Part shown: positions 1-64,000 of the stretch, one piece after another
Position numbering within the stretch: the stretch's first letter is position 1
How the letters are laid out: each line of letters begins with the position of its first letter
Source of the DNA: Escherichia coli
Lineage (GTDB): Bacteria > Pseudomonadota > Gammaproteobacteria > Enterobacterales > Enterobacteriaceae
Direction: 5' to 3' (one strand)
NCBI RefSeq assembly: GCF_013122565.1
Contig: NZ_CP053258.1
DNA length: 64,000 bases
Translations under genes and position numbers: made by a program
The notes under the pieces: model-generated
Database searches by the model: none
Told to the model about the DNA's origin: nothing
What the model saw: the letters and a program-made list of their open reading frames with translations, nothing else

Positions 1-209
1 TCCTGCGGGTTAAAGTCGCCCTCTTTGCCCCCGTGTTGCAGAATGCGCCGCAGAGACTCATCGCGGCTGATCCCTTTTAGGGATTCGTTAAACTGCGCAT
101 CAATGCTGATGCCAATTTCAGCGGCAATCTGCTGCCACGCCTGGAAATGCAGATGCGCGGTATCGGTGATTACACCATCCAGATCGAAAATTACCCCTTG
201 CAGTTTCAT
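1..209 (-). CDS. ycjU: beta-phosphoglucomutase, N-terminal part (gene runs off window start)
   Basis: Reverse-complement translation from ATG at 209-207 gives [13 protein letters not shown] (HAD DxD motif); AGGAGG 5 nt upstream; ATGA overlap with ycjT stop. Confidence 0.85.
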
Positions 210-2473
210 TCATCCTCCTGATGCGTGGTAGCGGTCCCATTGAAGGGCAAAATAAAATCACCCAAACAGAAAACAGATTCTTCAGCCACGGATATAAGCT
301 GACCGTTCAAACGCAGTGAAACGGGCGCAGAAGTTCGAATCGCAATACGCTGCGCGTCGAGAGTGACCTGTAATTCGCAGCCCTGCCAGAACAGAGGGAA
401 AGACAACTGTTGCCACTGCTCAGGTAACGCCGGATTGAGATGCAATTCACCGTCATGCACGCTCACCCCGGCAAAACCCTGAATCGCCCCCAGCCAGATA
501 GCGCCAGTTGCGGCAGCGTGGATACCATCATCACAACTATGCGGATCAGCACCAAGATCGATTTCAGTCCCCTCGCGCCAGAACTGATAACTTTGGGTCA
601 GCAGGCCACAGCGTGCGGCAACAATGCCGTGGATTGCTTTACTTAATGACGAGTCGTGAATGGTGCGCGGTTCATAAAATTGCAGATTGGCAAGACACGA
701 TACCGCTGAGAACTGCTCCGGCAGCATGTAATTGAGCATCACCACATCAGCTTGTTTGAGGATCTGCATCTCGTTCACTTCTGCGCGTGAATAATCCAGC
801 AGAATGGTTTGCTTCCCCGCCGCCGCTTTGTATTTCGCCAGGTTAATCGCCGGCTTAGCCATAAACGAATCATCCTGCGGCAAAACGCCGTCGGGCTGAG
901 TCTCTGGCATCCACAACTCTTTGAGGAATATTTCGGCACGATGAATAAACGCATCGTCGCTACAGCCGAACTGGCGGGCAATATTCAGCGCCTGTTGGAC
1001 GTTGTAGCAGGCCATATAGCTGGTGTATGCGTTATTATTGACATGTTCGGTATATTCGTCTGGCCCAATAACATCATGAATTTCCAGACGATCGTTAACT
1101 CTCACCGCGCGGCTAATCCAGAATTTCGCAGTTTCCAGCAGTAGCGCCATGCCTTCGTGAGCGATGAAGCTTTCATCTCCCGTTGCCTGCCAGTATTGAA
1201 TGACAGCCCAGGCGATATCGGCGACCAGATGATGTTCAGCCTGCGCCGAGGCCACTTTTTGCCGCAGTCCGGTGCGGATGTTAATGGCGGCAAATTCCGG
1301 CGTCTCTTCTTCGCCGCTGCGCGCGCTCTCCCACGGAAACAGCGCGCCCTGCCAACCATTGCGTCGCGCTTTCTCCTGCGCGCCAGGCAAGTTGTGCCAG
1401 CGATAACGCAGTAAACTTCGGGCAACCGTCGGATCGCTAAACAGATGAAACGGTAGCAAAAATACTTCTGTATCCCAGAAAACGTGGCCTTTGTAGCCTT
1501 CGCCGGTTAAGCCTTTTGCCGCAATACTGCTGCGCTCGTCGTGAGCCGGCGTCATGATGCGCAGATGATAAAGCGCATAATCTAACGCTTGCTGATCGTG
1601 CGCATCGCCGCCATTTACTGTGATACGACGTTTCTGCCACCATTGACGCCAGTTTTCTGTTGATGCTGCAAGAAGTTGGTCGTAACTCTGCTGCGCGCAC
1701 ATTTCAAGCTGGCGAAGCGACGCGCTGCCCCACTCGTCTAAAACGGCTTGCCTGTCATCCCGCCAGTCGATCCACACCAGTTTTTGCAACGTCACTGTCT
1801 CGCCTGCATGAAGCTGCGCACTGGTATGTTGCAGCAAACGGCGCTCTTTGGCGGTATAGCATTGCTGCACATCACCACTCACCTGGCAGCAACAGCTGAT
1901 GGCCACATCACTGCGTCCATCCTGGGTGGTGTAGATCCCCTGCATCAGATGCTGACCAAACACCCGCACCTGGGTTTCGTCGAGATGTTGGCGACCGTGG
2001 TTGGTTTGCGTGGCGTCGATACCTGTTGAAATCAGCACTGACGCGTCAGCGTCCAGTGGCGTAATAGTGATTTCCAGCGCAATGAGCGGCAGTTGGTCTG
2101 CCGAAACAAAGCGACGGCTGGCGATGGTGTAACCTGCGCCGTTGCTGGTACGCCAGACAACGTTGCGGCGTAATTCGCCACTGGCAAAGTCAAGCTCACG
2201 CTGCCAGGCTTCGTGGGATAACGAGAAAACCTCACCATTTATGGCAATCTCCATCCCCAAGATATCAGGCAGGTTCACCAGTTCGTTGATTTCACCTTTT
2301 CCCGCCCGATGATACAGCCCCGCCAGATACATCCCTCGCGTCTGGCGCGTGTAATCTTCTTCATGGCTGGCGCGAAGCCCAAGATAGCCGTTCCCCTGCG
2401 CCATCAGCGATGCATACTTGTTCAGGGTATGCTGGCTGAAATGGGGTTCTGATAACGTTACTGGCCTGGTCAT
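206..2473 (-). CDS. ycjT: GH65 kojibiose phosphorylase
   Basis: 755-aa ORF in track, matches remembered YcjT length and sequence; last gene before ycjU. Confidence 0.9.
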
Positions 2474-3525
2474 AATTCCACACGCGTCCCTGTTTCTGCG
2501 GATTGATACAACGCCGCCACCAGTTGCTGGATGATGTACCCCTGCTCGGCGTCGGCTATCATCACGGGCTTGCCCTGTACGTGATTGATAAAGGCTTCCA
2601 TGCTGCGCAAATGGCGGTTGTCGTCTGCCATTTCCCGTTGCATCAGCGTCATTAATTCACCGTTGTTATCGGTGTAGATATGTGCTGGAAACAGCGTCGC
2701 ACCGGCTTTATCACCACAAAAGCTGACGTTCATAATCGACTGTTCGCGGATGTTGAGCGCAAATGACGTTTCCAGCCACAGAATGCCGCCGTTATGAAAT
2801 TCAATGGTGCCAAACAGCGAATCTTCGACGCTGTAAGTTGCCGGATCCCACTCGCCAAACTGACCGCAGCTCTTTTGCGGGCCGATCTTTTGAAAGCTAT
2901 GCGCATTCACGCTTTTCACCGCCGGAAAGCCCAGCACATACATCGCCGCATCCAGCATATGAATACCGATGTCGATCAGCGGGCCACCGCCCTGCAGTTC
3001 TTTATTGGTAAAGACACCCCAGCCGGGAACGCCGCAGCGACGCAGGGCGCGGGCGGTGGTAACGTAAATCTCTCCCAAAACGCCGTTGGTCACCTGTTCA
3101 CGCAGCTGTTGCGTATCGAGCGCAAAACGATGGTGAAAGTCGTAGGCCAGCACCTTGCCCTGTTTGCGCGCGGTATCGCACATTTCCCGCGCCTGTTCTG
3201 GCGTCATGGCGGGCGGTTTTTCGCACATCACATGGCAGCCCGCTTCCAGCGCCATCAGGGTATGTTCGTAATGAAAACGGTTAGGTGAGCAGACGCTAAC
3301 CACATCAGGTTTCACCGCCAGCAGCATGGCCTGCGGATCGTCCCACACGGATGCATTCCCGTATTTTTCTGCCAGCGCCTGCGCCTGGGAAAGGCGGCTG
3401 TCACAGACAGCCACCAGTTCCAGATCGTTGCGGGTGCAGTAGTACGAAGCATGAACCTTATCCGCCACCTGGCCTGCGCCTATTATCGCGACCCGCAGTG
3501 GAGAGCTTGTCATTGCACTTTTCAC
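2470..3525 (-). CDS. ycjS: Gfo/Idh/MocA-family NAD-dependent sugar oxidoreductase
   Basis: 351-aa ORF; N-terminal Rossmann motif VAIIGAGQVA; 4-nt overlap with ycjT. Confidence 0.9.
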   Translation of the reverse strand: MKSAMTSSPLRVAIIGAGQVADKVHASYYCTRNDLELVAVCDSRLSQAQALAEKYGNASVWDDPQAMLLAVKPDVVSVCSPNRFHYEHTLMALEAGCHVMCEKPPAMTPEQAREMCDTARKQGKVLAYDFHHRFALDTQQLREQVTNGVLGEIYVTTARALRRCGVPGWGVFTNKELQGGGPLIDIGIHMLDAAMYVLGFPAVKSVNAHSFQKIGPQKSCGQFGEWDPATYSVEDSLFGTIEFHNGGILWLETSFALNIREQSIMNVSFCGDKAGATLFPAHIYTDNNGELMTLMQREMADDNRHLRSMEAFINHVQGKPVMIADAEQGYIIQQLVAALYQSAETGTRVEL

Positions 3526-3534
3526 AAAGACCTC

Positions 3535-4323
3535 TTAGCAGGTACGCAACCAGGTCAACGAATCACGGTACGCCTGGGCAGGATCTTCTGCCCGGATACG
3601 CCCTTCATACACCACATAACCCTGATAGTTATCGGCGCGCAGCTGTTCAAACAGCGCGTGGAAATCGAGGGTGCCGCTGCCCGGCTGGTAACGATGGTTA
3701 TCGGCAATATGCACATGACCGAGCAAGTCGCGGTTGTCATGCAGCGCCTGCGCCAGGTTATCTTCTTCGATGTTCATGTGATAGAAATCGCCGATAATCT
3801 GCACATGTTTAAGATTGTTTTCGACGATGTAACGACGAGCATCGGCGAGGGTGTTGATCATATGATCCTGATAGCGGTTTAACGGTTCGAGATACACCAC
3901 GGTTCCGGTACGCGCGGCGACCTGTTCCAGTACGCGCAGGGAATCACTCACCATTTTGCGGTCGCCGTCCAGGCTACGCGGCGAGGTCATCGGCGGTAAG
4001 CGGAAGGTAAACATGCCCCACGCTGCCGGAACGACGATACCTTTACCCCCCACTTCTGCCAGCGCTTCGAGAATGCGTTCGATCTGCTTTAAGCCATTAA
4101 GACGACGCTCTTCGATAAAGTCACCAATCCAGCCGTCATAGCCGCCGCAGGCGGTGGTCACCGGTAAACCGGTTTCTTTGATCGCCGCTTTGACTTCTTC
4201 GATGTTGTTGACCAGCAGTTTGCCGTCAATCTCAAAACCATCGAAGCCCATCTCTTTGATATAACGAAATTTCTCCAGAATATTTTCCGGGAAGAACGCC
4301 TGATTCTGTGTGCCTATTTTCAT
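3535..4323 (-). CDS. ycjR: sugar phosphate isomerase/epimerase (xylose-isomerase-like TIM barrel)
   Basis: Track ORF 3535..4452 trimmed to internal Met (MKIGTQNQAFF) to match the 262-aa protein. Confidence 0.85.
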   Translation of the reverse strand: MKIGTQNQAFFPENILEKFRYIKEMGFDGFEIDGKLLVNNIEEVKAAIKETGLPVTTACGGYDGWIGDFIEERRLNGLKQIERILEALAEVGGKGIVVPAAWGMFTFRLPPMTSPRSLDGDRKMVSDSLRVLEQVAARTGTVVYLEPLNRYQDHMINTLADARRYIVENNLKHVQIIGDFYHMNIEEDNLAQALHDNRDLLGHVHIADNHRYQPGSGTLDFHALFEQLRADNYQGYVVYEGRIRAEDPAQAYRDSLTWLRTC

Positions 4324-4340
4324 TTTTTCATTCCTTTGAA

Positions 4341-5393
4341 TTAAAACGTGACGCCCATTTTGATGCTCTGTTCCGGATGCTGATCGACATACTGCATGTA
4401 GCTTTCCGGGCTGTTGGCAAAGGTCACTACCGGGTCGATTAAATCTTCGCAATTGAGATAACCGTTCATCAGCAGTTTCCAGCAGGTTTCTTCAATACGC
4501 TTACGGCTCCAGCGCGGATAATCCGGGTTCGGTTCACTGCACGCGCGAGAGAAGACAATTTTGGCGTTATTGAAATGCGCTTCGCGTCCGAGGTTAAAAC
4601 CTTCAGCAAACGGTTTAGCAAACGCGACATAGGAGATGGTGCCACCGTAAGCCAGGCCGCGCAGCGCCGACTGCAGCGCGTCGGCGTAACCGCTGGTTTC
4701 GATAATCACATCGGCACCCTGCTTGCCGGTCAGCGTTTTGATCTCTTTGCCTACGTCAGTGCCAATGGGATTAAGGCAGAAATCCGCACCGTGACGACGA
4801 GCAATATCACAACGATGGGCAATAGGATCGACGCCAATTACCACCGACGCGCCAGCGCGTTTAGCCAATTGGATGGCAATTTGACCGATCGCGCCAAGCC
4901 CTACCACCACTACAAAATCCCCTACGCGTACGTTGGCATCGCGAACGCCACTCATGGCGAACTGCGCCGGGTCGTAGCAGACGGCGTTTTTCCAGGAGCT
5001 GCCTTCCGGCATTTTGCGCAGCTTGTAGTTATTCACTGCGTTAATGATGACCGTCTCGGAGAGCGGGCCGTAGCCGCATACGCTGTCGCCCACCGCGTAG
5101 TCGGTAACGTCGCTGCCGCACTCGATAATGTCGCCAACCACCATGTTGCCAAGCTGGAATTTGCCAAACTCAATGCCGCGCGGCGCATCTGCCGGACGCG
5201 GGGTGAACATCTGCCACTCGCCGTTAAAGTCTTCATCGATAAACGGGCTGGCGGCGCGGAAGTCGACCACTTCCGTTCCGTGTTTCGGTGCGCCGAAACG
5301 CACGCGGATCTTCACTTCATTGGCTAAAATCGCCCGATCTTCATACTCAACCAGCGCAGCAACGCGCGGTGCTGTGGCTACTAACTTTTTCAT
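4341..5393 (-). CDS. ycjQ: zinc-type medium-chain alcohol/sugar dehydrogenase
   Basis: 350-aa ORF; GLGAIGQ nucleotide-binding motif. Confidence 0.9.
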   Translation of the reverse strand: MKKLVATAPRVAALVEYEDRAILANEVKIRVRFGAPKHGTEVVDFRAASPFIDEDFNGEWQMFTPRPADAPRGIEFGKFQLGNMVVGDIIECGSDVTDYAVGDSVCGYGPLSETVIINAVNNYKLRKMPEGSSWKNAVCYDPAQFAMSGVRDANVRVGDFVVVVGLGAIGQIAIQLAKRAGASVVIGVDPIAHRCDIARRHGADFCLNPIGTDVGKEIKTLTGKQGADVIIETSGYADALQSALRGLAYGGTISYVAFAKPFAEGFNLGREAHFNNAKIVFSRACSEPNPDYPRWSRKRIEETCWKLLMNGYLNCEDLIDPVVTFANSPESYMQYVDQHPEQSIKMGVTF

Positions 5394-5423
5394 GTAAAAC
5401 TCCTTGTTAAGAAACTGGCCGCT

Positions 5424-6266
5424 TTAGCCCTTCACGCCACCGGCGGTCAAACCACTCTTAATAAAACGTTCCGAAAGCGCATACATAATCACCACCGGCA
5501 ATGCGGTCACCAGCGAGGCCGCCATCATGCGTCCCCAGATGTAATCAGGCGTACTGAACAGCGCGTTCAGGCCCACTGGTAAGGTGAAATTGCTGGCGCT
5601 GGAGAGGAAAATCGACGCAAACAGATAGTCGTTCCACGCCACCATAAAGCAGTAGACGAACACCGATATCAGCCCGGACATCGCCAACGGCACGGTGATA
5701 CGGAAGATAATTTGCAGACGGTTGAGGCCATCCATCATCGCCGCTTCTTCGATCTCATCAGGGATGGTGTCGAAGTAACTTTTCAGCATAAACACGGCGG
5801 TGGGCAGAGTTTGCGTCACCATGGTAATGATCAGCGCCATCTCGGTGTCGTAAATGCCAAGCGCGGTGATGATTTTGAACAGCGGCACCACCAGCAAAAT
5901 GCCAGAGAACATATACACCGTGTAAAAGCTGGCGTTGATGGTCATCCGGCCTTTAAAGCGCAGGCGAGAAAGCGCGTAAGCTCCGAGAATGCCGAGAAAT
6001 ACCGCCACCACGGATGAAACCACCGACACCACCATGCTGTTACGGAAGTAGTCGACAAACGGGAAAATCACCGGGTTAAAAATGTCGACATAATGCTCCA
6101 GCGTCCACTGTTGCGGCAGCAGCGTAGGATGCAGCGAGATCGCCTCTTTTGCGCTCTTGAACGAGGTCATCAGCATCACAAAAAACGGAAACAGCGTGAT
6201 GATGAGAAACAGCGCCAGCCCGCAGTAAAATCCGATACGACTGAGTGTGCGTTTATTTGTTGCCAT
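5424..6266 (-). CDS. ycjP: ABC transporter permease (sugar)
   Basis: 280-aa hydrophobic ORF, MalG-like. Confidence 0.9.
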   Translation of the reverse strand: MATNKRTLSRIGFYCGLALFLIITLFPFFVMLMTSFKSAKEAISLHPTLLPQQWTLEHYVDIFNPVIFPFVDYFRNSMVVSVVSSVVAVFLGILGAYALSRLRFKGRMTINASFYTVYMFSGILLVVPLFKIITALGIYDTEMALIITMVTQTLPTAVFMLKSYFDTIPDEIEEAAMMDGLNRLQIIFRITVPLAMSGLISVFVYCFMVAWNDYLFASIFLSSASNFTLPVGLNALFSTPDYIWGRMMAASLVTALPVVIMYALSERFIKSGLTAGGVKG

Positions 6267-7134
6267 TGAGGTTCACCCGTTTCCTGGTCAGAAGAATGAC
6301 AGCGAAAATAATGATGAAGAGCACCACCGAGATCGCCGCCGCTTTCCCTAAGTCATTAAAGGCAAAGGCAGTTTTGTAGAGATAGACACCGAGAATATCG
6401 ACCTTGGTCGTCAGCAGATAAACGTCAGCGAACATGTAGAACATCCAGATGGTGCGCAGGGTCACCACCGTCGCCAGGACCGGCATAATTGCGGGCAGCG
6501 TGACGATGCGAAACCGCTGCCAGGCATTAGCGCCATCCATCTCTGCCGCTTCGTACAGCGATTTGTCGATGGTCTGCAAAATCGCCAGAAACGAGATAAA
6601 GGCATACGGGAAGTAGCGCCAGATGGCGAACAGCACCACCAGCACAAAGCTACTGCCCGGATTATCGAACCACAGCGGTGCCTGCTCGTAGAGATGCAGA
6701 AGATCGACGCCGAGGTAGTTCACAATGCCGTAGCCGTTGTTGAACATGTATTTCCAGGCGAACACCAGCGAAATGGACGGCGTTACGTAGGAGAGGATCA
6801 CCAGCGAACGCGCGGTTTTGCGCAGGCGGAACTCGCGGTTGAAAAACATCGCCACCGCCAGCCCGAGCACGGTGCTGCCCGCCACCACCAGCGCGGTATA
6901 CCAGACCGTCATCCACAGCGAATGCCAGAAGCCGGGATCGGAGAGGATACGCACATAGTTGCTCACCCCAACAAACGTTGACTCGATGTTGGGATTGAGC
7001 GGCAGACGTAAAAAACTGATTTCGATATTCGACACCATCGGCCACGCCACCAGACCGCCCAGCAGTAATAAGCTGGGCGCGAGAAGCAGCAGCGCAAAGA
7101 GCATATCGGAACGACCTGAAAAAAGCCTGTTCAT
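6253..7134 (-). CDS. ycjO: ABC transporter permease (sugar)
   Basis: 293-aa hydrophobic ORF, MalF-like; overlaps ycjP start. Confidence 0.9.
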   Translation of the reverse strand: MNRLFSGRSDMLFALLLLAPSLLLLGGLVAWPMVSNIEISFLRLPLNPNIESTFVGVSNYVRILSDPGFWHSLWMTVWYTALVVAGSTVLGLAVAMFFNREFRLRKTARSLVILSYVTPSISLVFAWKYMFNNGYGIVNYLGVDLLHLYEQAPLWFDNPGSSFVLVVLFAIWRYFPYAFISFLAILQTIDKSLYEAAEMDGANAWQRFRIVTLPAIMPVLATVVTLRTIWMFYMFADVYLLTTKVDILGVYLYKTAFAFNDLGKAAAISVVLFIIIFAVILLTRKRVNLNGNK

Positions 7135-7154
7135 TGCGGATTCCTGTCCTGGGT

Positions 7155-8447
7155 TTAGTGCTGTTCGATCAGTTCATCCAGTTTTTTCTGGCTCGCTTGC
7201 AGCGTAGTAGAGAGATCGGCTTTACCCACGGTGACGTTATGCACCATTGAACTCACCACGCCAGAACCCGTCACATCACCCATGCGGGTAAAGTTTTTAT
7301 CCCCTACTGCGCCAAAGACCTGAATATTTGGCAGTTCACCGATTAGCTGATTCGGTAGTTCACCCAGCGCCTTAATAACGTCGTTGTCTTTCCAGGTGGC
7401 GGTAGTGACAACCGCTTTGTTCACCGGCAGTGCCGCGCCTGGCGACATCATCACCCAGTCGGCAATGTTGTCCGCCTGCTCCATAAAGGTGACGAATTTT
7501 TCTGCTGCTTCCGTTTCTTCGGTCTTTTGTCCGGCGGTAATGGTCAGCGAGGTCAACATGCCGTAGACGGCAGAGTTTTTCTCGGTTGGCACCACGAAAC
7601 CGACGTTTTTCGGGTCGCCTTCTTTAATCACAGCCGGAAGGATATAGGTGGAGTAAATCGCCATCGGCGCGGTGCCGTTCATAAAGGCGTCTTTCACTTC
7701 CATGATGTCGTTAGAACCCGGCATGGTGTTGGCAGCAAGGTCGCGGTAATAGGTCAGCGCCTGCATCATCTCTGGTGTATCAAGGGTGATTTTGCCTTCG
7801 GCGTTAAAGACGTTGGCCTGGTTGGATAACGCAAACTGGGAGAAGGATTGTTCCGTCAGCACGCTTTCTGCCGTAGGCAGCGCAATACCGTATTTTTTAT
7901 TCGCCGGGTCATTCAGTTTCTGTGCAACGTCCAGCAGCTGCTGCCAGTTTTTCGGCTCCTCCAGCCCGACTTTTGCCAGCACATCTTTGCGATACCAGAT
8001 GCCGCCAATCCAGGCGCTGACGGGAACACCGGTCCAGGCACTCCCATCTTCGGTGCGCACAATACGCAGTACGCCATCGTAAAACGCGCCTTCACCAACG
8101 TTGCTGATGACCGTGGCAACCGCCTTGCGATCGATAAGCTGCTCTTTGTCCATAACTTTGGCGTAGTCATGGCTGGTTTCGATCACTTCCGGCAGCGAAC
8201 CGCTACGTGAAAGGGTAATGACTTTAGTGTTATAGGCATCTTCTTCCACGGGCACTTGCTTAACGGTGATGCCCGGGTTTTCTTTTTCAAAACGGGCAAT
8301 CAATTTACTGATAACTGCCTGACGCTCCTGCTCCACCGAAGAATGCATAAATTCGATGGATACATTCGTTTTATTTTCTTCTTTACAGCCAGAAATCAGG
8401 GCGCAGGAAACCAGTGCTGATAACAGCACGATTTTTGATTTAATCAT
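7155..8447 (-). CDS. ycjN: periplasmic sugar-binding lipoprotein of ABC transporter
   Basis: 430-aa ORF; signal peptide with lipobox LISGC. Confidence 0.9.
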   Translation of the reverse strand: MIKSKIVLLSALVSCALISGCKEENKTNVSIEFMHSSVEQERQAVISKLIARFEKENPGITVKQVPVEEDAYNTKVITLSRSGSLPEVIETSHDYAKVMDKEQLIDRKAVATVISNVGEGAFYDGVLRIVRTEDGSAWTGVPVSAWIGGIWYRKDVLAKVGLEEPKNWQQLLDVAQKLNDPANKKYGIALPTAESVLTEQSFSQFALSNQANVFNAEGKITLDTPEMMQALTYYRDLAANTMPGSNDIMEVKDAFMNGTAPMAIYSTYILPAVIKEGDPKNVGFVVPTEKNSAVYGMLTSLTITAGQKTEETEAAEKFVTFMEQADNIADWVMMSPGAALPVNKAVVTTATWKDNDVIKALGELPNQLIGELPNIQVFGAVGDKNFTRMGDVTGSGVVSSMVHNVTVGKADLSTTLQASQKKLDELIEQH

Positions 8448-8460
8448 GAGATGTTCCTTT

Positions 8461-10140
8461 TTATTTAATCCACATAACCTGCCAGGGGCGCAGCGTTATT
8501 TCATTACCCAATATATCAACTTCACTAATCAGATCGCGACCATGCAGATTAGTAATATTTACATGCTGAATATTTTTACTGACATTAAACAATCCAGTCA
8601 GACAATTACCCTCTGCGTTACTTCTTTGAATACGCATTACGGATGAATTAACCGTATCGATGGTAAAATTATTATCCGGATGAAACTCGTTATGGCTGCG
8701 ACGAAGTGTAATTAAACGCGACAACTCATGATATACCGCATGCCTTAATGTAGCTTCATCGTTCAGTTCTCGGGTTATCTCTTCACTGTGATATTTTTTA
8801 CGGTTAATCGCACGGTTATATCCGAGTTTTTCGACACCTGCGTAATCATTACGCGAGCCCAGAATACTTTGAATATATATCGCTGGCACACCGGGGAAAC
8901 TTAACAAAATCGCATGGGCAAGGATAAACCTGGCGCAACGTTCTTCATCGCTACTCTCGCGGCGGCTTAACGCATCCATATAGGTGACATTTATTTCATA
9001 GGGACTGCGCGTACCGTCGGGATTATTTTTCCAGTTTACTAATGCACCTTCCTGCTGTAATGCCTCGACCAGCGCTAATATTTCGCTTTCTGGTAACAAG
9101 CCCCGCAGTGGGTTCAGCCCGATGCCATCGTGAGAGGCGAGGAAGTTAAACCAGGTCGTTTTACCGGAGGGCAAGCTCAGACTTTGCGCCCACTGGCACA
9201 GCGCCTCGACGTTCTGTTTTTGCACCGCATGTAACACCAGCGGCGGCAGCGAGAACTGGTACACCATATGCGCTTCGTCATCGCCTTCGCCAAAGTAAGC
9301 AATGTTATCTTTATGCGGAACATTCGTCTCAGTAATAATCACCGTACCTGGCGCGATGTCATCAATAATCGACCGTAACAGTTTGATAATCAGATGTGTT
9401 TTTTCCAGATGGATGCAGCTTGTTCCCGGCTCTTTCCACATAAAGCCAACGGCATCCAGACGGACATATTCTGCGCCCTTTTCCAGGTAACAAAGCAAAA
9501 CATCCACCATCGCCAGCAACACGTCAGGGCTACGGTAATTCAGGTCAATTTGATCGTCGCTAAAGGTGGTCCATAAATGGCGCGTGGAATTATCATCCAT
9601 TTGAAACGGCGTTAATAGCGGTAATGCACGCGGACGGGTGACAGCGCTGAGATCGGTTTGCGGATCAACCGCAATAAAAAAATCTTCAAAACCTGGCTGC
9701 TGTTGTAAATAGTTTTTAAACCATTCACTTTTTGCCGACATATGGTTGCAGACAAAATCAAACATTAAATGACTGCATTCACCGAGCTGCTGAATATCCT
9801 GCCACTCCCCCGCTTCACTGGCGACCTGATGATAATCAATTACCGAAAATCCATCATCAGATGACCATGGATAAAAAGGTAATAAATGAACATGTGAAAA
9901 AATGCTTTGCAGCCATTGATGGTAAAACTGATTAAATGTGGGTAGTGGTTTTAAATCATTACTGTGAAATTGATCGGCATAGGTAATTAACACGACATCA
10001 CTTTCATCCCAGTGTTTTTTACGTCGCTGTGTAATTAATCGTTTCGCACTCTCAAGACGCGTTACAAGTTTCTGTAAATGAGTTGCGGTAAATGTTCCAC
10101 CGTAGATTTCGTCCAGGTAATCCGTAATTTTCTGTTTCAT
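8461..10140 (-). CDS. ycjM: GH13 sucrose-phosphorylase-like enzyme (glucosylglycerate phosphorylase)
   Basis: Track ORF 8461..10167 trimmed to MKQKITDYL (559 aa); GGAAAGG SD upstream; first gene of ycj operon; visibly more AT-rich than downstream genes. Confidence 0.85.
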   Translation of the reverse strand: MKQKITDYLDEIYGGTFTATHLQKLVTRLESAKRLITQRRKKHWDESDVVLITYADQFHSNDLKPLPTFNQFYHQWLQSIFSHVHLLPFYPWSSDDGFSVIDYHQVASEAGEWQDIQQLGECSHLMFDFVCNHMSAKSEWFKNYLQQQPGFEDFFIAVDPQTDLSAVTRPRALPLLTPFQMDDNSTRHLWTTFSDDQIDLNYRSPDVLLAMVDVLLCYLEKGAEYVRLDAVGFMWKEPGTSCIHLEKTHLIIKLLRSIIDDIAPGTVIITETNVPHKDNIAYFGEGDDEAHMVYQFSLPPLVLHAVQKQNVEALCQWAQSLSLPSGKTTWFNFLASHDGIGLNPLRGLLPESEILALVEALQQEGALVNWKNNPDGTRSPYEINVTYMDALSRRESSDEERCARFILAHAILLSFPGVPAIYIQSILGSRNDYAGVEKLGYNRAINRKKYHSEEITRELNDEATLRHAVYHELSRLITLRRSHNEFHPDNNFTIDTVNSSVMRIQRSNAEGNCLTGLFNVSKNIQHVNITNLHGRDLISEVDILGNEITLRPWQVMWIK

Positions 10141-10311
10141 GTTGCCTTTCCGTGGTAGCGGTCCCATGAAATGAGAGACTACTCCGCAGAAAATAAACTG
10201 TCAATTGAGCACAAGGGTTTTAGTCACGCAGGAAATCATTTTTTACCAGGGAAAAAGCGTATTTGTGAGCTGACGCAAATAATCTATAGGGATGTAAATA
10301 AGGTGTGACAG

Positions 10312-10335
10312 AAAAAAACGGCGCATAAGCGCCGC
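10312..10335 (-). terminator. rho-independent terminator after pspE
   Basis: Minus strand reads GGCGC-TTAT-GCGCC followed by TTTTTTT. Confidence 0.8.
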
Positions 10336-10350
10336 TCATGGTGAATTCTT

Positions 10351-10665
10351 TTAACCTTTGACCTTCGGCATTGCGATGTCTTTCAGGCCACCGGCGTTCT
10401 CAACGTGGGTATATCCCATCTCGCTAAGGATCTCTTTTGCCTGCCCTGACTGGCGTCCGGCATTGCAATACACTTTCACGGTGTCGTTTTTATCGGGAAC
10501 GGCGGTGGCAATGCGCTCTTTCACTTCCTTCAGGGGAATATTGATGGCCCCCTGAACGTGCTCTTGCTTATACTGCTCTGGAACACGAACATCGATCCAG
10601 TGTTCAGCGGCAAAAACGGGCAGTGAAAACACCAGTGCCAGAGCAAGTAAGCCTTTTTTAAACAT
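10351..10665 (-). CDS. pspE: thiosulfate sulfurtransferase (rhodanese), periplasmic
   Basis: 104-aa ORF with signal peptide and rhodanese active-site Cys (CNAGRQS). Confidence 0.9.
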   Translation of the reverse strand: MFKKGLLALALVFSLPVFAAEHWIDVRVPEQYKQEHVQGAINIPLKEVKERIATAVPDKNDTVKVYCNAGRQSGQAKEILSEMGYTHVENAGGLKDIAMPKVKG

Positions 10666-10739
10666 GTAAGCGTCCTTCTATGGATGAAAATTGCTATCCA
10701 TTATACGCCTGAGATTTAACAATTTTTGCGAAACTCCCC

Positions 10740-10961
10740 TCACCTTTTATAACGCTGTGCCAGTTTATTAGCAGCCCGACTTAACAGCGGTTCCAGCGCC
10801 ACAGCCAGCAACATTTTCAGCGGTCGGCGAGCAACTGATTTTATCGCCCAGCCCGCCACACCCGCCGGGCCATAGCGCAGTGCGGTAAGAAGTACCAGCT
10901 TGCCTGCTAATTTGAAACCAGGCTTTACCTTTTGCCCGGCCTGTTGCCAGCGAGTATTCAT
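10740..10961 (-). CDS. pspD: phage shock protein D
   Basis: Track ORF trimmed to [10 protein letters not shown] (73 aa); operon position. Confidence 0.85.
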
Positions 10962-10969
10962 AACTTTCC

Positions 10970-11329
10970 TCACAGTTGACGGAAACGGCTACGTAACGTG
11001 AAAGTATCGGAAGTGACATAACGTTCCATCTCGCGTAAACGCGTTTCACTTGCCGCCAGTTCACGGTCGACTTCATCCAGCAATTCACTGCTGGAAGGTA
11101 GCTGCTCACCAAAGGCCATGTTGTCCGGCATTGGATCAAGCGCAAATGACAAAATGATGTAAGCAACCAGGGTAAACAGCGCCAGACCGAAGAAAATCGA
11201 CAGCACCACCAGGATACGCACCAGTTTTACCGGTACATCAAAATAGTTGGCAATCCCGGCGCAGACGCCACGGACCATGCCCTGCTGTGGAATACGCCAT
11301 AATTTTTTATTGAGATTAATGCCCGCCAT
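10970..11329 (-). CDS. pspC: phage shock protein C
   Basis: 119-aa ORF with single TM segment and PspC domain. Confidence 0.9.
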
Positions 11330-11553
11330 TAGCGATCCCTCCAGTTCGGATGTTCTGCATCAAGAATAGATTCCAGCGCCTGAATACGTTCGCGCATCCG
11401 TTTTGCTTCATCAGCCAGTTGCGCTAATCGCTGCTGCTCACTTTGCGACAATTCACTGCGACCAGAACGATTGCTGTAATGCAGCCATAACCAGATCGGT
11501 AAAACAAACAGCACAAAAATGGTTAACGGAATAGCCAGAAATAGCGCGCTCAT
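11329..11553 (-). CDS. pspB: phage shock protein B
   Basis: 74-aa ORF, N-terminal TM helix; overlaps pspC start. Confidence 0.9.
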   Translation of the reverse strand: MSALFLAIPLTIFVLFVLPIWLWLHYSNRSGRSELSQSEQQRLAQLADEAKRMRERIQALESILDAEHPNWRDR

Positions 11554-11606
11554 AAGTACTCCTTAGACGATGAGCGGCGGCGCGTTCGGACGCCGCCTGG
11601 ATGTTA

Positions 11607-12347
<741 letters not shown>

Positions 12348-12441
12348 TTATCTTTTTGATTTATAAAGATCTGATTGAAGAATCAACAGCAACATGCCAG
12401 GATGAGTTAGCGAATTACACTAACAAGTGGCGAATTTCATC

Positions 12442-13419
12442 ATGGCAGAATACAAAGATAATTTACTTGGTGAGGCGAACAGCTTTCTCGAAGTGCTGGA
12501 ACAGGTTTCGCATCTCGCACCGCTGGACAAACCGGTGCTCATCATCGGCGAACGCGGCACCGGTAAAGAGCTGATTGCCAGCCGCCTGCATTATCTCTCC
12601 TCCCGTTGGCAAGGGCCGTTTATTTCCCTTAACTGCGCGGCGTTAAATGAAAATCTGCTGGATTCCGAACTGTTTGGTCACGAAGCGGGGGCGTTTACCG
12701 GTGCGCAAAAACGTCATCCTGGGAGATTTGAACGTGCCGACGGCGGTACGCTATTTCTTGATGAACTCGCTACGGCACCGATGATGGTGCAGGAGAAATT
12801 ATTGCGCGTGATTGAGTACGGTGAACTGGAGCGCGTTGGCGGCAGCCAGCCATTGCAGGTGAATGTGCGGTTGGTATGCGCGACGAATGCCGATCTCCCG
12901 GCGATGGTCAATGAAGGTACTTTTCGCGCTGACCTGCTCGACCGGCTGGCTTTCGATGTAGTGCAACTGCCGCCCCTGCGCGAGCGCGAAAGCGACATTA
13001 TGCTGATGGCAGAACACTTTGCCATTCAGATGTGTCGGGAAATCAAGCTGCCTCTGTTCCCGGGGTTTACGGAGCGCGCCAGAGAAACATTGCTGAATTA
13101 TCGCTGGCCGGGAAATATTCGTGAATTGAAAAACGTGGTGGAACGTTCGGTGTATCGCCACGGCACCAGCGATTATCCGCTTGATGACATCATTATTGAT
13201 CCCTTTAAACGGCGTCCACCTGAAGAAGCCATCGCCGTTTCAGAAAACACCTCGCTTCCGACGCTGCCGCTGGATTTACGCGAGTTTCAGATGCAGCAGG
13301 AAAAAGAGTTGCTGCAACTCAGTTTGCAACAAGGGAAATATAACCAGAAGCGCGCAGCTGAATTGCTGGGGTTAACCTACCATCAGTTCCGCGCGTTGCT
13401 GAAAAAACACCAGATTTAG
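12442..13419 (+). CDS. pspF: sigma-54-dependent transcriptional activator (AAA+ bEBP)
   Basis: Track ORF trimmed to MAEYKDNLLGE (325 aa); Walker A GERGTGKE; GAFTGA motif; C-terminal HTH. Confidence 0.95.
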   Translation: MAEYKDNLLGEANSFLEVLEQVSHLAPLDKPVLIIGERGTGKELIASRLHYLSSRWQGPFISLNCAALNENLLDSELFGHEAGAFTGAQKRHPGRFERADGGTLFLDELATAPMMVQEKLLRVIEYGELERVGGSQPLQVNVRLVCATNADLPAMVNEGTFRADLLDRLAFDVVQLPPLRERESDIMLMAEHFAIQMCREIKLPLFPGFTERARETLLNYRWPGNIRELKNVVERSVYRHGTSDYPLDDIIIDPFKRRPPEEAIAVSENTSLPTLPLDLREFQMQQEKELLQLSLQQGKYNQKRAAELLGLTYHQFRALLKKHQI

Positions 13420-13440
13420 CAAAGTTGGGCAATGCGATTC

Positions 13441-13521
13441 GCCGGATGCGGCGTGAATGCCTTATCCGGCATACATAATCAATACGTCGTTTGCAGGCCT
13501 GATAAGCGCAGCGTATCAGGC
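13441..13521. repeat. REP/BIME palindromic units
   Basis: GCCGGATGCGGCGTGAATGCCTTATCCGGC and GGCCTGATAAGCGCAGCGTATCAGGC between convergent pspF and puuE. Confidence 0.8.
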
Positions 13522-13549
13522 ATTATTGCGTTGCCCCTGCTTCTGCGTA

Positions 13550-14815
13550 TTAGTCTCTCAGCGCATCCTGCAAAATTTTCATGGCCGCATCGAACTGCGC
13601 ATCCGGGATGGTTAGCGGATACAGAAAACGAATCACGTTGCCGTATGCGCCACAGGTCAGCAGAAGCAGCCCCTGCGCCAGCGCGCGTTGCTGGATTTTC
13701 TGCGCAATCGCCGCTGACGGTTCGCCCGTTTGCGGATCGTTAAACTCAGCCGCGATCATAGACCCCAGACCGCGTACCGCCGCGATGGCCGGAACGCTTT
13801 CTTTGGCATCAATCAGCGTGTTTGTCAGACGCTGGCCCAGTTGATTCGCGCGTTCGCAGAGTGATTCTTTGTCGATAATGTTGAGCACCGCGTGCGCGGC
13901 AGCCACCGCCAGCGGGTTCCCGGCGTAGGTGCCACCCAACCCGCCCGGCGCGGGCGCGTCCATAATATTCGCGTTACCGACCACGCCCGAAAGCGGCATC
14001 CCGCCCGCGAGGCTTTTCGCCATCGTCATTAAGTCCGGCTTATCGGCGTAATGATCCATGGCAAACAGTTTACCGGTACGCGCAAAGCCGCTTTGCACTT
14101 CATCGGCAATCATCACAATACCGTGCTCGTCGCACAGGCGGCGAATGGCGGCAACCAGCTCTTTTGGCGCAACGTTGAAACCGCCCTCGCCCTGCACCGG
14201 TTCGAAAATAATGGCCGCGACCTGCTTCGCTTCGATGTCTGATTTAAACAAGCGTTCGATGGCGTCGAGGGAGTCCTGTGTTGAAATGCCGTGTAAATCT
14301 GACGGATAAGGTACGTGATACACCGAACCAGGGAACGGGCCGAAGCCGATTTTGTACGGCGCAACTTTTCCGGTCAGCGCCATGGTCATATATGTACGAC
14401 CGTGGAAGCCACCGCTAAACGCAATCACGCCAGGTCGTCCGGTATGGGCGCGAGCAATTTTCACCGCGTTTTCCACCGCTTCCGCACCGGTAGTGAAGAA
14501 TGCGGTTTTAGCCTGCCCGCTCACTGGGGCAAGGGCGTTAATTTTCTCCGCCAGCGTGACGTAGCTTTCGTACGGCACAATCTGATACGCCGTGTGGGTA
14601 AACTGTTGCAATTGCTGCTCCACCGCCGCGACCAGATCAGGGTGGCGATGCCCGGTATTCAGCACCGCAATGCCTGCGGCGAAATCGATGTATTCGTTGC
14701 CCTCTACGTCCTTCAGCGTAGCGTTTTCTGCCGACTGGGCGAAGAAGTTACACATCACGCCAACCCCGCGTGGGGTAGCAGAAAGACGACGCTGATGGAA
14801 TTCATTGTTGCTCAT
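13550..14815 (-). CDS. puuE: 4-aminobutyrate aminotransferase (PLP-dependent)
   Basis: 421-aa ORF, class-III aminotransferase. Confidence 0.95.
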   Translation of the reverse strand: MSNNEFHQRRLSATPRGVGVMCNFFAQSAENATLKDVEGNEYIDFAAGIAVLNTGHRHPDLVAAVEQQLQQFTHTAYQIVPYESYVTLAEKINALAPVSGQAKTAFFTTGAEAVENAVKIARAHTGRPGVIAFSGGFHGRTYMTMALTGKVAPYKIGFGPFPGSVYHVPYPSDLHGISTQDSLDAIERLFKSDIEAKQVAAIIFEPVQGEGGFNVAPKELVAAIRRLCDEHGIVMIADEVQSGFARTGKLFAMDHYADKPDLMTMAKSLAGGMPLSGVVGNANIMDAPAPGGLGGTYAGNPLAVAAAHAVLNIIDKESLCERANQLGQRLTNTLIDAKESVPAIAAVRGLGSMIAAEFNDPQTGEPSAAIAQKIQQRALAQGLLLLTCGAYGNVIRFLYPLTIPDAQFDAAMKILQDALRD

Positions 14816-14852
14816 GTTTCACACCTTTTGACTCTTCACTGTTAATCGGAAA

Positions 14853-16133
14853 TTAAACGCCCAGACGATCGCGCAGGCTGTAATAAGCCGCGCCCATCGC
14901 GGTAAATGGCACGCGCAGCGTGCGCCCGCCGGGAAACGGGTAATGCGGCAGATTGGCGAAGGCATCGAAACGTTCGGCGTCGCCGCGCAGCAGTTCGGCA
15001 ATCAGACGCCCGGCAAGATGGGTACAGGTGACGCCGTGGCCGCTGTAGCCCTGCATGTAATAGATGTTGGTATCAAGGCGACCGAACTGCGGCATGCGCG
15101 ACAAGGTCAGCAGGAAGTTGCCCGTCCAGCGGTAATCAATTTTCACGCCCTTCAGCTGCGGGAAGGTTTTCAGCAGTTTCGGCACCACAAGGCGCTCAAC
15201 GTCATCCGGGTCGCGCGCGCCGTAGACCACGCCGCCGCCGTACAGCAGGCGGTTGTCGGCGGTAAGACGGTAGTAATCAAGCAGATAGTTACAGTCTTCC
15301 ACACAGTAGTTTTTCGGGATCAGCGAACGGGCTAAATCTTCCGACAGCCGTTCGGTGGTGATCACCTGCGTGCCGCACGGCATGCTGCGTTTCGCCAGTT
15401 CCGGCTCTACTTTATCGCCCAGATACGCATTCCCGGCGACAATCACATACTTCGCCGTCACCTGACCTTTGGCAGTTCGCACAACGGCTGGCGTGGTGTG
15501 CTGGATCTGCGTCACGGCAGAAAGTTCATACACGCGCCCGCCGTTGAGGCGGATGGCGTCGGCTTCACCAATGGCGAGGTTCAACGGGTGAATATGCCCG
15601 CCGCTGTGATCAAGCAGCGCGCCGGTATAGCGATCGCTGGCGACCTCGCGGCGAATGGCGTTGGCGTCCAGCAGTTCCAGCTGTTTATTGCCGTAGCGTT
15701 CCCAGTTCTCTTTCTGCTCTTCAAGTGTGGCGAGTTGTTTATCATTCATCGCCACAAACAGGCCGCCGGGGCGGTAGTCGCAGTCAATCTGATAACGTTT
15801 GATACGTTCGCGGATGATCTCGCCGCCTTCAAACATCATGCTGCCGAGCATACGGGCGGTATCCATGCCGTAGCTTTTTTCGATAACGTCGATGTCGCGG
15901 CTGTAGGAGTTCACAAGCTGCCCGCCGTTGCGCCCGCTGGCACCAAAGCCGATGCGTGAGGCTTCGAGAACCACTACGTCAAAGCCCGCTTCCGCCAGAT
16001 GCAACGCGGAGGAAAGCCCGGTATAGCCGCCGCCGACCACGCAAACGTCGCAGGAAATCGACTCATTCAGCGTGTCGAAAGGCGCATATTTATTCGCACT
16101 GGCGGCGTAGTAACTGCTGGTATGTTCGGTCAT
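14853..16133 (-). CDS. puuB: gamma-glutamylputrescine oxidase (FAD)
   Basis: 426-aa ORF with FAD-binding VVGGGYTG. Confidence 0.95.
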   Translation of the reverse strand: MTEHTSSYYAASANKYAPFDTLNESISCDVCVVGGGYTGLSSALHLAEAGFDVVVLEASRIGFGASGRNGGQLVNSYSRDIDVIEKSYGMDTARMLGSMMFEGGEIIRERIKRYQIDCDYRPGGLFVAMNDKQLATLEEQKENWERYGNKQLELLDANAIRREVASDRYTGALLDHSGGHIHPLNLAIGEADAIRLNGGRVYELSAVTQIQHTTPAVVRTAKGQVTAKYVIVAGNAYLGDKVEPELAKRSMPCGTQVITTERLSEDLARSLIPKNYCVEDCNYLLDYYRLTADNRLLYGGGVVYGARDPDDVERLVVPKLLKTFPQLKGVKIDYRWTGNFLLTLSRMPQFGRLDTNIYYMQGYSGHGVTCTHLAGRLIAELLRGDAERFDAFANLPHYPFPGGRTLRVPFTAMGAAYYSLRDRLGV

Positions 16134-16134
16134 T

Positions 16135-17622
16135 TCAGGCCTCCAGGCTTATCCAGATGGTTTTCAGTTCAGTGAATTTTTCAAGGGCATGCAGGGATTT
16201 GTCTCGACCGTTGCCGCTCTGCTTATAGCCGCCAAACGGCACGGTCATATCGCCATCGTTATAGTTATTGACGAAGACGGAACCGGCTTTCAGGCGACGG
16301 CTCATACGGTGGGCGCGGGAGAGATCGCGCGTCCACACCGCCGCGCCGAGGCCATACTGGCTGTCATTGGCAAGCTGTAGCGCCTGATCTTCTGATGTGA
16401 AACGGGTGACCACCAGCACCGGGCCGAAAATCTCTTCGCGGCTTAAGGACGCATTCGGGTCCACATCCACAAAGATGGTCGGGCCAATGGCCGCCGCCAG
16501 CCCGGCGTTACGACCATCCAGCAGCAGTTGCCCTTTGCCTTCGCCTTCACGAATAAAGCCATGCACCGAGTCAGCATGAGCGCTGTCGATTAAGGTGCCC
16601 ATGGTGGTTGCGGGGTCGAGCGGATGCCCCGGCTGCCAGTTTTGCGCCTGCTGTTTTAACAGGGCTAAGAATTCATCGGCGATGCTCTCTTCCAGCAACA
16701 GGCGCGTTCCGGCGATACACACCTGCCCCTGGTTGTAGAAAATGCCCGCTGCGGTGGCGCTCGCCGCTTTTTGAAGATCCGGGCAGTCGGCAAAAACGAT
16801 GTTGGCGCTTTTGCCACCGGCTTCCAGCCAGACGCGTTTCATGTTGCTGTCGCCTGCGTCTTTCAGCAGCTGTTTCCCGGTACGGGTCGAGCCGGTGAAG
16901 GCGATAACATCGATATCGCCATGGCATGACAGCGCCTGTCCCGCTTCATGACCAAAACCCGTCACCACGTTCAACACACCATCCGGCAAGCCTGCTTCTT
17001 TCGCCAGCCCAGCGAGACGTATCGCACTGAGCGGTGATTTTTCAGACGGTTTCAGGACAACGCTGTTCCCTGCCGCCAGCGCCGGGCCAAGCTTCCAGCA
17101 GGTCAGCAGCAGCGGGAAGTTCCACGGTACTATGGCGGCAATCACGCCGACCGGTTCACGCACGATCATCGCCAGCTCATGGCTACTGGTGGTCGCCACT
17201 TCGCCATACACTTTGTCGATTGCTTCGGCGTACCAGCGAATGGCGCGCGCCGCGCCGGGTATATCATCACGAAGGCTGTGACGAATCGGTTTGCCGGTGT
17301 CGAGGGTTTCCAGCAGCGCCAGTTCTTCGGCGTGGGCTTCCATTAAATCGGCGAGTTTATTCAGCACCGCTTTACGTTTTGCCGGGGCAGCCTGCGACCA
17401 GTCGCCGCGTTCAAATACGCCGTGTGCTGCGCTCACCGCACGGTCGATATCGACGCTCTTGCCGCGCGCAATATTCGCCAGCGGTGCCTGGGTGACCGGA
17501 TCAACGGTTTCAAAGGTTTCATTTTCCGCCGCAGCAGTATATTCACCGTTAATAAATAAGCGGGTTTCAATGGCGAGACTTAACGCTTTATCCTGCCAGT
17601 AAGCCAGATGATGAAAATTCAT
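16135..17622 (-). CDS. puuC: gamma-glutamyl-gamma-aminobutyraldehyde dehydrogenase
   Basis: Track ORF trimmed to MNFHHLAYWQDK (495 aa); aldehyde dehydrogenase family. Confidence 0.9.
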   Translation of the reverse strand: MNFHHLAYWQDKALSLAIETRLFINGEYTAAAENETFETVDPVTQAPLANIARGKSVDIDRAVSAAHGVFERGDWSQAAPAKRKAVLNKLADLMEAHAEELALLETLDTGKPIRHSLRDDIPGAARAIRWYAEAIDKVYGEVATTSSHELAMIVREPVGVIAAIVPWNFPLLLTCWKLGPALAAGNSVVLKPSEKSPLSAIRLAGLAKEAGLPDGVLNVVTGFGHEAGQALSCHGDIDVIAFTGSTRTGKQLLKDAGDSNMKRVWLEAGGKSANIVFADCPDLQKAASATAAGIFYNQGQVCIAGTRLLLEESIADEFLALLKQQAQNWQPGHPLDPATTMGTLIDSAHADSVHGFIREGEGKGQLLLDGRNAGLAAAIGPTIFVDVDPNASLSREEIFGPVLVVTRFTSEDQALQLANDSQYGLGAAVWTRDLSRAHRMSRRLKAGSVFVNNYNDGDMTVPFGGYKQSGNGRDKSLHALEKFTELKTIWISLEA

Positions 17623-17771
17623 TATGACTCCTGTTTCACGTCTATCAGATATATGCAGTTTGTGAACGTCAGGGCGCAGAGATCCCCGGGCCGTATGCCC
17701 GTTTATTTCTGGCGACATTCTTTATGGATTGCCGGGCGCATTGCGCTTACCCGGCTTACAGAACAAAAAGA

Positions 17772-18329
17772 TTAAAACGTGGTGGGCGTATGGGCGCTGA
17801 TAATTCGGCAAATACCTGCCGACGTATTACTGAAACTGTGCGGGATGCCGGTATTAATGGCATAACTTTGCCCCGCGACGAGATGATAATCCTGACCATT
17901 AATCGTCAGAACAATTTCACCTTCCAGTACAGTGCCTATTTCCTCACCCTGATGCTTAATTCTTTCCCCGGTGGTTGTGCCAGGCTGGTAAGTTTCAAAG
18001 ATCATCGCCAGCGTGCGATTCGGGTTACCGTTATGAACCAGCTTCATTGACACACCCTGACTGCCCATCTCAATTAAATCGTCCTGATTAATGACGACCT
18101 GCGGCTCATCAGGTTTTTCCGGCTCGGAAAAGAATTCCGAGAGTGACAGACCATACACCTTCAGCAGCTTTTGCAGCGTACTGATGGCAGGGCTGACTTT
18201 ATCTTGTTCTATCGTACTGATAGCACTGTGAGTCAGCCCGGAGAGTTCGGCGGCACGACGTTGTGAAAGCCCCTGCTGCTGGCGGATTTCCGACAAGCGT
18301 TTTCCTGGCGCCAGTCCCTCATCACTCAT
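17772..18329 (-). CDS. puuR: HTH-XRE/cupin repressor of puu genes
   Basis: 185-aa ORF; N-terminal HTH, C-terminal cupin. Confidence 0.95.
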   Translation of the reverse strand: MSDEGLAPGKRLSEIRQQQGLSQRRAAELSGLTHSAISTIEQDKVSPAISTLQKLLKVYGLSLSEFFSEPEKPDEPQVVINQDDLIEMGSQGVSMKLVHNGNPNRTLAMIFETYQPGTTTGERIKHQGEEIGTVLEGEIVLTINGQDYHLVAGQSYAINTGIPHSFSNTSAGICRIISAHTPTTF

Positions 18330-18355
18330 ATTTGCATTTCCTTAAACTGTAGTGG

Positions 18356-19120
18356 TCAGAGTCGCTGTTTTTCAGCGATATGGTGCTGACAAGCGGTGAT
18401 AAAGCCCTCGAACAATATACGCGAAAGCGCGTACTCGCTACTGTTCCATTCCGGGTGCCACTGTACGCCCAGCGCAAAAGGATGATTGATGACGCTCACC
18501 GCCTCAACTAAGCCATCCGGCGAGCGAGCTTCAACACGCAACCGTGGGCTAACGACCTTCGCCCCTTGTCCATGCAGAGAGTTTACCCAAAAGTTGCTAC
18601 ATTCAGGTAACAACGCAGACAGCAATCCCCCCTCTTCAACCTGAACTTCATGCGACGGTGCATATTGCTGTTCCACCGGCAGTTCGGGATCTTCCCGATG
18701 TTCCAGCAATTCAGGCTGTTCGCACAGCTTGCGATGCAACGAACCACCGGTTGCCACCACCAGTTCCTGTAAACCCCGGCAGATGGCGAAAATGGGGATG
18801 CGCCTTTCGAGTGCGGCATTAATTAACGCCATGCTCAGAAGATCACGCCCGGGATCGGCGTCAGGCTCATCGCCGTTTTCACCATATAGGTGCGGCTGCA
18901 CATTGCTGGGACTACCAGGAAGATAAATACCATCGAGTTTCGGCAAAAGTTGTTCAAGTAATGACGGTTCCGCCAGCGCATGTGGCAGCGCAATCGGCAA
19001 ACCGCCCGCGTGGATGATGGCATTCAGGTACTTTTCTTGCAGAGTCTGGGTCGTATGACCCTTAAGCCTGTTCCTGCACATTACGACACCGATAACCGGA
19101 TTGTTCATTATATTTTCCAT
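18356..19120 (-). CDS. puuD: gamma-glutamyl-GABA hydrolase (class-I glutamine amidotransferase)
   Basis: Track ORF trimmed to MENIMNNPVIG (254 aa); catalytic Cys in AICRG. Confidence 0.9.
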   Translation of the reverse strand: MENIMNNPVIGVVMCRNRLKGHTTQTLQEKYLNAIIHAGGLPIALPHALAEPSLLEQLLPKLDGIYLPGSPSNVQPHLYGENGDEPDADPGRDLLSMALINAALERRIPIFAICRGLQELVVATGGSLHRKLCEQPELLEHREDPELPVEQQYAPSHEVQVEEGGLLSALLPECSNFWVNSLHGQGAKVVSPRLRVEARSPDGLVEAVSVINHPFALGVQWHPEWNSSEYALSRILFEGFITACQHHIAEKQRL

Positions 19121-19331
19121 GCTCAATCTCACAAAGTGGACTAAATTATCGCCATTACTGCGCTTTAAATGACCTTTATGTTCAATATTTTTTCAATCTA
19201 GCAGTGGGTTTTCATTTTTGCAAACTCAATTTAACATTTGACAAACATTTAGTTTGCATACAGATTCGAATGGTGGTCATTATATTTTACGCTTTGATAA
19301 CGAGCGGAAAACAAACCAAAGGCGAAGAATC
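19121..19331. promoter_or_regulatory. puuD/puuA divergent control region with candidate PuuR operators
   Basis: AT-rich spacer with related elements ATGTTCAATATTTTTTCAAT and TGGTCATTATATTTTACGC. Confidence 0.5.
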
Positions 19332-20750
19332 ATGGAAACCAATATCGTTGAAGTAGAGAACTTTGTTCAGCAGTCAGAAGAGAGGCGGGGTAGCGCCTTT
19401 ACGCAGGAAGTGAAACGCTACCTGGAGCGCTACCCGAATACGCAATATGTTGATGTTTTACTTACCGATTTGAATGGTTGTTTTCGTGGAAAACGTATCC
19501 CTGTTTCAAGCCTGAAGAAGTTGGAGAAAGGGTGTTATTTCCCGGCCTCGGTGTTTGCAATGGATATTCTGGGCAACGTAGTAGAAGAAGCTGGCCTGGG
19601 TCAGGAAATGGGTGAGCCGGATCGTACCTGTGTCCCTGTTCTTGGTTCCTTAACCCCTTCTGCCGCCGATCCAGAGTTTATCGGTCAGATGCTCCTGACC
19701 ATGGTCGATGAAGATGGCGCTCCCTTTGACGTTGAGCCGCGGAACGTTCTTAACCGCCTGTGGCAGCAGCTGCGCCAGCGCGGATTGTTCCCGGTCGTAG
19801 CGGTAGAGCTGGAGTTCTATTTACTGGATCGTCAGCGCGACGCTGAAGGGTATCTGCAGCCGCCCTGCGCGCCCGGCACCGATGACCGCAATACACAAAG
19901 CCAGGTTTACTCGGTTGATAACCTCAACCACTTCGCCGATGTGCTCAATGATATTGATGAACTGGCGCAGTTACAGTTAATTCCCGCCGACGGTGCGGTC
20001 GCCGAAGCCTCGCCGGGTCAGTTTGAAATCAATCTTTACCATACCGATAACGTGCTGGAAGCCTGCGATGATGCGCTGGCACTAAAACGCCTGGTGCGTC
20101 TGATGGCAGAAAAGCATAAGATGCACGCCACTTTTATGGCGAAGCCGTATGAAGAGCACGCGGGCAGCGGGATGCATATCCATATCAGTATGCAAAATAA
20201 TCGTGGCGAGAACGTGCTTTCTGACGCGGAAGGCGAAGATTCGCCGCTGCTGAAAAAAATGCTCGCCGGAATGATCGATCTGATGCCGTCATCAATGGCG
20301 TTGCTGGCACCAAACGTGAACTCGTATCGCCGCTTCCAGCCGGGGATGTATGTACCGACGCAGGCGTCGTGGGGCCATAACAACCGCACCGTCGCCCTGC
20401 GTATTCCATGCGGCGATCGCCATAATCACCGCGTGGAATATCGCGTGGCGGGTGCCGATGCCAACCCATATCTGGTGATGGCAGCGATTTTTGCCGGTAT
20501 TTTGCACGGTCTTGATAACGAGCTGCCGTTGCAGGAAGAAGTCGAAGGCAACGGGCTGGAACAGGATGGCTTACCCTTCCCGATTCGCCAGAGCGATGCC
20601 CTGGGTGAGTTTATCGAGAATGATCACCTGCGCCGCTATTTAGGCGAACGGTTTTGCCATGTCTATCACGCCTGTAAAAATGATGAGCTGTTGCAGTTTG
20701 AGCGCCTCATCACAGAAACAGAAATTGAGTGGATGTTGAAAAACGCATAG
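19332..20750 (+). CDS. puuA: glutamate-putrescine ligase (glutamine-synthetase family)
   Basis: Track ORF trimmed to METNIVEVENF (472 aa). Confidence 0.95.
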   Translation: METNIVEVENFVQQSEERRGSAFTQEVKRYLERYPNTQYVDVLLTDLNGCFRGKRIPVSSLKKLEKGCYFPASVFAMDILGNVVEEAGLGQEMGEPDRTCVPVLGSLTPSAADPEFIGQMLLTMVDEDGAPFDVEPRNVLNRLWQQLRQRGLFPVVAVELEFYLLDRQRDAEGYLQPPCAPGTDDRNTQSQVYSVDNLNHFADVLNDIDELAQLQLIPADGAVAEASPGQFEINLYHTDNVLEACDDALALKRLVRLMAEKHKMHATFMAKPYEEHAGSGMHIHISMQNNRGENVLSDAEGEDSPLLKKMLAGMIDLMPSSMALLAPNVNSYRRFQPGMYVPTQASWGHNNRTVALRIPCGDRHNHRVEYRVAGADANPYLVMAAIFAGILHGLDNELPLQEEVEGNGLEQDGLPFPIRQSDALGEFIENDHLRRYLGERFCHVYHACKNDELLQFERLITETEIEWMLKNA

Positions 20751-21052
20751 TACCCCTTGCGGGGTTGTTTCATCGGCCTGAGCGGAGCCAGGCCTGACAT
20801 TTGCTGGTAATCCAGACATTTCCCGGATGTCGCGTTATGGAGCGCAGGCGGCAACGGGCTTCCGTTAACGATTAAGACTGTGACGAGGAAATGAGATGAT
20901 GCCGATGATTAAATCCCCGCATGGCGCGGGAGGCTGCGTATGCGCCCCTCCTGCGACTGACTGGACTCCGCCCCCTTTGCTTCCCTTGCTAAACAGGTTT
21001 GATTTCAGGTCGACACGACCGCAAACCTTATTACGCAGGGGAGGCAGCAATT

Positions 21053-22438
21053 ATGGCTATTAATTCACCACTGAATATTGCTGCGCAACCCGGCAAAACC
21101 CGTCTGCGAAAATCACTGAAATTGTGGCAGGTTGTGATGATGGGTCTGGCCTATCTCACGCCGATGACTGTGTTCGATACCTTTGGCATTGTATCTGGCA
21201 TTAGCGACGGTCACGTCCCGGCGTCCTATTTGCTGGCGCTGGCGGGCGTGCTGTTTACCGCTATCAGCTACGGCAAACTGGTTCGCCAGTTTCCGGAGGC
21301 CGGTTCGGCCTATACCTACGCGCAAAAGTCGATTAACCCGCACGTCGGATTTATGGTCGGCTGGTCATCGCTGCTGGATTATCTCTTTTTGCCGATGATC
21401 AACGTCTTGTTGGCGAAAATCTATCTCTCCGCCCTCTTCCCGGAAGTGCCGCCGTGGGTGTGGGTGGTAACCTTCGTCGCCATTTTAACCGCCGCGAATC
21501 TGAAGAGCGTCAACCTGGTCGCTAACTTCAATACCCTGTTTGTACTGGTGCAAATCTCCATCATGGTGGTGTTTATCTTCCTGGTGGTTCAGGGACTGCA
21601 TAAAGGAGAAGGCGTTGGCACCGTCTGGTCACTTCAGCCGTTTATCAGCGAGAACGCGCACCTGATCCCGATTATTACCGGGGCGACGATTGTCTGTTTC
21701 TCGTTCCTCGGTTTCGATGCGGTGACCACGCTTTCGGAAGAGACGCCGGACGCCGCACGCGTGATCCCAAAAGCCATCTTCCTGACGGCGGTATACGGCG
21801 GCGTTATCTTTATTGCTGCGTCGTTCTTTATGCAGCTGTTCTTTCCCGATATCAGCCGCTTTAAAGATCCGGATGCCGCACTGCCTGAAATTGCGCTGTA
21901 CGTCGGCGGCAAGCTCTTCCAGTCGATTTTCCTCTGCACCACGTTTGTGAACACGCTAGCGTCTGGCCTGGCTTCACATGCCAGCGTGTCGCGTCTGCTG
22001 TATGTGATGGGGCGTGACAATGTGTTTCCGGAGCGCGTGTTTGGCTATGTGCACCCAAAATGGCGGACTCCGGCACTCAACGTCATTATGGTCGGAATTG
22101 TCGCGATGTCGGCGCTGTTCTTCGATTTAGTTACCGCCACAGCGTTAATTAACTTCGGTGCTCTGGTGGCGTTTACCTTCGTGAATCTGTCGGTGTTTAA
22201 TCATTTCTGGCGGCGTAAAGGAATGAATAAAAGCTGGAAGGATCACTTCCACTATTTGCTGATGCCGCTGGTTGGCGCGCTAACGGTGGGTGTGCTGTGG
22301 GTTAACCTCGAGTCAACGTCACTGACACTCGGTCTGGTATGGGCTTCGTTAGGCGGCGCATATTTGTGGTATCTGATCCGCCGCTATCGCAAAGTGCCGT
22401 TGTATGATGGTGACAGAACGCCGGTGAGCGAAACGTAA
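21053..22438 (+). CDS. puuP: putrescine importer (APC superfamily)
   Basis: Track ORF trimmed to [12 protein letters not shown] (461 aa); about 12 TM segments. Confidence 0.95.
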
Positions 22439-22447
22439 TAGTCGGAT

Positions 22448-22486
22448 GCGCGGCGCATTATCCTGCCTGAGGGTAATGCACCGCGC
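22448..22486 (+). other. imperfect stem-loop after puuP stop (possible terminator, no U-tract)
   Basis: GCGCGGCGCATTA ... TAATGCACCGCGC, 13-bp arms with one mismatch. Confidence 0.4.
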
Positions 22487-22571
22487 CATTAACTATAAAA
22501 AGATGTATGACCCGGATCACGAGTGCTATCATCCGCCCTTATGCTTAGCGCATTAACCCCAGGGGCAAATA

Positions 22572-22817
22572 ATGAACCACGATATCCCGCTAAAATATTT
22601 TGATATTGCCGATGAGTACGCGACCGAATGCGCAGAGCCTGTCGCAGACGCTGAACGCACACCGCTGGCCCACTACTTCCAGTTACTGCTCACCCGTTTG
22701 ATGAACAATGAAGAGATCAGCGAAGAAGCCCAACATGAAATGGCTGCTGAAGCGGGGATTAATCCCGTACGCATTGATGAGATCGCAGAGTTTTTGAATC
22801 AATGGGGTAATGAGTAA
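22572..22817 (+). CDS. ymjA: small acidic protein of unknown function
   Basis: 81-aa [22 protein letters not shown]. Confidence 0.85.
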
Positions 22818-22850
22818 TTATTTAATTGCAGACGATCGGTCAGTATCGTT

Positions 22851-22880
22851 GCCCGGATAAAGCGTTCACGCTGCATCCGG
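22851..22880. repeat. REP element
   Basis: GCCCGGATAAAGCGTTCACGCTGCATCCGG matches the REP consensus on the opposite strand. Confidence 0.7.
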
Positions 22881-22993
22881 TTAAAATGACACGCATTGCA
22901 GCGTGCTTTAATGGGTTTCTCACGATCGTACCGCTCTGCTCCTCGCTAAGTTGTTCTGTGAGTTATAGTTATAGAGAAATCACGGGTACGAAT

Positions 22994-23024
22994 GTTGAAC
23001 AGATGGCGACGCCATCTGTTCAAC
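22994..23024. promoter_or_regulatory. 31-nt perfect palindrome upstream of sapA (candidate operator or UTR hairpin)
   Basis: GTTGAACAGATGGCG-A-CGCCATCTGTTCAAC, 15-bp perfect arms, about 105 nt upstream of sapA ATG. Confidence 0.4.
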
Positions 23025-23128
23025 GACCAACCACACGGCCCTCATTACGACCCCTGAACACAAACGGTAATGGCAAATGTCATTAAATATTAGTAAGATA
23101 GCCTCTTTACATAAAATCCCTTAATATT

Positions 23129-24772
23129 ATGCGCCAGGTATTATCGTCTCTTTTGGTGATTGCTGGACTTGTGAGTGGTCAGGCAATCGCCGCGCCTGAA
23201 TCCCCCCCGCATGCTGATATCCGCGACAGCGGTTTTGTCTATTGCGTCAGCGGGCAAGTCAACACCTTTAACCCATCCAAAGCGAGCAGTGGGTTAATTG
23301 TCGATACCCTTGCCGCCCAGTTTTATGATCGACTGCTGGATGTCGATCCCTATACCTATCGCCTGATGCCGGAACTTGCCGAAAGCTGGGAAGTACTCGA
23401 CAACGGCGCGACCTATCGCTTCCACCTGCGTCGCGATGTTCCGTTTCAAAAAACCGACTGGTTTACTCCCACTCGTAAAATGAATGCCGACGATGTGGTG
23501 TTTTCCTTCCAGCGAATTTTTGACCGCAACAACCCGTGGCATAACGTCAACGGCAGCAACTTCCCCTACTTCGACAGCCTGCAATTTGCCGATAACGTGA
23601 AAAGCGTCCGTAAACTGGATAATCATACCGTTGAGTTCCGTCTGGCTCAGCCGGATGCTTCTTTTTTGTGGCACCTCGCAACCCATTATGCTTCGGTCAT
23701 GTCGGCAGAATATGCCCGGAAGTTAGAGAAAGAAGATCGCCAGGAGCAACTCGACCGTCAACCGGTCGGCACTGGACCGTATCAGTTGTCGGAATACCGC
23801 GCCGGGCAATTTATTCGCCTACAACGTCATGATGACTTCTGGCGCGGTAAACCGTTAATGCCGCAGGTGGTGGTGGATTTAGGCTCCGGCGGCACCGGAC
23901 GTCTGTCGAAACTCCTGACCGGGGAATGCGACGTTCTGGCCTGGCCTGCTGCCAGCCAGCTATCCATTTTGCGTGACGACCCGCGCTTGCGTTTAACGCT
24001 GCGTCCTGGGATGAACGTCGCCTATCTGGCATTTAACACCGCCAAACCGCCGCTAAATAATCCCGCTGTCCGCCATGCGCTGGCACTGGCGATTAATAAC
24101 CAGCGCCTGATGCAATCCATCTATTATGGTACGGCTGAAACGGCGGCCTCTATTTTACCGCGCGCCTCGTGGGCCTATGACAACGAGGCTAAAATTACTG
24201 AATACAATCCGGCGAAATCGCGCGAACAGTTGAAGGCGTTGGGGCTGGAAAACTTAACGCTGAAACTGTGGGTGCCAACACGTTCGCAGGCGTGGAACCC
24301 CAGTCCACTGAAAACCGCCGAACTGATTCAGGCGGATATGGCGCAGGTTGGCGTAAAAGTGGTGATTGTGCCGGTAGAAGGTCGCTTTCAGGAGGCGCGG
24401 TTGATGGATATGAGCCATGATCTGACGTTATCCGGTTGGGCGACGGACAGTAACGACCCGGACAGTTTCTTCCGTCCGTTACTGAGCTGCGCAGCAATTC
24501 ATTCACAGACCAACCTCGCCCACTGGTGCGATCCGAAATTCGACAGCGTATTGCGTAAGGCGCTCTCCTCGCAGCAACTGGCGGCGCGCATTGAAGCCTA
24601 TGACGAAGCGCAGAGTATTCTGGCGCAGGAATTGCCCATTTTGCCGCTGGCGTCGTCATTGCGTTTGCAGGCCTATCGGTACGATATCAAAGGTCTGGTA
24701 CTTAGCCCGTTTGGTAACGCCTCCTTTGCTGGGGTGTATCGCGAGAAACAGGATGAGGTGAAAAAACCATGA
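23129..24772 (+). CDS. sapA: periplasmic peptide-binding protein of Sap ABC transporter
   Basis: 547-aa ORF with signal peptide, family-5 SBP. Confidence 0.95.
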
Positions 24773-25734
24773 TTATCTTCACCTTACGCCGCATTTTGTT
24801 ATTGATTGTCACCTTGTTCCTGCTGACCTTCGTTGGCTTCAGCTTGAGCTATTTCACTCCACACGCGCCGTTACAAGGCGCGTCACTGTGGAATGCCTGG
24901 GTGTTCTGGTTTAACGGTCTGATCCACTGGGATTTTGGTGTTTCCAGTATTAACGGTCAACCGATTGCCGAACAGTTAAAAGAGGTCTTCCCGGCGACGA
25001 TGGAACTGTGCATACTCGCCTTCGGTTTTGCGCTGATTGTTGGCATCCCCGTAGGGATGATTGCCGGGATTACGCGCCATAAGTGGCAGGATAACTTGAT
25101 CAACGCCATCGCCTTACTGGGTTTTTCCATCCCGGTGTTCTGGCTGGCGCTTCTGTTGACGCTGTTTTGTTCACTCACGCTAGGTTGGTTGCCCGTTTCA
25201 GGGCGTTTCGATCTGCTCTACGAAGTGAAACCGATTACCGGTTTTGCGTTGATTGATGCCTGGCTTTCGGACTCACCATGGCGGGATGAAATGGTCATGA
25301 GCGCAATCCGCCATATGATATTGCCCGTGATCACCCTGTCGGTTGCGCCAACAACTGAAGTGATCCGCCTGATGCGTATCAGCACTATCGAAGTGTATGA
25401 CCAGAACTATGTTAAAGCGGCGGCGACCCGCGGTTTGTCACGCTTTACTATTTTGCGTCGCCATGTTCTGCATAACGCGTTACCTCCGGTTATTCCTCGC
25501 CTGGGCTTACAGTTTTCTACCATGCTGACGCTGGCGATGATCACCGAAATGGTTTTTAGCTGGCCGGGTTTAGGGCGCTGGTTAATTAACGCCATCCGCC
25601 AGCAGGATTACGCAGCCATTTCCGCCGGAGTGATGGTGTGTGGCTCACTGGTTATTATTGTTAACGTGATTTCTGATATTTTGGGTGCCATGGCTAACCC
25701 TCTGAAACATAAGGAATGGTATGCCTTACGATAG
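24769..25734 (+). CDS. sapB: Sap ABC transporter permease
   Basis: 321-aa ORF, DppB/OppB-like. Confidence 0.95.
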
Positions 25735-26611
25735 CGTATACAGCGAAAAGCGCCCGCCGGGCACGCTGCGTACCGCCTGGCGCAAATTTTATAGTGACGC
25801 CTCTGCGATGGTCGGTCTGTACGGCTGCGCGGGGCTGGCTGTACTGTGTATTTTTGGCGGCTGGTTTGCGCCTTACGGCATCGACCAGCAATTTCTCGGT
25901 TACCAATTATTGCCGCCGTCATGGTCGCGCTATGGCGAAGTTTCTTTCTTTCTGGGGACTGACGACCTCGGACGCGATGTTTTAAGCCGTTTACTGAGCG
26001 GAGCTGCGCCAACCGTGGGTGGCGCATTTGTGGTGACGCTTGCCGCGACGATCTGTGGCCTGGTACTGGGCACCTTCGCCGGGGCAACGCACGGCCTACG
26101 ATCAGCAGTGCTTAACCATATTCTGGATACCTTACTGGCGCTCCCTTCCCTGCTGTTGGCAATTATCGTTGTAGCGTTTGCCGGACCGAGTTTGTCCCAC
26201 GCCATGTTTGCTGTCTGGCTGGCATTGCTGCCGCGTATGGTACGTTCGATTTACAGCATGGTGCATGACGAACTGGAAAAAGAGTACGTTATCGCCGCCC
26301 GTCTGGATGGCGCATCAACGCTGAATATTCTCTGGTTTGCTGTGATGCCAAACATCACCGCCGGGCTGGTCACCGAGATCACCCGCGCACTGTCGATGGC
26401 AATTCTCGATATCGCCGCGCTGGGCTTTCTCGATCTCGGCGCACAACTCCCCTCGCCTGAATGGGGAGCGATGCTCGGTGATGCGCTGGAACTGATTTAT
26501 GTCGCCCCGTGGACTGTCATGCTGCCAGGTGCGGCAATTATGATTAGCGTGCTGTTGGTTAACCTCCTTGGCGACGGTGTCCGTCGTGCAATTATTGCGG
26601 GGGTGGAATAA
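25721..26611 (+). CDS. sapC: Sap ABC transporter permease
   Basis: 296-aa ORF, DppC/OppC-like. Confidence 0.95.
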
Positions 26612-27603
26612 TGCCATTACTCGATATTCGTAACCTGACCATTGAATTTAAAACCGGGGATGAGTGGGTTAAGGCAGTTGACCGCGTAAGCATGACCTTA
26701 ACCGAAGGTGAAATCCGCGGTCTTGTTGGCGAATCCGGCTCCGGCAAAAGTTTGATTGCGAAAGCGATTTGTGGGGTGAATAAAGATAACTGGCGTGTTA
26801 CTGCTGACCGTATGCGTTTTGATGATATCGATTTGCTGCGTCTCTCCGCACGCGAACGACGCAAGCTGGTTGGTCACAACGTGTCGATGATTTTCCAGGA
26901 ACCGCAGTCGTGTCTTGATCCTTCAGAACGAGTGGGTCGCCAGTTGATGCAAAACATCCCAGCCTGGACCTATAAAGGCCGTTGGTGGCAGCGTTTTGGC
27001 TGGCGCAAACGCCGTGCCATTGAACTGCTGCACCGCGTGGGGATTAAAGATCACAAAGATGCGATGCGCAGTTTTCCCTATGAGTTGACCGAAGGTGAAT
27101 GTCAGAAAGTGATGATAGCCATTGCACTGGCGAATCAACCGCGTCTGCTGATTGCTGACGAACCGACCAACTCAATGGAGCCAACAACCCAGGCGCAAAT
27201 CTTTCGCCTGCTGACGCGTCTCAACCAAAACAGCAATACCACTATTTTGCTTATCAGCCATGACTTACAAATGCTTAGCCAATGGGCGGATAAAATTAAC
27301 GTGCTTTACTGCGGTCAAACGGTGGAAACCGCGCCGAGTAAGGAGTTGGTGACGATGCCACATCATCCTTATACCCAGGCGCTGATCCGCGCGATACCAG
27401 ACTTCGGCAGCGCGATGCCGCATAAAAGTCGCCTCAATACGTTGCCCGGCGCTATCCCACTGCTGGAACAGTTACCGATTGGTTGTCGTCTGGGGCCACG
27501 TTGCCCGTATGCACAACGAGAATGCATTGTGACGCCACGTTTGACGGGGGCGAAAAATCATCTCTATGCCTGTCATTTCCCGCTGAACATGGAGAAAGAG
27601 TGA
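26611..27603 (+). CDS. sapD: Sap ABC transporter ATPase
   Basis: 330-aa ORF; Walker A GESGSGKS. Confidence 0.95.
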
Positions 27604-27604
27604 G

Positions 27605-28411
27605 ATGATCGAAACGTTGCTTGAAGTGCGTAATTTAAGTAAAACGTTCCGCTACCGGACCGGCTGGTTTCGTCGTCAAACCGTAGAAGCGGTAAAACCC
27701 TTGAGCTTTACGCTACGTGAAGGCCAGACACTGGCGATTATCGGCGAGAATGGTTCGGGTAAATCGACGCTGGCAAAAATGCTGGCGGGAATGATAGAAC
27801 CTACCAGCGGCGAGTTATTGATTGACGATCATCCGCTGCATTTTGGCGATTATTCCTTCCGTAGTCAGCGTATTCGCATGATTTTTCAGGATCCTTCGAC
27901 CTCGTTGAATCCCCGTCAACGTATCTCGCAAATCCTGGATTTTCCACTGCGTCTGAACACCGACCTGGAACCGGAACAGCGTCGTAAACAGATTATTGAA
28001 ACGATGCGTATGGTTGGGCTGCTACCGGATCACGTCAGTTACTATCCGCATATGTTGGCCCCCGGGCAAAAACAGCGTCTGGGTCTGGCGCGCGCGCTGA
28101 TATTGCGCCCAAAAGTCATTATTGCCGATGAAGCCCTCGCCTCACTGGATATGTCGATGCGTTCGCAGTTGATTAATCTGATGCTGGAGTTACAGGAAAA
28201 ACAGGGCATTTCGTATATTTATGTTACCCAGCATATCGGAATGATGAAGCACATTAGCGACCAGGTGCTGGTGATGCATCAGGGCGAGGTTGTCGAGCGA
28301 GGCAGCACCGCGGATGTGCTGGCATCACCGCTGCATGAACTCACCAAACGGCTGATTGCCGGGCATTTTGGCGAAGCATTAACAGCGGATGCGTGGCGTA
28401 AAGATCGCTAA
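27605..28411 (+). CDS. sapF: Sap ABC transporter ATPase
   Basis: 268-aa ORF; Walker A GENGSGKST. Confidence 0.95.
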   Translation: MIETLLEVRNLSKTFRYRTGWFRRQTVEAVKPLSFTLREGQTLAIIGENGSGKSTLAKMLAGMIEPTSGELLIDDHPLHFGDYSFRSQRIRMIFQDPSTSLNPRQRISQILDFPLRLNTDLEPEQRRKQIIETMRMVGLLPDHVSYYPHMLAPGQKQRLGLARALILRPKVIIADEALASLDMSMRSQLINLMLELQEKQGISYIYVTQHIGMMKHISDQVLVMHQGEVVERGSTADVLASPLHELTKRLIAGHFGEALTADAWRKDR

Positions 28412-28438
28412 TTTTCTGAATCCTCCTTCCAGATTATC

Positions 28439-28481
28439 CACCTCATTCTGACAAGAGATTAAATCTTGTCAGAATGAGGTG
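28439..28481. other. perfect 18-bp inverted repeat / stem-loop at sapF-ycjD junction
   Basis: CACCTCATTCTGACAAGA-gattaaa-TCTTGTCAGAATGAGGTG; right arm abuts the ycjD start codon; no U-tract. Confidence 0.6.
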
Positions 28482-28832
28482 ATGGATAAAATAAAATCAA
28501 ATGCGCGTGATTTAAGACGCAATCTCACTTTACAGGAACGAAAGCTCTGGCGATATCTTCGCAGCCGACGTTTTGGTGATTTCAAATTTCGCCGTCAACA
28601 TCCGGTGGGGAGCTACATTCTCGATTTTGCTTGCTGCTCGGCGCGTGTAGTCGTTGAGCTGGATGGTGGGCAGCATGATTTGGCAGTTGCCTATGATTCC
28701 AGGCGCACTAGCTGGCTTGAGTCGCAGGGCTGGACCGTGCTGCGTTTCTGGAATAACGAGATTGATTGTAATGAGGAGACGGTGCTGGAGATTATTCTGC
28801 AGGAACTGAACCGCCGGTCACCCTCACCCTGA
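28479..28832 (+). CDS. ycjD: DUF559 protein (Vsr/restriction-endonuclease-like fold)
   Basis: 117-aa ORF MMDKIKSNARDLRRNLT; start may be GTG at 28479 or ATG at 28482. Confidence 0.85.
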   Translation: MMDKIKSNARDLRRNLTLQERKLWRYLRSRRFGDFKFRRQHPVGSYILDFACCSARVVVELDGGQHDLAVAYDSRRTSWLESQGWTVLRFWNNEIDCNEETVLEIILQELNRRSPSP

Positions 28833-29060
28833 AAGGGCGAGGGGGCCGACCGAGCCGAATAGCTGTTGTGGTGAAAACATGGAGACAGTGCTGGAGAATA
28901 TTCGGCAAGGTCTGAACCATCCCAGCCATCGCCATAAAAGGGTTAGGGGCTGTATGAGCCTGTTTGTTGCTGGGGTAACAATATTTGCACAATACGGTCC
29001 CCTCGCCCCTCTGGGGAGAGGGTTAGGGTGAGGGGAAAAGCGCCCACCCTGCCGCAGCCT
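28833..29060. repeat. degenerate copy of ycjD 3' end plus GC-rich imperfect palindromic repeats (box-C-like)
   Basis: GGAGACAGTGCTGGAGAATATTCGGCAAGGTCTGAACC about 80 percent identical to ycjD's last codons; motif copies AGGGCGAGGGG, AGGGTTAGGGG and CCCCTCGCCCCTCTGGGGAGAGGGTTAGGGTGAGGGG. Confidence 0.5.
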
Positions 29061-29199
29061 GCTCCGGTCGGACCTGGCAACTATAGCTACTCACAGCCAG
29101 GTTGATTATAATAACCGTTTATCTGTTCGTACTGTTTACTAAAACGACGAATCGCCTGATTTTCAGGCACAACAAGCATCAACAATAAGGATTAAAGCT

Positions 29200-29988
29200 A
29201 TGGGTTTTCTTTCCGGTAAGCGCATTCTGGTAACCGGTGTTGCCAGCAAACTGTCCATCGCCTACGGTATCGCTCAGGCGATGCACCGCGAAGGAGCTGA
29301 ACTGGCATTCACCTACCAGAACGACAAACTGAAAGGCCGCGTAGAAGAATTTGCCGCTCAATTGGGTTCTGACATCGTTCTGCAGTGCGATGTTGCCGAA
29401 GATGCCAGCATCGACACCATGTTCGCTGAACTGGGGAAAGTTTGGCCGAAGTTTGACGGTTTCGTACACTCTATTGGTTTTGCACCTGGCGATCAGCTGG
29501 ATGGTGACTATGTTAACGCCGTTACTCGTGAAGGCTTCAAAATTGCCCACGACATCAGCTCCTACAGCTTCGTTGCAATGGCAAAAGCTTGCCGCTCCAT
29601 GCTGAATCCGGGTTCTGCCCTGCTGACCCTTTCCTACCTTGGCGCTGAGCGCGCTATCCCGAACTACAACGTTATGGGTCTGGCAAAAGCGTCTCTGGAA
29701 GCGAACGTGCGCTATATGGCGAACGCGATGGGTCCGGAAGGTGTGCGTGTTAACGCCATCTCTGCTGGTCCGATCCGTACTCTGGCGGCCTCCGGTATCA
29801 AAGACTTCCGCAAAATGCTGGCTCATTGCGAAGCCGTTACCCCGATTCGCCGTACCGTTACTATTGAAGATGTGGGTAACTCTGCGGCATTCCTGTGCTC
29901 CGATCTATCTGCCGGTATCTCCGGTGAAGTGGTCCACGTGGACGGCGGTTTCAGCATTGCTGCAATGAACGAACTCGAGCTGAAATAA
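29200..29988 (+). CDS. fabI: enoyl-ACP reductase (NADH)
   Basis: 262-aa [31 protein letters not shown]. Confidence 0.97.
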
Positions 29989-30007
29989 TCGTTCTGTTGG
30001 TAAAGAT

Positions 30008-30040
30008 GGGCGGCGTTCTGCCGCCCGTTATCTCTGTTAT
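30008..30040 (+). terminator. probable fabI terminator
   Basis: GGGCGGC-gttct-GCCGCCC followed by a T-rich tract. Confidence 0.5.
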
Positions 30041-30131
30041 ACCTTTCTGATATTTGTTATCGCCGATCCGTCTTTCTCCCCTTCCCGCCTTGCGTCAGGA
30101 TAACGATTTCCTTTACGACCAAGGAGCGCCC

Positions 30132-31259
30132 ATGGAACAACGCCACATCACCGGCAAAAGCCACTGGTATCATGAAACGCAATCCAGTACTACGGAGTAT
30201 GACGTTCTGCCTCTGGTCCCGGAAGCCGCAAAGGTCAGCGATCCCTTTCTACTCGACGTGATCCTTGAAAAAGAAACGCTGGCCCCCTTCCTTTCATGGC
30301 TGGACCCTGCGCGTGTTCTTGCAGTGGATTTGTTCCCTGACCAGCTTACCGTGACCCGTTCACAGACCTTCACCGCTTATGAACGCTTGTCGACGGCCCT
30401 GACGGTTGCTCAGGTTTGCGGCGTCCAGCGGTTATGTAACTACTATTCGGCGCGACTTACGCCGCTCCCCGGGCCTGATTCCACCAGGGAAAGTAATCAT
30501 CGGTTGGCACAAATCACGCAATATGCCCGCCAACTGGCTAGCTCGCCTTCTATTATCGACAACCGATCGCGCCAGCATCTGAATGACGTCGGTCTTACTG
30601 CCTGGGACTGTGTGATCATTAACCAAATCATTGGTTTTATTGGCTTTCAGGCGCGGACAATTGCGACATTTCAGGCTTATCTCGGGCATCCGGTACGCTG
30701 GTTACCCGGGCTGGAGATACAAAACTACGCCGACGCGTCACTGTTTGCTGATGAATCATTACGCTGGCGAAGCAGCTATGAGGTGGAAAAACTACCTGAA
30801 GAGCACACAAAAAGTTCAACTGCAGAACTTTGCCAACTGGCCGAAATACTCTCTCTCCACCCTATTTCACTTTCCCTTCTCGAAAAGTTATTAAACAGCA
30901 CACGGGTCAATACACAGCCGGATAATCAGCTTGCGGCGTTGTTATGCGCGCGTATAAATGGCAGTCCTGCTTGTTTTGCCGCCTGTATGGATTCATCAAA
31001 TGAATATAAAAAAATCAGCCCCCTTCTGCGCAAGGGCGAAAATGAAATTAACCGATGGGCTGACCGTCATTCTGTTGAGCGCGCTACCGTTCAGGCGATA
31101 CAATGGCTGACCCGAGCACCCGATCGCTTTAGCGCCGCCCAGTTCAGCCCTTTACTCGAACACGAAAAATCATCAACGCAGATTATTAATCTGCTGGTAT
31201 GGAGCGGGCTGTGTGGCTGGATAAATCGCTTAAAAATCGCGTTGGGTGAGACATATTAA
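30132..31259 (+). CDS. yciW: putative oxidoreductase of the cysteine regulon
   Basis: Track ORF trimmed to [12 protein letters not shown] (375 aa); AGGAG SD upstream. Confidence 0.85.
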
Positions 31260-31326
31260 CCTTGCCGCGTCAGACAGATTCGCGTAAAACTGTCAGCCGC
31301 TCTAATGGCCACCAAAATAGACAATT

Positions 31327-33261
31327 ATGTTTCAGGACAACCCGCTGCTAGCGCAGCTTAAACAGCAACTGCATTCCCAGACGCCACGCGCTGAAGGGGT
31401 GGTAAAAGCCACAGAAAAAGGCTTTGGCTTCCTGGAAGTCGACGCGCAAAAAAGTTATTTCATTCCGCCGCCGCAGATGAAAAAAGTCATGCATGGCGAC
31501 CGAATTATCGCGGTGATCCACAGTGAAAAAGAACGTGAATCCGCAGAGCCAGAAGAACTGGTTGAACCGTTCCTGACTCGTTTCGTGGGTAAAGTTCAGG
31601 GCAAAAATGACCGTCTGGCCATCGTTCCTGATCATCCACTCTTAAAAGACGCCATTCCTTGCCGCGCAGCCCGTGGCCTGAACCACGAGTTTAAAGAAGG
31701 GGACTGGGCGGTTGCCGAAATGCGCCGTCATCCGCTGAAAGGCGATCGTTCTTTCTATGCTGAACTGACACAATACATCACTTTTGGTGACGACCACTTT
31801 GTACCGTGGTGGGTTACACTTGCGCGCCATAATCTGGAAAAAGAAGCACCAGACGGTGTCGCTACCGAAATGCTCGATGAAGGTCTGGTTCGTGAAGATC
31901 TGACCGCGCTGGATTTTGTCACCATCGACAGTGCCAGCACGGAAGATATGGATGACGCCCTTTTCGCTAAGGCGTTGCCGGATGACAAACTTCAGCTGAT
32001 TGTGGCGATTGCTGATCCAACCGCGTGGATTGCTGAAGGTAGCAAGCTGGACAAAGCCGCGAAAATTCGCGCATTCACCAACTATCTGCCTGGCTTCAAC
32101 ATCCCTATGCTGCCTCGCGAGCTTTCTGACGATCTCTGCTCACTGCGCGCCAATGAAGTCCGCCCGGTACTGGCATGCCGCATGACACTCTCCGCTGATG
32201 GCACCATTGAAGATAATATCGAATTCTTTGCCGCCACCATCGAATCCAAAGCGAAGCTGGTGTATGACCAGGTTTCTGACTGGCTGGAAAATACCGGTGA
32301 CTGGCAGCCTGAAAGTGAAGCAATTGCCGAACAAGTCCGTTTGTTAGCGCAAATTTGCCAACGCCGCGGCGAGTGGCGTCATAACCACGCACTGGTGTTT
32401 AAAGATCGCCCGGATTACCGCTTTATTCTCGGTGAAAAAGGTGAAGTGCTGGATATCGTCGCCGAGCCTCGTCGCATTGCCAACCGTATCGTCGAAGAAG
32501 CGATGATTGCCGCTAATATTTGTGCGGCCCGCGTACTGCGCGATAAGCTCGGTTTTGGCATCTATAACGTGCATATGGGCTTTGATCCGGCGAATGCCGA
32601 CGCGCTGGCAGCGTTGCTGAAAACGCACGGTCTGCATGTCGATGCCGAAGAAGTGCTTACGCTGGACGGTTTCTGTAAGCTGCGTCGTGAACTGGATGCG
32701 CAACCAACTGGTTTCCTCGACAGCCGCATTCGTCGCTTCCAGTCATTTGCTGAAATTAGCACTGAACCCGGTCCTCACTTTGGCCTCGGTCTGGAAGCAT
32801 ACGCCACCTGGACTTCGCCGATCCGTAAATATGGCGACATGATCAACCACCGTCTGCTGAAAGCGATTATCAAAGGCGAAACTGCGACGCGTCCACAGGA
32901 TGAAATCACTGTCCAAATGGCCGAGCGTCGCCGTCTCAATCGGATGGCAGAACGTGATGTTGGTGACTGGTTATACGCACGCTTCCTGAAAGACAAAGCC
33001 GGGACCGACACCCGTTTCGCGGCGGAAATTGTCGATATCAGCCGTGGCGGCATGCGTGTTCGTTTGGTTGATAACGGCGCTATCGCCTTTATTCCTGCAC
33101 CTTTCTTACACGCTGTGCGCGATGAAATGGTTTGCAGCCAGGAAAACGGCACCGTACAAATTAAAGGTGAAACGGTTTATAAAGTAACTGACGTTATTGA
33201 CGTCACCATTGCCGAAGTCCGCATGGAAACCCGCAGCATTATTGCGCGCCCGGTCGCGTAA
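31327..33261 (+). CDS. rnb: exoribonuclease II
   Basis: 644-aa [18 protein letters not shown]; RNB catalytic domain and C-terminal S1 domain. Confidence 0.97.
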
Positions 33262-33270
33262 TCTCCTTTC

Positions 33271-33304
33271 ACGGCCCATTCCTTATGAATGGGCCGTTTA
33301 TTTC
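33271..33304 (+). terminator. rho-independent terminator of rnb
   Basis: GGCCCATTC-cttatg-AATGGGCC followed by GTTTATTT. Confidence 0.8.
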
Positions 33305-33494
33305 CCCGCTCTACCTTCATCATGTCCCGGCAGTTTTTTAACTGACTTTCGTTTGAAAACTGGCGTTTTTCCAAAACTGGATTACAAATAAATATATAAA
33401 AAAACAATGCGTTTAGCCGCCGTTAATTTCATGTAAGTCATGTTGTTCCTTTTATTTAACCGCGGACTCCGCTGTTAACCGGAGGATATGCATC

Positions 33495-35480
33495 ATGAAA
33501 ACCGTTAGGGAGTCCACAACGTTGTACAACTTTCTCGGATCGCACAATTCATACTGGCGGTTGACGGAAAGCAGCGATGTTTTGCGCTTTTCTACCACCG
33601 AAACCACAGAACCTGAACGTATGTTGCAGTTATCTGCCGAACAGGCTGCTCGCATCAGGGAAATGACGGTCATCACCTCCAGCCTGATGATGAGTCTGAC
33701 CGTCGATGAAAGCGATCTTTCTGTGCATCTGGTAGGACGAAAAATCAATAAACGGGAATGGGCTGGCAACGCGTCTGCATGGCATGACACACCGGCGGTT
33801 GCTCGTGATTTATCACACGGGCTTTCCTTTGCTGAGCAGGTAGTTTCTGAAGCACATTCCGCAATAGTCATTCTCGACAGCCGGGGGAATATTCAACGCT
33901 TCAATCGGTTATGTGAAGATTACACAGGGTTGAAAGAACACGACGTCATTGGGCAAAGCGTGTTTAAACTGTTTATGAGCCGTCGTGAAGCTGCGGCATC
34001 CAGGCGCAATAACCGTGTATTTTTTCGAAGCGGCAATGCATATGAAGTCGAACTGTGGATACCAACACGTAAAGGCCAGCGGCTGTTTCTGTTTCGCAAT
34101 AAATTTGTCCACAGCGGCAGTGGCAAAAACGAGATTTTTTTAATCTGTTCAGGCACCGATATTACCGAAGAGCGCCGCGCTCAGGAGCGACTGCGTATTC
34201 TGGCAAATACCGACAGTATCACCGGACTGCCGAATCGTAACGCAATGCAGGAGTTAATCGATCACGCCATTAATCAGGCAGATAACAATAAAGTTGGGGT
34301 TGTGTATCTTGATTTGGATAATTTTAAAAAGGTCAATGACGCCTATGGGCATTTGTTTGGTGACCAGCTATTACGCGACGTGTCATTGGCTATTTTAAGC
34401 TGTCTCGAACATGACCAGGTGTTGGCGCGTCCAGGTGGCGATGAGTTTCTGGTACTCGCATCCAATACCTCACAAAGCGCGCTGGAAGCAATGGCATCAC
34501 GAATTTTGACTCGCTTACGGCTCCCCTTTCGTATTGGTTTAATTGAAGTTTATACCAGCTGTTCAGTAGGTATTTCGCTCTCTCCCGAACATGGTTCGGA
34601 CAGCGCGACTATTATTCGTCACGCCGACACAGCAATGTACACAGCGAAGGAAGGCGGACGAGGACAATTTTGCGTTTTTACTCCAGAAATGAATCAGCGG
34701 GTATTTGAATATCTCTGGCTGGATACCAACTTGCGTAAAGCACTGGAAAACGATCAGTTGGTTATTCACTATCAACCGAAAATCACCTGGCGTGGCGAAG
34801 TGCGCAGTCTGGAAGCACTAGTACGTTGGCAGTCACCTGAACGTGGGTTGATTCCACCGTTGGACTTCATTTCCTACGCCGAAGAGTCAGGGCTAATTGT
34901 GCCTTTAGGCCGTTGGGTGATTCTCGATGTCGTACGCCAGGTGGCAAAGTGGCGGGATAAAGGTATTAACCTGCGAGTGGCGGTAAATATTTCTGCACGT
35001 CAGCTCGCCGATCAAACCATTTTCACCGCCCTGAAACAGGTTCTTCAGGAACTCAATTTTGAATACTGCCCTATCGATGTTGAACTGACAGAGAGTTGTC
35101 TGATTGAGAATGATGAACTGGCACTGTCTGTTATTCAACAATTTAGCCAACTAGGTGCGCAAGTGCATCTGGACGATTTTGGTACCGGCTACTCTTCACT
35201 TTCGCAACTGGCGCGCTTTCCGATCGATGCCATCAAACTTGACCAGGTTTTTGTTCGAGATATTCACAAACAGCCTGTCTCGCAGTCACTGGTCCGGGCG
35301 ATCGTCGCTGTGGCCCAGGCATTGAATCTTCAGGTGATCGCCGAAGGTGTAGAGAGTGCAAAGGAAGATGCTTTTTTAACCAAGAACGGGATCAATGAGC
35401 GGCAAGGATTTTTGTTTGCCAAACCGATGCCCGCCGTCGCCTTCGAACGCTGGTATAAACGCTATCTGAAGCGCGCATAA
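33495..35480 (+). CDS. pdeR: c-di-GMP phosphodiesterase, PAS-GGDEF-EAL
   Basis: 661-aa ORF with degenerate GGDEF (PGGDEF) and EAL (EALVRW) motifs. Confidence 0.95.
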   Translation: MKTVRESTTLYNFLGSHNSYWRLTESSDVLRFSTTETTEPERMLQLSAEQAARIREMTVITSSLMMSLTVDESDLSVHLVGRKINKREWAGNASAWHDTPAVARDLSHGLSFAEQVVSEAHSAIVILDSRGNIQRFNRLCEDYTGLKEHDVIGQSVFKLFMSRREAAASRRNNRVFFRSGNAYEVELWIPTRKGQRLFLFRNKFVHSGSGKNEIFLICSGTDITEERRAQERLRILANTDSITGLPNRNAMQELIDHAINQADNNKVGVVYLDLDNFKKVNDAYGHLFGDQLLRDVSLAILSCLEHDQVLARPGGDEFLVLASNTSQSALEAMASRILTRLRLPFRIGLIEVYTSCSVGISLSPEHGSDSATIIRHADTAMYTAKEGGRGQFCVFTPEMNQRVFEYLWLDTNLRKALENDQLVIHYQPKITWRGEVRSLEALVRWQSPERGLIPPLDFISYAEESGLIVPLGRWVILDVVRQVAKWRDKGINLRVAVNISARQLADQTIFTALKQVLQELNFEYCPIDVELTESCLIENDELALSVIQQFSQLGAQVHLDDFGTGYSSLSQLARFPIDAIKLDQVFVRDIHKQPVSQSLVRAIVAVAQALNLQVIAEGVESAKEDAFLTKNGINERQGFLFAKPMPAVAFERWYKRYLKRA

Positions 35481-35626
35481 GTAGATGAATATATATACCT
35501 AGCGCTATATCCCGTCATTATATATCGTATTCCTGGATGATAATTAGCCGTTGCTGTTAAACACTTCTCTTTTAGCGGCAATTTTTGCATTATTCATTTT
35601 CCACTTTTGCTATAAGGATGTCCTTG

Positions 35627-35800
35627 ATGTCTGAATTTGATGCCCAGCGCGTTGCCGAACGTATTGATATTGTGTTAGATATCCTTGTGGCAGGCGATTA
35701 CCACTCTGCGATCCATAATCTCGAGATTCTTAAAGCAGAACTCTTGCGCCAGGTTGCTGAATCTACGCCAGACATCCCGAAGGCACCGTGGGAGATTTAA
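35627..35800 (+). CDS. yciZ: small protein, UPF0509 family
   Basis: 57-aa [30 protein letters not shown] after trimming track ORF to internal Met. Confidence 0.7.
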
Positions 35801-35890
35801 CAATCGTGCCTTCAGGTTTTCCTATTTGAGGATGCCCGGCGCGTCAGTATTTTTTTTATTTAGTATTATAACGTTATAAGAATTACAGCG

Positions 35891-36640
35891 ATGAATTCCC
35901 GACAACAAACTATTCTACAGATGGTCATTGACCAGGGTCAGGTTAGCGTAACCGATCTGGCAAAAGCCACTGGAGTTTCTGAAGTTACCATTCGCCAGGA
36001 TCTCAACACCCTCGAAAAACTGAATTACCTCCGCCGTGCACATGGTTTTGCAGTTTCGCTTGATAGTGATGACGTCGAAACCCGGATGATGAGCAACTAT
36101 ACGCTGAAGCGTGAACTCGCCGAGTTTGCCGCGTCACTGGTTCAACCGGGCGAAACCATCTTTATCGAAAATGGCAGCAGCAATGCCCTGCTCGCCCGGA
36201 CTCTTGGCGAACAGAAGAAAAATGTCACTATCATCACAGTCAGCAGCTACATTGCGCATTTGCTGAAAGACGCGCCTTGTGAAGTCATTTTGCTCGGTGG
36301 CGTGTACCAGAAAAAAAGCGAAAGTATGGTTGGCCCTTTGACACGCCAGTGCATCCAACAGGTGCATTTCAGCAAAGCATTTATTGGTATTGATGGCTGG
36401 CAACCTGAAACTGGATTTACCGGTCGCGATATGATGCGTACCGATGTGGTCAATGCCGTGCTGGAAAAAGAGTGCGAAGCGATAGTCCTGACTGACAGCT
36501 CGAAATTTGGTGCTGTACATTCATACTCCATCGGCCCCGTTGAGCGATTCAATCGCGTGATTACCGATTCGAAAATACGCGCCAGCGATTTGATGCATCT
36601 TGAGCACAGTAAACTCACCGTTCACGTCGTTGACATTTAA
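35891..36640 (+). CDS. yciT: DeoR-family transcriptional regulator
   Basis: 249-aa ORF; N-terminal HTH, C-terminal sugar-phosphate-binding domain. Confidence 0.9.
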
Positions 36641-36908
36641 CCATTTCCCTTCTCTACGGATGATTTGCAGTTTGGCAAATCATCCGCTCTAAGATGATTC
36701 CTGGTTGATAATTAAGACTATTTACCTGTCATTAACATTCTCAAGATATAAAATTATTATCAGCGATATAACAGGAAGTCATTATCACCTGCGTGATATA
36801 ACCCTGCGCGCGAGCGGATTTCACGGAATAATTTCACCAGGCTTATTCTTAGCTATTATAGTTATAGAGAGCTTACTTCTGTGAATCATAAATTCAGGAG
36901 AGAGTATT

Positions 36909-37127
36909 ATGTTTGTAACGAGCAAAAAAATGACCGCGGCTGTTCTGGCAATTACCCTGGCAATGTCTCTGAGTGCCTGTTCTAACTGGTCTAAACGGGA
37001 TCGTAACACCGCAATCGGCGCTGGTGCAGGGGCATTAGGCGGTGCAGTACTGACCGATGGCAGTACGTTGGGTACATTAGGTGGTGCAGCTGTCGGTGGT
37101 GTTATTGGTCACCAGGTCGGTAAATAA
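36909..37127 (+). CDS. osmB: osmotically inducible lipoprotein B
   Basis: 72-aa ORF; lipobox LSAC; glycine-zipper repeats. Confidence 0.95.
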   Translation: MFVTSKKMTAAVLAITLAMSLSACSNWSKRDRNTAIGAGAGALGGAVLTDGSTLGTLGGAAVGGVIGHQVGK

Positions 37128-37221
37128 TCGTAAATAAATGTCGATTATCGACTCGCAATTATAATACGCTTGATTCTGTTCAGTACGAAATAACTGAATA
37201 ATACACACAGTAAAATATTCG

Positions 37222-37249
37222 AAAGCCACGGATATATCCGTGGCTTTTT
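37222..37249. terminator. bidirectional terminator between osmB and yciH
   Basis: AAAGCCACGGATATATCCGTGGCTTTTT. Confidence 0.8.
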
Positions 37250-37252
37250 ATG

Positions 37253-37579
37253 TTAACCGCCTGCGAGTTTTACCTTCATCCCTTTCGCTTCAAGCAGTGA
37301 TTTTAATAAATCACGCTTATCGCCCTGGATTTCAATAATTCCGTCTTTAACTGCTCCGCCGCAGCCGCATTTTTTCTTCAGTTCCGCTGCCAGTTTTGTC
37401 AGTTCGGCATCATCGAGATCGACACCGGTAATCAGGCAAACGCCCTTACCTTTACGTCCACTGGTCTGACGCTGAATACGCACCACTCCGTCGCCTTTAG
37501 GGCGTACAGGGGCCGCTTTGGGCTCATCAATACGCCCGGTTTCTGTTGAGTAGACCAGACGGCTGTTGGAATCACTCAT
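37253..37579 (-). CDS. yciH: SUI1/eIF1-like translation factor
   Basis: 108-aa [19 protein letters not shown]; start overlaps pyrF stop. Confidence 0.9.
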   Translation of the reverse strand: MSDSNSRLVYSTETGRIDEPKAAPVRPKGDGVVRIQRQTSGRKGKGVCLITGVDLDDAELTKLAAELKKKCGCGGAVKDGIIEIQGDKRDLLKSLLEAKGMKVKLAGG

Positions 37580-38316
37580 CATGCACTCCGCTGTAAAGAG
37601 GCGTTGATCGCTTTCAGCGTCTGCGCTGGATCTACCGATTGCGTTACCGGGCGACCAATCACCATATAATCAACACCAGCCGCCAACGCCTGTTCTGGCG
37701 TCATAATGCGGCGCTGGTCACCAGCATCACTCCCCTGCGGACGAATGCCCGGCGTAACCAGTTTGAACTCCTGACCGAATACCTGTTTGAAACGTACAGC
37801 TTCCTGAGCAGAACACACCACACCATCAAGGCCACATTTTTGCGTCAGTGCCGCCAGACGTTCTGCATAATCTGCAGGTGACAGTGTCACGCCAAGATCG
37901 GTCAGGTCGCTGGCTTCCATGCTGGTCAACACTGTCACAGCAATCAAAAGCGGTGCATCTTTGCCAAACGGAACAAGTGCCTCACGCGCTGCGGTCATCA
38001 TACGCGCCCCACCGGAGGCATGAACATTCACCATCCACACGCCTAAGTCAGCTGCAGCAGCGACAGCGTGTGCTGCAGTGTTGGGAATATCGTGGAATTT
38101 CAGGTCAAGAAAGATATCAAAACCACGCTGTTGAAGTTCGCGCACAAACTGTGGCCCAAACAATGTAAACATCTCTTTGCCGACCTTCAGACGACAATCG
38201 CGTGGGTCGATCTTGTCGACAAAGGCCAGCGCGTCATCACGATTATGATAATCAAGGGCAACAACCACAGGAGAATTCGTAACAGCGCGGGAAGAAGATG
38301 AAGCAGTTAACGTCAT
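37579..38316 (-). CDS. pyrF: orotidine-5'-phosphate decarboxylase
   Basis: Track ORF trimmed to [12 protein letters not shown] (245 aa). Confidence 0.95.
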
Positions 38317-38507
38317 GACCAGACCTTCTTGATGATGGGCACCGGAAGTGGCGCGAAACAGGTAAACGGCGAGCATTCTACCCGTGGAAATAAAAAATTA
38401 ACAGTTGCGATTTCTCCCCTGGCAGGCTTTTCTGCGCCGTCGTTGCCGGAGCACAATGGAACATCAATAATTAGTATGTTGTAACTAAAGTCGATTTTTT
38501 TTAAAAA

Positions 38508-39677
38508 TTACAGGCCATCAAGACCGCGAATCGGTTTAATGGTTGACCAGGCCCGACAAGACGGACAATGCCAGTAGAGGGTGTATGCGGTAAAACCACA
38601 TTTCTGGCAGCGATAACGAGGCTTACTACGTACCTTTTCACCAACCATGTCACGCAGCACCATCAGGCTCTCTTTGGCACGCCCTTCTTCCGCTTCATTT
38701 AAGTGGTAATCCATTAGCTTATGGAACACACGCATGGTCGGATGACGCTGAAGCTGGCGCGTAATATAGACCTGTGCGGCCTCACTACCGTCGCGCGCTT
38801 CGATGATATCCGCAAGCATCAATTCAGCATCGGCACCGGTGTTCTCTTCCACCGCGCGCTGTAGGAATTCTGCCCATTCGGCAGTTTTACCCAACTGCTG
38901 ATAGCAGGTTTGCAACATTTCCAGCGTTTCGCTGACCAGTTCTCTGTCCTGGGATATGACACGTTGCAGACTTTCGACGGCTTTGGCGTATTCTCCTTTC
39001 GCCATAAACACGCGTCCCATCATGATGGATACGCGGGCGCTGTTTTTATCTGCCGCCGCCCCTTTTTTTAGCAAGGTCATGGCACGATCGAGATCGTCGC
39101 TGGCCATATGCTGCAGGGCTAACTCACAGTAGAAATGGGCAATTTCGACGCGCTGTTTATCTTTACCCAGCTTCACCAGGCGTTCGGCAACATCAATTGC
39201 TTTCTGCCACTCGCTGGTAGCCTGGTAGATTTGTAGCAACTGTTGCAGAGCGCCAATGCGGAAGTCAGTTTCATCGGTCAGCTGATTGAACATGTCTTCC
39301 GCGCGGTCGTATAACCCGGCGGCCATGTAATCACGCCCCAGTTGTTGAATCGCCAACAGACGCTGTTCATAGGTCAGCGAGGCGCTTTCCATTAGGGTCT
39401 GATGGATGCGAATAGCGCGATCAACTTCGCCACGCGAACGGAACAGGTTTCCGAGCGTAAGGTGGGCTTCAACGGTGCCTGTATCCTCTTTAAGCATATC
39501 GAGAAACAGGTCTACCGCTTTATCCTGTTGATTACTAAGCAGGAAGTTAACCCCCGCTACGTAATCACGCGACAAGCGGTTGGCTTCATCTTGCTTGTTT
39601 TGTTGCGCACTTCTGCGGCCCATATACCAGCCATAGGCAGCGGCTACAGGCAAAAGCAGAAACAACAACTCCAGCAT
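38508..39677 (-). CDS. lapB: LPS assembly protein B (TPR repeats, C-terminal rubredoxin-like zinc finger)
   Basis: 389-aa ORF; N-terminal TM; CxxC...CxxC at C-terminus. Confidence 0.95.
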   Translation of the reverse strand: MLELLFLLLPVAAAYGWYMGRRSAQQNKQDEANRLSRDYVAGVNFLLSNQQDKAVDLFLDMLKEDTGTVEAHLTLGNLFRSRGEVDRAIRIHQTLMESASLTYEQRLLAIQQLGRDYMAAGLYDRAEDMFNQLTDETDFRIGALQQLLQIYQATSEWQKAIDVAERLVKLGKDKQRVEIAHFYCELALQHMASDDLDRAMTLLKKGAAADKNSARVSIMMGRVFMAKGEYAKAVESLQRVISQDRELVSETLEMLQTCYQQLGKTAEWAEFLQRAVEENTGADAELMLADIIEARDGSEAAQVYITRQLQRHPTMRVFHKLMDYHLNEAEEGRAKESLMVLRDMVGEKVRSKPRYRCQKCGFTAYTLYWHCPSCRAWSTIKPIRGLDGL

Positions 39678-39683
39678 AGAAAG

Positions 39684-39992
39684 TTATTCCTTCGCCGCTG
39701 ACGAGTGCGGCGCTACAGCCACGTCAGTCGCGGGTGAAAGCTGGTTTTCCAGTCGCTTTATTTTACGTTCAGCGCGCGCCAGGGAAACACGAACTCGCAG
39801 CCAGAACAGGCCACAAATCAACCAACCGATAGCAAACCCCGCAGCAAACAATACCGCCAGCAATGTGGAAATACGGTACTCCCCTTGCGCTAACAGATAA
39901 TTAAACGTCACCTGTTGATCGTTCTGCGCACCCAACGTGACCGAAATCACGAAGATCGCTAACACCAGTAAGAAAATGAGTAAATATTTCAC
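39684..39992 (-). CDS. lapA: LPS assembly protein A
   Basis: 102-aa membrane ORF immediately upstream of lapB. Confidence 0.9.
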   Translation of the reverse strand: MKYLLIFLLVLAIFVISVTLGAQNDQQVTFNYLLAQGEYRISTLLAVLFAAGFAIGWLICGLFWLRVRVSLARAERKIKRLENQLSPATDVAVAPHSSAAKE

Positions 39993-40140
39993 ATTACTTC
40001 CCGTTATGTGGTTAGAGCGAATAAATTATGGTCAACTTACCGCAATAGCCCTTTAAAGTACCATTTTCGCGCCGTCTGCGAAATGGCATCCACGCGCATT
40101 GTTGATGATTTAAGGGCTAAATTCGGAAAATCAACCAGCG

Positions 40141-40905
40141 TTAACTTTCTTGTTCTCGTTGCGCTATTTCGCGATTTTCTTCCGCAGGTGGTGTTAATGG
40201 CCCACAAATTCGTTGCGTAAGCCACGTTGCCACCGCCACCAGCGCCCACGAAATCAACGTAGCTACCACCAGATCGCGTGGCCAATGCATCCCGAGCAGC
40301 AGGCGGCTTCCCATGACTCCCGTTGCCCAGACCAGCAAGATAGCAATGGTTAACGTTCGCCGACGCGGCCACAGCAAACCAACGGCCAGCAGTGCCCAAC
40401 TGGCAGCAAACATCGTGTGACCGGAAGGAAAGGCAAACCCGGTCTCTTTCTGCCAGTGTGAACGCAAATATTGTGGGATATTTATCTCTTCAGCCAACTG
40501 TTCTTTCACTAGATTTCCGCGTTCTGCTCGCTTTAAAGTGTAGAACTCATCAACCGGAATATGATGTGTTTTTTCCAGCCAGATAACAAAAGGTCGTGGT
40601 TCCTGGACTTTGTCTTTGATCCAGGATTTAACGCCTTGTCCCACAAGGATTGCCGCCGCCAGAATGGCAAATAATACAAAGGCAGCCTTAATGCGAAAAC
40701 GCAGACACCAGAGAAACCAGCCGAATAAAATCAAATGTGTAATGACGCCCCAGGGCTGGGTGACAGTTTCAGTAACCCAAAAAGCCGCTTTTAGTAGCCA
40801 ACTTTGTTCTCCAGGTTGCCAACGCCAGCCAGAAATCCATACGGCTACTGGCATAACAAGCAATAGTGCAGCTCCCACTGCGGTACGTCGGGCAATCGAA
40901 CGCAT
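40141..40905 (-). CDS. pgpB: phosphatidylglycerophosphatase B (PAP2)
   Basis: 254-aa membrane ORF with PAP2 motifs (PSGH, SRLLLGMHWPRD). Confidence 0.9.
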   Translation of the reverse strand: MRSIARRTAVGAALLLVMPVAVWISGWRWQPGEQSWLLKAAFWVTETVTQPWGVITHLILFGWFLWCLRFRIKAAFVLFAILAAAILVGQGVKSWIKDKVQEPRPFVIWLEKTHHIPVDEFYTLKRAERGNLVKEQLAEEINIPQYLRSHWQKETGFAFPSGHTMFAASWALLAVGLLWPRRRTLTIAILLVWATGVMGSRLLLGMHWPRDLVVATLISWALVAVATWLTQRICGPLTPPAEENREIAQREQES

Positions 40906-41074
40906 GGCCTCTCCTTTTTGATAAGTCCCACAATCATAACTGAAAATGCCAGTTCCAGGAAAAATTGACAGATTTGTGCCATTCCGTGAACGATCGACGC
41001 GTCGTGATTAGGTGAACCCCTTCTCGTTATGGCAAAATAAGCCAATACAGAACCAGCATTATCTGGAGAATTTC

Positions 41075-41665
41075 ATGCAGCTTAAACGTGTGGCAGAAGC
41101 CAAACTGCCAACCCCATGGGGCGATTTCCTGATGGTGGGATTTGAAGAACTGGCAACCGGACACGATCATGTCGCGCTAGTCTATGGCGATATTTCCGGG
41201 CATACCCCGGTACTTGCGCGCGTCCATTCCGAATGTCTGACCGGTGACGCTCTGTTCAGCTTGCGCTGCGATTGTGGCTTCCAGCTCGAAGCGGCATTGA
41301 CGCAAATTGCCGAGGAAGGCCGTGGTATTTTGCTGTATCACCGTCAGGAAGGTCGTAACATTGGTCTGCTGAATAAAATCCGCGCTTACGCACTGCAGGA
41401 TCAAGGTTACGATACTGTAGAGGCTAACCACCAGTTAGGCTTCGCCGCTGATGAGCGCGACTTCACTCTTTGCGCTGATATGTTCAAACTCCTTGGCGTC
41501 AATGAAGTCCGCTTGTTAACCAATAACCCGAAAAAAGTCGAAATTCTGACCGAAGCAGGGATTAATATTGTTGAACGCGTACCATTGATTGTAGGTCGTA
41601 ACCCCAATAACGAACATTATCTCGATACCAAAGCCGAGAAAATGGGCCATTTGCTGAACAAATAA
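41075..41665 (+). CDS. ribA: GTP cyclohydrolase II
   Basis: Track ORF trimmed to [11 protein letters not shown] (196 aa). Confidence 0.95.
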
Positions 41666-41686
41666 CCCTCTTGCATTGTGGAATTC

Positions 41687-41723
41687 ATTTGCTTGCCGGA
41701 AGCAAAATAACCGGCAAGCAAAT
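41687..41723. terminator. bidirectional terminator between ribA and acnA
   Basis: ATTTGCTTGCCGG ... CCGGCAAGCAAAT inverted repeat. Confidence 0.7.
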
Positions 41724-41728
41724 ACTTG

Positions 41729-44404
41729 TTACTTCAACATATTACGAATGACATAATGCAAAATGCCGTCGTTCTGGTAGTAGGTCAACTCCGTCGCGGT
41801 GTCGATACGACAACGGCAGAGTACGACTTCCTGGCTACCATCCGCGCGCGTAAGCGTCACCGGAACCGTCGCGCCGGGTTGTAGATTTTGCAGATCGCCA
41901 ATATCAATCTTCTCTTCCCCGGTTAGCCCTAACGTTTTACGCGTTACGCCTTGCGGAAATTCCAGCGGCAGGATGCCCATGCCAATTAAATTCGAACGGT
42001 GAATTCGTTCAAACGACTCGGCAATCACCACACGAATTCCAAGCAGACGAGGACCTTTTGCCGCCCAGTCACGGCTGGAGCCTGATCCATACTCTTTCCC
42101 GGCAATCACCGCCAGCGGCGTTTGCTCCTGCTTATAGCGCATCGCAGCATCATAAATAGAGACTACGTCGCTGTCAGGTAAATGCCGCGTCATCCCCCCT
42201 TCAACGCCAGGCACCATTTCATTACGGATGCGAATATTGGCGAAGGTGCCGCGCATCATCACTTCATGGTTACCACGCCGCGAACCGTAGGAGTTAAAGT
42301 CTTTTCGCTCAACACCCCGACCTTGTAGATATCGACCCGCTGGGCTGTCGGGCTTAATACTGCCCGCCGGAGAGATATGGTCAGTGGTGACTGAATCCCC
42401 CAGCATTGCGAGGATCCGCGCACCGTGAATATCTTCCACAGGTGCTGGTGTTGCCTGCATTTCATCAAAGAAAGGCGATAAGCGAATATAGGTTGAATCC
42501 TCCTGCCAACCGTAGGTATCGGATCGTGTGACGTTAATTTCCTTCCACTCTGCTGTGCCTTCAAAAACTTCTGCGTACTCTTTACGGAACATTTCTGTGG
42601 AGACTTGTTCTACCGCACGGGCAATTTCTTGTGCCGATGGCCAGATATCTTTCAGATAAACCGGGTCGCCTTTACGATCATGACCAATAGGCTCAGCAGC
42701 CAGGTTGATATTCATATTTCCCGCCAGCGCATAGGCAACCACCAGCGGCGGCGAGGCCAGCCAGTTGGTTTTAACCAGCGGATGGATACGGCCTTCAAAG
42801 TTACGGTTGCCGGACAGCACTGCACCGACGGTTAAATCGCCTTTTTTGATTGCCGTTTCGATAGGATCGGGCAGCGGCCCAGAGTTACCAATACAGGTGG
42901 TACAACCGTATCCCACAAGGTTAAACCCCAGTTCGTCGAGATACGGTGTCAATTTCGCTTTTGCCAGATAGTCAGAAACAACTTTCGAGCCTGGTGCCAG
43001 CGACGCTTTGACCCACGGTTGCCGCTTGAGGCCAAGAGTTACGGCTTTTTTCGCCAGCAAGCCTGCAGCCATCAGCACACTTGGGTTAGAGGTGTTGGTG
43101 CACGAGGTTATCGCAGCAATGACCACAGCGCCATCCGGTAACTGATACTGATGTCCGTTCATAACATAATCGACCGGCTGGCGATCTTTATGCGTGGCAT
43201 TCACTTCCAGTTCGTTACTGGCGGCAAATGCTTTTGGTACATCGGGCAGTGCAACGCGATCCTGTGGGCGTTTTGGCCCTGCCAGGCTCGCTTCAACGTC
43301 ATTCATATCCAGTTCTAACGTACTGGTAAAAATCGGTTCATCGCCCGGGTTACGCCACATGCCCTGCGCTTTGGCATATTTTTCGACCAACTCGACCTGA
43401 TCTTCGCTGCGCCCGCTTAAACGCATGTAATCGAGGGTTACAGCATCGATTGGGAAGAAGCCACAGGTGGCACCATATTCTGGCGACATATTGGCAATGG
43501 TGGCGCGATCCGCCAACGGTAGTGAATCCAGCCCATCACCATAAAATTCGACGAATTTCCCCACCACGCCATGTTTGCGCAGCATTTGGGTAACGGTGAG
43601 AACCAGGTCTGTGGCGGTAATACCTTCACGTAATTTTCCGGTAAGTTTAAAGCCCACTACGTCCGGGATAAGCATGGAAACCGGCTGGCCTAACATTGCG
43701 GCTTCTGCTTCGATCCCCCCCACGCCCCACCCCAGCACGCCAAGGCCGTTGATCATGGTGGTGTGCGAGTCAGTACCAACGAGTGTATCCGGATAAGCAA
43801 TCCATTCACCGTCCTGCAATTCGCTCCACACTGCTTTGCCGAGATATTCGAGGTTAACCTGATGGCAAATGCCTGTGCCTGGCGGCACGACGCTAAACCG
43901 ACTGAACGCCTGCTTTCCCCATTTCAGGAACACATAACGTTCGTGGTTGCGCTCCATTTCCAGGCGTACGTTTTCTTCAAATGCCTCATCATCACCAAAA
44001 CGATCGACGGTCACCGAGTGGTCAATGACCAGGTCGACCGGTGAGAGCGGATTAACCTTTGCAGTATCGCCACCGAGGCGTTTAACCGCTTCGCGCATTG
44101 CCGCCAGATCAACAACGGCAGGTACGCCGGTAAAGTCCTGCATCAGCACCCTTGCCGGGCGGTAGGCAATTTCACGGTCAGCATGGGCATTTTTCAGCCA
44201 TCCCGCCAGCGCGTGGATATCCTCTTCGGTAACCGAGTTACCATCCTGCCAGCGCAGCAGGTTTTCGAGCAAAACTTTGAGTGACTTGGGCAGACGGGTG
44301 ATATCGCCCAGTGATTTGGCAGCAAGCGGCAGGCTGTAGTAGTGGTAAGTTTTATCTTTGGCCTGCAACGTGTCCTTACTGGCTTCTCGTAGGGTTGACG
44401 ACAT
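41729..44404 (-). CDS. acnA: aconitate hydratase A
   Basis: 891-aa [28 protein letters not shown]. Confidence 0.97.
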
Positions 44405-44776
44405 AGCTCCTCCTTAATGACAGGGTTGCGAAGCCCTGATTCTCTTCAGGGTGAGTATTAAAGATAACACAAACATCGCGTAACGATTTGATAACAACCC
44501 AAATTGATAAAAGAGGAGAAACCTTGTGGCAAAGCAAATGAAAACCCCGCCGCAGCGGGGTCAAGGATCAGTGAGTAATGATCCAGAGGAGTTCGGCCCA
44601 GAAGAGCATCGACAGAGAAAATGCACCCATCCAGGACCAATATTTCATATTTGTGTTGATCATAGGCTACACCTTTAACGGTTATTACTTTGTGTTGAGA
44701 TAACTCAACCTGTTATTGCTGTGGTGTATTAAAAGCCCTTTAATTCATTAAAAATGGGTAATAAGAATGATGATAA

Positions 44777-44944
44777 TTATTGTTTCGGCTGTTCATCTTC
44801 AGCAAACAGTTCTATAAAGGCTTGCTGCTGCGATGTTAGTTGCCAGTCGTCTGGAATAATGACGGAACATTCCCGTTTCGTTTCTGGTTCATTATCACTA
44901 TGCTGACATAATGGTGACGACTCCAGTTGCTCCTGACCGACCAT
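44777..44944 (-). CDS. yciX: small protein
   Basis: 55-aa ORF MVGQEQLESSPLCQHSDNEPETKRE; start abuts ymiA stop. Confidence 0.7.
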   Translation of the reverse strand: MVGQEQLESSPLCQHSDNEPETKRECSVIIPDDWQLTSQQQAFIELFAEDEQPKQ

Positions 44945-44946
44945 AG

Positions 44947-45075
44947 TTATCCCCACACTTTCCAAATCAGCAGTGCGACAACCACCCAGAAAAGTGCAGA
45001 ACCAAGAAAAACCGCCAGCCAGGCTTTACGTTTTAATTCAGGATCGCGGCGGGGTTCCTGATTTCCAGAAGGCAT
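44947..45075 (-). CDS. ymiA: small single-TM membrane protein
   Basis: My translation: MPSGNQEPRRDPELKRKAWLAVFLGSALFWVVVALLIWKVWG (42 aa); below the track size cut-off; coordinates hand-counted. Confidence 0.6.
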   Translation of the reverse strand: MPSGNQEPRRDPELKRKAWLAVFLGSALFWVVVALLIWKVWG

Positions 45076-45403
45076 TGCTAACCTCATATAATCGCCATCA
45101 CTTATCAGCAAGACGTTGAACGATTGGTGTAATTAATCATACGATGAGACAAATCCTAAAGAAACTTTAGTCAAAAATCCAGCGAATTTACGAATCGTAT
45201 CCAGTGAATAATTCAATCTTTTGACCTGAAATAGATATTTGAAAACTGGAGTTTGCGAGGCGGGTAATTAGACACTACTTTACAGGTAATTTACCCTATA
45301 AATATGAGGGATAAAATATTGTGCACGATATACAAATAAGTAACAAAGAAAATATATTTCGGCACCTTCGCTACATAAAAGGTGCCGAAAATAACGCAAG
45401 AAA

Positions 45404-46402
<999 letters not shown>

Positions 46403-46530
46403 TCAGAACATCGTTTTTTCGTCACACCTGGCGGGTGACTAATACGATTTAATAATAAAAAAGGTGCTAACTATAACCACTATATCATTTATAGCCTTAG
46501 TGTATAGGTGTGAAGAAAAAATAATATGCA

Positions 46531-46558
46531 ATAAAAAAGGGCCGCTTTCGCGACCCTT
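46531..46558 (-). terminator. rho-independent terminator of topA
   Basis: Minus strand: AGGGTCGC-GAAA-GCGGCCCT followed by TTTTTT. Confidence 0.75.
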
Positions 46559-46587
46559 TGTTTATAAAAACCTGACAAAATTAAAGG

Positions 46588-49185
46588 TTATTTTTTCCCT
46601 TCAACCCATTTGCCATCAACATAAAATGCTGACCAGCCAGTCGCCTTTCCGTCTTTTTCCGAAGAGACATATTGCTGTTTGGTTTTACGGCTAAAGCGAA
46701 CCATGGTCTTATTACCTTCCGGATCCTGCTGTGGCGCATCGGCCAGATAACGCAGTTTTTCCGGCAGACGGTCGCGGAAGCGATAAAGCTCTTCCACCAG
46801 TGGCGCACGTGTTTCACGCGATTTCGGGAAAGTGTTGGCAGCCAGGAACACACCGGCAGCACCGTCACGCAGCACGAAATAAGCATCTGATTTTTCGCAC
46901 GGCAGCTCCGGTAATGGCACCGGATCTTCTTTCGGTGGTGCCACTTCGCCGTTACGTAAAATCTTACGTGTGTTTTTACACTCTTCGTTGGTGCAGGCCA
47001 TGTATTTACCGAAACGCCCCATTTTCAGGTGCATTTCAGAGCCACATTTTTCACACTCAACGATCGGGCCGTCATAACCTTTAATGCGGAATTCGCCCTC
47101 TTCGATCTCGTAACCGTCGCAGGTTGGGTTATTACCACAGACATGCAACTTACGTTTCGGATCGATGAGATAGCTGTCCATCGCCGTGCCACATTTCGGG
47201 CAACGACGTTTTGCGCGCAGCGCGTTGGTTTCAGCGTCTTCGCCTTCCAGCACGTTCAGCACTTCGTTTTCCGGCACCAGGTTAATGGTGGTTTTGCAAC
47301 GCTCTTTCGGCGGCAGCGCATAACCAGAACAGCCAAGGAATACCCCAGTGCTCGCTGTGCGAATCCCCATTTTGCGACCACAAGTCGGGCAGTCAATGCT
47401 GGTCAGAACCATCTGGTTCGGGCGCATACCACCCTCTTCCGGATCTTTTTCAGCTTTATCTAACTGCTGGGTGAAATCCGAGAAGAAGTGATCCAGTACA
47501 GCTTTCCACTCTGCTTCGTGATTTGCCACCTGGTCAAGGCTGTTTTCCATCTGCGCGGTGAAGTCGTAGTTCATTAACTCGCGGAAATTTTCTTCAAGAC
47601 GATCGGTGACGATTTCGCCCATTTTTTCCGCATAGAAACGACGGTTTTCTACACGCACATAGCCACGATCCTGAATGGTCGAAATGATCGACGCATAGGT
47701 AGACGGACGACCGATACCGCGTTTTTCAAGCTCTTTAACCAGCGATGCTTCACTGAAACGGGCTGGCGGTTTGGTAAAGTGCTGGGCTGGTGTCAGTTCA
47801 ACGAGCGTCAGAGCATCGCCTTTATCGACTGCCGGTAAGATACGATCTTCATCGCCTTTACGCAGTGCAGGCATCACTTTTGTCCAGCCATCAAAGCGCA
47901 AAATACGACCGCGTGCTTTCAGGCGGAAATCGCCCGCACCAACGGTCAGCGTCGTGGAGTCATATTTCGCCGGGGTCATCTGGCAGGCAACGAACTGACG
48001 CCAGATTAACTGGTACAGTTTCTGCGCATCTGCTTCCATATCCTTCAACGATTCCGCCATCACATTGACGTCAGAAGGACGAATCGCTTCGTGCGCTTCC
48101 TGTGAGTTTTCTTTGCTGGCGTACTGATTCGGACTTTCCGGCAGATATTTCTTACCAAAATTATCGCTGATATAACCGCGAACCATATTTACCGCGTCCT
48201 GACTCAGGTTAGTAGAGTCGGTACGCATGTAAGTGATATAGCCTGCTTCATACAAACGCTGCGCCATCATCATGGTTTTTTTCACGCCAAATCCAAGACG
48301 GGTGCTGGCAGCTTGTTGCAGCGTAGAGGTAATAAAAGGAGCGCCAGGTTTACTGGTTGTCGGTTTGTCTTCACGTTCCAGCACGCTGTAGCGCGCTTTT
48401 TCCAGCAGACTTACCGCAGCCTGAGTTTGTTCTTTGTTGACCGGACGGAACGGTTTGTCGTTCTGATGAGTCACCTGTAACGCCAACGCTTCACCAGATG
48501 GCGTGGTCGTGCTGGCATCGACTTCCCAGAACTCTTCCGGCACGAACGCTTTAATTTCACGCTCACGCTCGACCACCAGGCGAACCGCCACCGACTGCAC
48601 ACGACCGGCAGACAGACCACGAGCGATCTTTTTCCATAGCAGCGGCGAAACCATATACCCCACCACGCGGTCCATAAAGCGACGCGCCTGCTGGGCATTA
48701 ACACGATCAATATTCAGCTCACCCGGTTTGTTAAATGCCTGGCGGATCGCGTTTTTAGTAATTTCGTTAAACACTACTCGGCTATAGCGCGCATCATCAC
48801 CACCAATCACTTCCCGCAGGTGCCATGCAATGGCTTCCCCTTCGCGGTCAAGGTCGGTTGCGAGATAGATGTGGTCGGCTTTTTCAGCCAGTTGTTTCAG
48901 TTCAGAGACGACCTTCTCTTTACCAGGCAACACTTCATAGTGCGCCTCCCAATTGTGCCACGGGTCAACCCCCATACGGTTGACGAGAGCGCCACGTTCA
49001 TCCTTTTTAGGCTTTTTAGCCGTCTTGGTGGAGGTAGAGTCGGCACTCTTTTTGGCAGCTGAGCCACTGGTCGGCAAATCGCGGATGTGACCGACGCTGG
49101 ATTTCACCACGTAGTCACTACCCAGATACTTGTTGATCGTTTTGGCTTTTGCCGGGGACTCAACGATGACAAGAGCTTTACCCAT
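46588..49185 (-). CDS. topA: DNA topoisomerase I
   Basis: Track ORF trimmed to [22 protein letters not shown] (865 aa); C-terminal zinc ribbons. Confidence 0.97.
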
Positions 49186-49564
49186 ATTCACCTTACCTAA
49201 TTTGATTCTTCCAGGAATGCGTCGCACGTTGATAAACCTTCCACTGGCAACGAGTTACCGATATGGACTCGCTCTCTGCGGATATCAACCCCTTGTCGTG
49301 ACTCTGTTCACGAAAATTCAGGTGACTGAGTTAACAGGTCTTGGCCTACAGGCGCTATAGCACGACGGAATTTTGGTCGAATGTCAAGCAAATCTATTGC
49401 CAGATTGACGAAAGCGTCACACTGTACCTGATAAAATCCGATACGCAACTTTATTAGCATGCAAAATCCAAAGTTACCAGTAAGGCGCTCTTGCCAGCAG
49501 CGTGGTATATTTGTCTGCAAGCCATGCCTGGCGTAGACTAATGTCCTTGTTTAAGGAGTAAATA

Positions 49565-49816
49565 ATGAACAAAGAGACACAACCCATCGACCGCGAAACG
49601 CTGTTGAAAGAGGCCAACAAAATCATTCGTGAGCATGAGGATACGCTCGCAGGGATTGAAGCCACCGGCGTCACGCAGCGTAATGGCGTGCTGGTATTTA
49701 CCGGCGACTACTTTTTAGATGAACAAGGATTGCCAACAGCCAAAAGCACCGCGGTGTTTAATATGTTCAAACACCTGGCCCATGTGCTTTCAGAAAAATA
49801 TCATCTGGTTGATTAA
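49565..49816 (+). CDS. yciN: small protein of unknown function
   Basis: 83-aa [33 protein letters not shown]. Confidence 0.9.
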
Positions 49817-49820
49817 AGCA

Positions 49821-49851
49821 AAACGCGAGGTCTTAGCCTCGCGTTTGTCTT
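49821..49851. terminator. bidirectional terminator between yciN and sohB
   Basis: ACGCGAGG-tcttag-CCTCGCGT followed by TTGTCTTTT. Confidence 0.8.
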
Positions 49852-50901
49852 TTACATCAATGGCTTTTGACCCCGCTGCCACCAGCGTAGCAACAATCGA
49901 TCGGCGCTCTCTGCCGCGCTGCCGGTGAATCGGTCAATGAGTCGTTTACGCTGCATATAGCGTACATTGACCACTTCACGGCCTTCCATCAGGCTAAGAA
50001 TAACTTCATCACTGGTGTTGATTTCATCAACCAGGCCTTTCTCTACCGCCTGTTGTCCGTACCAGTGTTCACCCGTTGCCACCTGTTCAATATCCAGAGA
50101 AGGACGCATACGCTTCACAAAATCCTTAAATAACTGATGCGTTTCGTTCAACTCTTCGCGGAATTTCTCCCGCCCTTCTTCGGTATTTTCACCTAGCAAC
50201 GTCAGCGTGCGCTTATACTGCCCGGCAGTGTGCAGTTCAATATCAATATCTTTGCTTTTCAGGAAGCGGTTAAAGTTGGGCATTTGCGCCACCACGCCAA
50301 TGGAACCCACAATAGCAAACGGTGCGGAAACAATTTTGTCCGCCACACAGGCCATCATGTAACCGCCGCTGGCAGCAACTTTGTCTACCGTAACAGTTAA
50401 AGGAATGTTTTTATCACGCAGACGCTGCAGCTGCGAAGCCGCCAACCCGTAACCATGCACCATGCCACCAGGGCTTTCCAGACGGAGCACAACCTGATCC
50501 TGCGGTTTGAATGCTGCGAGTACCGCCGTTATCTCTTCACGTAGCGAGTTCACTTCATGGGCGTCCATGCTGCCTTTAAAATCCAGCACCCAGACGCGGG
50601 GTTTACTGTCAGTTGCCACCTCGCCCAGTTTGGCTTTCGCTTTTGCTGCTTTCGCTTCTTGCTTGTGCTTTTTCTTCTGCGCTTTGTGCCACTGTTTTTG
50701 CTGATGTGAGTCCATCAGCGCCGCGGCCAGTTCTTCTTTCATCTCCTTATACTGTTCGCTGAGATTGTTGACCCGTAACTCGCCACGCTGGCGTTTATTA
50801 CGTTGAGCAACATTGACAATAATGGCGGCAATCGCCGCAATCGCTAGCACAACGGTAACGATTTTCGCCAAAAACAAACCATATTCAGACAACAATTCCA
50901 C
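49852..50901 (-). CDS. sohB: S49-family inner-membrane peptidase
   Basis: 349-aa ORF; N-terminal TM; ClpP/S49 fold. Confidence 0.9.
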   Translation of the reverse strand: MELLSEYGLFLAKIVTVVLAIAAIAAIIVNVAQRNKRQRGELRVNNLSEQYKEMKEELAAALMDSHQQKQWHKAQKKKHKQEAKAAKAKAKLGEVATDSKPRVWVLDFKGSMDAHEVNSLREEITAVLAAFKPQDQVVLRLESPGGMVHGYGLAASQLQRLRDKNIPLTVTVDKVAASGGYMMACVADKIVSAPFAIVGSIGVVAQMPNFNRFLKSKDIDIELHTAGQYKRTLTLLGENTEEGREKFREELNETHQLFKDFVKRMRPSLDIEQVATGEHWYGQQAVEKGLVDEINTSDEVILSLMEGREVVNVRYMQRKRLIDRFTGSAAESADRLLLRWWQRGQKPLM

Positions 50902-51120
50902 GAGTCCCCACCTTGGTTAAACAACGCTTTGGCTCACAGTTTACAACAGGCATGTTAAGCCGTCTCGCAGAGATGTTATTGCAGCGAAAGTATGACAAAG
51001 TATCCATTTTGCGGTGTTATCGCCCCAGGCTGATTGAAATGCCCTTCTGTTTCAGGCATAAAGCCCCAAAGTCATAAAGTACACTGGCAGCGCGACAGAC
51101 AACGTCGTTGAGGAGTAGCC

Positions 51121-51879
51121 ATGCATTACCAGCCAAAACAAGATTTACTCAATGATCGCATTATCCTGGTGACGGGAGCCAGTGATGGTATTGGTCGTGA
51201 AGCCGCGATGACGTATGCACGCTATGGTGCGACAGTGATTCTGTTGGGCCGTAATGAAGAAAAATTACGTCAGGTAGCCAGCCACATAAACGAAGAAACT
51301 GGGCGTCAGCCACAGTGGTTTATTCTCGATTTGCTGACCTGCAGGTCCGAAGATTGCCAACAACTGGCACAGCGCATTGCCGTTAATTATCCGCGTCTGG
51401 ATGGTGTTTTGCATAATGCCGGATTGCTCGGCGATGTTTGTCCAATGAGCGAACAAAATCCACAGGTCTGGCAGGACGTCATACAGGTCAACGTTAATGC
51501 CACCTTTATGCTCACCCAGGCACTGCTTCCTTTATTACTCAAATCGGACGCCGGTTCACTGGTCTTTACTTCATCAAGCGTTGGACGTCAGGGACGAGCC
51601 AACTGGGGCGCATATGCAGCGTCGAAATTTGCCACCGAAGGGATGATGCAGGTACTGGCCGATGAATATCAGCAGCGCCTGCGCGTCAACTGCATTAACC
51701 CAGGCGGTACGCGCACCGCAATGCGGGCCAGCGCCTTCCCGACCGAAGATCCACACAAACTTAAAACCCCCGCTGATATCATGCCGCTATACCTCTGGCT
51801 GATGGGCGATGACAGCCGCCGTAAAACCGGCATGACCTTTGACGCCCAACCGGGCCGTAAACCAGGAATTTCCCAATGA
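51121..51879 (+). CDS. yciK: short-chain dehydrogenase/reductase
   Basis: 252-aa ORF with TGASDGIG and YxxxK. Confidence 0.9.
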   Translation: MHYQPKQDLLNDRIILVTGASDGIGREAAMTYARYGATVILLGRNEEKLRQVASHINEETGRQPQWFILDLLTCRSEDCQQLAQRIAVNYPRLDGVLHNAGLLGDVCPMSEQNPQVWQDVIQVNVNATFMLTQALLPLLLKSDAGSLVFTSSSVGRQGRANWGAYAASKFATEGMMQVLADEYQQRLRVNCINPGGTRTAMRASAFPTEDPHKLKTPADIMPLYLWLMGDDSRRKTGMTFDAQPGRKPGISQ

Positions 51880-52466
51880 GTGATGAACGCTACCAACAGC
51901 GTCAGCAGCGAGTGAAAGAAAAAGTAGATGCTCGTGTGGCCCAGGCCCAGGATGAACGCGGTATTATCATCGTCTTTACCGGCAATGGAAAAGGCAAAAC
52001 CACCGCGGCATTTGGTACGGCAACTCGTGCAGTAGGCCATGGCAAAAAAGTGGGTATCGTGCAGTTTATTAAAGGCACCTGGCCTAATGGCGAGCGCAAT
52101 CTACTGGAGCCACATGGCGTTGAGTTTCAGGTGATGGCAACGGGCTTTACCTGGGATACACAAAACCGCGAGTCTGATACCGCCGCCTGCCGCGAAGTCT
52201 GGCAACATGCAAAGCGGATGCTTGCTGATTCCTCACTGGATATGGTTTTGCTTGATGAGCTGACTTATATGGTGGCGTATGACTATTTGCCACTGGAAGA
52301 AGTGGTGCAGGCGTTAAATGAACGTCCACATCAACAGACGGTGATTATCACGGGTCGAGGCTGTCATCGGGATATTCTTGAACTGGCGGATACGGTGAGT
52401 GAATTGCGCCCCATCAAACATGCGTTTGATGCCGGTGTAAAAGCGCAGATAGGGATCGATTATTAA
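51876..52466 (+). CDS. btuR: cob(I)alamin adenosyltransferase
   Basis: 196-aa ORF; P-loop GNGKGKTTAAFG; overlaps yciK stop. Confidence 0.9.
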   Translation: MSDERYQQRQQRVKEKVDARVAQAQDERGIIIVFTGNGKGKTTAAFGTATRAVGHGKKVGIVQFIKGTWPNGERNLLEPHGVEFQVMATGFTWDTQNRESDTAACREVWQHAKRMLADSSLDMVLLDELTYMVAYDYLPLEEVVQALNERPHQQTVIITGRGCHRDILELADTVSELRPIKHAFDAGVKAQIGIDY

Positions 52467-52475
52467 TCTGTAAAA

Positions 52476-52505
52476 ATGCCGGATATGACGTCCGGCATAT
52501 TTTGA
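52476..52505. terminator. bidirectional terminator between btuR and rluB
   Basis: ATGCCGGA-tatgacg-TCCGGCAT followed by ATTTTG. Confidence 0.8.
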
Positions 52506-53378
52506 TTAACCGTTATTACGTCCGCCAGAACGACGACCGCCGCTCACCTGACTGTGACGTTTCACCGCACGACGAATCTGATTCGCCTTCATGCGACGAC
52601 GGTCTTTTTCTACAGCGACTTTAGAGCTGGTTTCTGGCGGTAGCTCCACCAGTTCGCGCAGATAGTTAGTCTGGGCGAGGTCCAGCTCCGTCCAGCCACC
52701 GCGTGGCAGACCTTTCGGCAGTGGGATATCACCGTAACGAACACGGATCAGGCGGCTGACCTGCACACCAACCGCTTCCCACAGACGACGAACTTCACGG
52801 TTACGGCCTTCGGTCAGAGTAACGTTGTACCACTGGTTGATCCCTTCGCCGCCGCTGAACTTGATGGTTTTAAAAGCTGCCGGCCCATCTTCCAGCTGCA
52901 CGCCACGACTCAAATCACGCAGTTTCGCGTCGTCAACCTGACCAAATACGCGCACGGCATATTCACGTTCAACTTCACGGCTTGGATGCATTAAACGGTT
53001 TGCCAGTTCACCGTCGGTAGTGAACAGCAACAGACCACAGGTGTTAACGTCCAGACGACCTACAGCAATCCAACGTGCGCCACGCAATTTTGGCAGACGG
53101 TCAAACACCGTTGGACGTCCTTCCGGATCGTTACGGGTACACAACTCACCTTCCGGTTTGTAATAGGCCAGAACGCGACAAATTTGTTCAGCGGACTCAC
53201 GTACCGAAATCAGATGACCATCGATACGAATTTTCAGCCCAGGAGTAACTTCAACGCGATCGCCGAGTTTAGCAATTTTGCCATCAACACTCACTCGACC
53301 GGCTTCAATAATAGATTCGATTTCACGGCGAGAACCGTGGCCGGCACGCGCCAGCACTTTCTGTAGCTTTTCGCTCAT
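52506..53378 (-). CDS. rluB: 23S rRNA pseudouridine-2605 synthase
   Basis: Track ORF trimmed to [21 protein letters not shown] (S4 domain; RLDxxTxGLL motif); Arg/Gly-rich tail. Confidence 0.9.
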
Positions 53379-53478
53379 AGAGCTTCCTTTTGGTGTCGCC
53401 TTCACAGGCGTCGAACAGGAGAATCAATGGCGCCGTATAGCGCCATTTTAAGGCCGCGTAGTATACAGAGTTACGCAC

Positions 53479-54099
53479 TTATAAGAAAGGCTTCACATCA
53501 CCTACGCCTTCACGCAATACGACTGGCGTATCATCGGTAAGATCAATAACCGTTGTTGGTTTCTGCCCGAGATAGCCGCCGTGAATGATCAAATCTACCT
53601 GTTTTTCCAGACGGTCTTTAATTTCTTCCGGATCGGATTCGGTAAATTCGCTGCCTGGCAGCATTAGCGAAGTGGAAAGCATCGGTTCGCCCAGTGCTTC
53701 AAGCAAAGCCTGCGCAATCGGGTTAGAAGGCACACGCATACCGATGGTTTTGCGTTTTTCCTGCAACAGACGGCGTGGCACCTCCTTCGTCCCCTTCAGG
53801 ATGAAGGTATAGTTGCCCGGCGTGTTGTTTTTCATTAAACGAAACGCAACGTTATCGACAAATGAATAGGTCGAGAGTTCAGAAAGATCGCGACACATCA
53901 GGGTAAAGTTGTGACCGTCCGGCAGCTGGCGAATACGACAAATACGCTCCATGGCGTTTTTATCTTCAATTTTACAGCCGAGCGCATAGCCGGAATCAGT
54001 TGGATAAACAATCACCCCGCCTTTACGCACGATCTCCACCGCCTGGTTGATCAGACGTTGCTGCGGGTTATCAGGATGAATATAAAAAAACTGGCTCAT
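53479..54099 (-). CDS. yciO: YrdC/Sua5-family protein (TsaC paralogue)
   Basis: Track ORF trimmed to MSQFFYIHPDNPQQRL (206 aa). Confidence 0.9.
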   Translation of the reverse strand: MSQFFYIHPDNPQQRLINQAVEIVRKGGVIVYPTDSGYALGCKIEDKNAMERICRIRQLPDGHNFTLMCRDLSELSTYSFVDNVAFRLMKNNTPGNYTFILKGTKEVPRRLLQEKRKTIGMRVPSNPIAQALLEALGEPMLSTSLMLPGSEFTESDPEEIKDRLEKQVDLIIHGGYLGQKPTTVIDLTDDTPVVLREGVGDVKPFL

Positions 54100-54977
54100 A
54101 ATTCCCTCTCTGTGGTGTTCTGCGGCTGTTCCCATAGCTGCCAGACGCCTTCAACGCCTGCAGGCAGCCAGAGTTTACGACCCAGTTCGATCCACGGGCA
54201 TGGCTGATGAAAATCAGATCCTTGTGATGCCCATAAATGATGCTGACGCGCAAGGGTCGCCAGCTGGGTACGTTCATTGGGCGATTGCTGGCACTGCGCG
54301 ACTTCCATCGCGTCGCCGTGGTGTTCGGCAAAATGCGCAACCAATCTTTTCAGCCATTTAGCACTAAGATTGTACCGCCCAGGATGAGCTAGCACCGCCT
54401 TACCGCCAGAATGATGAATGACATCAATAGCTTGTTCTATTGTACACCACTGTGGCGGAACGTATCCGGTTTTCCCGCGCGCCAGATACTTTTTAAAGAC
54501 ATCCGCCATTGAACTGGCTTTGCCGCACTCCACAAGGAAACGCGCAAAATGACCGCGCGTCACCGCGCCGCCCTGAGCCAGTCGTTGCGCGCCTTCCAGC
54601 GCCCCAGATATTTGCGCTTTTTCAAGTCTTTCGGCAATGAGCTGCGCCCGCTGATTGCGCCGTTCTGTTTGCTGCGCGAGGAACTCACACATTAGCGGAT
54701 GAGTAATATCAATATTCAGCCCGACAATATGAATTTCATGATTTTCCCAGACCGTGGAAATTTCCACGCCGGGAATAAGATTCAGCGCCAGTCCCGAACG
54801 TGAAATTTCCTCTCTTGCTGGCGCGATTGCAGCTGTGGTGTCATGGTCGGTGATCGCCAGGGTGCCGACGCGCATCTCGACTGCACGGTGCACCAATGCT
54901 TCTGGCGTCAGGCAGCCATCGGAAGCTGTGGTATGGCTGTGCAGGTCGTAAATCACTGCGTAATTCGTGTCGCTCAA
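54096..54977 (-). CDS. trpH: PHP-domain 5'-3' exoribonuclease (RNase AM)
   Basis: 293-aa ORF; PHP motif YDLHSHTTASDG. Confidence 0.9.
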   Translation of the reverse strand: MSDTNYAVIYDLHSHTTASDGCLTPEALVHRAVEMRVGTLAITDHDTTAAIAPAREEISRSGLALNLIPGVEISTVWENHEIHIVGLNIDITHPLMCEFLAQQTERRNQRAQLIAERLEKAQISGALEGAQRLAQGGAVTRGHFARFLVECGKASSMADVFKKYLARGKTGYVPPQWCTIEQAIDVIHHSGGKAVLAHPGRYNLSAKWLKRLVAHFAEHHGDAMEVAQCQQSPNERTQLATLARQHHLWASQGSDFHQPCPWIELGRKLWLPAGVEGVWQLWEQPQNTTEREL

Positions 54978-55052
54978 GGCGCACTCCCGTTCTGGATAAT
55001 GTTTTTTGCGCCGACATCATAACGGTTCTGGCAAATATTCTGAAATGAGCTG

Positions 55053-55089
55053 TTGACAATTAATCATCGAACTAGTTAACTAGTACGCA
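55053..55089 (+). promoter_or_regulatory. trp promoter with TrpR operator
   Basis: TTGACA -35, TTAACT -10, operator palindrome CGAACTAGTTAACTAGTACG overlapping -10; leader ATG about +27. Confidence 0.9.
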
Positions 55090-55114
55090 AGTTCACGTAA
55101 AAAGGGTATCGACA

Positions 55115-55159
55115 ATGAAAGCAATTTTCGTACTGAAAGGTTGGTGGCGCACTTCCTGA
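55115..55159 (+). CDS. trpL: trp operon leader peptide
   Basis: ATGAAAGCAATTTTCGTACTGAAAGGTTGGTGGCGCACTTCCTGA = [14 protein letters not shown] with tandem Trp codons. Confidence 0.95.
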
Positions 55160-55200
55160 AACGGGCAGTGTATTCACCTTGCGTAAAGCAATCAGATACC

Positions 55201-55229
55201 CAGCCCGCCTAATGAGCGGGCTTTTTTTT
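55201..55229 (+). terminator. trp attenuator (3:4 hairpin plus U-tract)
   Basis: CAGCCCGCCTAATGAGCGGGCTTTTTTTT about 20 nt upstream of trpE. Confidence 0.95.
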
Positions 55230-55250
55230 GAACAAAATTAGAGAATAACA

Positions 55251-56813
55251 ATGCAAACACAAAAACCGACTCTCGAACTGCTAACCTGCGAAGGCGCTTA
55301 TCGCGACAATCCCACCGCGCTTTTTCACCAGTTGTGTGGGGATCGTCCGGCAACGCTGCTGCTGGAATCCGCAGATATCGACAGCAAAGATGATTTAAAA
55401 AGCCTGCTGCTGGTAGACAGTGCGCTGCGCATCACAGCTTTAGGTGACACTGTCACAATCCAGGCGCTTTCCGGCAATGGTGAAGCCCTGCTGACACTAC
55501 TGGATAACGCCCTGCCTGCGGGTGTGGAAAATGAACAATCACCAAACTGCCGTGTGCTGCGCTTCCCCCCTGTCAGTCCACTGCTGGATGAAGACGCTCG
55601 CTTATGCTCCCTTTCGGTTTTTGACGCTTTCCGCTTATTGCAGAATCTGTTGAATGTACCGAAGGAAGAACGAGAAGCAATGTTCTTCGGCGGCCTGTTC
55701 TCTTATGACCTTGTGGCGGGGTTTGAAGATTTACCGCAACTGTCAGCGGAAAATAACTGCCCTGATTTCTGTTTTTATCTCGCTGAAACGCTGATGGTGA
55801 TTGACCATCAGAAAAAAAGCACCCGCATTCAGGCCAGTCTGTTTGCTCCGAATGAAGAAGAAAAACAACGTCTCACTGCTCGCCTGAACGATCTTCGCCA
55901 GCAACTGACCGAAACCGCGCCACCGCTGCCGGTGGTTTCCGTGCCGCATATGCGTTGTGAATGTAACCAGAGCGATGAAGAGTTCGGTGGCGTAGTGCGT
56001 TTGTTGCAAAAAGCGATTCGCGCCGGAGAAATTTTCCAGGTGGTGCCATCTCGCCGTTTCTCTCTGCCCTGTCCGTCACCGCTGGCGGCCTATTACGTGC
56101 TGAAAAAGAGTAATCCCAGCCCGTACATGTTTTTTATGCAGGATAATGATTTCACCCTGTTTGGCGCGTCGCCGGAAAGTTCGCTCAAGTATGATGCCAC
56201 CAGCCGCCAGATTGAGATCTACCCGATTGCCGGAACACGTCCACGCGGTCGTCGTGCCGATGGTTCACTGGACAGAGACCTCGACAGCCGCATCGAACTG
56301 GAAATGCGTACCGATCATAAAGAGCTTTCTGAACATCTGATGCTGGTGGATCTCGCCCGTAATGATCTGGCACGCATTTGCACCCCCGGCAGCCGCTACG
56401 TCGCCGATCTTACCAAAGTTGACCGTTACTCTTACGTGATGCACCTGGTCTCCCGCGTGGTCGGTGAGCTGCGCCACGATCTCGACGCCCTGCACGCTTA
56501 CCGCGCCTGTATGAATATGGGGACGTTAAGCGGTGCGCCGAAAGTACGCGCTATGCAGTTAATTGCCGAGGCGGAAGGTCGTTGCCGCGGCAGCTACGGC
56601 GGCGCGGTAGGTTATTTCACCGCGCATGGCGATCTCGACACCTGCATTGTGATCCGCTCGGCGCTGGTGGAAAACGGTATCGCCACCGTGCAAGCCGGTG
56701 CTGGCGTAGTCCTTGATTCTGTTCCGCAGTCGGAAGCCGACGAAACCCGTAATAAAGCCCGCGCTGTACTGCGCGCTATTGCCACCGCGCATCATGCACA
56801 GGAGACGTTCTGA
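55251..56813 (+). CDS. trpE: anthranilate synthase component I
   Basis: 520-aa [31 protein letters not shown]. Confidence 0.97.
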
Positions 56814-58408
56814 TGGCTGACATTCTGCTGCTCGATAATATCGACTCTTTTACTTACAACCTGGCAGATCAGTTGCGCAGCAATGGTCATAACGTGGTGA
56901 TTTACCGCAACCATATTCCGGCGCAGACCTTAATTGAACGCCTGGCGACGATGAGCAATCCGGTGCTGATGCTTTCTCCTGGCCCCGGTGTGCCAAGCGA
57001 AGCCGGTTGTATGCCGGAACTTCTCACCCGCCTGCGCGGCAAGCTGCCAATTATTGGTATTTGCCTCGGACATCAGGCGATTGTCGAAGCTTACGGGGGC
57101 TATGTCGGTCAGGCGGGCGAAATTCTACACGGTAAAGCCTCCAGCATTGAACACGACGGTCAGGCGATGTTTGCCGGATTAACAAACCCATTGCCGGTGG
57201 CGCGTTATCACTCGCTGGTTGGCAGTAATATTCCGGCCGGTTTAACCATCAACGCCCATTTTAATGGCATGGTGATGGCGGTGCGTCATGATGCGGATCG
57301 CGTTTGCGGACTCCAGTTCCACCCGGAATCCATTCTTACTACCCAGGGCGCTCGCCTGCTGGAACAAACGCTGGCCTGGGCGCAGCAGAAACTTGAGCCA
57401 ACCAACACGCTGCAACCGATTCTGGAAAAACTGTATCAGGCACAGACGCTTAGCCAACAAGAAAGCCACCAGCTGTTTTCAGCGGTGGTGCGTGGTGAAC
57501 TGAAGCCGGAACAACTGGCGGCGGCGCTGGTGAGCATGAAAATTCGCGGCGAGCACCCGAACGAGATCGCCGGGGCAGCAACCGCACTACTGGAAAATGC
57601 CGCGCCGTTCCCGCGCCCGGATTATCTGTTTGCTGATATCGTCGGGACTGGCGGTGACGGCAGCAACAGCATCAATATTTCCACCGCCAGTGCGTTTGTC
57701 GCCGCGGCCTGTGGGCTGAAAGTGGCGAAACACGGCAACCGTAGCGTCTCCAGTAAATCTGGCTCGTCGGATCTGCTGGCGGCGTTCGGTATTAATCTTG
57801 ATATGAACGCCGATAAATCGCGCCAGGCGCTGGATGAGTTAGGTGTATGTTTCCTCTTTGCACCGAAATATCACACCGGATTTCGCCATGCAATGCCGGT
57901 TCGCCAGCAACTAAAAACCCGCACCCTGTTCAATGTGCTGGGGCCATTGATTAACCCGGCGCATCCGCCGCTGGCGTTAATTGGTGTTTATAGTCCGGAA
58001 CTGGTGCTGCCGATTGCCGAAACCTTGCGCGTGCTGGGGTATCAACGCGCGGCGGTGGTGCACAGCGGCGGGATGGATGAAGTTTCATTACACGCGCCGA
58101 CAATCGTTGCCGAGCTGCATGACGGCGAAATTAAGAGCTATCAATTGACCGCTGAAGATTTTGGCCTGACACCCTACCACCAGGAGCAACTGGCAGGCGG
58201 AACACCGGAAGAAAACCGTGACATTTTAACACGTTTGTTACAAGGTAAAGGCGACGCCGCCCATGAAGCAGCCGTCGCTGCGAACGTCGCCATGTTAATG
58301 CGCCTGCATGGCCATGAAGATCTGCAAGCCAATGCGCAAACCGTTCTTGAGGTACTGCGCAGTGGTTCCGCTTACGACAGAGTCACCGCACTGGCGGCAC
58401 GAGGGTAA
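56813..58408 (+). CDS. trpD: anthranilate synthase component II / anthranilate phosphoribosyltransferase
   Basis: 531-aa ORF; TGATG coupling with trpE. Confidence 0.97.
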
Positions 58409-59770
58409 ATGATGCAAACCGTTTTAGCGAAAATCGTCGCAGACAAGGCGATTTGGGTAGAAGCCCGCAAACAGCAGCAACCGCTGGCCAGTTTTCAGAA
58501 TGAGGTTCAGCCGAGCACGCGACATTTTTATGATGCGCTACAGGGTGCGCGCACGACGTTTATTCTGGAGTGCAAGAAAGCGTCGCCGTCAAAAGGCGTG
58601 ATCCGTGATGATTTCGATCCGGCACGCATTGCTACCGTCTACAGAAATTACGCTTCGGCAATTTCGGTGCTGACTGATGAGAAATATTTTCAGGGGAGCT
58701 TTGATTTCCTCCCCATCGTCAGTCAAATCGCCCCACAGCCGATTTTATGTAAAGACTTCATTATCGACCCTTACCAGATCTATCTGGCGCGCTATTACCA
58801 GGCCGATGCCTGCTTATTAATGCTTTCAGTACTGGATGACGAACAATATCGCCAGCTTGCCGCCGTCGCCCACCGTCTGGAGATGGGTGTGCTGACCGAA
58901 GTCAGTAATGAAGAGGAACTGGAGCGCGCCATTGCATTGGGGGCAAAGGTCGTTGGCATCAACAACCGCGATCTGCGTGATTTGTCGATTGATCTCAACC
59001 GTACCCGCGAGCTTGCGCCGAAACTGGGGCACAACGTGACGGTAATCAGCGAATCCGGCATCAATACTTACGCTCAGGTGCGCGAGTTAAGCCACTTCGC
59101 TAACGGTTTTCTGATTGGTTCGGCGTTGATGGCCCATGACGATTTGCACGCCGCCGTGCGCCGGGTGTTGCTGGGTGAGAATAAAGTATGTGGCCTGACG
59201 CGTGGGCAAGATGCTAAAGCAGCTTATGACGCGGGCGCGATTTACGGTGGGTTGATTTTTGTTGCGACATCACCGCGTTGCGTCAACGTTGAACAGGCGC
59301 AGGAAGTGATGGCTGCGGCACCGTTGCATTATGTTGGCGTGTTCCGCAATCACGATATTGCCGATGTGGTGGACAAAGCTAAGGTGTTATCGCTGGCGGC
59401 AGTGCAACTGCATGGTAATGAAGAACAGCTGTATATCGATACGCTGCGTGAAGCTCTGCCAGCACACGTTGCCATCTGGAAAGCATTAAGCGTCGGTGAA
59501 ACCCTGCCCGCCCGCGAGCTTCAGCACGTTGATAAATATGTTTTAGACAACGGCCAGGGTGGAAGCGGGCAACGTTTCGACTGGTCACTGTTAAACGGTC
59601 AATCGCTTGGCAACGTTCTGCTGGCGGGGGGATTAGGCGCAGATAACTGCGTGGAAGCGGCACAAACCGGCTGCGCCGGACTTGATTTTAATTCTGCTGT
59701 AGAGTCGCAACCGGGCATCAAAGACGCACGTCTTTTGGCCTCGGTTTTCCAGACGCTGCGCGCATATTAA
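58409..59770 (+). CDS. trpC: indole-3-glycerol-phosphate synthase / phosphoribosylanthranilate isomerase
   Basis: 453-aa [24 protein letters not shown]; start could be the second ATG at 58412. Confidence 0.97.
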
Positions 59771-59781
59771 GGAAAGGAACA

Positions 59782-60975
59782 ATGACAACATTACTTAACC
59801 CCTATTTTGGTGAGTTTGGCGGCATGTACGTGCCACAAATCCTGATGCCTGCTCTGCGCCAGCTGGAAGAAGCTTTTGTCAGTGCGCAAAAAGATCCTGA
59901 ATTTCAGGCTCAGTTCAACGACCTGCTGAAAAACTATGCCGGGCGTCCAACCGCGCTGACCAAATGCCAGAACATTACGGCTGGCACGAACACCACGCTG
60001 TATCTGAAGCGCGAAGATTTGCTGCACGGCGGCGCGCATAAAACTAACCAGGTGCTGGGCCAGGCTTTACTGGCGAAGCGAATGGGTAAAACTGAAATTA
60101 TTGCCGAAACCGGAGCCGGTCAGCATGGCGTGGCGTCGGCCCTTGCCAGCGCCCTGCTCGGCCTGAAATGCCGTATTTATATGGGGGCCAAAGACGTTGA
60201 ACGCCAGTCGCCTAACGTTTTTCGTATGCGTTTAATGGGTGCGGAAGTGATCCCGGTGCATAGCGGTTCCGCGACGCTGAAAGATGCCTGTAACGAGGCG
60301 CTGCGCGACTGGTCCGGCAGTTATGAAACCGCGCACTATATGCTGGGCACCGCAGCTGGCCCACATCCTTATCCGACCATTGTCCGTGAGTTTCAGCGGA
60401 TGATTGGCGAAGAAACCAAAGCACAGATTCTGGAAAGAGAAGGTCGCCTGCCGGATGCCGTTATCGCCTGTGTTGGCGGCGGTTCGAATGCCATCGGCAT
60501 GTTTGCAGATTTCATCAACGAAACCAACGTCGGCCTGATTGGTGTGGAGCCTGGCGGTCACGGTATTGAAACTGGCGAGCACGGCGCACCGCTAAAACAT
60601 GGTCGCGTGGGCATCTATTTCGGTATGAAAGCGCCGATGATGCAAACCGAAGACGGGCAGATTGAAGAATCTTACTCCATCTCCGCCGGACTGGATTTCC
60701 CGTCCGTCGGCCCGCAACACGCGTATCTTAACAGCACTGGACGCGCTGATTATGTATCAATTACCGATGATGAAGCACTGGACGCCTTCAAAACGCTGTG
60801 CCTGCATGAAGGGATTATCCCGGCGCTGGAATCCTCCCACGCGCTGGCCCATGCGCTGAAAATGATGCGCGAAAACCCGGAAAAAGAGCAGCTACTGGTG
60901 GTTAACCTTTCCGGTCGCGGCGATAAAGACATCTTCACCGTTCACGATATTTTGAAAGCACGAGGGGAAATCTGA
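59782..60975 (+). CDS. trpB: tryptophan synthase beta chain
   Basis: 397-aa [24 protein letters not shown]. Confidence 0.97.
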
Positions 60976-61781
60976 TGGAACGCTACGAATCTCTGTTTGC
61001 CCAGTTGAAGGAGCGCAAAGAAGGCGCATTCGTTCCTTTCGTCACGCTCGGTGATCCGGGCATTGAGCAGTCGCTGAAAATTATCGATGCGCTAATTGAA
61101 GCCGGTGCTGACGCGCTTGAGTTAGGCATCCCCTTCTCCGACCCACTGGCAGATGGCCCGACGATTCAAAACGCCACACTGCGTGCCTTTGCGGCAGGTG
61201 TGACCCCGGCTCAGTGCTTTGAGATGCTGGCACTCATTCGCCAGAAACACCCTACCATTCCCATTGGCCTGCTGATGTATGCCAACCTGGTGTTTAACAA
61301 AGGCATTGATGAGTTTTATGCCGCGTGCGAGAAAGTCGGCGTCGATTCGGTGCTGGTTGCCGATGTGCCAGTAGAAGAATCCGCGCCTTTCCGTCAGGCC
61401 GCGTTGCGTCATAATGTCGCACCTATCTTCATCTGCCCGCCAAATGCCGATGACGACCTGCTGCGCCAGATAGCCTCTTATGGTCGTGGTTACACCTATT
61501 TATTGTCGCGTGCGGGCGTGACCGGCGCAGAAAACCGCGCCGCGTTACCCCTCAATCATCTGGTTGCGAAGCTGAAAGAGTACAACGCTGCACCTCCATT
61601 GCAGGGATTTGGTATTTCCGCCCCGGATCAGGTAAAAGCAGCGATTGACGCAGGAGCTGCGGGCGCGATTTCTGGTTCAGCCATTGTTAAAATCATCGAG
61701 CAACATATTAATGAGCCAGAGAAAATGCTGGCGGCACTGAAAGTTTTTGTACAACCGATGAAAGCAGCGACGCGCAGTTAA
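60975..61781 (+). CDS. trpA: tryptophan synthase alpha chain
   Basis: 268-aa [31 protein letters not shown]; TGATG coupling with trpB. Confidence 0.97.
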
Positions 61782-61786
61782 TCCCC

Positions 61787-61815
61787 CAGCCGCCAGTTCC
61801 GCTGGCGGCATTTTA
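61787..61815 (+). terminator. trp operon terminator
   Basis: CAGCCGCCAG-ttcc-GCTGGCGGC followed by ATTTT. Confidence 0.85.
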
Positions 61816-62161
61816 ACTTTCTTTAACGAAGCCGGAAAAATCCTAAATTCATTTATTATTTATTTTTTTACCGTTTCGCTTACCCCTGTCGAACGTCAAC
61901 TTACGTCATTTTTCCGCCCAACAGTAATATAATCAAACAAATTAGTCCCGCAACATAACACCAGTAAAATCAATAATTTTCTCTAAGTCACTTATTCTTC
62001 AGACAATTGTTAATATATCAAGAAGGTTCCTCATAATATATTTTCCCACTTTCTTCTCGTTACGCTTAATTTGACTAATTTTCATTAGCGACTAATTTTA
62101 ATGAGTGTCGACACACAACACTCATATTAATGAAACAATGCAACGCAACGGGAGAAATAAC

Positions 62162-62341
62162 ATGACCGAACATCGTGGTGGTTCAGGAAATTTCGCCGAA
62201 GACCGTGAGAAGGCATCCGACGCAGGCCGTAAAGGCGGTCAGCATAGCGGCGGTAATTTTAAAAATGATCCGCAACGCGCATCTGAAGCGGGTAAAAAAG
62301 GCGGTCAACAAAGCGGTGGTAATAAATCAGGCAAGTCCTGA
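62162..62341 (+). CDS. yciG: small glycine-rich stress protein with internal tandem repeat
   Basis: Track ORF trimmed to MTEHRGGSGNF (59 aa); GGAGA SD upstream; two copies of an about 20-aa unit. Confidence 0.85.
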   Translation: MTEHRGGSGNFAEDREKASDAGRKGGQHSGGNFKNDPQRASEAGKKGGQQSGGNKSGKS

Positions 62342-62426
62342 TTCACCGTTAATTATTAATATCAGCTGATAAAGATAATTGCATCTGCGGGCCGTATGGC
62401 TCGCAGTGATTTCATTGGAGAAAAAT

Positions 62427-62927
62427 ATGAATATGAAGACCATTGAAGATGTATTTATTCACCTGCTTTCAGATACCTACAGCGCAGAAAAACAATTAAC
62501 CCGTGCACTGGCAAAACTCGCTAGAGCAACATCAAACGAAAAATTAAGTCAGGCTTTTCATGCGCACCTCGAGGAAACTCATGGACAGATTGAACGAATT
62601 GATCAAGTTGTGGAATCTGAATCGAACCTGAAAATTAAGCGCATGAAATGTGTGGCAATGGAAGGTCTCATTGAAGAAGCTAATGAGGTCATCGAAAGCA
62701 CCGAGAAAAACGAAGTGCGTGATGCCGCACTGATTGCCGCTGCACAGAAAGTCGAGCACTATGAGATCGCCAGTTACGGGACCTTAGCGACGCTGGCTGA
62801 ACAATTAGGTTACCGTAAAGCAGCTAAACTTCTGAAAGAAACTCTTGAAGAAGAAAAGGCTACCGACATCAAACTGACTGATCTGGCCCTTAATAACGTA
62901 AATAAGAAAGCCGAAAATAAAGCCTGA
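62427..62927 (+). CDS. yciF: ferritin-like DUF892 stress protein
   Basis: Track ORF trimmed to MNMKTIEDVFIHLL (166 aa). Confidence 0.9.
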   Translation: MNMKTIEDVFIHLLSDTYSAEKQLTRALAKLARATSNEKLSQAFHAHLEETHGQIERIDQVVESESNLKIKRMKCVAMEGLIEEANEVIESTEKNEVRDAALIAAAQKVEHYEIASYGTLATLAEQLGYRKAAKLLKETLEEEKATDIKLTDLALNNVNKKAENKA

Positions 62928-62972
62928 AATATGAACTTTAACTTTTAGTCATTTTATAAAGAGGACATTTTC

Positions 62973-63479
62973 ATGAATCGTATTGAACATTATCATGACT
63001 GGTTACGTGACGCCCACGCAATGGAAAAGCAAGCCGAATCAATGCTTGAATCCATGGCCAGCCGTATAGATAATTATCCTGAACTACGCGCTCGTATCGA
63101 ACAACATCTTAGTGAAACCAAAAACCAGATTGTTCAACTGGAAACTATTCTTGATCGTAATGACATTTCACGTTCAGTCATTAAAGATTCCATGAGTAAA
63201 ATGGCTGCGCTTGGGCAGTCAATCGGTGGTATCTTCCCTTCTGATGAAATAGTTAAAGGCTCTATTAGCGGATATGTCTTCGAGCAATTTGAAATCGCCT
63301 GTTACACCTCACTATTAGCAGCAGCAAAAAATGCCGGTGATACAGCTTCAATTCCAACCATCGAAGCGATTTTAAATGAGGAAAAGCAAATGGCCGACTG
63401 GCTGATTCAGCATATTCCGCAAACAACTGAGAAATTTTTAATTCGCTCTGAAACTGAAGGCGTAGAAGCGAAGAAATAA
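62973..63479 (+). CDS. yciE: ferritin-like DUF892 stress protein (YciF paralogue)
   Basis: 168-aa ORF MNRIEHYHDWLRDAHAMEKQAE. Confidence 0.9.
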   Translation: MNRIEHYHDWLRDAHAMEKQAESMLESMASRIDNYPELRARIEQHLSETKNQIVQLETILDRNDISRSVIKDSMSKMAALGQSIGGIFPSDEIVKGSISGYVFEQFEIACYTSLLAAAKNAGDTASIPTIEAILNEEKQMADWLIQHIPQTTEKFLIRSETEGVEAKK

Positions 63480-63503
63480 TACCCTTTATGCCATGTCCTT
63501 ATT

Positions 63504-63531
63504 GACCCCGTATATTACGGGGTCGTTTTTG
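63504..63531. terminator. bidirectional terminator between yciE and ompW
   Basis: GACCCCG-tatatta-CGGGGTC followed by GTTTTT. Confidence 0.85.
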
Positions 63532-63538
63532 TGCGGAA

Positions 63539-64000
63539 TTAAAAACGATATCCTGCTGAGAACATAAACACCCACGGATCGAGGCGTACGCTATCATGTT
63601 GCTGTGCACCGCCCAGCTTATAATTGGCGGTGGTATCGATATCCATGTACCAGACTGACATGTTAACCAACCAGTCACGGTTAATCAGATAATCAACCCC
63701 CACCTGCCCGGCAGCTCCCCAGGAATCTTTCAGACTGAGATCGGAAAGCCCCGCCTCTTTGCCATGATCGTTAAATCCATTATCAAAGAAGGTGGTGTAG
63801 TTAATACCTGCCCCAACGTAAGGACGGAATTTGCTGCTGGCATCACCAAAATACCACTGCGCCATCAGTGTTGGCGGCAGATGATGAACGGTTGCAATAT
63901 CGCCGGTCGCCCGGGTGCCGATTTTATGGCGGAACGGCGTCGCTGCCAGTAATTCCACACCAATGTTGTCGGTCGCCATATAAGTAAACGTCAAGCCCAG
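63539..64000 (-). CDS. ompW: outer membrane protein W, C-terminal part (gene runs off window end)
   Basis: ORF ends in the beta-barrel terminal motif SAGYRF; N-terminus and signal peptide lie beyond position 64000. Confidence 0.9.
   Translation of the reverse strand: MGLTFTYMATDNIGVELLAATPFRHKIGTRATGDIATVHHLPPTLMAQWYFGDASSKFRPYVGAGINYTTFFDNGFNDHGKEAGLSDLSLKDSWGAAGQVGVDYLINRDWLVNMSVWYMDIDTTANYKLGGAQQHDSVRLDPWVFMFSAGYRF

What the first reader, a model, noticed from the sequence alone, without database searches (positions are those of the whole stretch)
1..10140. ycjMNOPQRSTU carbohydrate cluster with still-unknown physiological substrate
Nine co-directional genes encode a GH13 phosphorylase, a three-component ABC importer, two dehydrogenases, a sugar isomerase/epimerase, a GH65 kojibiose phosphorylase and a beta-phosphoglucomutase. 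Individual enzymes have reported activities, but the natural sugar taken up and the inducing signal are, to my knowledge, unresolved. It is the least understood multi-gene unit in the window, though it is a known locus and not new.
Basis: partly seen in the sequence, partly recalled or inferred. Interest (0 to 1): 0.4.

Follow-up and report, generated by a model that had tools for sequence, protein, structure and literature searches.

The report
E. coli ycj sugar-utilisation operon
This stretch is the well-known, intact E. coli ycj carbohydrate operon, whose enzymes and repressor have been characterised but whose natural food molecule is still unidentified, so it is an ordinary known locus with one open question.

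Summary
Window 1-10140 is the E. coli ycjM-ycjU segment on the minus strand. Eight genes are complete (ycjM, N, O, P, Q, R, S, T). Of ycjU only the first 69 codons are present, because the window edge cuts it. ycjV (ATPase), ompG and ycjW (repressor) lie outside the window. All eight complete genes are intact, 96.8-99.7% identical in protein to K-12, with dN/dS of 0.013-0.089. Two identical YcjW operators (TGGTAGCGGTCCCA) sit at 10153-10166 and 226-239, where published ChIP-seq peaks lie.

The regulator is established, and kojibiose releases it in vitro at 0.5-1 mM. The natural substrate remains unknown: a 2024 YcjN crystal-structure study found no ligand, and a 2025 maltose claim is weak.

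- The whole gene set and its operator travel together from Enterobacterales to Listeria, Bacillus and Paenibacillus.
- A glycerate kinase is embedded in or beside the cluster in 15 of 80 species.
- A YcjQ-YcjR-importer trio is the persistent core in distant variants.
- K-12's ycjV carries a 1-bp frameshift that about 89% of E. coli genomes lack, which confounds K-12 growth tests.
- ycjW mutants are repeatedly selected in mouse guts.

Verdict: already known, low interest.

The parts
1..209 (-). ycjU/pgmB (beta-phosphoglucomutase), 5' fragment only: codons 1-69 of 219, cut by the window edge
   Evidence: Annotated homologue in PapRG-04-4. TIGR01990 positions 1-61 matched at 98 bits. HAD motif I DLDGV is present.
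206..2473 (-). ycjT, GH65 kojibiose phosphorylase (755 aa)
   Evidence: Three GH65 Pfam domains. 97.9% aa identity to K-12 YcjT. Best solved relative is kojibiose phosphorylase 3WIQ. The KP motif E64/E382/A384/P392 is present.
226..239 (.). YcjW operator O2 (TGGTAGCGGTCCCA), inside the last 30 nt of ycjT and 17 nt upstream of the ycjU start
   Evidence: Exact copy of the operator upstream of ycjM. It coincides with the second published ChIP-seq peak. It is conserved at this position in Escherichia, Citrobacter, Salmonella, Enterobacter and Buttiauxella.
2470..3525 (-). ycjS, Gfo/Idh/MocA NAD-dependent D-glucoside 3-dehydrogenase (351 aa, GTG start)
   Evidence: Pfam PF01408 and PF02894. 99.1% identical to K-12. 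K-12 annotation reads 'D-glucoside 3-dehydrogenase'. About 40% identical to DgpA.
3535..4323 (-). ycjR, 3-keto-D-glucoside 4-epimerase (262 aa)
   Evidence: PDB 6WN6 '3-keto-D-glucoside 4-epimerase' matches at E=2e-178. 99.2% identical to K-12.
4341..5393 (-). ycjQ, Zn-dependent-ADH-family D-guloside 3-dehydrogenase (350 aa)
   Evidence: PF00107. K-12 annotation. 99.4% identical to K-12, dN/dS 0.013. No solved relative below E=1e-20.
5424..6266 (-). ycjP, ABC importer permease (MalG-like)
   Evidence: PF00528. NF008231 MalG at 145 bits. 98.9% identical to K-12.
6253..7134 (-). ycjO, ABC importer permease (UgpA/MalF-like)
   Evidence: PF00528. 99.7% identical to K-12.
7155..8447 (-). ycjN, lipoprotein substrate-binding protein (430 aa; lipobox LISGC, Cys21)
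   Evidence: PF01547. PDB 8VQK is YcjN. The lipobox is visible in the translation. Lipidation at Cys21 was shown in PMC11543891.
8461..10140 (-). ycjM, GH13_18 glucosylglycerate phosphorylase (559 aa)
   Evidence: PF00128. The TETN signature sits in 'IITETNVPH'. 96.8% identical to K-12. GC is 45% against 52-56% for the rest of the cluster.
10153..10166 (.). YcjW operator O1 (TGGTAGCGGTCCCA), 13 nt upstream of the ycjM ATG
   Evidence: Pattern search. [quoted passage not shown] It is conserved upstream of the first gene of the cluster in nearly all 80 species examined, Firmicutes included.
10176..10204 (-). Candidate sigma-70 promoter of ycjM (-35 TTGACA 10204-10199, 17-nt spacer, -10 TAGTCT 10181-10176). 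Inferred only.
   Evidence: Own scan. It would place the transcription start at the edge of O1, consistent. The generic consensus scan found no more sites than chance.
10264..10279 (-). CRP-like sequence TTTGCGTCAGCTCACA (2 mismatches to TGTGA-N6-TCACA). Unverified.
   Evidence: Own scan. A consensus match only.
10316..10337 (-). Intrinsic terminator of pspE, which separates the psp operon from the ycj operon
   Evidence: Stem of 9 pairs (6 G-C) followed by a T-run.

Best explanation
This is the ordinary, functional E. coli ycj regulon: one YcjW-repressed operon for uptake and phosphorolytic breakdown of alpha-(1->2)-linked glucosides.

Proposed flow:
1. The substrate crosses the outer membrane through OmpG (outside the window).
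2. The lipid-anchored binding protein YcjN captures it, and YcjO/YcjP import it, powered by YcjV (outside the window).
3. YcjM splits 2-O-alpha-glucosylglycerate with phosphate into alpha-glucose-1-phosphate and D-glycerate.
4. YcjT splits kojibiose-type alpha-1,2 bonds into beta-glucose-1-phosphate and glucose.
5. YcjU converts beta-glucose-1-phosphate to glucose-6-phosphate.
6. YcjQ (oxidation at C3), YcjR (epimerisation at C4) and YcjS (reduction at C3) interconvert gulo-configured or 3-keto glycosides and glucosides through 3-keto intermediates, so such analogues can enter the phosphorylase steps.
7. YcjW binds the two identical operators, one at the ycjM leader and one just before ycjU, and is released by a kojibiose-like effector.

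Shown by published work: the individual enzyme activities, YcjW repression, and the operator positions.

Shown here:
- This copy is intact and under purifying selection.
- The operators are present.
- The nine genes plus regulator and operator are inherited as one unit across phyla.
- A glycerate kinase repeatedly joins the cluster.

Inferred: the genes serve one pathway, glycerate is a real in-vivo product, and YcjQ/YcjR act first on the imported compound. The identity of that compound is not known.
For: - Orthology and integrity. dN/dS 0.013-0.089.
- Family signatures. TETN in YcjM and in 73 of 73 orthologues. EEAP motif in YcjT. YcjR is identical in family to PDB 6WN6.
- Regulation: two operators matching the published ChIP-seq/EMSA sites and the kojibiose effect.
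- Co-inheritance: in 80 species the order M-N-O-P-Q-R-S-T-U is kept wherever the contig allows, with only three rearranged Firmicute exceptions. These span Enterobacterales to Listeria, Bacillus, Neobacillus and Paenibacillus. A relative with only 52% YcjR identity still keeps the full set.
- The operator TGGGA[CG]CG[CG]TACCA is conserved upstream of the first gene, including in Firmicutes.
- Glycerate kinase (PF02595/TIGR00045) lies between the ycjT and ycjU homologues in 11 loci and close to the cluster in 4 more. It is the only recurrent accessory gene.
- In vivo relevance: ycjW mutations rise repeatedly, together with lacI and malI mutations, in E. coli colonising germ-free mice.
Against: - Purified YcjN showed no thermal shift with kojibiose, glucose or maltose.
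- K-12 does not grow on kojibiose, and the YcjW authors doubt it is the natural inducer.
- The effector concentration of 0.5-1 mM is high for a cognate inducer.
- D-gulosides are not known as abundant natural compounds (own knowledge), so the role of YcjQRS is unexplained.
- E. coli YcjT, unlike other kojibiose phosphorylases, does not act on longer alpha-1,2-oligoglucans.
- In YcjT the residues aligned with CsKP Trp416 and Thr417 (Thr417 is a +1-subsite residue) are Ala408 and Ser409 in all 74 orthologues. Free kojibiose may therefore not be the true substrate.
- About 9% of E. coli genomes lack most of the cluster.
- The primary Raushel papers on YcjT and YcjQRS could not be read here. Those activities are cited through annotations and secondary papers.
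Confidence: 0.6

Rival explanations
1. One composite substrate. The imported molecule is a glycerate-anchored di- or oligosaccharide, for example alpha-Glc- or alpha-Gul-(1->2)-alpha-Glc-(1->2)-D-glycerate, degraded in sequence. YcjQRS convert an outer gulo or 3-keto residue to glucose. YcjT removes it as beta-glucose-1-phosphate, leaving glucosylglycerate. YcjM then releases alpha-glucose-1-phosphate and glycerate.
For: - GH65, GH13_18, beta-PGM, Q, R and S are strictly co-inherited across phyla.
- Glycerate kinase sits between the ycjT and ycjU homologues.
- YcjT can glucosylate the 2-OH of an alpha-glucoside, sucrose (title of Isono et al. 2023, seen).
- All 74 YcjT orthologues have Ala408/Ser409 where CsKP has Trp416/Thr417 (Thr417 is a +1-subsite residue), which could leave room for an aglycone.
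- Glucosylglycerate was not in the YcjN ligand screen.
Against: - No such alpha-1,2 compound was found in the literature searched. The known natural relatives are alpha-1,6-glucosyl-glucosylglycerate and alpha-1,2-mannosyl-glucosylglycerate (own knowledge).
- YcjT is reported inactive on kojitriose-type oligomers.
- The idea is inference from synteny only.
Confidence: 0.2
2. Maltose or general glucoside importer. YcjNOPV is mainly a second maltose uptake system that can also carry aryl glucosides.
For: A 2025 study reports slower growth of a K-12 ycjN deletion on maltose, plus HPLC evidence for maltose and calycosin-7-glucoside uptake. The permeases resemble MalF/MalG.
Against: - Purified YcjN gave no thermal shift with maltose, while MBP shifted by 8.6 C in the same assay.
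- The growth effect is modest and the authors concede it is not definitive.
- The strain was K-12, whose ycjV is frameshifted.
- The cluster encodes no maltose- or maltodextrin-specific enzyme. Its phosphorylases carry alpha-1,2-specific signatures.
Confidence: 0.07
3. Salvage of 3-keto-glycosides or plant aryl/C-glycosides. YcjS, Q and R are the heart of the system and act on 3-oxidised glycosides made by neighbouring bacteria, or on flavonoid glucosides. The phosphorylases are downstream clean-up.
For: - The closest solved relatives of YcjS are the DgpA glycoside 3-oxidoreductases of gut bacteria, at about 40% identity and E=7e-63. YcjS also has weaker NCBIfam hits to levoglucosan dehydrogenase and to Bacteroides disaccharide/glycoside 3-dehydrogenases.
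- YcjQ, YcjR and the permeases are the most conserved members.
- A YcjQ-YcjR-importer trio persists alone in distant variants.
Against: - YcjR's PDB matches at E<=1e-10 list no DgpB/DgpC-type lyase partner.
- YcjR is a structurally characterised epimerase, not a lyase.
- The variant contexts rest on three metagenomic contigs.
Confidence: 0.12
4. The locus is a decaying or cryptic remnant with no current physiological substrate in E. coli.
For: - K-12 carries a frameshifted ycjV.
- About 9% of complete genomes lack most of the cluster, in one case through an IS1-associated deletion.
- No growth substrate has been found.
Against: - All eight genes are intact in the window, with dN/dS 0.013-0.089.
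- The intact ycjV allele matches exactly in 4431 of 4994 genomes, against 370 for the K-12 allele.
- The cluster and its operator are conserved across about 80 species.
- ycjW is a target of selection in the mouse gut.
Confidence: 0.03

Closest known systems
E. coli K-12 ycjMNOPQRSTUV-ompG operon with its repressor YcjW (b1309-b1320)
   Same: Same genes in the same order, 96.8-99.7% protein identity, the same two YcjW operators, and the same position next to pspE.
   Different: The window ends inside ycjU. The sequence is not K-12: 96.9% nucleotide identity to K-12, with the best match at 99.0% to baboon isolate PapRG-04-4. K-12 has a 1-bp deletion in ycjV that the nearest relative and most E. 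coli lack. The window's own ycjV cannot be seen.
Glucosylglycerate phosphorylase loci of Meiothermus silvanus and Spirochaeta thermophila (GH13_18 GGaP, Franceus et al. 2017)
   Same: YcjM carries the GGaP-defining TETN motif. GGaP genes are often accompanied by a glycerate kinase, which I also find inside Listeria, Bacillus and Limnobaculum ycj clusters.
   Different: Those loci are linked to glucosylglycerate synthesis genes (gpgS/gpgP). The ycj cluster has an importer, a GH65 enzyme and an oxidation-epimerisation-reduction trio instead.
Kojibiose catabolic pair, kojibiose phosphorylase plus beta-phosphoglucomutase (Thermoanaerobacter brockii, Pyrococcus sp. ST04, Caldicellulosiruptor CsKP 3WIQ)
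   Same: A GH65 enzyme with the EEAP specificity motif, followed by a beta-PGM gene.
   Different: YcjT is reported inactive on longer alpha-1,2-oligoglucans. It has Ala/Ser where CsKP has Trp416/Thr417, invariant in 74 orthologues.
DgpA-DgpBC C-/O-glycoside 3-oxidation and cleavage systems of gut bacteria, and related 3-keto-glycoside pathways (levoglucosan LgdA; Bacteroides BT2158/BT2159)
   Same: A Gfo/Idh/MocA enzyme oxidises the sugar at C3 and is paired with a xylose-isomerase-like TIM-barrel protein. YcjS is about 40% identical to DgpA.
   Different: The TIM-barrel partner YcjR is a C4 epimerase (PDB 6WN6), not a lyase. A second, Zn-ADH-type dehydrogenase (YcjQ) closes a redox-neutral epimerisation instead of a cleavage.
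E. coli maltose system (LamB, MalE-FGK2, MalP, MalT/MalI)
   Same: Same logic: a dedicated porin, a class D-I binding protein, a CUT1-type ABC importer, a cytoplasmic phosphorylase and a LacI-type regulator.
   Different: YcjN is a lipoprotein and does not bind maltose in nanoDSF. The enzymes target alpha-1,2 rather than alpha-1,4 bonds.

Membership tests
E. coli ycj regulon (ycjMNOPQRSTUV-ompG / YcjW) | Orthologues of b1309-b1317 in the K-12 order next to pspE | tested here: met
   same order, 96.8-99.7% aa identity. ycjU is present only as its first 69 codons.
E. coli ycj regulon (ycjMNOPQRSTUV-ompG / YcjW) | YcjW operators upstream of ycjM and at the ycjT/ycjU junction | tested here: met
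   One search finds two identical 14-mers at 10153-10166 and 226-239. The positions match the ChIP-seq peaks described.
E. coli ycj regulon (ycjMNOPQRSTUV-ompG / YcjW) | Presence of ycjV, ompG and ycjW | not testable with these tools
   They lie beyond window coordinate 1. They are present and intact in the nearest relative.
GH13_18 glucosylglycerate phosphorylase | GH13 catalytic domain | tested here: met
   PF00128, E=9e-22. TIGR03852 sucrose-phosphorylase model scores 224 bits, below its 334-bit cutoff, as expected for a non-sucrose member.
GH13_18 glucosylglycerate phosphorylase | [quoted passage not shown] | tested here: met
   The motif is defined in PMC7178133. The window's YcjM has IITETNVPH. 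TETN is present in 73 of 73 orthologues.
GH13_18 glucosylglycerate phosphorylase | Conserved Glu in loop A; phosphorolysis of glucosylglycerate | not tested
   No numbering was available to place loop A. Activity is taken from the literature on the K-12 enzyme.
GH65 kojibiose phosphorylase | N-terminal, catalytic and C-terminal GH65 domains | tested here: met
   PF03636, PF03632 and PF03633.
GH65 kojibiose phosphorylase | Specificity motif EEAPxx at CsKP positions 64/392/394/402/416/585 | tested here: met
   The motif is defined. The window's YcjT has E64, E382, A384 and P392 by alignment to 3WIQ.
GH65 kojibiose phosphorylase | W-E-T motif binding the +1 glucose (CsKP W391, E392, T417) | tested here: inconclusive
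   W381 and E382 are kept. The Thr417 equivalent is Ser409 and the neighbouring Trp416 equivalent is Ala408, invariant in 74 orthologues.
3-keto-D-glucoside 4-epimerase (YcjR, PDB 6WN6) | Near-identity to the solved and characterised enzyme | tested here: met
   E=2e-178 over residues 1-262. 99% identity.
DgpA/DgpBC glycoside 3-oxidation and C-C/C-O cleavage system | DgpA-like oxidoreductase together with DgpB/DgpC-type lyase subunits | tested here: not met
   YcjS is about 40% identical to DgpA. The only TIM-barrel protein in the cluster is YcjR, whose PDB matches at E<=1e-10 are itself and ketose 3-epimerases, with no DgpB/C.
CUT1-type binding-protein-dependent ABC sugar importer | Family-1 binding protein plus two BPD_transp_1 permeases plus a MalK/MsmX-type ATPase | tested here: inconclusive
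   The binding protein and both permeases are present. The ATPase gene lies outside the window.
Bacterial lipoprotein | Signal peptide ending in a lipobox with the acylated Cys | tested here: met
   YcjN begins MIKSKIVLLSALVSCALISGC, with Cys21. Lipidation at Cys21 was shown experimentally for the K-12 protein.
beta-phosphoglucomutase (HAD superfamily) | HAD motif I DxDG and a full-length match to TIGR01990 | tested here: inconclusive
   Motif DLDGV is present. The 69-residue fragment scores 98 bits on model positions 1-61, and the 189-bit cutoff cannot be reached by a fragment.

The most novel reading that the evidence does not exclude
All nine genes serve one still-undescribed natural compound: a glycerate-anchored glycoside whose sugar is gulo-configured, 3-oxidised, or extended by an alpha-1,2-glucose. 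Examples are gulosyl- or kojibiosyl-glycerate, made by plants or soil/gut microbes.

In this reading YcjQ/YcjR act first on the imported molecule, and YcjS, YcjT, YcjM, YcjU and a glycerate kinase finish the job. Kojibiose and glucosylglycerate would be only fragments of the true substrate. That would explain why YcjN binds none of the sugars tested and why YcjW needs millimolar kojibiose.
Probability: 0.2. Interest if true: 0.55.

Novelty: already known. Interest (0 to 1): 0.25.

Why it matters
The locus itself is textbook E. coli and nothing in this copy is unusual.

What remains of value is an open question in a model organism. A nine-to-twelve-gene, strongly conserved sugar pathway has characterised enzymes, a solved binding protein and a known repressor, yet no known natural substrate.

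Four observations assembled here make that question more testable:
- The set is inherited as one unit across phyla, operator included.
- Glycerate kinase recurs inside the cluster.
- K-12's ATPase gene is frameshifted, whereas most wild E. coli have it intact.
- ycjW is repeatedly hit during gut colonisation.

Together they argue for including glucosylglycerate-type ligands, using strains with intact ycjV, and looking in gut or chow extracts.

Tried and rejected
- **Primary papers.** I tried to read those on YcjT (PMC5953851), YcjQRS (PMC6613369), YcjR (PMC7509853) and YcjM (PMC5601347). None is held. Those activities are cited through reviews, annotations and PDB names.
- **Rfam.** A scan of 1-12500 found no RNA family.
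- **Promoter/terminator scan.** The generic scan found no more sites than shuffled sequence, apart from the pspE terminator. The ycjM promoter and CRP-like site are therefore offered only as candidates.
- **Listeria locus tags.** A literature search on lmo2833-2840 gave nothing on substrate.
- **PDB relatives of YcjN.** 7V09 (E. cloacae) is uncharacterised. For 8ULA I found no paper in the library. Neither yielded ligand information.
- **Accessory genes.** Clustering all flanking ORFs in the 80 loci found nothing recurrent except glycerate kinase. Other insertions were lineage-specific, for example a T6SS Hcp in Buttiauxella and a GDSL esterase in Paenibacillus.
- **Composition.** I checked whether the locus is a foreign island. 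Only ycjM is off (45% GC), and the cluster sits at the same psp/ycjX position in more than 40 Enterobacteriaceae species.
- **Rejected readings.** I rejected 'pseudogenised remnant' and 'maltose transporter'.

Full report
**What is there**

ORF listing and comparison with 5,426 complete E. coli genomes show that window 1-10140 is the ycj locus on the minus strand. Mapping onto the best match, baboon isolate PapRG-04-4 (99.0-99.1% identical), and onto K-12 MG1655 gives these coordinates:

| Gene | Window coordinates |
|---|---|
| ycjM | 8461-10140 |
| ycjN | 7155-8447 |
| ycjO | 6253-7134 |
| ycjP | 5424-6266 |
| ycjQ | 4341-5393 |
| ycjR | 3535-4323 |
| ycjS | 2470-3525 |
| ycjT | 206-2473 |
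| ycjU/pgmB | 1-209 (first 69 of 219 codons) |

The ATPase gene ycjV, the porin gene ompG and the repressor gene ycjW lie beyond coordinate 1.

Its 'three-component importer' is the binding protein and two permeases, without the ATPase. The end coordinate 10140 is exactly the ycjM start codon. Gene spacing is that of an operon: two 4-bp overlaps, one 14-bp overlap, and gaps of 9-30 bp.

**Is it real and intact**

- None of the eight complete genes has an internal stop. Their proteins are 96.8-99.7% identical to K-12.
- Nei-Gojobori dN/dS against K-12 is 0.013-0.089, lowest for ycjQ, ycjN, ycjR and ycjO. This copy is functional and under purifying selection.
- No Rfam family matches in 1-12500.
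- The rest of the window is core E. coli: psp, puu, sap, fabI, rnb, pdeR, osmB, pyrF, lapAB, acnA, cysB, topA, trpLED.

**Regulatory anatomy**

A LacI-type palindrome, TGGTAGCGGTCCCA, occurs exactly twice in the locus. One copy is at 10153-10166, 13 nt upstream of the ycjM ATG. The other is at 226-239, inside the last 30 nt of ycjT and 17 nt before the ycjU ATG.

Luhachack et al. placed the two strongest YcjW ChIP-seq peaks at these two positions. They showed YcjW to be a repressor of ycjMNOPQRSTUV-ompG (PMC6599011).

A strong intrinsic terminator after pspE (10337-10316) separates the psp operon from the ycj operon. A candidate promoter (TTGACA, 17 nt, TAGTCT; 10204-10176) would start transcription at the edge of the operator. 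A CRP-like sequence lies at 10279-10264. Both are consensus matches only.

**What is already known**

| Component | Established function | Source |
|---|---|---|
| YcjM | Strict 2-O-alpha-glucosylglycerate phosphorylase of GH13_18, recognisable by a (T/S)ETN motif | PMC7178133, |
| YcjT | GH65 kojibiose phosphorylase; the only characterised one inactive on longer alpha-1,2-oligoglucans | PMC11442529, |
| YcjU | beta-phosphoglucomutase | |
| YcjQ, YcjR, YcjS | D-guloside 3-dehydrogenase, 3-keto-D-glucoside/guloside 4-epimerase (PDB 6WN6), D-glucoside 3-dehydrogenase | |
| YcjN | Lipoprotein binding protein with a 1.95 A structure (8VQK) | PMC11543891, |

The window's YcjM has the TETN motif, in IITETNVPH.

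In the YcjN study, a nanoDSF screen that included kojibiose, maltose and glucose found no ligand. The authors state that the ligand remains unknown.

Kojibiose at 0.5-1 mM releases YcjW from DNA. K-12 does not grow on kojibiose, and the authors suggest the true inducer is something else.

A 2025 paper claims maltose transport, based on modest growth differences of a K-12 ycjN mutant (PMC13053599). This conflicts with the direct binding assay.

The regulator and an in-vitro effector are known. The physiological substrate is not.

**What I could add: comparative genomics**

*Co-inheritance.* YcjR is unusually conserved, at 70-74% identity to Listeria, Bacillus and Paenibacillus. A scan of one genome per species returned 80 loci. 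Wherever the contig allows, the order M-N-O-P-Q-R-S-T-U is kept apart from three rearranged Firmicute loci. Enterobacterales add V, OmpG and a divergent W. Firmicutes place W upstream and lack V and OmpG, as expected for organisms that have no outer membrane and commonly share one ATPase among importers (MsmX-type, as in B. subtilis). In the two Paenibacillus species the order is rearranged and a different importer replaces N/O/P.

*Identity gradient.* Between E. coli and Firmicutes the permeases, YcjQ and YcjR are at 68-80%. YcjS, T, U, M and N are at 41-62%.

*Operator.* The sequence TGGGA[CG]CG[CG]TACCA is found upstream of the first gene in nearly all loci, including Firmicutes, where there are 1-4 copies. 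The second, internal copy is restricted to Escherichia, Citrobacter, Salmonella, Enterobacter and Buttiauxella.

The JBC 2024 paper had already noted a similar neighbourhood in Proteobacteria and Firmicutes. The operator conservation and the next two points are, as far as I could find, additional.

*Glycerate kinase.* Clustering every non-ycj ORF in the 80 loci gave one recurrent accessory gene. It is a glycerate kinase (PF02595, TIGR00045). It lies between the ycjT and ycjU homologues in 11 loci: several Listeria species, Bacillus sp. OV322 and the enterobacterium Limnobaculum. It lies close to the cluster (9 nt to 4.6 kb away) in four more loci, and next to the GH13 gene in Paenibacillus. 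This argues that glycerate really is released by the pathway in vivo. It supports a glucosylglycerate-type moiety in the natural substrate.

*Distant variants.* An exhaustive HMMER search shows the YcjR family dropping sharply from the 70%+ orthologue group to 38-52%.
- The 52% relative still has the entire set.
- A 42% relative has a YcjQ-like ADH, an AraC regulator, the epimerase, a different ABC importer and a TETN-bearing GH13_18 enzyme. It has no S, T or U on its 10.5-kb contig.
- A 40% relative has only ADH, AraC, epimerase and importer.

YcjQ stays at 52-62% in all three. The persistent core is therefore YcjQ, YcjR and an importer, followed by the GGaP-type phosphorylase. GH65, beta-PGM and the Gfo enzyme appear only in the full version. 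This rests on three metagenomic contigs and is suggestive only.

**Enzyme signatures**

Aligned to CsKP (3WIQ), YcjT has the kojibiose-phosphorylase motif: E64, E382, A384, P392, corresponding to EEAP. It also keeps W381 and E382. The equivalents of CsKP Trp416 and Thr417 are Ala408 and Ser409, invariant in 74 orthologues. Thr417 is a published +1-subsite residue.

YcjT can also use sucrose as acceptor (title of Isono et al. 2023, seen). Together these are compatible with a natural substrate that carries an aglycone on the +1 glucose. This is inference.

The closest solved relatives of YcjS are the DgpA glycoside 3-oxidoreductases of gut bacteria, at about 40% identity. YcjR's PDB matches include no DgpB/C-type lyase.

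**Why the substrate may have been missed**

In K-12 MG1655 ycjV is annotated as a pseudogene. The lesion is a 1-bp deletion in a G6 run at nucleotide 955. It removes the last ~40 residues.

The exact K-12 allele occurs in 370 genomes, mostly laboratory K-12 derivatives. The intact allele occurs exactly in 4431 of 4994 genomes that have the region.

The YcjW growth tests used MG1655, and the 2025 YcjN study used a strain listed only as E. coli K-12. Glucosylglycerate was not in the YcjN ligand screen.

Even so, MG1655 colonising germ-free mice repeatedly acquires ycjW mutations, alongside lacI and malI mutations (bioRxiv 10.1101/2020.12.04.412072). A second study saw the same (PMC12238654). Derepression of the operon, or of neighbouring pspE, is therefore advantageous in the gut. 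A side activity on raffinose-derived sucrose cannot be excluded.

**Population facts**

5032 of 5426 genomes match the region and 4944 cover at least 80% of it. About 9% lack most of it. In strain FORC_082 an IS1 sits where ycjM'-ompG has been deleted, leaving ycjW orphaned.

**Mechanism and verdict**

The best-supported reading is the standard one. This is a YcjW-repressed uptake and phosphorolysis pathway for alpha-1,2-glucosides (glucosylglycerate, kojibiose-type compounds), with a 3-keto-mediated epimerisation branch.

My additions are that the genes work as one pathway, that glycerate is a real product, and that YcjQ/YcjR probably act first. The identity of the imported compound is unknown.

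Rivals are listed with the result that would refute each: one composite glycerate-anchored substrate, maltose, 3-keto/aryl glycoside salvage, and a decaying remnant.

Nothing about this copy is unusual. The finding is a correct identification of a known locus with a known open question. Novelty: already known. Interest: 0.25.

Noticed in passing
outside the window (ycjV; L002:14822-15903 against L001:2454-3536): K-12 MG1655 ycjV is a pseudogene because of a 1-bp deletion in a G6 run. The K-12 allele is exact in 370 complete E. coli genomes and the intact allele in 4431. It also appears in a few non-K-12 strains, so it may arise repeatedly by slippage.
   Followed up: partly
L094 (NZ_AP018352.1, IncHI2 plasmid of Enterobacter hormaechei), locus 1-23651: A Citrobacter-like copy of the ycj cluster (ycjN-ompG annotated plus ycjW; 79% identical to the window), together with pspFABCD, pspE, ycjX and ycjF. 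It sits next to qnrB6 on 300-377 kb plasmids. 56 plasmid records (55 Enterobacter, 1 Citrobacter) carry it, and 56 of the 59 matching records are typed conjugative. It looks like a chromosomal passenger mobilised with the quinolone-resistance gene.
   Followed up: partly
window 8461-10140 (ycjM): ycjM has about 45% GC against 52-56% for ycjN-ycjT. It is the most diverged gene of the cluster within E. coli (95.1% nucleotide identity, dS 0.20). This hints at a separate history or recombination.
   Followed up: no
L087 (E. coli FORC_082), locus 4146-6111: An IS1A element replaces everything from inside ycjM to ompG, leaving ycjW orphaned. 394 of 5426 complete genomes have no match to the region at all. 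I did not determine which lineages these are.
   Followed up: partly
L003:18728-20795 (Listeria ilorinensis): About 4 kb downstream of the Listeria ycj-like cluster lies a second LacI regulator and a GH94 beta-1,2-oligoglucan (sophoro-oligosaccharide) phosphorylase gene. A 1,2-linked-glucan theme in the neighbourhood is possible but may be coincidence.
   Followed up: no
L074:9307-9984 and L082:9236-9952 (Paenibacillus): A GDSL-family esterase gene is inserted between the YcjQ and YcjR homologues in the two Paenibacillus clusters. This could point to an acylated substrate. The Pfam support is weak (27-29 bits).
   Followed up: partly
window 10351-12275 and 12427-13419: The psp operon (pspE, D, C, B, A) and pspF lie directly upstream. 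Published work reports that derepressing the YcjW regulon raises pspE expression and H2S production. No YcjW motif is found near pspE in the window apart from the ycjM operator.
   Followed up: partly
window 27347-27360: A one-mismatch match to the YcjW operator pattern (TGGTGACGATGCCA) lies far from the locus. Shuffles predict about two such matches in the window by chance, so it is probably meaningless.
   Followed up: no

Follow-up and report, generated by a model that had tools for sequence, protein, structure and literature searches.

The pspF-puuE and ymjA-sapA intergenic spacers of Escherichia coli harbor old, fixed members of the REP family, the first (site 1) a BIME-1-type composite and the second (site 2) a lone y unit, for which a role at the 3' ends of the neighbouring messages can be proposed; we would put the probability of this reading at roughly 85%. 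Exactly three REP units were found in the window, by which we mean the whole 64-kb stretch of DNA analysed, using profile HMMs (nhmmer) built from independent K-12 loci (23 y, 6 Z1 and 15 Z2 units drawn from nine K-12 segments, the puu locus being excluded). The units and their accompanying features are as follows.

13441-13474, minus strand: y-class REP of site 1 (palindrome 13441-13470, head tetranucleotide 13471-13474), an iREP on the pspF-sense plus strand; y HMM E 4.8e-11, 38.7 bits
13475-13492: linker ATAATCAATACGTCGTTT, 18 nt, placed head-to-head between the y and Z1 units
13477-13489, plus strand: IHF-consensus-like site AATCAATACGTCG, with 1 mismatch to WATCAANNNNTTR, located in the TTR element
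13493-13522, plus strand: Z1-class (short-loop) REP of site 1, with a GCAG head (13493-13496) in place of GTAG; HMM match 13495-13522, Z1 HMM E 8.3e-9, 31.4 bits
13523-13533, plus strand, Z1 side: BIME-1 flank motif ATTATTGCGTT, identified by alignment to canonical pairs
22848-22882, plus strand: solitary degenerate y REP of site 2, GTTG-CCCGGATAAAGCGTTCACGCTGCATCCGG-TT, with its palindrome core, also the HMM match, at 22853-22880; y HMM E 1.2e-6, 24.7 bits

No fourth unit was detected in the 64-kb window, the next best HMM match scoring at most 7.7 bits, and shuffled sequences, 20 for each model, scored no higher than 9.6 bits. REP consensus strings showed 1/30 and 2/25 mismatches to the REP units and found no match in 100 shuffles. 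With the y consensus published by Nunvar (2010; PMC2817692, Table 1), the site 1 y unit agrees at 31 of 35 positions and site 2 at 28 of 35. By loop length the K-12 reference units sort into the three classes y, Z1 and Z2, in agreement with the class definitions in print (PMC3333891, PMC2817692), and their copy number is high, about 50 units having been counted in 450 kb of K-12 DNA. All three units in the window fold as the canonical REP hairpin, with the internal loop at its expected position (dG -13.3 to -20.2 kcal/mol, z -3.1 to -4.1), and at both sites they are extragenic, lying between annotated genes. They are genuine copies of REP, the commonest intergenic repeat of E. coli. A first-pass annotation of this DNA had placed REP-type palindromes in both spacers, which the three HMM matches confirm, and had named formal alignment to REP families as the check on that assignment; all three units match, none of them poorly. 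The interval 13441-22880 does not constitute a feature of its own; it comprises the puu cluster and ymjA between two separate REP sites. Two further REP-foot-like hairpins within it, at 17730-17759 and 22440-22470, were excluded as y or Z units by HMM scoring, and their folds are respectively weak (z -1.85) and no better than shuffles (z +0.39). An Rfam scan at gathering thresholds matched no family in the same span. None of the RefSeq records examined contains REP features, that of K-12 included; because the K-12 record annotates no REPs at all, even beside rayT, the missing annotation at pspF-puuE and ymjA-sapA is uninformative.

These hairpins stand 21-35 nt past stop codons, where terminators would be expected, and could in principle be gene-specific regulatory structures or intrinsic terminators that resemble REPs by chance. 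That explanation is exceedingly improbable and has effectively been refuted already by the REP HMM scores, which reach E values of 1e-6 to 5e-11 with independently derived models as against the low ceiling of shuffled sequences. In addition, site 1 aligns over its full length, flank motif included, to unrelated BIME-1 loci, and none of the three hairpins is followed by a T-run.

The genes flanking site 1, pspF (plus strand) and puuE (minus strand), are convergent, and the element occupies the interval between their stop codons. Its y unit begins 21 nt beyond the pspF stop codon (13419) and folds with a predicted dG of -19.2 to -20.2 kcal/mol (z -3.6); on the puuE transcript, read from the minus strand, the Z1 hairpin (dG -13.3 to -13.9 kcal/mol, z -3.2 to -3.3) begins 28 nt past the puuE stop codon (13550). 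The Z unit shows the 6-nt gap between foot motifs that defines Z1, unlike the long-loop Z2, and it scores 31.4 bits with the Z1 HMM versus 10.2 bits with the Z2 HMM. Site 1 aligns from end to end with the independent K-12 y-Z1 pairs at fliC-fliA, yfeS-cysM, yfeW-yfeX, yqeA-yqeB and yhfZ-trpS, all five of which are, like it, arranged head-to-head; the motif flanking Z1 reads A(A/G)TTT(T/G)GCGTT in four of these five and is one base off in yhfZ-trpS. Judged by these alignments, site 1 (13441-13533) is a single-copy BIME-1-type (RIB/RIP-type) composite, more than two loose units. The earlier count of "two units" between pspF and puuE was correct as far as it went, both being present, but the element amounts to a y iREP, a shortened linker, a Z1 unit and a right-flank motif.

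In common with BIME-1 elements as defined in print (PMC3333891), site 1 has inverted y and Z1 units in single copy, without tandem repeats; it lies at the 3' ends of transcription units, it has kept the Z1-side flank motif, and the TCAATA core of its linker is in register with the ATTCAATATATTG sites of 5-6 canonical copies. It departs from them in several respects. The linker measures 18 nt, compared with 27-36 nt in the five independent K-12 copies, and is without two parts of L, GTGCAAAT and GCA.... Alignment is confined to the TCAATA core and a terminal TT; this pattern fits a deletion derivative of L rather than the canonical motif. The heads are GTAT (ATAC on the plus strand, 13471-13474) and GCAG instead of GTAG, and the left-flank motif is not conserved. 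The IHF-like site has a single mismatch, the same count as in canonical L sites, although at site 1 the mismatch falls in TTR and in the canonical copies in WATCAA; sites with no more than one mismatch occur by frequency about once per 1.9 kb of strand. The linker may bind IHF, as reported for canonical BIME-1 linkers, but such binding is uncertain, given a linker half as long as the canonical ones and an IHF-like site whose mismatch is in TTR. The other major arrangement, BIME-2 (y and Z2 units with S linkers, in tandem), is not represented in the window, which contains no Z2 unit (the best Z2 score, 10.2 bits, falls on the Z1 unit) and no tandem repetition. In the window the BIME is enclosed by a 12-bp helix, which was rejected as part of the element, being allele-specific and not conserved.

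A "RIB element in the goaG-pspF intergenic region" was reportedly described by Jovanovic and Model (J Bacteriol 1997). As goaG is the former name of puuE, that element would be the K-12 orthologue of site 1. A full-text literature search found no mention of a goaG-pspF RIB element, and the RepRanger supplements mention none of these genes.

Site 2 lies between the co-directional genes ymjA and sapA (both plus strand), its stem beginning 35 nt past the ymjA stop codon (22817) and about 250 nt before the sapA ATG (23129), with a predicted dG of -15.2 to -16.6 kcal/mol (z -3.1 to -4.1). It resembles a solitary y REP in its y length and loop, in a stem with an internal mismatch, and in its extragenic position just 3' of a gene. 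It differs in being degenerate, with a GTTG head, a CCCGG foot in place of GCCGG and seven departures from the 35-position consensus, and it scores 24.7 bits with the y HMM where the site 1 y unit scores 38.7. Solitary units are established members of the family, 84 of 584 K-12 REPs having been reported as single (PMC3333891). The first-pass annotation regarded both sites as operon boundaries. At site 1 this follows directly from the convergent 3' ends; at site 2 the boundary is a putative one, ymjA and sapA being co-directional. A separate strong palindrome was noted upstream of sapA.

The GTAG tetranucleotide is altered in all three units (GTAT, GCAG and GTTG), the two y-class heads, GTAT at site 1 and GTTG at site 2, each matching it at 3/4 positions. 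GTAT also occurs in 2 of the 23 K-12 reference y units, and is thus a variant within the family. Binding and cleavage by TnpA_REP need an intact GTAG (PMC3333891), and the altered y heads should accordingly abolish recognition by this enzyme. A still-mobile REPIN/BIME at site 1, cut by RayT (TnpA_REP), or alternatively a strong gyrase site of BIME-2 type, would be in keeping with the architecture of two inverted REPs and a spacer, and K-12 does encode rayT, with BIMEs on both of its flanks. Such an element is nonetheless very unlikely. Its heads are not those required by TnpA_REP; the 32-mer comprising linker and Z1 sequence is single-copy (one copy in each of two matching genomes), and its exact copies are confined to E. 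coli-like DNA in an exact-pattern scan of 100,044 species representatives; all strains read have the element at the orthologous position. Site 1 thus has neither the intact GTAG pair nor the copies at several loci that mark a mobile REPIN or RayT substrate, and gyrase enrichment has been reported for BIME-2 (PMC6379681), of whose Z2 units and tandem repetition site 1 has none. Both sites would have arisen through REP dissemination by RayT (TnpA_REP), and the present copies are probably no longer mobilisable. That they are old, fixed and probably immobile is argued by the mutated GTAG heads together with the decay of y stems in several lineages.

Comparison among strains bears on the age of these elements as well as on their upkeep. 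Among 5,426 complete E. coli genomes, locus-level matches to the two loci number 5,423 and 5,421, and every strain read has the REP units, even where the puu cluster is missing; this bears out species-wide the earlier remark that such copies are "ordinary for E. coli". The K-12 pspF-puuE element and site 1 are one and the same, orthologous element, and the site 2 REP is orthologous in 7 of 7 strains compared. Where the spacers align, the window allele of site 1 is about 8% different from that of K-12, and its stems are more intact; at both sites the K-12 copy is weaker than that in the window. Among 8 strains, the only ones to which these counts apply, the linker (1 variable column of 18), Z1 (3/30) and right motif (1/11) of site 1 are far less variable than its y unit (11/34) or the upstream spacer (10/21). 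Strain A15 has a weakened y stem of -7.5 kcal/mol, and in the divergent lineage E69 the linker and Z1 are kept and y is largely deleted. Changes in the opposite sense have also occurred: IHE3034 carries a full compensatory change at site 1, from G-C to A-T, and in the stem of site 2 an ancestral A.C mismatch has become A-T in the lineage of the window. Because stem-breaking changes in the site 1 y unit are found in several lineages (dG -7.5 to -20.5 kcal/mol), strong selection on that hairpin is argued against. The strains further differ by an ERIC-like insertion polymorphism, and about 21% of E. coli genomes carry an 8.7-kb puu deletion. Recombination between the flanking y REPs was ruled out as the source of this deletion, whose junction falls within puuE and puuP and shows an overlap of 4 nt.

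Two further readings of this variation deserve consideration. The copies could be decaying, functionless relics of selfish REP spread, retained since their loss is neutral or difficult and having no effect on the expression of neighbouring genes. The mutated heads of all three units, the variability of the site 1 y unit with its weakening in A15 and near-disappearance in E69, and the weaker K-12 copies at both sites are all in line with this view, which we regard as possible, if doubtful. It accounts less readily for the near-invariance of linker, Z1 and right motif in 8 strains and their retention in E69, for the compensatory or restoring stem changes at both sites, for the persistence of the units in every strain read, at loci matched in essentially every E. 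coli genome, and for the REPs being the sole strong 3' hairpins in spacers devoid of intrinsic-terminator-like sites. Conversely, the short-linker BIME-1 at pspF-puuE could be a selectively maintained module, in which linker, Z1 and right flank are held under purifying selection, for example as a puuE-proximal 3'-end or IHF-binding element, while the pspF-proximal y unit is free to decay or to undergo repeated repair, either through compensatory changes or through gene conversion with the ymjA-sapA y REP, 9.4 kb distant. This more specific proposal is unlikely; were it true, the locus would be a naturally occurring test case in which what REPs do for the host could be told apart from their selfish persistence.

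Neither strand shows an intrinsic-terminator-like site in 13350-13620 or in 22400-23140, and promoter-like sites are likewise lacking in the pspF-puuE and ymjA-sapA spacers. With no intrinsic-terminator-like site in either spacer, no strong 3' structure other than a REP hairpin follows pspF, puuE or ymjA, and the REP hairpins may serve as the 3'-end structures of these genes. REPs are treated in print as 3'UTR terminator and stabiliser elements: REP325 is a partly Rho-dependent terminator as well as an mRNA stabiliser, and convergent gene pairs that bear REPs show elevated expression, although REP effects are context-dependent and terminal REPs do not uniformly lengthen half-lives (bioRxiv 10.64898/2026.03.23.713779). 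Site 2 is, like REP325 (yjdM-yjdN), a REP between co-directional genes, and site 1 falls in the class of convergent pairs analysed genome-wide in that study; REP325, however, is a multi-unit cluster characterised by direct experiments, and the sites in the window are one pair and one unit, known here from sequence. By analogy, the transcribed hairpins would lie at the 3' ends of the pspF, puuE and ymjA mRNAs, where they would block 3'-to-5' exonucleases and so stabilise the upstream message, and would partly halt transcription, probably with the assistance of Rho. Such a partial stop would limit how far transcription runs on, convergently between pspF and puuE and past ymjA into sapA. Protection of mRNA 3' ends and partial termination would be the likely role. 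The first-pass annotation had set REPs against regulatory hairpins, as explaining structure that might otherwise be mistaken for the latter. The structures are indeed REPs, yet the contrast was drawn too sharply, given that the spacers contain no intrinsic-terminator-like site and that REPs are themselves described as 3'UTR elements.

The elements are of an already well-described kind, and nothing new is needed to explain the hairpins. Both sites are best annotated as REP/BIME-1-type repeats and not as new riboregulators or terminators; with no REP features in the RefSeq records examined, scans will keep rediscovering them. Stem integrity differs between strains, by 2- to 3-fold in predicted stability, and because the REPs are the sole strong 3' structures of pspF, puuE and ymjA, these differences could modulate how strongly the psp activator and the putrescine-catabolism genes are expressed.

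The psp-puu-ymjA-sap region lies in the window in the orientation opposite to that of K-12; its genes were called as ORFs and named from the RefSeq features beneath their matches. Because the 3' ends of pspF (+) and puuE (-) face each other, this pair is convergent, across a spacer of 130 bp; ymjA and sapA run in the same direction, separated by 311 bp.

Genes, REP units and Rfam matches in the window
11607-12275, minus strand: pspA
end at 13419, plus strand: pspF
13441-13474, REP sense on the minus strand: site-1 y unit, GCCGGATGCGGCGTGAATGCCTTATCCGGC-ATAC
13493-13522, plus strand: site-1 Z1 unit, GCAG-GCCTGATAAGCGCAGCGTATCAGGC-A
13550-14815, minus strand: puuE
after puuE, minus strand: puuB, puuC, puuR, puuD
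plus strand: puuA, puuP
22572-22817, plus strand: ymjA
22848-22882, plus strand: site-2 y unit, GTTG-CCCGGATAAAGCGTTCACGCTGCATCCGG-TT
23129-24772, plus strand: sapA
44534-44736, minus strand: STnc180 sRNA (Rfam, 199 bits)
55136-55229, plus strand: trp operon leader (Rfam, 93.5 bits)

The first-pass annotation had read the palindromes at 13441-13521 (pspF-puuE) and 22851-22880 (ymjA-sapA) as REP elements, and formal alignment to the REP families upheld this, with a poor match at none of the units. Reference units were collected by a loose foot-motif scan of nine K-12 segments, evenly spaced or unrelated (450 kb, this locus excluded). They split by loop length into y (11-nt gap), Z2 (13-nt) and Z1 (6-nt) classes, in agreement with published REP definitions (Ton-Hoang et al., PMC3333891) and consensus strings (Nunvar et al., PMC2817692). 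HMMs trained on 23 y, 6 Z1 and 15 Z2 of these units were run against the window. The y model matched 13474-13441 on the minus strand (E 4.8e-11, 38.7 bits) and 22853-22880 on the plus strand (E 1.2e-6, 24.7 bits), and the Z1 model matched 13495-13522 on the plus strand (E 8.3e-9, 31.4 bits), a unit to which the Z2 model gave just 10.2 bits. The three models found no further REP unit in the 64 kb, all remaining scores being 7.7 bits or lower, and the 20 shuffles run for each model peaked at 9.6 bits. All three units have the predicted fold canonical for REPs, a hairpin interrupted by an internal mismatch (dG -13.3 to -20.2 kcal/mol, z -3.1 to -4.1). The stretches of the K-12 record NC_000913.3 that were examined carry no REP or repeat_region features, even at the characterised BIMEs flanking rayT, so that missing annotation in that record is uninformative.

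Judged from its sequence, site 1 has the architecture of BIME-1, in which y and Z1 occur in single copy with an L linker (PMC3333891). With the REP sense of y on the minus strand and that of Z1 on the plus strand, the two heads point towards one another, 18 nt apart, and five independent K-12 y-Z1 pairs (fliC-fliA, yfeS-cysM, yfeW-yfeX, yqeA-yqeB and yhfZ-trpS) are likewise arranged head-to-head. In a multiple alignment site 1 matches these pairs from the y foot through Z1 into a Z1-side flank motif, which is ATTATTGCGTT in the window and A(A/G)TTT(T/G)GCGTT in four of the five. The linker, however, is shorter than the 27-36 nt of the K-12 pairs, and its sequence, ATAATCAATACGTCGTTT, retains only the TCAATA core and terminal T's of the ~35-nt BIME-1 L motif. 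In the alignment this core lines up with the ATTCAATATATTG sites of canonical BIME-1 linkers, and the site-1 and canonical linkers alike carry one mismatch to the IHF consensus WATCAANNNNTTR; the site-1 sequence is AATCAATACGTCG (13477-13489), and its mismatch falls in the TTR element. Sites this good arise about once per 1.9 kb of strand, which places their chance occurrence in an 18-nt linker at ~1-2%; IHF binding here is possible. The heads are GTAT (y) and GCAG (Z1), and since binding and cleavage by TnpA_REP need an intact GTAG (PMC3333891), the site-1 copies are probably immobile.

A 12-bp helix peculiar to the window allele, GGGCAAUGCGAU / AUUGCGUUGCCC (13427-13438 with 13526-13537), encloses the entire BIME, and for the 136 nt that span the spacer the predicted fold has dG -57.9 kcal/mol (z -4.5). 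Other site-1 alleles have only part of the helix or none of it; its left arm in the window consists of four clustered substitutions (GCGATTC vs ACAACTT) common to only 6 of 5,426 genomes. A mosaic allele may have produced the helix by chance, or it may stem from a templated quasi-palindrome mutation.

Site 2 is by sequence a solitary y REP, significant yet clearly degenerate: it matches the published y consensus at 28 of 35 positions, its head is GTTG, and its foot has CCCGG in place of GCCGG. Descriptions of REP, BIME-1 and RIB/RIP elements go back to the 1980s-1990s, and a 1997 paper in J. Bacteriol. reportedly bears the title 'The RIB element in the goaG-pspF intergenic region of Escherichia coli'. 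As goaG is the former name of puuE, the K-12 orthologue of site 1 may already have been studied directly. The elements at both sites are a known kind of element in a known kind of place.

At the level of the locus, 5,426 complete E. coli genomes were searched: 5,423 match the 401-bp query for site 1, and 5,421 match that for site 2. Where the sequence itself was read (ten strains or contigs for site 1, seven for site 2), the REP units are always present, and their insertion therefore predates the diversification of E. coli. Site 1 is a polymorphism hotspot: over its 401 bp identity to the window exceeds 95.8% in no genome; site 2 has matches of 100%. Among eight strains, variable columns number 11 of 34 in y, 10 of 21 in the upstream spacer, 1 of 18 in the linker, 3 of 30 in Z1 and 1 of 11 in the right motif. 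Predicted stabilities range across strains from -7.5 to -20.5 kcal/mol (site-1 y), -6.3 to -12.5 (Z1) and -9.5 to -15.2 (site-2 y), and the window copies of all three sit near the intact end. In the divergent E69 lineage (91.6% identity across the 2.9 kb compared) the site-1 y is largely deleted, with linker, Z1 and flank intact. Such decay of the y unit supports the main rival reading, that the elements are neutral relics; against it stand the compensatory changes in the stems and how little linker, Z1 and flank vary, in a sample of only eight strains.

Regarding these stem changes, the inner stem of site 2 has an A.C mismatch in its commonest form, converted to A-T in the window lineage, and the site-1 y of IHE3034 carries a matched double change from G-C to A-T. 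As a result the latter (9143-9170 of the IHE3034 stretch, L012) is identical at 28 of 28 positions to the reverse complement of window 22853-22880, the site-2 unit. The inner-stem change common to both, GGCG/CGCC to AGCG/CGCT, is absent from 23 of 23 reference y units. Compensatory evolution may have run in parallel at the two y REPs to give this identity, or gene conversion may have copied one into the other.

In each genome that matches it, the exact linker-plus-Z1 32-mer has a single copy; a scan of 100,044 species representatives located it solely in E. coli and one MAG contig. This contig, DXKH01000083.1, carries the label Citrobacter sp.; along 14.7 kb of psp-puu it shares 96% identity with the window, and it is probably mis-binned or mislabelled E. 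coli DNA.

About 1,150 of the 5,426 complete genomes, including IHE3034 and S5, are without the whole puu putrescine-utilisation cluster (window ~13613-22334). The edges of this 8.7-kb deletion fall within puuE, of which 63 nt remain, and puuP, of which ~104 nt remain, with a 4-nt overlap at the junction (~9310-9313 of L012); with the junction inside these genes and both REP sites retained, a REP-mediated deletion is ruled out. Within the cluster, a 125-bp insertion in the puuR-puuC spacer is present in K-12 (~10519-10643 of the K-12 stretch L001) and A15, and missing from CE2050, E203449 and the window (empty site 17726/17727). This dispersed repeat occupies a median of 10 places per genome, and 2,791 of 5,449 records have a copy at least 99% identical; its core resembles the ERIC/IRU consensus. 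Beside it, 12 nt past the puuR stop and inside the puuDRCBE string, lies a REP-like hairpin, GTAA-GCCGGGTAAGCGCAATGCGCCCGGC-A (17730-17759, minus strand), identical in all four strains compared and resembling Citrobacter/Klebsiella-type REP strings (Nunvar 2010, Table 1, PMC2817692). It gave no score with the y/Z HMMs and was rejected as an E. coli y/Z REP; its fold is weakly above shuffles (z -1.85), and ~0.5 Mb of E. coli DNA searched held no other copy. A hairpin with REP-like feet, GTCGGATGCGCGGCGCATTATCCTGC (22440-22470), directly after the puuP stop, was likewise rejected, being significant neither by HMM nor by folding (z +0.39), and may be what is left of a very old REP, or resemble one by chance.

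A perfect palindrome at 22994-23024, ~105 nt upstream of sapA, has a 14-bp stem and a 3-nt loop (TTGAACAGATGGCG-ACG-CGCCATCTGTTCAA; dG -23.3 kcal/mol, z -7.8). It is not a REP, is followed by a T-run on neither strand, is unique within the ~0.5 Mb of E. coli DNA searched, and is weakened in K-12 by two substitutions. The sap operon could use it as an operator or as a 5'UTR structure.

As to function, a gyrase role is unlikely, because the reported gyrase enrichment concerns BIME-2 (PMC6379681) and there is neither a Z2 unit nor a tandem array here. No intrinsic-terminator-like or sigma-70-like sites were found in the pspF-puuE and ymjA-sapA spacers, and a gathering-threshold scan placed no Rfam family in the span of the two sites, STnc180 and the trp leader being its only matches in the window; the REP hairpins are thus the only strong 3' structures. 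They begin 21, 28 and 35 nt past the stop codons of pspF, puuE and ymjA, respectively. REPs within ~15 nt of a stop codon can reportedly reduce translation (Liang, Rudd & Deutscher 2015), and none of the three units is as close as that. By analogy with the REP family at large, we infer that an exonuclease block together with partial termination is the best-supported mechanism. The transcribed hairpins would act as a barrier to 3'-to-5' exonucleases and, with the assistance of Rho, would partly terminate transcription; those of site 1 would in this way insulate pspF and puuE against convergent read-through, and that of site 2 would reduce transcription running on from ymjA into the promoter region of sapA.

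Follow-up and report, generated by a model that had tools for sequence, protein, structure and literature searches.

Four probable PuuR operators in the conserved puuD/puuA divergent spacer of Escherichia coli

The binding of the repressor PuuR to DNA and its release by putrescine were reportedly described in Escherichia coli K-12 by Nemoto et al. in 2012 (J Bacteriol 194:3437), a study that is also said to have mapped the control region experimentally and to have given a 15-bp PuuR consensus, AAAATATAATGAACA; a full-text literature search for this consensus returned no match, and the supplement of a putrescine biosensor paper holds no box sequences. Later papers that cite Nemoto 2012 place PuuR binding in the puuA-puuD spacer and count four DNA-binding motifs there (PMC9951944), describe repression of both puuAP and puuDRCBE (PMC9397018), and have PuuR dissociating from its site when putrescine is sensed (PMC7901475). 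Repression of a PpuuD reporter by PuuR is 36-fold (full-length) versus 6.9-fold (truncated) (PMC9951944).

XRE-cupin factors act as dimers on palindromic motifs situated within the core promoters of genes nearby (PMC7901475), and the Pseudomonas repressors PauR, PsdR and ErfA have the same domain architecture as PuuR. These repressors bind palindromic boxes as dimers; as with PuuR, their sites fall in the core promoter of divergent metabolic genes next to them, an effector releases them and autoregulation is probable, and PauR also governs the gamma-glutamylation polyamine pathway (PMC7901475). Members of the family differ in box sequence (PMC7901475) and in how widely their sites are spread: the targets of PauR are many and dispersed, but in the window analysed here the PuuR-type box is found in one spacer only.

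The same spacer and the same two promoters are also regulated by ArcA, through one of its multi-direct-repeat sites (PMC3798270). Park 2013 reported an ArcA ChIP-seq peak 'puuD/puuA', with the site occupying -70 to -28 relative to the mapped puuD transcription start site (TSS) (PMC3798270, Table S4/S6), and listed puuA with 'no experimentally confirmed TSS'; ArcA represses puuA and puuDR (PMC3798270). FNR sites as well as ArcA sites have been reported in the spacer (PMC9397018).

Here, we describe the puuD/puuA spacer in a 64-kb window (the whole stretch of E. coli DNA that was analysed). From the literature we take PuuR binding to the spacer, the four motifs and putrescine release; to these we add the repeats themselves, their statistics, their conservation, and their position relative to the published puuD start and ArcA site. 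The box array very probably represents PuuR operators at the puuA/puuD divergon that repress both operons and are released by putrescine, a reading that is already known, so that the finding is correct but ordinary.

Genes were identified by carrying over the annotation of E. coli ES5 and K-12 and by tblastn, giving the cluster order puuE, puuB, puuC, puuR and puuD, followed by the divergent puuA, ymjE and puuP. The putrescine-responsive HTH(XRE)-cupin repressor gene puuR (17772-18329, minus strand) is the second gene of the puuDR transcript, and its product, 100% identical to annotated PuuR, carries the Pfam domains HTH_3 (residues 13-66) and Cupin_2 (residues 111-178); an earlier first-pass annotation, made from the sequence alone, had rightly placed an HTH-cupin PuuR nearby. 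On the same strand, puuD (18356-19120; Pfam Peptidase_C26) encodes gamma-glutamyl-GABA hydrolase, and puuA (19332-20750, plus strand; Pfam Gln-synt_C), which heads puuA-ymjE-puuP, encodes glutamate-putrescine ligase. With the puuD start codon at 19120 and the puuA start at 19332, the spacer is exactly 19121-19331 (211 bp), as had been proposed, and its GC content is 34% versus 51% for the window.

The puu region shares 95-99% DNA identity with 4,373 E. coli genomes, and positions 19081-19371 match K-12 MG1655 (NC_000913.3) at 291 of 291 bases. Because the spacer is 100% identical to that of K-12, the K-12 experiments apply directly: Nemoto 2012 dealt with this very locus in a different E. coli strain, with the same genes, the same regulator, four motifs and no detectable difference. 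A longer interval of 417 bp (19055-19471), which takes in the spacer and the initial codons of puuD and puuA, has zero differences from K-12 MG1655; the flanking puu coding DNA is approximately 2-5% different from K-12 (14 of 451 positions in puuA codons, and 95.5% identity across puuC-puuE), and in E. coli E69 about 10 positions of the spacer are different. This K-12-identical patch could reflect strong constraint or could be a recombination patch. Elsewhere in the cluster, approximately 125 bp of the K-12 puuR-puuC intergenic region are missing here (132 alignment differences in the 500-bp bin at window positions 17500-17999), and the extra K-12 segment may be an inserted repeat element.

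Two related, AT-rich elements of roughly 20 nt had been proposed in the spacer as repeated PuuR sites, and both are present on the plus strand, ATGTTCAATATTTTTTCAAT at 19178-19197 and TGGTCATTATATTTTACGC at 19274-19292. An independent repeat search identified them as members of a three-copy family of 19-nt direct repeats starting at 19102, 19179 and 19274. The reference copy (19102-19120, TGTTCATTATATTTTCCAT) straddles the puuD start codon, the second (19179-19197, TGTTCAATATTTTTTCAAT) lies inside the first of the proposed elements, and the third (19274-19292) is the other element itself. The two elements are identical at 12 of 15 core positions, and each is more similar to the copy at 19102-19120.

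Taken as 20-bp units without strand, there are four boxes. Box 1 (TTGTTCATTATATTTTCCAT, 19101-19120) is the strongest copy, overlapping the puuD ATG and codons 1-7 at +70 to +89 of the puuD transcript. Box 2 (GTGGACTAAATTATCGCCAT, 19136-19155), a weaker copy and a probable PuuR box, is at +35 to +54 of the same transcript. Box 3 (ATGTTCAATATTTTTTCAAT, 19178-19197), the first of the two elements proposed earlier, spans the -10 and start region of the puuD promoter (-8 to +12 of the mapped TSS), and box 4 (GTGGTCATTATATTTTACGC, 19273-19292) contains the second. On the K-12 chromosome (NC_000913.3), boxes 1 to 4 correspond to 1361120-1361139, 1361085-1361104, 1361043-1361062 and 1360948-1360967, respectively. 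Assignment of these elements to PuuR agrees with the box match, the conservation, the TSS positions and the literature; it is the count that needed correction from two to four, because the first-pass annotation had overlooked both the weaker box 2 and box 1, which lies mostly in puuD codons 1-7 and so beyond the spacer. The 15-bp consensus credited to Nemoto 2012, AAAATATAATGAACA, is the exact reverse complement of box 1, with one difference from box 4 and two from box 3. 'AT-rich' is also better replaced by a more exact description, in that each box appears to be an imperfect 20-bp dyad of the form nTGKnCAWTATATTnnCCAn. The symmetry is modest, with only 5 of 10 pairs in each E. coli box; orthologous boxes are more symmetric (e.g. 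ATGGGCAATATATTTGACAA), and the two orientations score alike with the symmetric weight matrix (PWM) that was built from orthologous boxes.

Low-complexity A/T-rich DNA easily yields similar 15-20-mers, and the two originally proposed elements on their own have only 12 of 20 positions in common, such that their similarity might be attributed to chance in a spacer of this composition. Against this, the third copy has an identical core, and the 15-mer TGTTCATTATATTTT is found with at most two mismatches only at boxes 1, 3 and 4 in the 64 kb (box 1 having 0 mismatches); with at most three mismatches there are 7 matches in the 64 kb versus 1.97 expected, a count reached in 0 of 100 dinucleotide-preserving shuffles. 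The box positions are, in addition, conserved in at least 23 genera. Together, the shuffles and the positional conservation exclude chance, to which we would assign a vanishingly small probability.

In a PWM scan of the window, boxes 1, 3 and 4 rank first at 17-20 bits (taken singly, box 1, the top of the window, at 19-23, box 3 at 17 and box 4 at 18-19), and the next unrelated locus scores approximately 11 bits. Box 2, at 8.8 bits, is the best remaining site in the spacer, a score reached in about 2% of shuffles of the rest of the spacer, and it raises the number of boxes to the published four; it is weak in E. coli, and a function in the leader could partly explain its conservation. The regions upstream of puuP, puuC, puuR and puuE in this window contain no PuuR-type box, the best score there being at most 0.8 bits.

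A scan for relatives of PuuA, using one genome per species, returned 80 Enterobacterales loci, approximately 67 of which keep the puuR-puuD<>puuA arrangement, with spacers of 205-222 bp in the Enterobacteriaceae. The first-pass annotation had named alignment across Enterobacteriaceae as a check on its two elements, and PuuR footprints elsewhere in the spacer together with lack of conservation as what would count against them; with regard to conservation, the elements hold up. Across 23 genera the spacer alignment consists of conserved islands alternating with variable segments, and both elements are among its best-conserved blocks, with mean column identities of 0.90 for box 3 and 0.91 for box 4 (0.86 for box 1, 0.85 for box 2, and 0.54-0.62 between the blocks). 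Thirteen of the 20 columns of box 1 and 10 of the 20 of box 4 are invariant in the 23 genera. Part of this conservation is common to other functions, the puuD -10 in the case of box 3 and coding sequence in the case of box 1. The N-terminus of puuD varies between genera (MENIMNN vs MGNIFDK), yet 13 of 20 box 1 positions (alignment columns 21-40) are invariant, and the DNA motif appears more constrained here than the encoded peptide.

Among the 67 loci, the density of sites scoring 9 bits or more is 9.75 per kb in the spacers and 0.051 per kb in the flanks (469 kb of DNA), an approximately 190-fold difference. Four boxes at matching places, about 35, 42 and 95 bp apart, are found in Pluralibacter, Hafnia, Franconibacter, Erwinia and Serratia plymuthica, and two or three boxes exceed the threshold at other Serratia and Chimaeribacter loci; an equivalent of box 2 scoring 9-12 bits is found at the corresponding position in Pluralibacter, Hafnia, Franconibacter, Erwinia, Serratia and Chimaeribacter. 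The distance from box 3 to box 4 is 95 bp in every genus examined, and all lineages examined have the array together with puuR. Wherever the puuR-puuD<>puuA synteny exists, boxes 3 and 4 keep their sequence, position and spacing.

Serratia species also carry a second locus, lacking puuD, where genes for paralogues of PuuR (83-86% identity) and PuuA directly adjoin each other in divergent orientation. The paralogous spacer is approximately 394 bp long and has three or four boxes in 5 of 5 loci checked, spaced about 36, 41 and 96 bp apart where there are four. Separately, an Enterobacteriaceae-type puu locus (PuuA 89%, PuuR 95%, and a 211-bp spacer with boxes) is present in CACSKA010000001.1, which is titled 'Chryseobacterium sp. 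18061'; this assembly is probably mislabelled or contaminated.

The published ArcA data fix the positions of the boxes relative to the promoters. The four-direct-repeat ArcA site, ATGCAAACTAAATGTTTGTCAAATGTTAAATTGAGTTTGCAAA (PMC3798270 Table S4), is matched exactly at 19217-19259 on the minus strand in a highly conserved block, and since this site extends from -70 to -28 of the puuD TSS, puuD transcription starts at approximately 19189. The core of the puuD promoter (19195-19223, minus strand) would then be formed by a -35 hexamer TTGCAA (19223 to 19218) and a -10 hexamer TAGATT (19200 to 19195) separated by a 17-nt spacer, hexamers that we read from the sequence and that are conserved. GATAAT (19150 to 19145) was rejected as the puuD -10, the TSS-relative coordinates of Park 2013 placing the start at about 19189 with TAGATT and TTGCAA as the hexamers. 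For puuA, sequence and conservation together point to a putative promoter at 19238-19266 on the plus strand, with a -35 TTGACA (19238-19243), a 17-nt spacer and a -10 CAGATT (19261-19266), for which a TSS is predicted at approximately 19273 (K-12 1360967); in the 23 genera TTGACA hardly varies, and positions A2 and T6 of the -10 do not vary at all. Box 4 would accordingly lie at about +1 to +20 of the puuA transcript. The ArcA site covers the -35 hexamers of both of these back-to-back promoters. An inverted repeat at 19219-19230/19247-19258 corresponds to the outer repeats of the ArcA site, and was rejected as a separate element because the ArcA site explains it.

A consensus promoter scan gave a sole sigma-70-like match, TTGTGA and TATAAT separated by 16 nt (19134 to 19107, minus strand; 10 of 12 positions). 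It was rejected as a promoter because transcription would begin within puuD; the A/T centre of box 1 supplies its TATAAT, a conserved CTCAC near the match is the puuD ribosome-binding site, and the match is most likely an artefact of the box 1 centre together with the puuD ribosome-binding region.

That the A/T centre of a box scores as a -10 hexamer, and that box 3 overlaps the puuD -10 and TSS just as box 4 overlaps the predicted puuA start, is what would be expected if the elements were promoter parts only – -10-like or UP-like A/T tracts and initiation regions – and owed their likeness to the promoter consensus. We consider this very unlikely. It fails on two counts: a full copy is located 70-89 nt downstream of the TSS, in the puuD coding region, where no promoter is needed, and it is the columns of the non-promoter flanks, TGK.CA and CCA, that vary least. 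The four copies also keep a fixed spacing across genera and at the paralogous locus, and one paper that cites Nemoto 2012 puts four PuuR motifs here (PMC9951944).

No more credible is that the elements are sites for another regulator, such as ArcA (with its TGTTA direct repeats), FNR or a nucleoid protein, notwithstanding the ArcA peak in the spacer, the ArcA repression of puuA and puuDR, the reported FNR and ArcA sites, and the resemblance of the TGTTCA with which boxes 1 and 3 begin to an ArcA half-repeat; we give this explanation scarcely any weight. The ArcA site of Park 2013 maps between boxes 3 and 4, touching neither, and scans of the spacer for FNR-like and CRP-like sites give 3-mismatch matches only, none of them in box 3 or box 4, and it is on these two grounds that the explanation fails. 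The ArcA site is moreover a separate element of direct repeats with 11-bp periodicity, a periodicity that the boxes do not have, and the box array accompanies puuR in every lineage examined.

The reading of the array as PuuR operators suggests how repression would work, although the footprint assigned to each box, the start of puuA transcription and how PuuR on each box would sterically block transcription are inferred. At low putrescine, PuuR dimers would fill the boxes and stop either the binding or the escape of RNA polymerase at both promoters. Boxes 3 and 4 are at classic repressor positions: PuuR on box 3, across the puuD -10 and start point, would block puuD initiation, and PuuR on box 4, at the puuA start point, would block that of puuA, with box 2, in the puuD leader, and box 1, across the start codon, perhaps strengthening repression. 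Both puuA-puuP and puuDRCBE would be covered, puuR itself included. Putrescine bound in the cupin domain would take PuuR off the DNA so that both operons are transcribed, and ArcA, acting on its own four-repeat site between boxes 3 and 4 and over both -35 hexamers, would provide independent anaerobic repression.

From Escherichia to Serratia the intervals between boxes 2 and 3 (42 bp) and between boxes 3 and 4 (95 bp) do not change, and they correspond to nearly 4 and 9 turns of the helix. PuuR dimers at the puuD and puuA starts might touch one another by looping the DNA, enclosing both -35 hexamers and the ArcA site and coupling the repression of the two promoters, with box 1 serving as a second, regulatory code upon the first seven codons of puuD; we regard this elaboration as speculative and rather unlikely.

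That PuuR controls the puuA/puuD divergon belongs to the textbook account of polyamine physiology in E. coli, and putrescine biosensors already make use of it. The by-products of the present comparison are a coordinate map that sets the four boxes beside the two back-to-back promoters and the ArcA site, a predicted start for puuA, which was listed as unmapped in 2013, and evidence that this architecture is conserved across the Enterobacterales.

Follow-up and report, generated by a model that had tools for sequence, protein, structure and literature searches.

ymjE, a small-protein gene of Escherichia coli, is probably a translationally coupled leader open reading frame of the putrescine importer gene puuP

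The open reading frame (ORF) between puuA and puuP in a 64,000-nucleotide stretch of Escherichia coli DNA (here called the window; all features lie on its + strand unless stated otherwise) is the known small-protein gene ymjE, and comparison of its orthologues indicates that it probably acts in cis as a leader ORF (uORF) translationally coupled to puuP, and not as the gene of a free-standing protein. A coupled upstream ORF was one of two readings offered in an earlier note on this DNA, and it gains support from a Shine-Dalgarno (SD) sequence, ATG and TAA kept in 45 spacers, from apparent purifying selection on the frame and from a covarying helix predicted over the puuP SD. As a gene call, ymjE adds nothing, having been annotated since 2018; what is gained is a concrete, testable role, that of a puuP leader ORF, for a 'validated small protein' of unknown function. 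The gene itself is already known, and its regulatory reading is not in the literature we searched, which yielded nothing on a uORF, a leader peptide, a riboswitch or CsrA in connection with puuP.

According to the ORF list with its translations, the ORF spans 20896-21063 (+), with 55 codons and a TAA, and its product agrees at every letter with the translation in the earlier note. That note took the ORF to be unannotated, which is wrong: it is ymjE (b4742), carried by RefSeq as 'YmjE family protein' at 20899-21063, and RefSeq annotation places ymjE at these bases, from the second ATG, in 4,373 of 5,426 E. coli genomes. The Pfam family PF23692 'YmjE-like' matched the ORF at 143.8 bits (cut-off 27; E = 1.4e-42) over profile positions 1-54, a search of NCBIfam with the ORF product matched no model, and the window protein is 98% identical to that of K-12, from which it differs by E10A. 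YmjE was first reported by VanOrsdel et al. in 2018 (PMC6001520); in K-12 its product is detected by immunoblotting of a chromosomal SPA-tag fusion and tetracycline ribosome profiling is positive (PMC6001520), with the protein being of low abundance (bioRxiv 10.1101/511675). RefSeq and the ORF list place puuA, the glutamate-putrescine ligase gene and upstream member of the puuA-ymjE-puuP unit, at 19332-20750, and puuP, the putrescine:H+ symporter gene and presumed controlled gene, at 21053-22438. The spacer, put earlier at about 300 bp, measures 302 nt from the puuA stop ending at 20750 to the puuP ATG at 21053. The same-strand puuA-ymjE-puuP placement, with overlap of the puuP start, was also seen in a 100%-identical O157:H7 record, a K-12-like strain and MG1655. 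An antisense 61-codon ORF at 20865-21050 (-) was set aside as a chance ORF, being Pfam negative and missing or differing in frame in most genera.

The overlap between ymjE and puuP is 11 nt long (ATGGCTATTAA, 21053-21063) and joins the puuP ATG to the stop of ymjE in the arrangement ATG-N5-TAA, which was found in all loci examined. As previously described for the window, ymjE ends in another frame just inside puuP, its stop codon beginning 8 nt past the A of the puuP ATG. The TAA occupies puuP positions +9 to +11 in 46 of 46 PuuP-type loci and in every PlaP-type locus examined. At puuP codon 3 we found ACT (22 sequences), ATT (12), GCT (8) and TTT (2), with the final T always present and the neighbouring wobble positions free. 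A conserved stop of an upstream ORF thus overlaps the downstream start, as is expected of a translationally coupled leader ORF. The leader stays with the transporter and not with puuA, from which it is separated by an aminotransferase gene in Hafnia and Ewingella.

Taken as a single sequence, ymjE is no longer than chance allows: when the spacer was shuffled with dinucleotides preserved, 19% of the shuffled sequences had an ATG ORF of 55 codons or more on the + strand, and 59% had one in some frame. Because the lone sequence is insignificant in this respect, the reality of the ORF rests on comparative and published experimental evidence. Orthologues were found in Klebsiella, Raoultella, Enterobacter, Lelliottia, Citrobacter, Cedecea, Buttiauxella, Trabulsiella, Pluralibacter, Franconibacter, Hafnia and Serratia; outside Escherichia and Shigella, the only genera in which databases assign the YmjE name, they are either not called or labeled 'hypothetical protein'. 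The ymjE frame is free of stops in all 45 distinct orthologous puuA-puuP spacers from many enterobacterial genera, compared to means of 3.2 and 2.4 stops in the other two frames, which are stop-free in 0 and 2 sequences, respectively. The orthologues have 10 distinct ORF lengths, ranging from 168 to 213 nt, each divisible by 3. In eight clades, pN/pS was 0.30-0.66 in the ymjE frame; the remaining two frames gave mostly 0.7-1.7, with Trabulsiella and Serratia contributing three lower values of 0.44-0.60; the codon alignment used was made from the protein in the ymjE frame, which biases these ratios slightly toward that frame. These comparisons indicate that the ymjE frame, unlike the other two, is under purifying selection. 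The earlier note had called for a comparison of frame with nucleotide conservation; in the 45 spacers the frame is kept and never broken by indels. The same note had offered chance as an alternative origin, and this reading is rejected given the open frame in 45 of 45 spacers, the lengths that are all multiples of three, the frame-specific pN/pS and the conserved SD and ATG. The Pro/Gly-rich composition on which it drew is partly explained by a C-rich anti-SD and a G-rich SD that decode as Pro and Gly codons.

Alternatively, constraint on the RNA itself (structure, SD and anti-SD) could have left the frame open as a by-product, with its translation being inconsequential noise. The dense structure of the leader, the low abundance of the protein and the unexceptional length of a 55-codon ORF would all agree with this. 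Such a by-product cannot account for 10 lengths all divisible by three or for 45 of 45 sequences being stop-free in one frame only, nor for pN/pS below 1 specific to that frame, the conserved SD and ATG, or the invariance of the TAA-creating T, which occupies a four-fold degenerate wobble position of puuP. We regard this possibility as highly improbable, and it is already strongly disfavored.

Initiation signals of ymjE are likewise conserved. Its SD, GAGGA, lies at 20885-20889 and is invariant among 32 aligned sequences; the motif is present as the earlier note had it, with a spacing that is not the 7-8 nt given there, being 6 nt to the ATG at 20896 and 9 nt to the ATG at 20899. The first ATG (20896) is kept in every genus, and RefSeq and EcoCyc begin the gene at the second (20899; 54 aa), which suggests that the annotated start sits one codon too far downstream. 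A hairpin that would hide this SD (UCUUC/GAGGA) was pairable in 83% of cells with covariation absent, and this candidate was left as unproven.

We then turn to the puuP ribosome-binding site. Covariation and the predicted fold identify an anti-SD, GCUUCCC (20979-20985), inside ymjE that would pair with the puuP SD GGGGAGGC (21038-21045), and the resulting helix, in which fold and pair counts leave the puuP SD fully paired, encloses an inner hairpin, CAGGUUUG ... CAAACCU (20994-21029), marked by compensatory changes such as GGUUUG/CAAACC to GAUCUG/CAGAUC. Across 39 sequences that align without gaps over the last 95 nt upstream of puuP, the anti-SD:SD helix and inner hairpin were 84% paired, compared to 31-52% in slid controls, and nine pairs vary on both sides, for example an SD position with CG in 30 sequences, UA in 9 and zero unpaired; such counts, drawn from related sequences, should not be read as probabilities. 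In the window sequence, the 82-nt 3' domain folds at -35.3 kcal/mol (z = -6.7), with 0 of 200 shuffles as stable. The puuP SD is therefore predicted computationally to be sequestered by sequence inside ymjE. A second stable hairpin within ymjE, CGCGGGAGGC...GCCCCUCCUGCG (20925-20955; -21.4 kcal/mol, z = -2.6), lies just 3' of the conserved N-terminal codons, and other clades have hairpins of differing sequence in its place.

In the coupled-leader model, the puuP ribosome-binding site of untranslated RNA would be closed by the anti-SD:SD helix; a ribosome on ymjE would unwind the helix and terminate atop the puuP start, so that translation of puuP would require that of ymjE and would proceed through reinitiation or the entry of a new 30S subunit at the opened site. 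Without ribosomes, the C-rich and G-poor body of ymjE could serve as a good Rho loading site and add transcriptional polarity. The C/G ratio of the ORF body is about 1.5 in all species, compared to 0.77 upstream; a possible role of Rho at ymjE-puuP is suggested by base composition, and the Term-seq tables examined report neither a premature 3' end nor a Rho-dependent signal in the ymjE leader. The N-terminal peptide and a three-hairpin domain further upstream (described below) are candidate control points. Counting against a coupled leader, the ORF is lost in Erwinia, Pantoea and some Serratia, where puuP is apparently still expressed.

Cross-genus alignment shows a conserved N-terminal peptide, MM(P/Q)M(I/F)K(S/Y)P(H/Q)G(A/E)GG (codons 1-13, 20896-20934). 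Within it, MMQMFKYP(H/Q)GEG is conserved between genera with nucleotide changes falling largely at third codon positions and amino acids kept; Citrobacter, Serratia and Franconibacter carry degenerate versions of the motif. Beyond it, YmjE is Pro/Gly/Arg-rich and devoid of a hydrophobic segment, its length varies from 55 to 70 aa, its middle third is unalignable between genera, and the SD and start codon of puuP determine its C terminus. A pN/pS of 0.3-0.6 denotes some constraint on the peptide, which an ORF that purely delivers ribosomes does not need and which fits a trans-acting small protein too. The accumulation of tagged YmjE to a detectable level means that it is not degraded instantly, an observation that counts against a pure leader.

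YmjE might instead be a free-standing small protein that modulates, for example, PuuP or another puu component, with the overlap reflecting operon packing. Many E. coli small proteins modulate transporters, and the detectability of the tagged protein, the pN/pS of 0.3-0.6 and the conserved N-terminal motif all speak for such a role. It is hard to reconcile with the missing hydrophobic segment, the unalignable middle third, the variable length and a C terminus set by puuP signals, with the shortening of the plaP-linked homologue in E. coli to 20 aa and with the loss of the ORF in several lineages; moreover, a protein function leaves the strict ATG-N5-TAA and the SD-sequestering helix unexplained. 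We consider this explanation unlikely.

The peptide might also be sensory. TnaC is an arrest peptide that responds to tryptophan, and the YmjE N terminus could similarly stall ribosomes on putrescine or a polyamine-related metabolite, with the stall site gating the anti-SD helix, a Rho site or both. The motif M(M/G)Q(M/F/Y)F(K/T)..P..G is kept through synonymous change and is common to PuuP-type and PlaP-type leaders, a stable hairpin lies directly 3' of its codons ahead of a C-rich ORF body, the products of both controlled genes import putrescine, and E. coli has precedents of polyamine-linked uORFs (PMC7815308). Against this, known arrest peptides have their critical residues near the C terminus or stop, and conservation in YmjE is N-terminal; the motif degenerates in the three genera named above; and putrescine induction of puu is already accounted for transcriptionally by PuuR (PMC9397018). 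An arrest peptide is, in our judgment, quite unlikely.

Upstream of ymjE, RNAalifold, pair counts and a covariance model delineate a conserved and unannotated structured 5' domain of three hairpins (20773-20865), a highly conserved RNA element that is here brought to light. P1 (20775-20794) is formed by GGCCUG/CAGGCC with the loop AGCGGAGC, P2 (20803-20816) by GCUGG/CCAG, and P3 (20822-20858) by CCCG..GUCGC/GCGGC..CGGG with a conserved internal loop, GUUAUGGAGCGCAG. The domain was 94.5% paired, compared to 19-48% when slid, and includes covarying pairs (CG17/UA5/GC4, AU18/UA14 and UG18/UA12/CG2); its covariance model, R1, scores 141 bits in the window. In 4334 of 4373 E. coli genomes it reaches 99% identity or more, with no annotated feature covering it, and it is single-copy per genome, a search for second E. 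coli copies having found none. Among Rfam 15 models including riboswitches, the best scores in 20000-22000 were 13.9-16.1 bits, far under the gathering scores of 36-70. CsrA-like GGA motifs are conserved in the P1 loop AGCGGAGC, the P3 loop AUGGAGC and the SD GAGGA as a sequence pattern only; no peaks are listed for puuP, puuA or ymjE among the CsrA CLIP peaks of PMC5694010 that the analysis covered, which come from conditions in which puuP is poorly expressed. A sigma-54 promoter as the cause of this conservation was rejected on both candidates: for AGGCCTGACATTTGCT (20790-20805), the GG-N10-GC spacing holds only in Escherichia and is broken elsewhere by indels of 1-2 nt, and for the candidate at 20838-20853 the GC is lost in many genera and the base in question covaries with its P3 partner.

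A homologous leader device appears, by alignment and geometry, to precede the paralogous importer gene plaP, in E. coli as yoeI. Like ymjE-puuP, yoeI-plaP (b4678-b2014) consists of a same-strand ORF that overlaps a putrescine:H+ symporter gene by 11 nt as ATG-N5-TAA, and the SD context of yoeI (GAGGAA...ATG) resembles that of ymjE. PlaP-type loci have leaders of 63-77 aa that begin with MGQ(F/Y)F and share the 11-nt overlap; these long leaders, which the YoeI N terminus MGQFF matches, align with YmjE-type leaders in hhalign (87%, E = 4e-6). YoeI differs from YmjE in having just 20 aa, a search with R1 detected no three-hairpin 5' domain ahead of the PlaP-type leaders, and E. coli plaP is preceded by a strong intrinsic terminator and not by puuA. 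An indirect hint that yoeI influences PlaP expression comes from one sentence of PMC11630599, in which a yoeI-plaP construct is reported to complement better than plaP alone, the plasmid also adding 5' sequence. YmjE and YoeI, which were found independently, would thus be homologous uORFs of paralogous putrescine importers that share one exact overlap geometry. PuuP and PlaP are relevant to putrescine catabolism, to surface motility and, as receptors, to the entry of CDI ionophore toxins, and a post-transcriptional layer on the two importers would therefore bear on all three.

The two loci might even be branches of one ancient leader system, in which the nascent N terminus M-x-Q-x-F-K..P..G and the 5' RNA domain together sense polyamines or a related metabolite and adjust importer synthesis post-transcriptionally by opening the anti-SD:SD lock, with or without Rho. 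We hold this to be a long shot; if true, it would be a bacterial counterpart of the eukaryotic polyamine-sensing uORFs of AMD1 and AZIN1. A two-branch leader system of enterobacterial putrescine importers is absent from the literature searched.

Known leaders offer partial parallels to the coupled ymjE leader. In secM-secA and the erm leaders, a helix with one strand in the upstream ORF holds the downstream SD closed until ribosome transit or pausing opens it; their opening needs a regulated stall, whereas constitutive coupling suffices to explain the ymjE anatomy. At mdtU-mdtJI, the 'validated small protein' YdgV was recognized as the product of a uORF that regulates a polyamine transporter (Adams et al. 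2021, PMC7815308); base pairing is predicted between part of this uORF and the ribosome-binding site that follows it, induction requires the uORF start codon, Rho takes part and the uORF is conserved in many genera (PMC7815308). Unlike ymjE, mdtU stops 106 nt upstream of mdtJ without overlap and is conserved C-terminally, and the two sequences are dissimilar. In speFL-speF-potE, as at ymjE, a leader ORF precedes an operon of polyamine metabolism and transport, and SpeFL combines peptide, RNA structure and Rho (PMC7815308); it differs in that a defined sensor domain makes it stall at its stop codon, and it has no sequence similarity to YmjE. The MdtU precedent concerns spermidine and that of SpeFL ornithine. 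Like mdtU before it, ymjE is a caution that the product of a regulatory uORF can be picked up by tagging as a small protein.

Lastly, a scan of the + strand of the spacer found no sigma-70 promoter, and a REP/BIME element in the spacer (EcoCyc links REP111 to puuP) was discarded, the REP-like palindrome CGGATGCGCGGCGCATTATCC lying at about 22443-22465, downstream of puuP. Just past the puuA stop, a terminator scan, fold and alignment point to a short GC-rich hairpin, ACCCC-TTGC-GGGGT (20752-20765; -7.9 kcal/mol, z = -1.6), followed by a poor U-tract. Equivalent hairpins of different sequence occur there in other genera, and the element resembles a weak terminator or a stabilizer of the 3' end.

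The window includes the putrescine-utilisation cluster of E. coli, with puuR (17772-18329) and puuD (18356-19132) on the minus strand, puuA (19332-20750) and puuP (21053-22438) on the plus strand, and ymjA and sapA after puuP. In the 302-nt spacer between the puuA stop and the puuP ATG, an ORF of 55 codons plus TAA is present at 20896-21063 (+), with exactly the translation given in the earlier note and, as claimed there, it ends inside puuP in another frame, the overlap being 11 nt. The GAGGA upstream (20885-20889, +) was likewise found, not at the 7-8 nt described but 6 nt from the first ATG and 9 nt from the second. Between this Shine-Dalgarno (SD) sequence and the ORF start, a two-codon mini-ORF (ATG AGA TGA, 20891-20899, +) overlaps both ATGs; it is found in most genera and is absent from Klebsiella and Raoultella, and initiation there is unlikely because its start lies only 1 nt after GAGGA.

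The 331 bases of the spacer region match E. coli O157:H7 strain PV15-279 at 100% identity, and megablast recovered the region from 4,373 of 5,426 complete E. coli genomes, the feature beneath the match being 'ymjE: YmjE family protein'; it is altogether missing from 1,053, and six copies lie on plasmids. The ORF, taken at first to be unannotated, is thus already known as ymjE (b4742; MG1655 1359177-1359341), whose annotated CDS (window 20899-21063) has the same frame and stop and starts at the second ATG, and whose peptide scores 143.8 bits on Pfam PF23692 'YmjE-like' (cut-off 27). Earlier an unexplained positive of a tetracycline-arrested ribosome-profiling screen, ymjE was introduced by VanOrsdel et al. 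2018, who obtained a specific immunoblot band from a chromosomal SPA tag and pointed out that the gene lies immediately upstream of puuP and might share its operon (PMC6001520); in essence, the translation experiment proposed in the earlier note had therefore been published, with a positive outcome. Tagged YmjE ranked with the small proteins of lowest abundance (Weaver et al., bioRxiv 10.1101/511675), and we found no paper in the searchable literature that assigns it a function.

Judged from a single sequence, the ORF is not more than chance would give: dinucleotide-preserving shuffles yielded a plus-strand ATG ORF of 55 codons or more in 19% of cases, and one in any frame in 59%, so caution about a chance ORF was justified. 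Because length was uninformative in this way, a comparative analysis was undertaken. A PuuA scan with one genome per species yielded 80 loci, from which we retained those with a PuuP orthologue at least 80% identical, aligned from residue 1 and directly after puuA; with the window, the set comprised 46 sequences (45 loci plus the window; 45 distinct) from Escherichia, Pseudocitrobacter, Klebsiella, Raoultella, Enterobacter, Lelliottia, Huaxiibacter, Citrobacter, Cedecea, Buttiauxella, Trabulsiella, Pluralibacter, Franconibacter and Serratia, with spacers of 266-429 nt. Every member carries an ORF with a conserved GAGG-type SD and ATG that ends 11 nt inside puuP. The comparison of reading frames suggested at the outset came out clearly: the ymjE frame is stop-free in 45/45 distinct sequences, and its ten lengths (168-213 nt) are all multiples of three, while stops number 3.2 and 2.4 on average in the two alternative frames, which are open in 0 and 2 sequences, respectively. 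Within eight clades, pairwise pN/pS was 0.30-0.66 in the ymjE frame versus mostly 0.7-1.7 in the shifted frames, Trabulsiella and Serratia accounting for three values of 0.44-0.60; the codon alignments were derived from protein alignments in the ymjE frame, a choice that tilts the comparison slightly towards that frame. ymjE is a conserved, translated ORF under frame-specific selection, and that it is incidental, as its length would permit, now appears highly improbable. Opposite ymjE, a 61-codon antisense ORF (20865-21050, -) without a Pfam hit is missing from most genera or lies there in a different frame, and was set aside as chance.

The first ATG (20896) was found in every sequence compared, and the second, annotated start (20899) is ACG, GTG or ACA in Raoultella, Franconibacter and Serratia; because only the first is universal, 20896, the start read in the earlier note, is probably the true one, which would leave the annotated protein one residue short. 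The stop, conserved 8-11 nt past the puuP ATG, is TAA throughout the set and is built from the wobble position of puuP codon 3 and the following Asn codon. Codon 3 is ACT (22), ATT (12), GCT (8) or TTT (2), its final T constant even in four-fold degenerate codons, while the wobble positions of codons 2 and 5 vary freely. The N-terminus of YmjE, MM(Q/P)M(F/I)K(Y/S)P(H/Q)GEG(G/E), is conserved with many differences at third positions (TTT/TTC, TAT/TAC, GGA/GGC, GAA/GAG). A small protein acting in trans could be proposed from this peptide-level constraint and the tagged product; the middle third, however, is barely alignable and holds the length variation, and the C-terminal residues GG..HG[DYC] come from reading the puuP SD and start codon in another frame, and we regard such a role as unlikely.

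We then considered the RNA. Immediately before the puuP ATG, 95 nt can be aligned gap-free across 39 distinct sequences, and RNAalifold predicted a helix between an anti-SD segment inside ymjE (20979-20985, +; GCUUCCC, elsewhere ACCCCC or CCUCCC) and the puuP SD (21038-21045, +; GGGGAGGC, elsewhere GGGGGG or GGGAGGG), enclosing an inner hairpin at 20994-21029 (+; CAGGUUUG...CAAACCU). By alignment count, 84% of cells in this 3' domain are paired, compared to 31-52% when the partner was slid by 1-3 columns, and 9/18 pairs change on both sides, as in CG30/UA9 at an SD position (none unpaired) and CG24/GC8; the inner stem shows a compensatory change from GGUUUG/CAAACC to GAUCUG/CAGAUC. In the window, the 82-nt domain has a predicted fold of -35.3 kcal/mol with the SD fully paired (z = -6.7; 0/200 shuffles as stable). 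These models indicate a stable, covarying helix that would bury the puuP SD, its other strand lying inside ymjE.

Frame-specific selection, the conserved stop overlap and the covarying SD helix inside the ORF support the suggestion of a coupled upstream ORF, and we consider it probable that ymjE is a leader ORF translationally coupled to puuP. Ribosomes on ymjE would melt the anti-SD:SD helix and terminate on the puuP start, a classical coupling in which puuP would be translated only when ymjE is traversed; untranslated ymjE may additionally expose a Rho site. The ymjE body is C-rich and G-poor in all species (median C/G 1.5 versus 0.77 upstream), a composition that would suit Rho loading; the Term-seq tables examined list no premature 3' end in the ymjE leader. 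Within the body, right after the conserved N-terminal codons, lies a stable hairpin (20925-20955, +; -21.4 kcal/mol) with a GGGAGG/CCUCC pair resembling another SD/anti-SD couple; hairpins of unrelated sequence occupy the equivalent position in other clades. YmjE might, as a special case of a leader, be a ligand-sensing arrest peptide; its conserved part is N-terminal and its C-terminus is set by the puuP ribosome-binding site, which argues against an arrest peptide of known type, and we think this quite improbable. The closest mechanistic likeness of ymjE-puuP is mdtU-mdtJI, in which a 'validated small protein' was shown to be a polyamine-transporter uORF whose RNA is predicted to pair with the downstream ribosome-binding site, with Rho involved (PMC7815308); speFL is also similar. 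ymjE has no sequence in common with these two, and its geometry is different, as it overlaps its downstream ORF.

Upstream of ymjE, an unannotated domain of three hairpins, P1-P3 (20773-20865, +), has 94.5% of cells paired versus 19-48% in slid controls, covarying pairs (CG17/UA5/GC4/UG2, AU18/UA14 and UG18/UA12/CG2) and invariant loops AGCGGAGC and GUUAUGGAGCGCAG. Nothing in Rfam matches it. The domain occurs once per genome and has at least 99% identity in 4,334/4,373 E. coli genomes; the 331-nt region around the spacer reaches that identity in 387, i.e., is looser. Its covariance model also finds a Franconibacter copy, matches weakly in Hafnia and has no match at the loci with a PlaP-type transporter described below; a Pantoea copy (L042, 4450-4582) lies directly before puuP, the leader ORF being absent. 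Together with the conserved N-terminal peptide, this 5' domain is a candidate point of control over ymjE translation. A hairpin sequestering ymjE's own SD is possible, yet without covariation. GGA motifs, two in loops and one at the SD, fit the CsrA sequence pattern; CLIP support for CsrA at this leader was not found in the peak files examined. A sigma-54-like sequence, AGGCCTGACATTTGCT (20790-20805, +; GG-N10-GC, 9/12 consensus positions), spans the P1 3' arm and P2 5' arm and may be the RpoN promoter listed for puuP in databases; as a cause of the domain's conservation it was rejected, its spacing being kept only in Escherichia.

In the remaining loci of the scan, the transporter is 73-78% identical to E. 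coli PlaP, a paralogous putrescine importer, and only 65-67% to PuuP. Here the preceding ORF has 63-77 codons, terminates exactly 11 nt into the transporter gene, begins MGQ(F/Y)F(K/T)P.P.P.G and has an SD context, ATGAGGAAATG..ATG, that closely resembles the one of ymjE; such leaders of 63-77 residues starting MGQ(F/Y)F occur in Serratia, Rahnella, Rouxiella, Ewingella, Hafnia and Chimaeribacter. In profile-profile comparison, YmjE-type and PlaP-type leaders align end to end (probability 87%, E = 4e-6). puuA and the leader-transporter pair are separated by a GabT/PuuE-like aminotransferase gene in Hafnia paralvei and Ewingella americana (L038 4651-5973; L077 4440-5738), and the leader therefore belongs to the transporter, not to puuA. 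E. coli K-12 yoeI (b4678; NC_000913.3 2087052-2087114, -; L084 5053-5115) encodes 20 residues, MGQFFAYATVITVKENDHVA, and overlaps plaP by 11 nt (ATG-N5-TAA), as ymjE does puuP; YoeI looks like a shortened member of this leader family. The yoeI/plaP overlap was noticed by Halvorsen et al. 2024, where ymjE is not mentioned and a yoeI-plaP construct gave better complementation than plaP by itself (PMC11630599). The leader-ORF role of ymjE, its Enterobacterales-wide spread, the yoeI homology and the 5' structured domain were not found in the searched literature, many subscription papers being outside its reach. For a small protein of unknown function, this comparative anatomy yields a specific regulatory hypothesis that is cheap to test and extends to yoeI-plaP.

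Some lineages of Serratia, Erwinia and Pantoea no longer have the leader ORF; loci without it include Serratia L044, L046, L048, L049, L051 and L059 and Erwinia L041 and L043. In these Serratia loci, GGCGTACAGGACGCCGGTGAGGAA..ATG, elsewhere the leader start, now directly starts the transporter gene, and in several Serratia the leader SD and ATG appear fused to the transporter, as would result from deletion of the ORF body.

Just 3' of the puuP stop in the window, a REP-like imperfect palindrome, CGGATGCGCGGCGCATTATCC, lies at about 22443-22465 (+) and is probably the REP111 linked to puuA and puuP in a transcriptome paper.

Follow-up and report, generated by a model that had tools for sequence, protein, structure and literature searches.

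A 15-base sequence shared by the sapA and osmB upstream regions of Escherichia coli is very probably the core of two independent σS-type promoters

Results

An identical A/T-rich sequence of 15 bases precedes both sapA and osmB in the E. coli puuP-ymjA-sapABCDF...osmB region, which was analysed here as one stretch of 64,000 nucleotides (the window). Each copy very probably forms the core of a separate σS (RpoS)/σ70-type promoter, with the identity between the two reflecting convergence on the promoter consensus plus some contribution of chance. Public data establish transcription start positions, σS occupancy and rpoS dependence at both loci. Both promoters are already catalogued, and their shared motif is ordinary; the sapA promoter is known already, but in supplementary tables only.

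The shared motif and its expected frequency

When the whole window was searched, TTATAGTTATAGAGA was found exactly twice, both times on the plus strand, at 22963–22977 and 36856–36870, i.e. about 14 kb apart; a third copy was not found in the window even when two mismatches were allowed. The initial annotation had described a 15-nt AT-rich motif common to the sapA upstream and osmB promoter regions, and the match is indeed exact at both places. The sapA copy ends 16 nt before a palindrome (22994–23024) and 151 nt before the sapA ATG at 23129, and the osmB copy ends 38 nt before the osmB ATG at 36909, close to the distances of about 17 nt to the palindrome and about 40 nt to osmB given earlier. 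The identity stops at both ends of the 15-mer (left neighbours g and a, right neighbours a and g, in the sapA and osmB copy, respectively). Beyond it, the upstream flanks are identical at 16 of 60 positions and the downstream flanks at 21 of 60, and local or gapped alignment of the two loci scores within the range of shuffled sequences.

As a class, 15-nt matches are not exceptional across the window, where maximal exact repeats of 15 nt or more number 11 in direct and 7 in inverted orientation (with about 2.2 direct ones in dinucleotide shuffles). The caution of the initial annotation, that a few 15-mer matches are expected by chance and that this one is weak evidence alone, was fair. This exact word has 0.02 matches in shuffles. 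In the approximately 8.6 kb of intergenic DNA of the window, no direct match other than TTATAGTTATAGAGA reaches 15 nt (0.05 expected, P ~0.05); among intergenic DNA the match is thus somewhat unlikely, and there may be a functional reason for its 3' half. A scan of contigs from multiple taxa, in which the matches listed did not extend to E. coli, yielded at least 120 loci carrying the 15-mer, and nearly all among the matches listed came from unrelated A/T-rich taxa, as chance predicts. The two enteric matches among those listed, in Enterobacter sp. Bisph1 and Kosakonia cowanii, have surroundings of a third kind, unrelated to either locus, and immediately precede a gene on the minus strand.

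The sapA promoter

At sapA, the main transcription start (G) falls on 22976 on the plus strand, i.e. on motif position 14 (Cho et al. 2014, Additional file 6, PMC3923258), which answers the question of sapA start mapping that the initial annotation had raised. This start, 1355287 in U00096.2, has 659 reads, is used in stationary phase, in glutamine medium and under heat shock, not in exponential phase, and is the only one assigned to the sapA unit in that study; the sequence upstream of it ends in GTGAGTTATAGTTATAGAG, and the mapping of its coordinate to the window was checked. The motif copy at 22963–22977 thereby covers −13 to +2 of what appears as the distal sapABCDF promoter, and TATAGT at 22964–22969 has the position of the −10 hexamer (−12 to −7). 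A minor start (C) lies at 22981, and Kim 2012 gives a sapA start at 1355282, supported by 2 reads and leaving a 5' UTR of 148 nt. The main start yields a 5' UTR of 153 nt (22976–23128), whose RNA fold (MFE −41.3 kcal/mol, z = −3.2) includes a perfect hairpin with a 14-bp stem at 22994–23024. In the start table of Mendoza-Vargas 2009 only a primer is entered for sapA, and the Cappable-seq tables hold no coordinates matching these starts.

The σS ChIP-chip region SigS_312 (1355115–1355414) spans the sapA start, and the promoter, being also assigned to σ70, is recorded as a σD/σS promoter (Cho 2014, PMC3923258). In stationary phase, sapA log2 expression was 9.99, 9.28 and 9.96 in the wild type versus 7.37, 7.47 and 7.31 in the ΔrpoS mutant, and sapB fell from ~10.7 to ~6.7; these decreases for sapA to sapD, as well as that for osmB, were all flagged as significant and at least 2-fold (Cho 2014 Table S7, PMC3923258). 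This rpoS dependence of sap comes from one microarray set and could be an indirect effect. A consensus scan detected no σ70-type −35/−10 pair at the sapA motif, as would suit a promoter that relies chiefly on its −10 box. Rfam gave a sub-threshold REP/naRNA4 match upstream of the motif and nothing at the motif itself, the REP-like match extending over 22851–22917 and thus not including it.

The osmB promoter

The osmB copy (36856–36870, plus strand) is the core of osmBp2, the σS-dependent promoter of osmB, and differs from it in nothing, as both the −10 hexamer and the listed start are inside of the 15-mer. The start (A) at 36868, which precedes the osmB ATG by 41 nt, has been validated experimentally at 1341393 in U00096.2 (PMC4447067), corresponding to 1343369 in U00096.3, where K-12 has the identical 15-mer with its first base at 1343381. 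With this mapping checked, the motif covers −12 to +3. A consensus scan returned TTCACC-18-TATAGT, and the initial annotation's question of whether the motif overlaps the osmB −10 region has a positive answer, since a start at motif position 13 makes TATAGT at 36857–36862 the −10 box.

The promoter osmBp2 goes back to Jung et al. 1990 and Boulanger et al. 2005 (cited in PMC3141248). Region SigS_308 (1341200–1341474), in which σS alone was found by ChIP-chip, spans this promoter, osmB is also a ChIP-seq peak (PMC4447067), and in stationary phase osmB log2 expression was ~15.0 in the wild type versus ~9.5 in the ΔrpoS mutant (Cho 2014 Table S7, PMC3923258). A rare C-to-T change distinguishes the window at 36880, in the osmB 5' UTR shortly past the motif; only 1 of 5,426 genomes shares it.

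Relation to the σS promoter class

Weber in 2005 and Typas in 2007 reportedly defined a class of σS promoters that combine an extended −10 element of consensus (K)CTATACTTAA with a discriminator rich in A/T. Such a class has also been described by Maciag 2011 (PMC3141248) and Peano 2015 (PMC4447067). Both copies resemble it in having a hexamer close to TATACT/TATAAT at the right distance from the mapped start (−12 to −7 at sapA, −11 to −6 at osmB), as well as T at −6 and a very A/T-rich discriminator (TATAGA at sapA, with one G/C in six, and TATAG at osmB), the latter two being reported traits of σS-preferred promoters (PMC3141248; PMC4447067). The listed osmB start thus places the hexamer at −11 to −6 instead of −12 to −7; it is absent from the Cho 2014 start table (PMC3923258), which means that the sapA and osmB starts come from different experiments and that each could be one base off. 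The likeness extends to a weak or missing −35 element, to in vivo occupancy of both starts by the σS holoenzyme as seen in published ChIP-chip regions, and to rpoS-dependent expression raised in stationary phase, be it directly or indirectly (Cho 2014 Table S7; sapA start in conditions S, G and H, not in E). Unlike the class consensus, however, both E. coli copies have T rather than C at −13 (22963 and 36856) and TATAGT rather than TATACT, and the sapA promoter is assigned to σ70 as well; C at −13 is frequent but not obligatory in the class (PMC4447067). The suggestion of the initial annotation that the shared TATAGT element could mark similar promoter architecture has therefore held up, with a start inside the motif, a σS ChIP region and a fall in the ΔrpoS mutant at both loci.

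This core recurs in unchanged register at other starts of the Cho 2014 table, namely those of ynfB-speG (GTATAGTTATAGGG), tomB (CTTATAGTTAAGCTA) and TSS 367672 (CTATAGTTAAAACA). The ynfB-speG start and TSS 367672 are stationary-phase-specific there, whereas the tomB start is seen in exponential phase too; the dps and yaiA starts in this table bear CTATACTTAA.

Conservation

In osmB orthologues only the hexamer and adjoining bases are kept (CTATAGTTATAGTGA, CTATAGTCAAAGAGA, CTATACTTAACGTGT and CTATACTTAAAGAGA), and the 3' half of the 15-mer is not. The hexamer appears as CTATAGT or CTATACT in Salmonella, Citrobacter, Enterobacter and Kosakonia, all four genera having C at −13. The sapA copy is located in the ymjA-sapA spacer, which is missing in Salmonella, Citrobacter and Kosakonia because sapA directly follows pspF there. 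The osmB −10 element is ancestral across genera, and the spacer in front of sapA is found in the E. coli lineage only. Within the species, a variant of the sapA site with one base changed at motif position 12 (TTATAGTTATAAAGA) occurs in 1,044 of 5,422 E. coli genomes (~19%), strain SE15 being a carrier of it, and one strain has an expansion by an extra hexamer at this copy.

Discussion

How could two unrelated loci come to carry the same 15 bases at the same place relative to transcription? TATAGT (motif positions 2–7) is probably the hexamer actually used at both, i.e. the −10 element that would be recognized and melted by region 2 of the σ factor, and the following TATAG(A) would serve as a discriminator rich in A/T, a type favouring RNA polymerase with σS. 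Transcription begins at a purine 6–7 nt past the hexamer, A at motif position 13 for osmB and G at position 14 for sapA. Such a sequence acts as a core promoter anywhere in accessible intergenic DNA, and the two starts are therefore in register. The osmB copy is the known stationary-phase and osmotic promoter osmBp2, and the sapA copy is the main promoter of sapABCDF(-ycjD), dependent on rpoS and used under stationary-phase, glutamine and heat-shock conditions. The first 9–10 shared bases are probably accounted for by both promoters being near the σS extended −10 consensus (C/T)TATA(C/G)TTA(A/T); the other 5–6 are most likely shared by chance. By a rough estimate, about 2–30 promoter pairs identical over −13 to +2 would occur genome-wide, in which case chance would suffice. 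We infer that convergence plus chance, and neither common ancestry nor a dedicated regulator of both loci, lies behind the identity; what the data support is a similar core promoter and nothing beyond it.

That both copies derive from one sequence, as a small promoter cassette duplicated or transferred between the loci, might be suggested by an exact match of 15 bases with strand and role in common, within 14 kb, but seems extremely unlikely. Flanks at a random level of identity (16/60 and 21/60), with no gapped alignment above shuffles, led us to reject a duplication or homology of the two loci, and an ancestral osmB −10 element does not go together with a sapA spacer that is specific to the E. 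coli lineage. Fifteen bases are also too short for homologous recombination. A dispersed repeat or duplicated segment (REP, an IS or MITE end, or a segmental duplication) was likewise discarded, as the flanks are dissimilar and the REP-like match excludes the motif. Scarcely more probable is pure coincidence, with the sapA copy being inert spacer and sapA being transcribed from elsewhere, e.g. from ATGACA-15-TTTAAT at 22886–22912. This element is given by Shimada 2014 as a constitutive σ70 promoter in the ymjA-sapA spacer, predicted by SELEX (PMC3946193), and the failure of the consensus scan to find a σ70-type promoter at the sapA motif is in line with such a view. The sole start of the sapA unit in Cho 2014, with its 659 reads, is inside the motif, however, and the predicted promoter sits within the REP-like element with no Cho 2014 start nearby, for which reasons we rejected it as the main sapA promoter.

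An operator is a somewhat better candidate, though still an improbable one: the 15-mer, or the tandem TTATAG-TTATAG within it, could be the operator of a specific regulator acting on both osmB and the sap operon, with the full identity under selection. This would suit the finding that no other intergenic repeat in the window reaches 15 nt, with 0.05 expected, as well as the response of both osmB and the sap genes to stationary phase and rpoS, the increase of SapC and SapF proteins after a water-activity downshift in O157 (PMC3940904) and the presence of TATAGTTATAG at a third promoter, that of the likewise polyamine-linked ynfB-speG. Yet the site is not conserved as a whole, either in orthologous promoters, where osmB loses the 3' half, or within the species, where ~19% of E. 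coli genomes have another base at position 12 of the sapA copy and one strain has the extra hexamer there. A regulator with such a site was not found in the literature searched, and the σ-factor explanation already covers the mapped starts. To our knowledge, none of the motifs of RcsB, PuuR, CRP, IHF and PhoP fits the 15-mer. It is also very unlikely that selection acts on TATAGAGA, the discriminator and start sequence, e.g. for a particular response to ppGpp/DksA, Crl or supercoiling or for the binding of a putative factor, and that a small σS sub-class in Escherichia is thereby defined. If it were, this sub-class would tie osmB, with its part in envelope and osmotic protection, to the handling of polyamines (the putrescine exporter sapBCDF, and ynfB-speG with TATAGTTATAG), and selection on the 3' half would bear on discriminator tuning of σS promoters; the present evidence does not call for it.

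With convergence and chance as the preferred explanation, the import of the match is small beyond annotation, namely that the E. coli sap operon, annotated in K-12 as a putrescine exporter, is confirmed to be driven mainly by a stationary-phase, rpoS-dependent promoter. The DNA in which this promoter lies, 153 nt ahead of sapA, is specific to the lineage, and in the searchable literature we found no discussion of this point, of the link between RpoS and sap or of the identity with osmBp2. The pair also illustrates cleanly, in a natural setting, how unrelated promoters can arrive at the same 15-base core.

Two identical cores at the sapA and osmB promoters

The 15-mer TTATAGTTATAGAGA, a TTATAG hexamer in tandem followed by AGA, has two exact copies in the window, at 22963-22977 and 36856-36870, both on the + strand, and no third copy is found there even with up to two mismatches permitted. 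The match is exactly 15 nt long, with neighbouring bases unlike on both sides, and an identical 15-mer is present at both loci in K-12 MG1655; the motif that the initial annotation saw as shared by the sapA upstream region and the osmB promoter region is thus real. The gene order of the window is puuP-ymjA-sapABCDF-ycjD-fabI-yciW-rnb-pdeR-yciT-osmB, in the orientation opposite to K-12. Copy 1, between the end of ymjA (22817) and the sapA ATG (23129), ends 16 nt before a 31-bp palindrome (22994-23024) and 151 nt before sapA, and copy 2 ends 38 nt before osmB (ATG at 36909).

The osmB copy belongs to a known promoter. The experimentally validated osmB start 1341393 (U00096.2, minus strand) lies within a σS ChIP-seq peak (Peano et al. 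2015, PMC4447067) and, with the ATG at 1341352 in U00096.2 (1343328 in U00096.3), is therefore located 41 nt 5' of the osmB ATG, at window position 36868, an A at motif position 13. This start makes TATAGT at 36857-36862 (+ strand) the -10 hexamer of osmBp2, i.e. the σS-dependent one of two osmB promoters (Maciag et al. 2011, PMC3141248, citing Boulanger et al. 2005), and the motif does overlap the known -10 region. A consensus scan picks TTCACC-18-TATAGT at this site. At osmB, the ChIP-chip table of Cho et al. 2014 (PMC3923258) has only σS (SigS_308, 1341200-1341474) alongside RNA polymerase; the osmBp2 start is absent from the TSS table of that study. Of 5,422 E. coli genomes, 4,771 have an exact match to the osmB copy as it stands in K-12.

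The sapA copy is the distal sapABCDF promoter, the same as that of TU_Ecoli-1475 (Cho et al. 2014). A sapA start at 1355287 (minus strand, 659 reads; Cho et al. 2014, PMC3923258, Additional file 6) was seen in stationary phase, in glutamine medium and upon heat shock, not in exponential phase; the 51-nt sequence upstream of it ends ...GTGAGTTATAGTTATAGAG, and it is covered by the σS region SigS_312 (1355115-1355414; Additional file 3). In exponential-phase data the only start here has 2 reads and lies 5 nt downstream, at 1355282, giving a 5'UTR of 148 nt (Kim et al. 2012, PMC3415461). With the sapA ATG at 1355134, start 1355287 corresponds to window position 22976, a G at motif position 14, and TATAGT (22964-22969, + strand) occupies exactly -12 to -7, so the mapped start falls inside the motif here as well. 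A consensus scan finds no σ70-type -35/-10 pair at the sapA motif; the lack of such a pair is usual among σS promoters.

In stationary phase, log2 expression of sapA was 9.99, 9.28 and 9.96 in the wild type versus 7.37, 7.47 and 7.31 in the ΔrpoS strain, with ~10.7 versus ~6.7 for sapB and ~15.0 versus ~9.5 for osmB (Cho et al. 2014, Additional file 8, PMC3923258). All these differences are marked as significant and at least two-fold, with the rpoS dependence of sap coming from a single microarray data set and being potentially indirect.

Promoter class and origin of the identity

With a start inside the motif, σS occupancy and rpoS dependence at both loci, the cautious proposal of a similar promoter architecture is supported. 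The osmB copy and osmBp2 are the same promoter, and both copies resemble the σS class in hexamer position, discriminator, weak -35 region, σS occupancy, rpoS dependence and growth-phase use, but differ from it at -13, where they are without the frequent, though not obligatory, C. Each copy is a core promoter, with TATAGT as its probable -10 element and the TATAG(A) that follows as an extremely A/T-rich discriminator; such a discriminator together with T at -6 is typical of promoters preferred by the σS holoenzyme (Maciag et al. 2011, PMC3141248; Peano et al. 2015, PMC4447067). Transcription starts at a purine 6-7 nt past the hexamer. Identical cores would be expected to give the same choice of start, so that the in-register starts, which were taken from separate experiments, would not be a second coincidence.

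Taken as a bare repeat, the 15-mer is not beyond chance. Maximal exact repeats of 15 nt or longer number 11 direct and 7 inverted in the window, the majority G/C-rich and within coding sequence, compared with ~2.2 direct ones in dinucleotide-preserving shuffles. In the ~8.6 kb of intergenic DNA, no other direct match reaches 15 nt (0.05 expected, P ~0.05), which is only mildly unusual, considering how many things the initial annotation could have noticed. Duplication can be rejected as the origin of the two copies, because their flanks are unrelated (16/60 identities upstream, 21/60 downstream) and gapped local alignment gives a top score inside the shuffle range. Nor do the copies behave as a dispersed repeat or a conserved operator.

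Comparison across genera argues against selection on the full 15-mer. Its osmB counterpart reads CTATAGTTATAGTGA in Salmonella, CTATAGTCAAAGAGA in Citrobacter, CTATACTTAACGTGT in Enterobacter and CTATACTTAAAGAGA in Kosakonia, with conservation limited to CTATA(G/C)T and the next few bases, i.e. a classical σS extended -10. The motif-bearing ymjA-sapA spacer (window 22818-23128) is absent in Citrobacter, Kosakonia and Salmonella (comparison loci L124 2215-2368, L126 2241-2338 and L127 2244-2354), where the short pspF-sapA spacer is without such a motif, so the DNA that holds the distal sapA promoter is specific to the E. coli lineage. In 4,327 of 5,422 E. coli genomes, the 45 nt around the sapA copy match the window exactly; another 1,044, e.g. 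SE15 (L128), have TTATAGTTATAAAGA, in which A replaces G at motif position 12. One strain, YP3 (L129, NZ_CP072687.1 2672095-2672225), has three tandem TTATAG units at sapA, which suggests replication slippage. Among the entries drawn from Cho et al. 2014 (PMC3923258), the same core recurs in the same register at the starts of ynfB-speG (GTATAGTTATAGGG), tomB (CTTATAGTTAAGCTA) and 367672 (CTATAGTTAAAACA), the first and last being stationary-specific and that of tomB also seen in exponential phase, and dps and yaiA have CTATACTTAA in its TSS table. Given this partial conservation and recurrence, ~9-10 of the 15 bases are therefore a recurrent functional consensus, and the final 5-6 need just a modest coincidence.

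Overall, the feature is an ordinary one: the cores of two stationary-phase promoters, both catalogued before, happen to share the same 15 bases. Our literature search returned no paper that deals with the promoter of sap, its dependence on rpoS or its identity to osmBp2; the facts themselves stand in public tables.

Further observations at the two loci

In E. coli, a ymjA-puu block is inserted between pspF and sapA, which directly follows pspF in Citrobacter, Kosakonia and Salmonella; an alignment between the genera looks feasible only for the final ~50-100 nt ahead of sapA. A few plasmids match the final ~70 nt (spacer query positions 240-311) at ~89% identity, e.g. H40 (NZ_AP040230.1 134214-134285), which suggests that they carry copies of the start of a sap-like operon. 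Genomic SELEX suggests an alternative sapA promoter, ATGACA-15-TTTAAT at 22886-22912 (PMC3946193), which we rejected as the main promoter: it is without a mapped start in the Cho et al. 2014 table and lies inside a REP-like element of the ymjA-sapA spacer (22851-22917; sub-threshold Rfam naRNA4, 35.4 bits, E = 2e-4).

The sapA transcript has a 153-nt leader, predicted to open with a strong hairpin derived from the palindrome at +19 to +49, the main feature of the predicted fold. This palindrome is perfect in the window (14+3+14), has two changes in K-12, both in the right arm, and in SE15 is changed in both arms, with one further change just 3' of them.

The ynfB-speG promoter reads TATAGTTATAG, in the same register (L132 698-708; K-12 NC_000913.3 1655697-1655707), and its start 1653733 (U00096.2) is listed as weak (12 reads) and seen only in stationary phase and glutamine medium. 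Polyamines are a common theme of speG, the sap operon and the neighbouring puu genes. Among the matches listed, the 15-mer also occurs in Enterobacter sp. Bisph1 (L010 2235-2249) and Kosakonia cowanii (L067 2928-2942), at spots orthologous to each other and unrelated to sapA or osmB, where it adjoins a hairpin and precedes the start of a minus-strand gene by ~20 nt.

Around osmBp2 lies a 9-bp inverted repeat, TTCACGGAA (36820-36828) and TTCCGTGAA (36877-36885), which may serve as a binding site for a protein or form a stem in the longer RNA that begins at the upstream osmB promoter. Both arms are kept in Salmonella, Citrobacter, Enterobacter and Kosakonia; the right arm in the window is TTCTGTGAA, with T in place of C at 36880, and only 1 of 5,426 E. 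coli genomes has an exact match to the 45-mer with this T. In the DNA between the two osmB promoters, 36770-36797 is near-invariant in five genera (AGCGATATAACAGGAAGT..TATCACCTGCGTGAT) and includes the palindrome ATCACCTGCGTGAT at 36784-36797. In E. coli OkiPb01684 (L131, NZ_AP042519.1 1893892-1894045), an IS1 directly upstream of the osmB -10 region has taken the place of all DNA 5' of the promoter core; the motif here reads TTATAAGTTATAGAGA, with one additional A.
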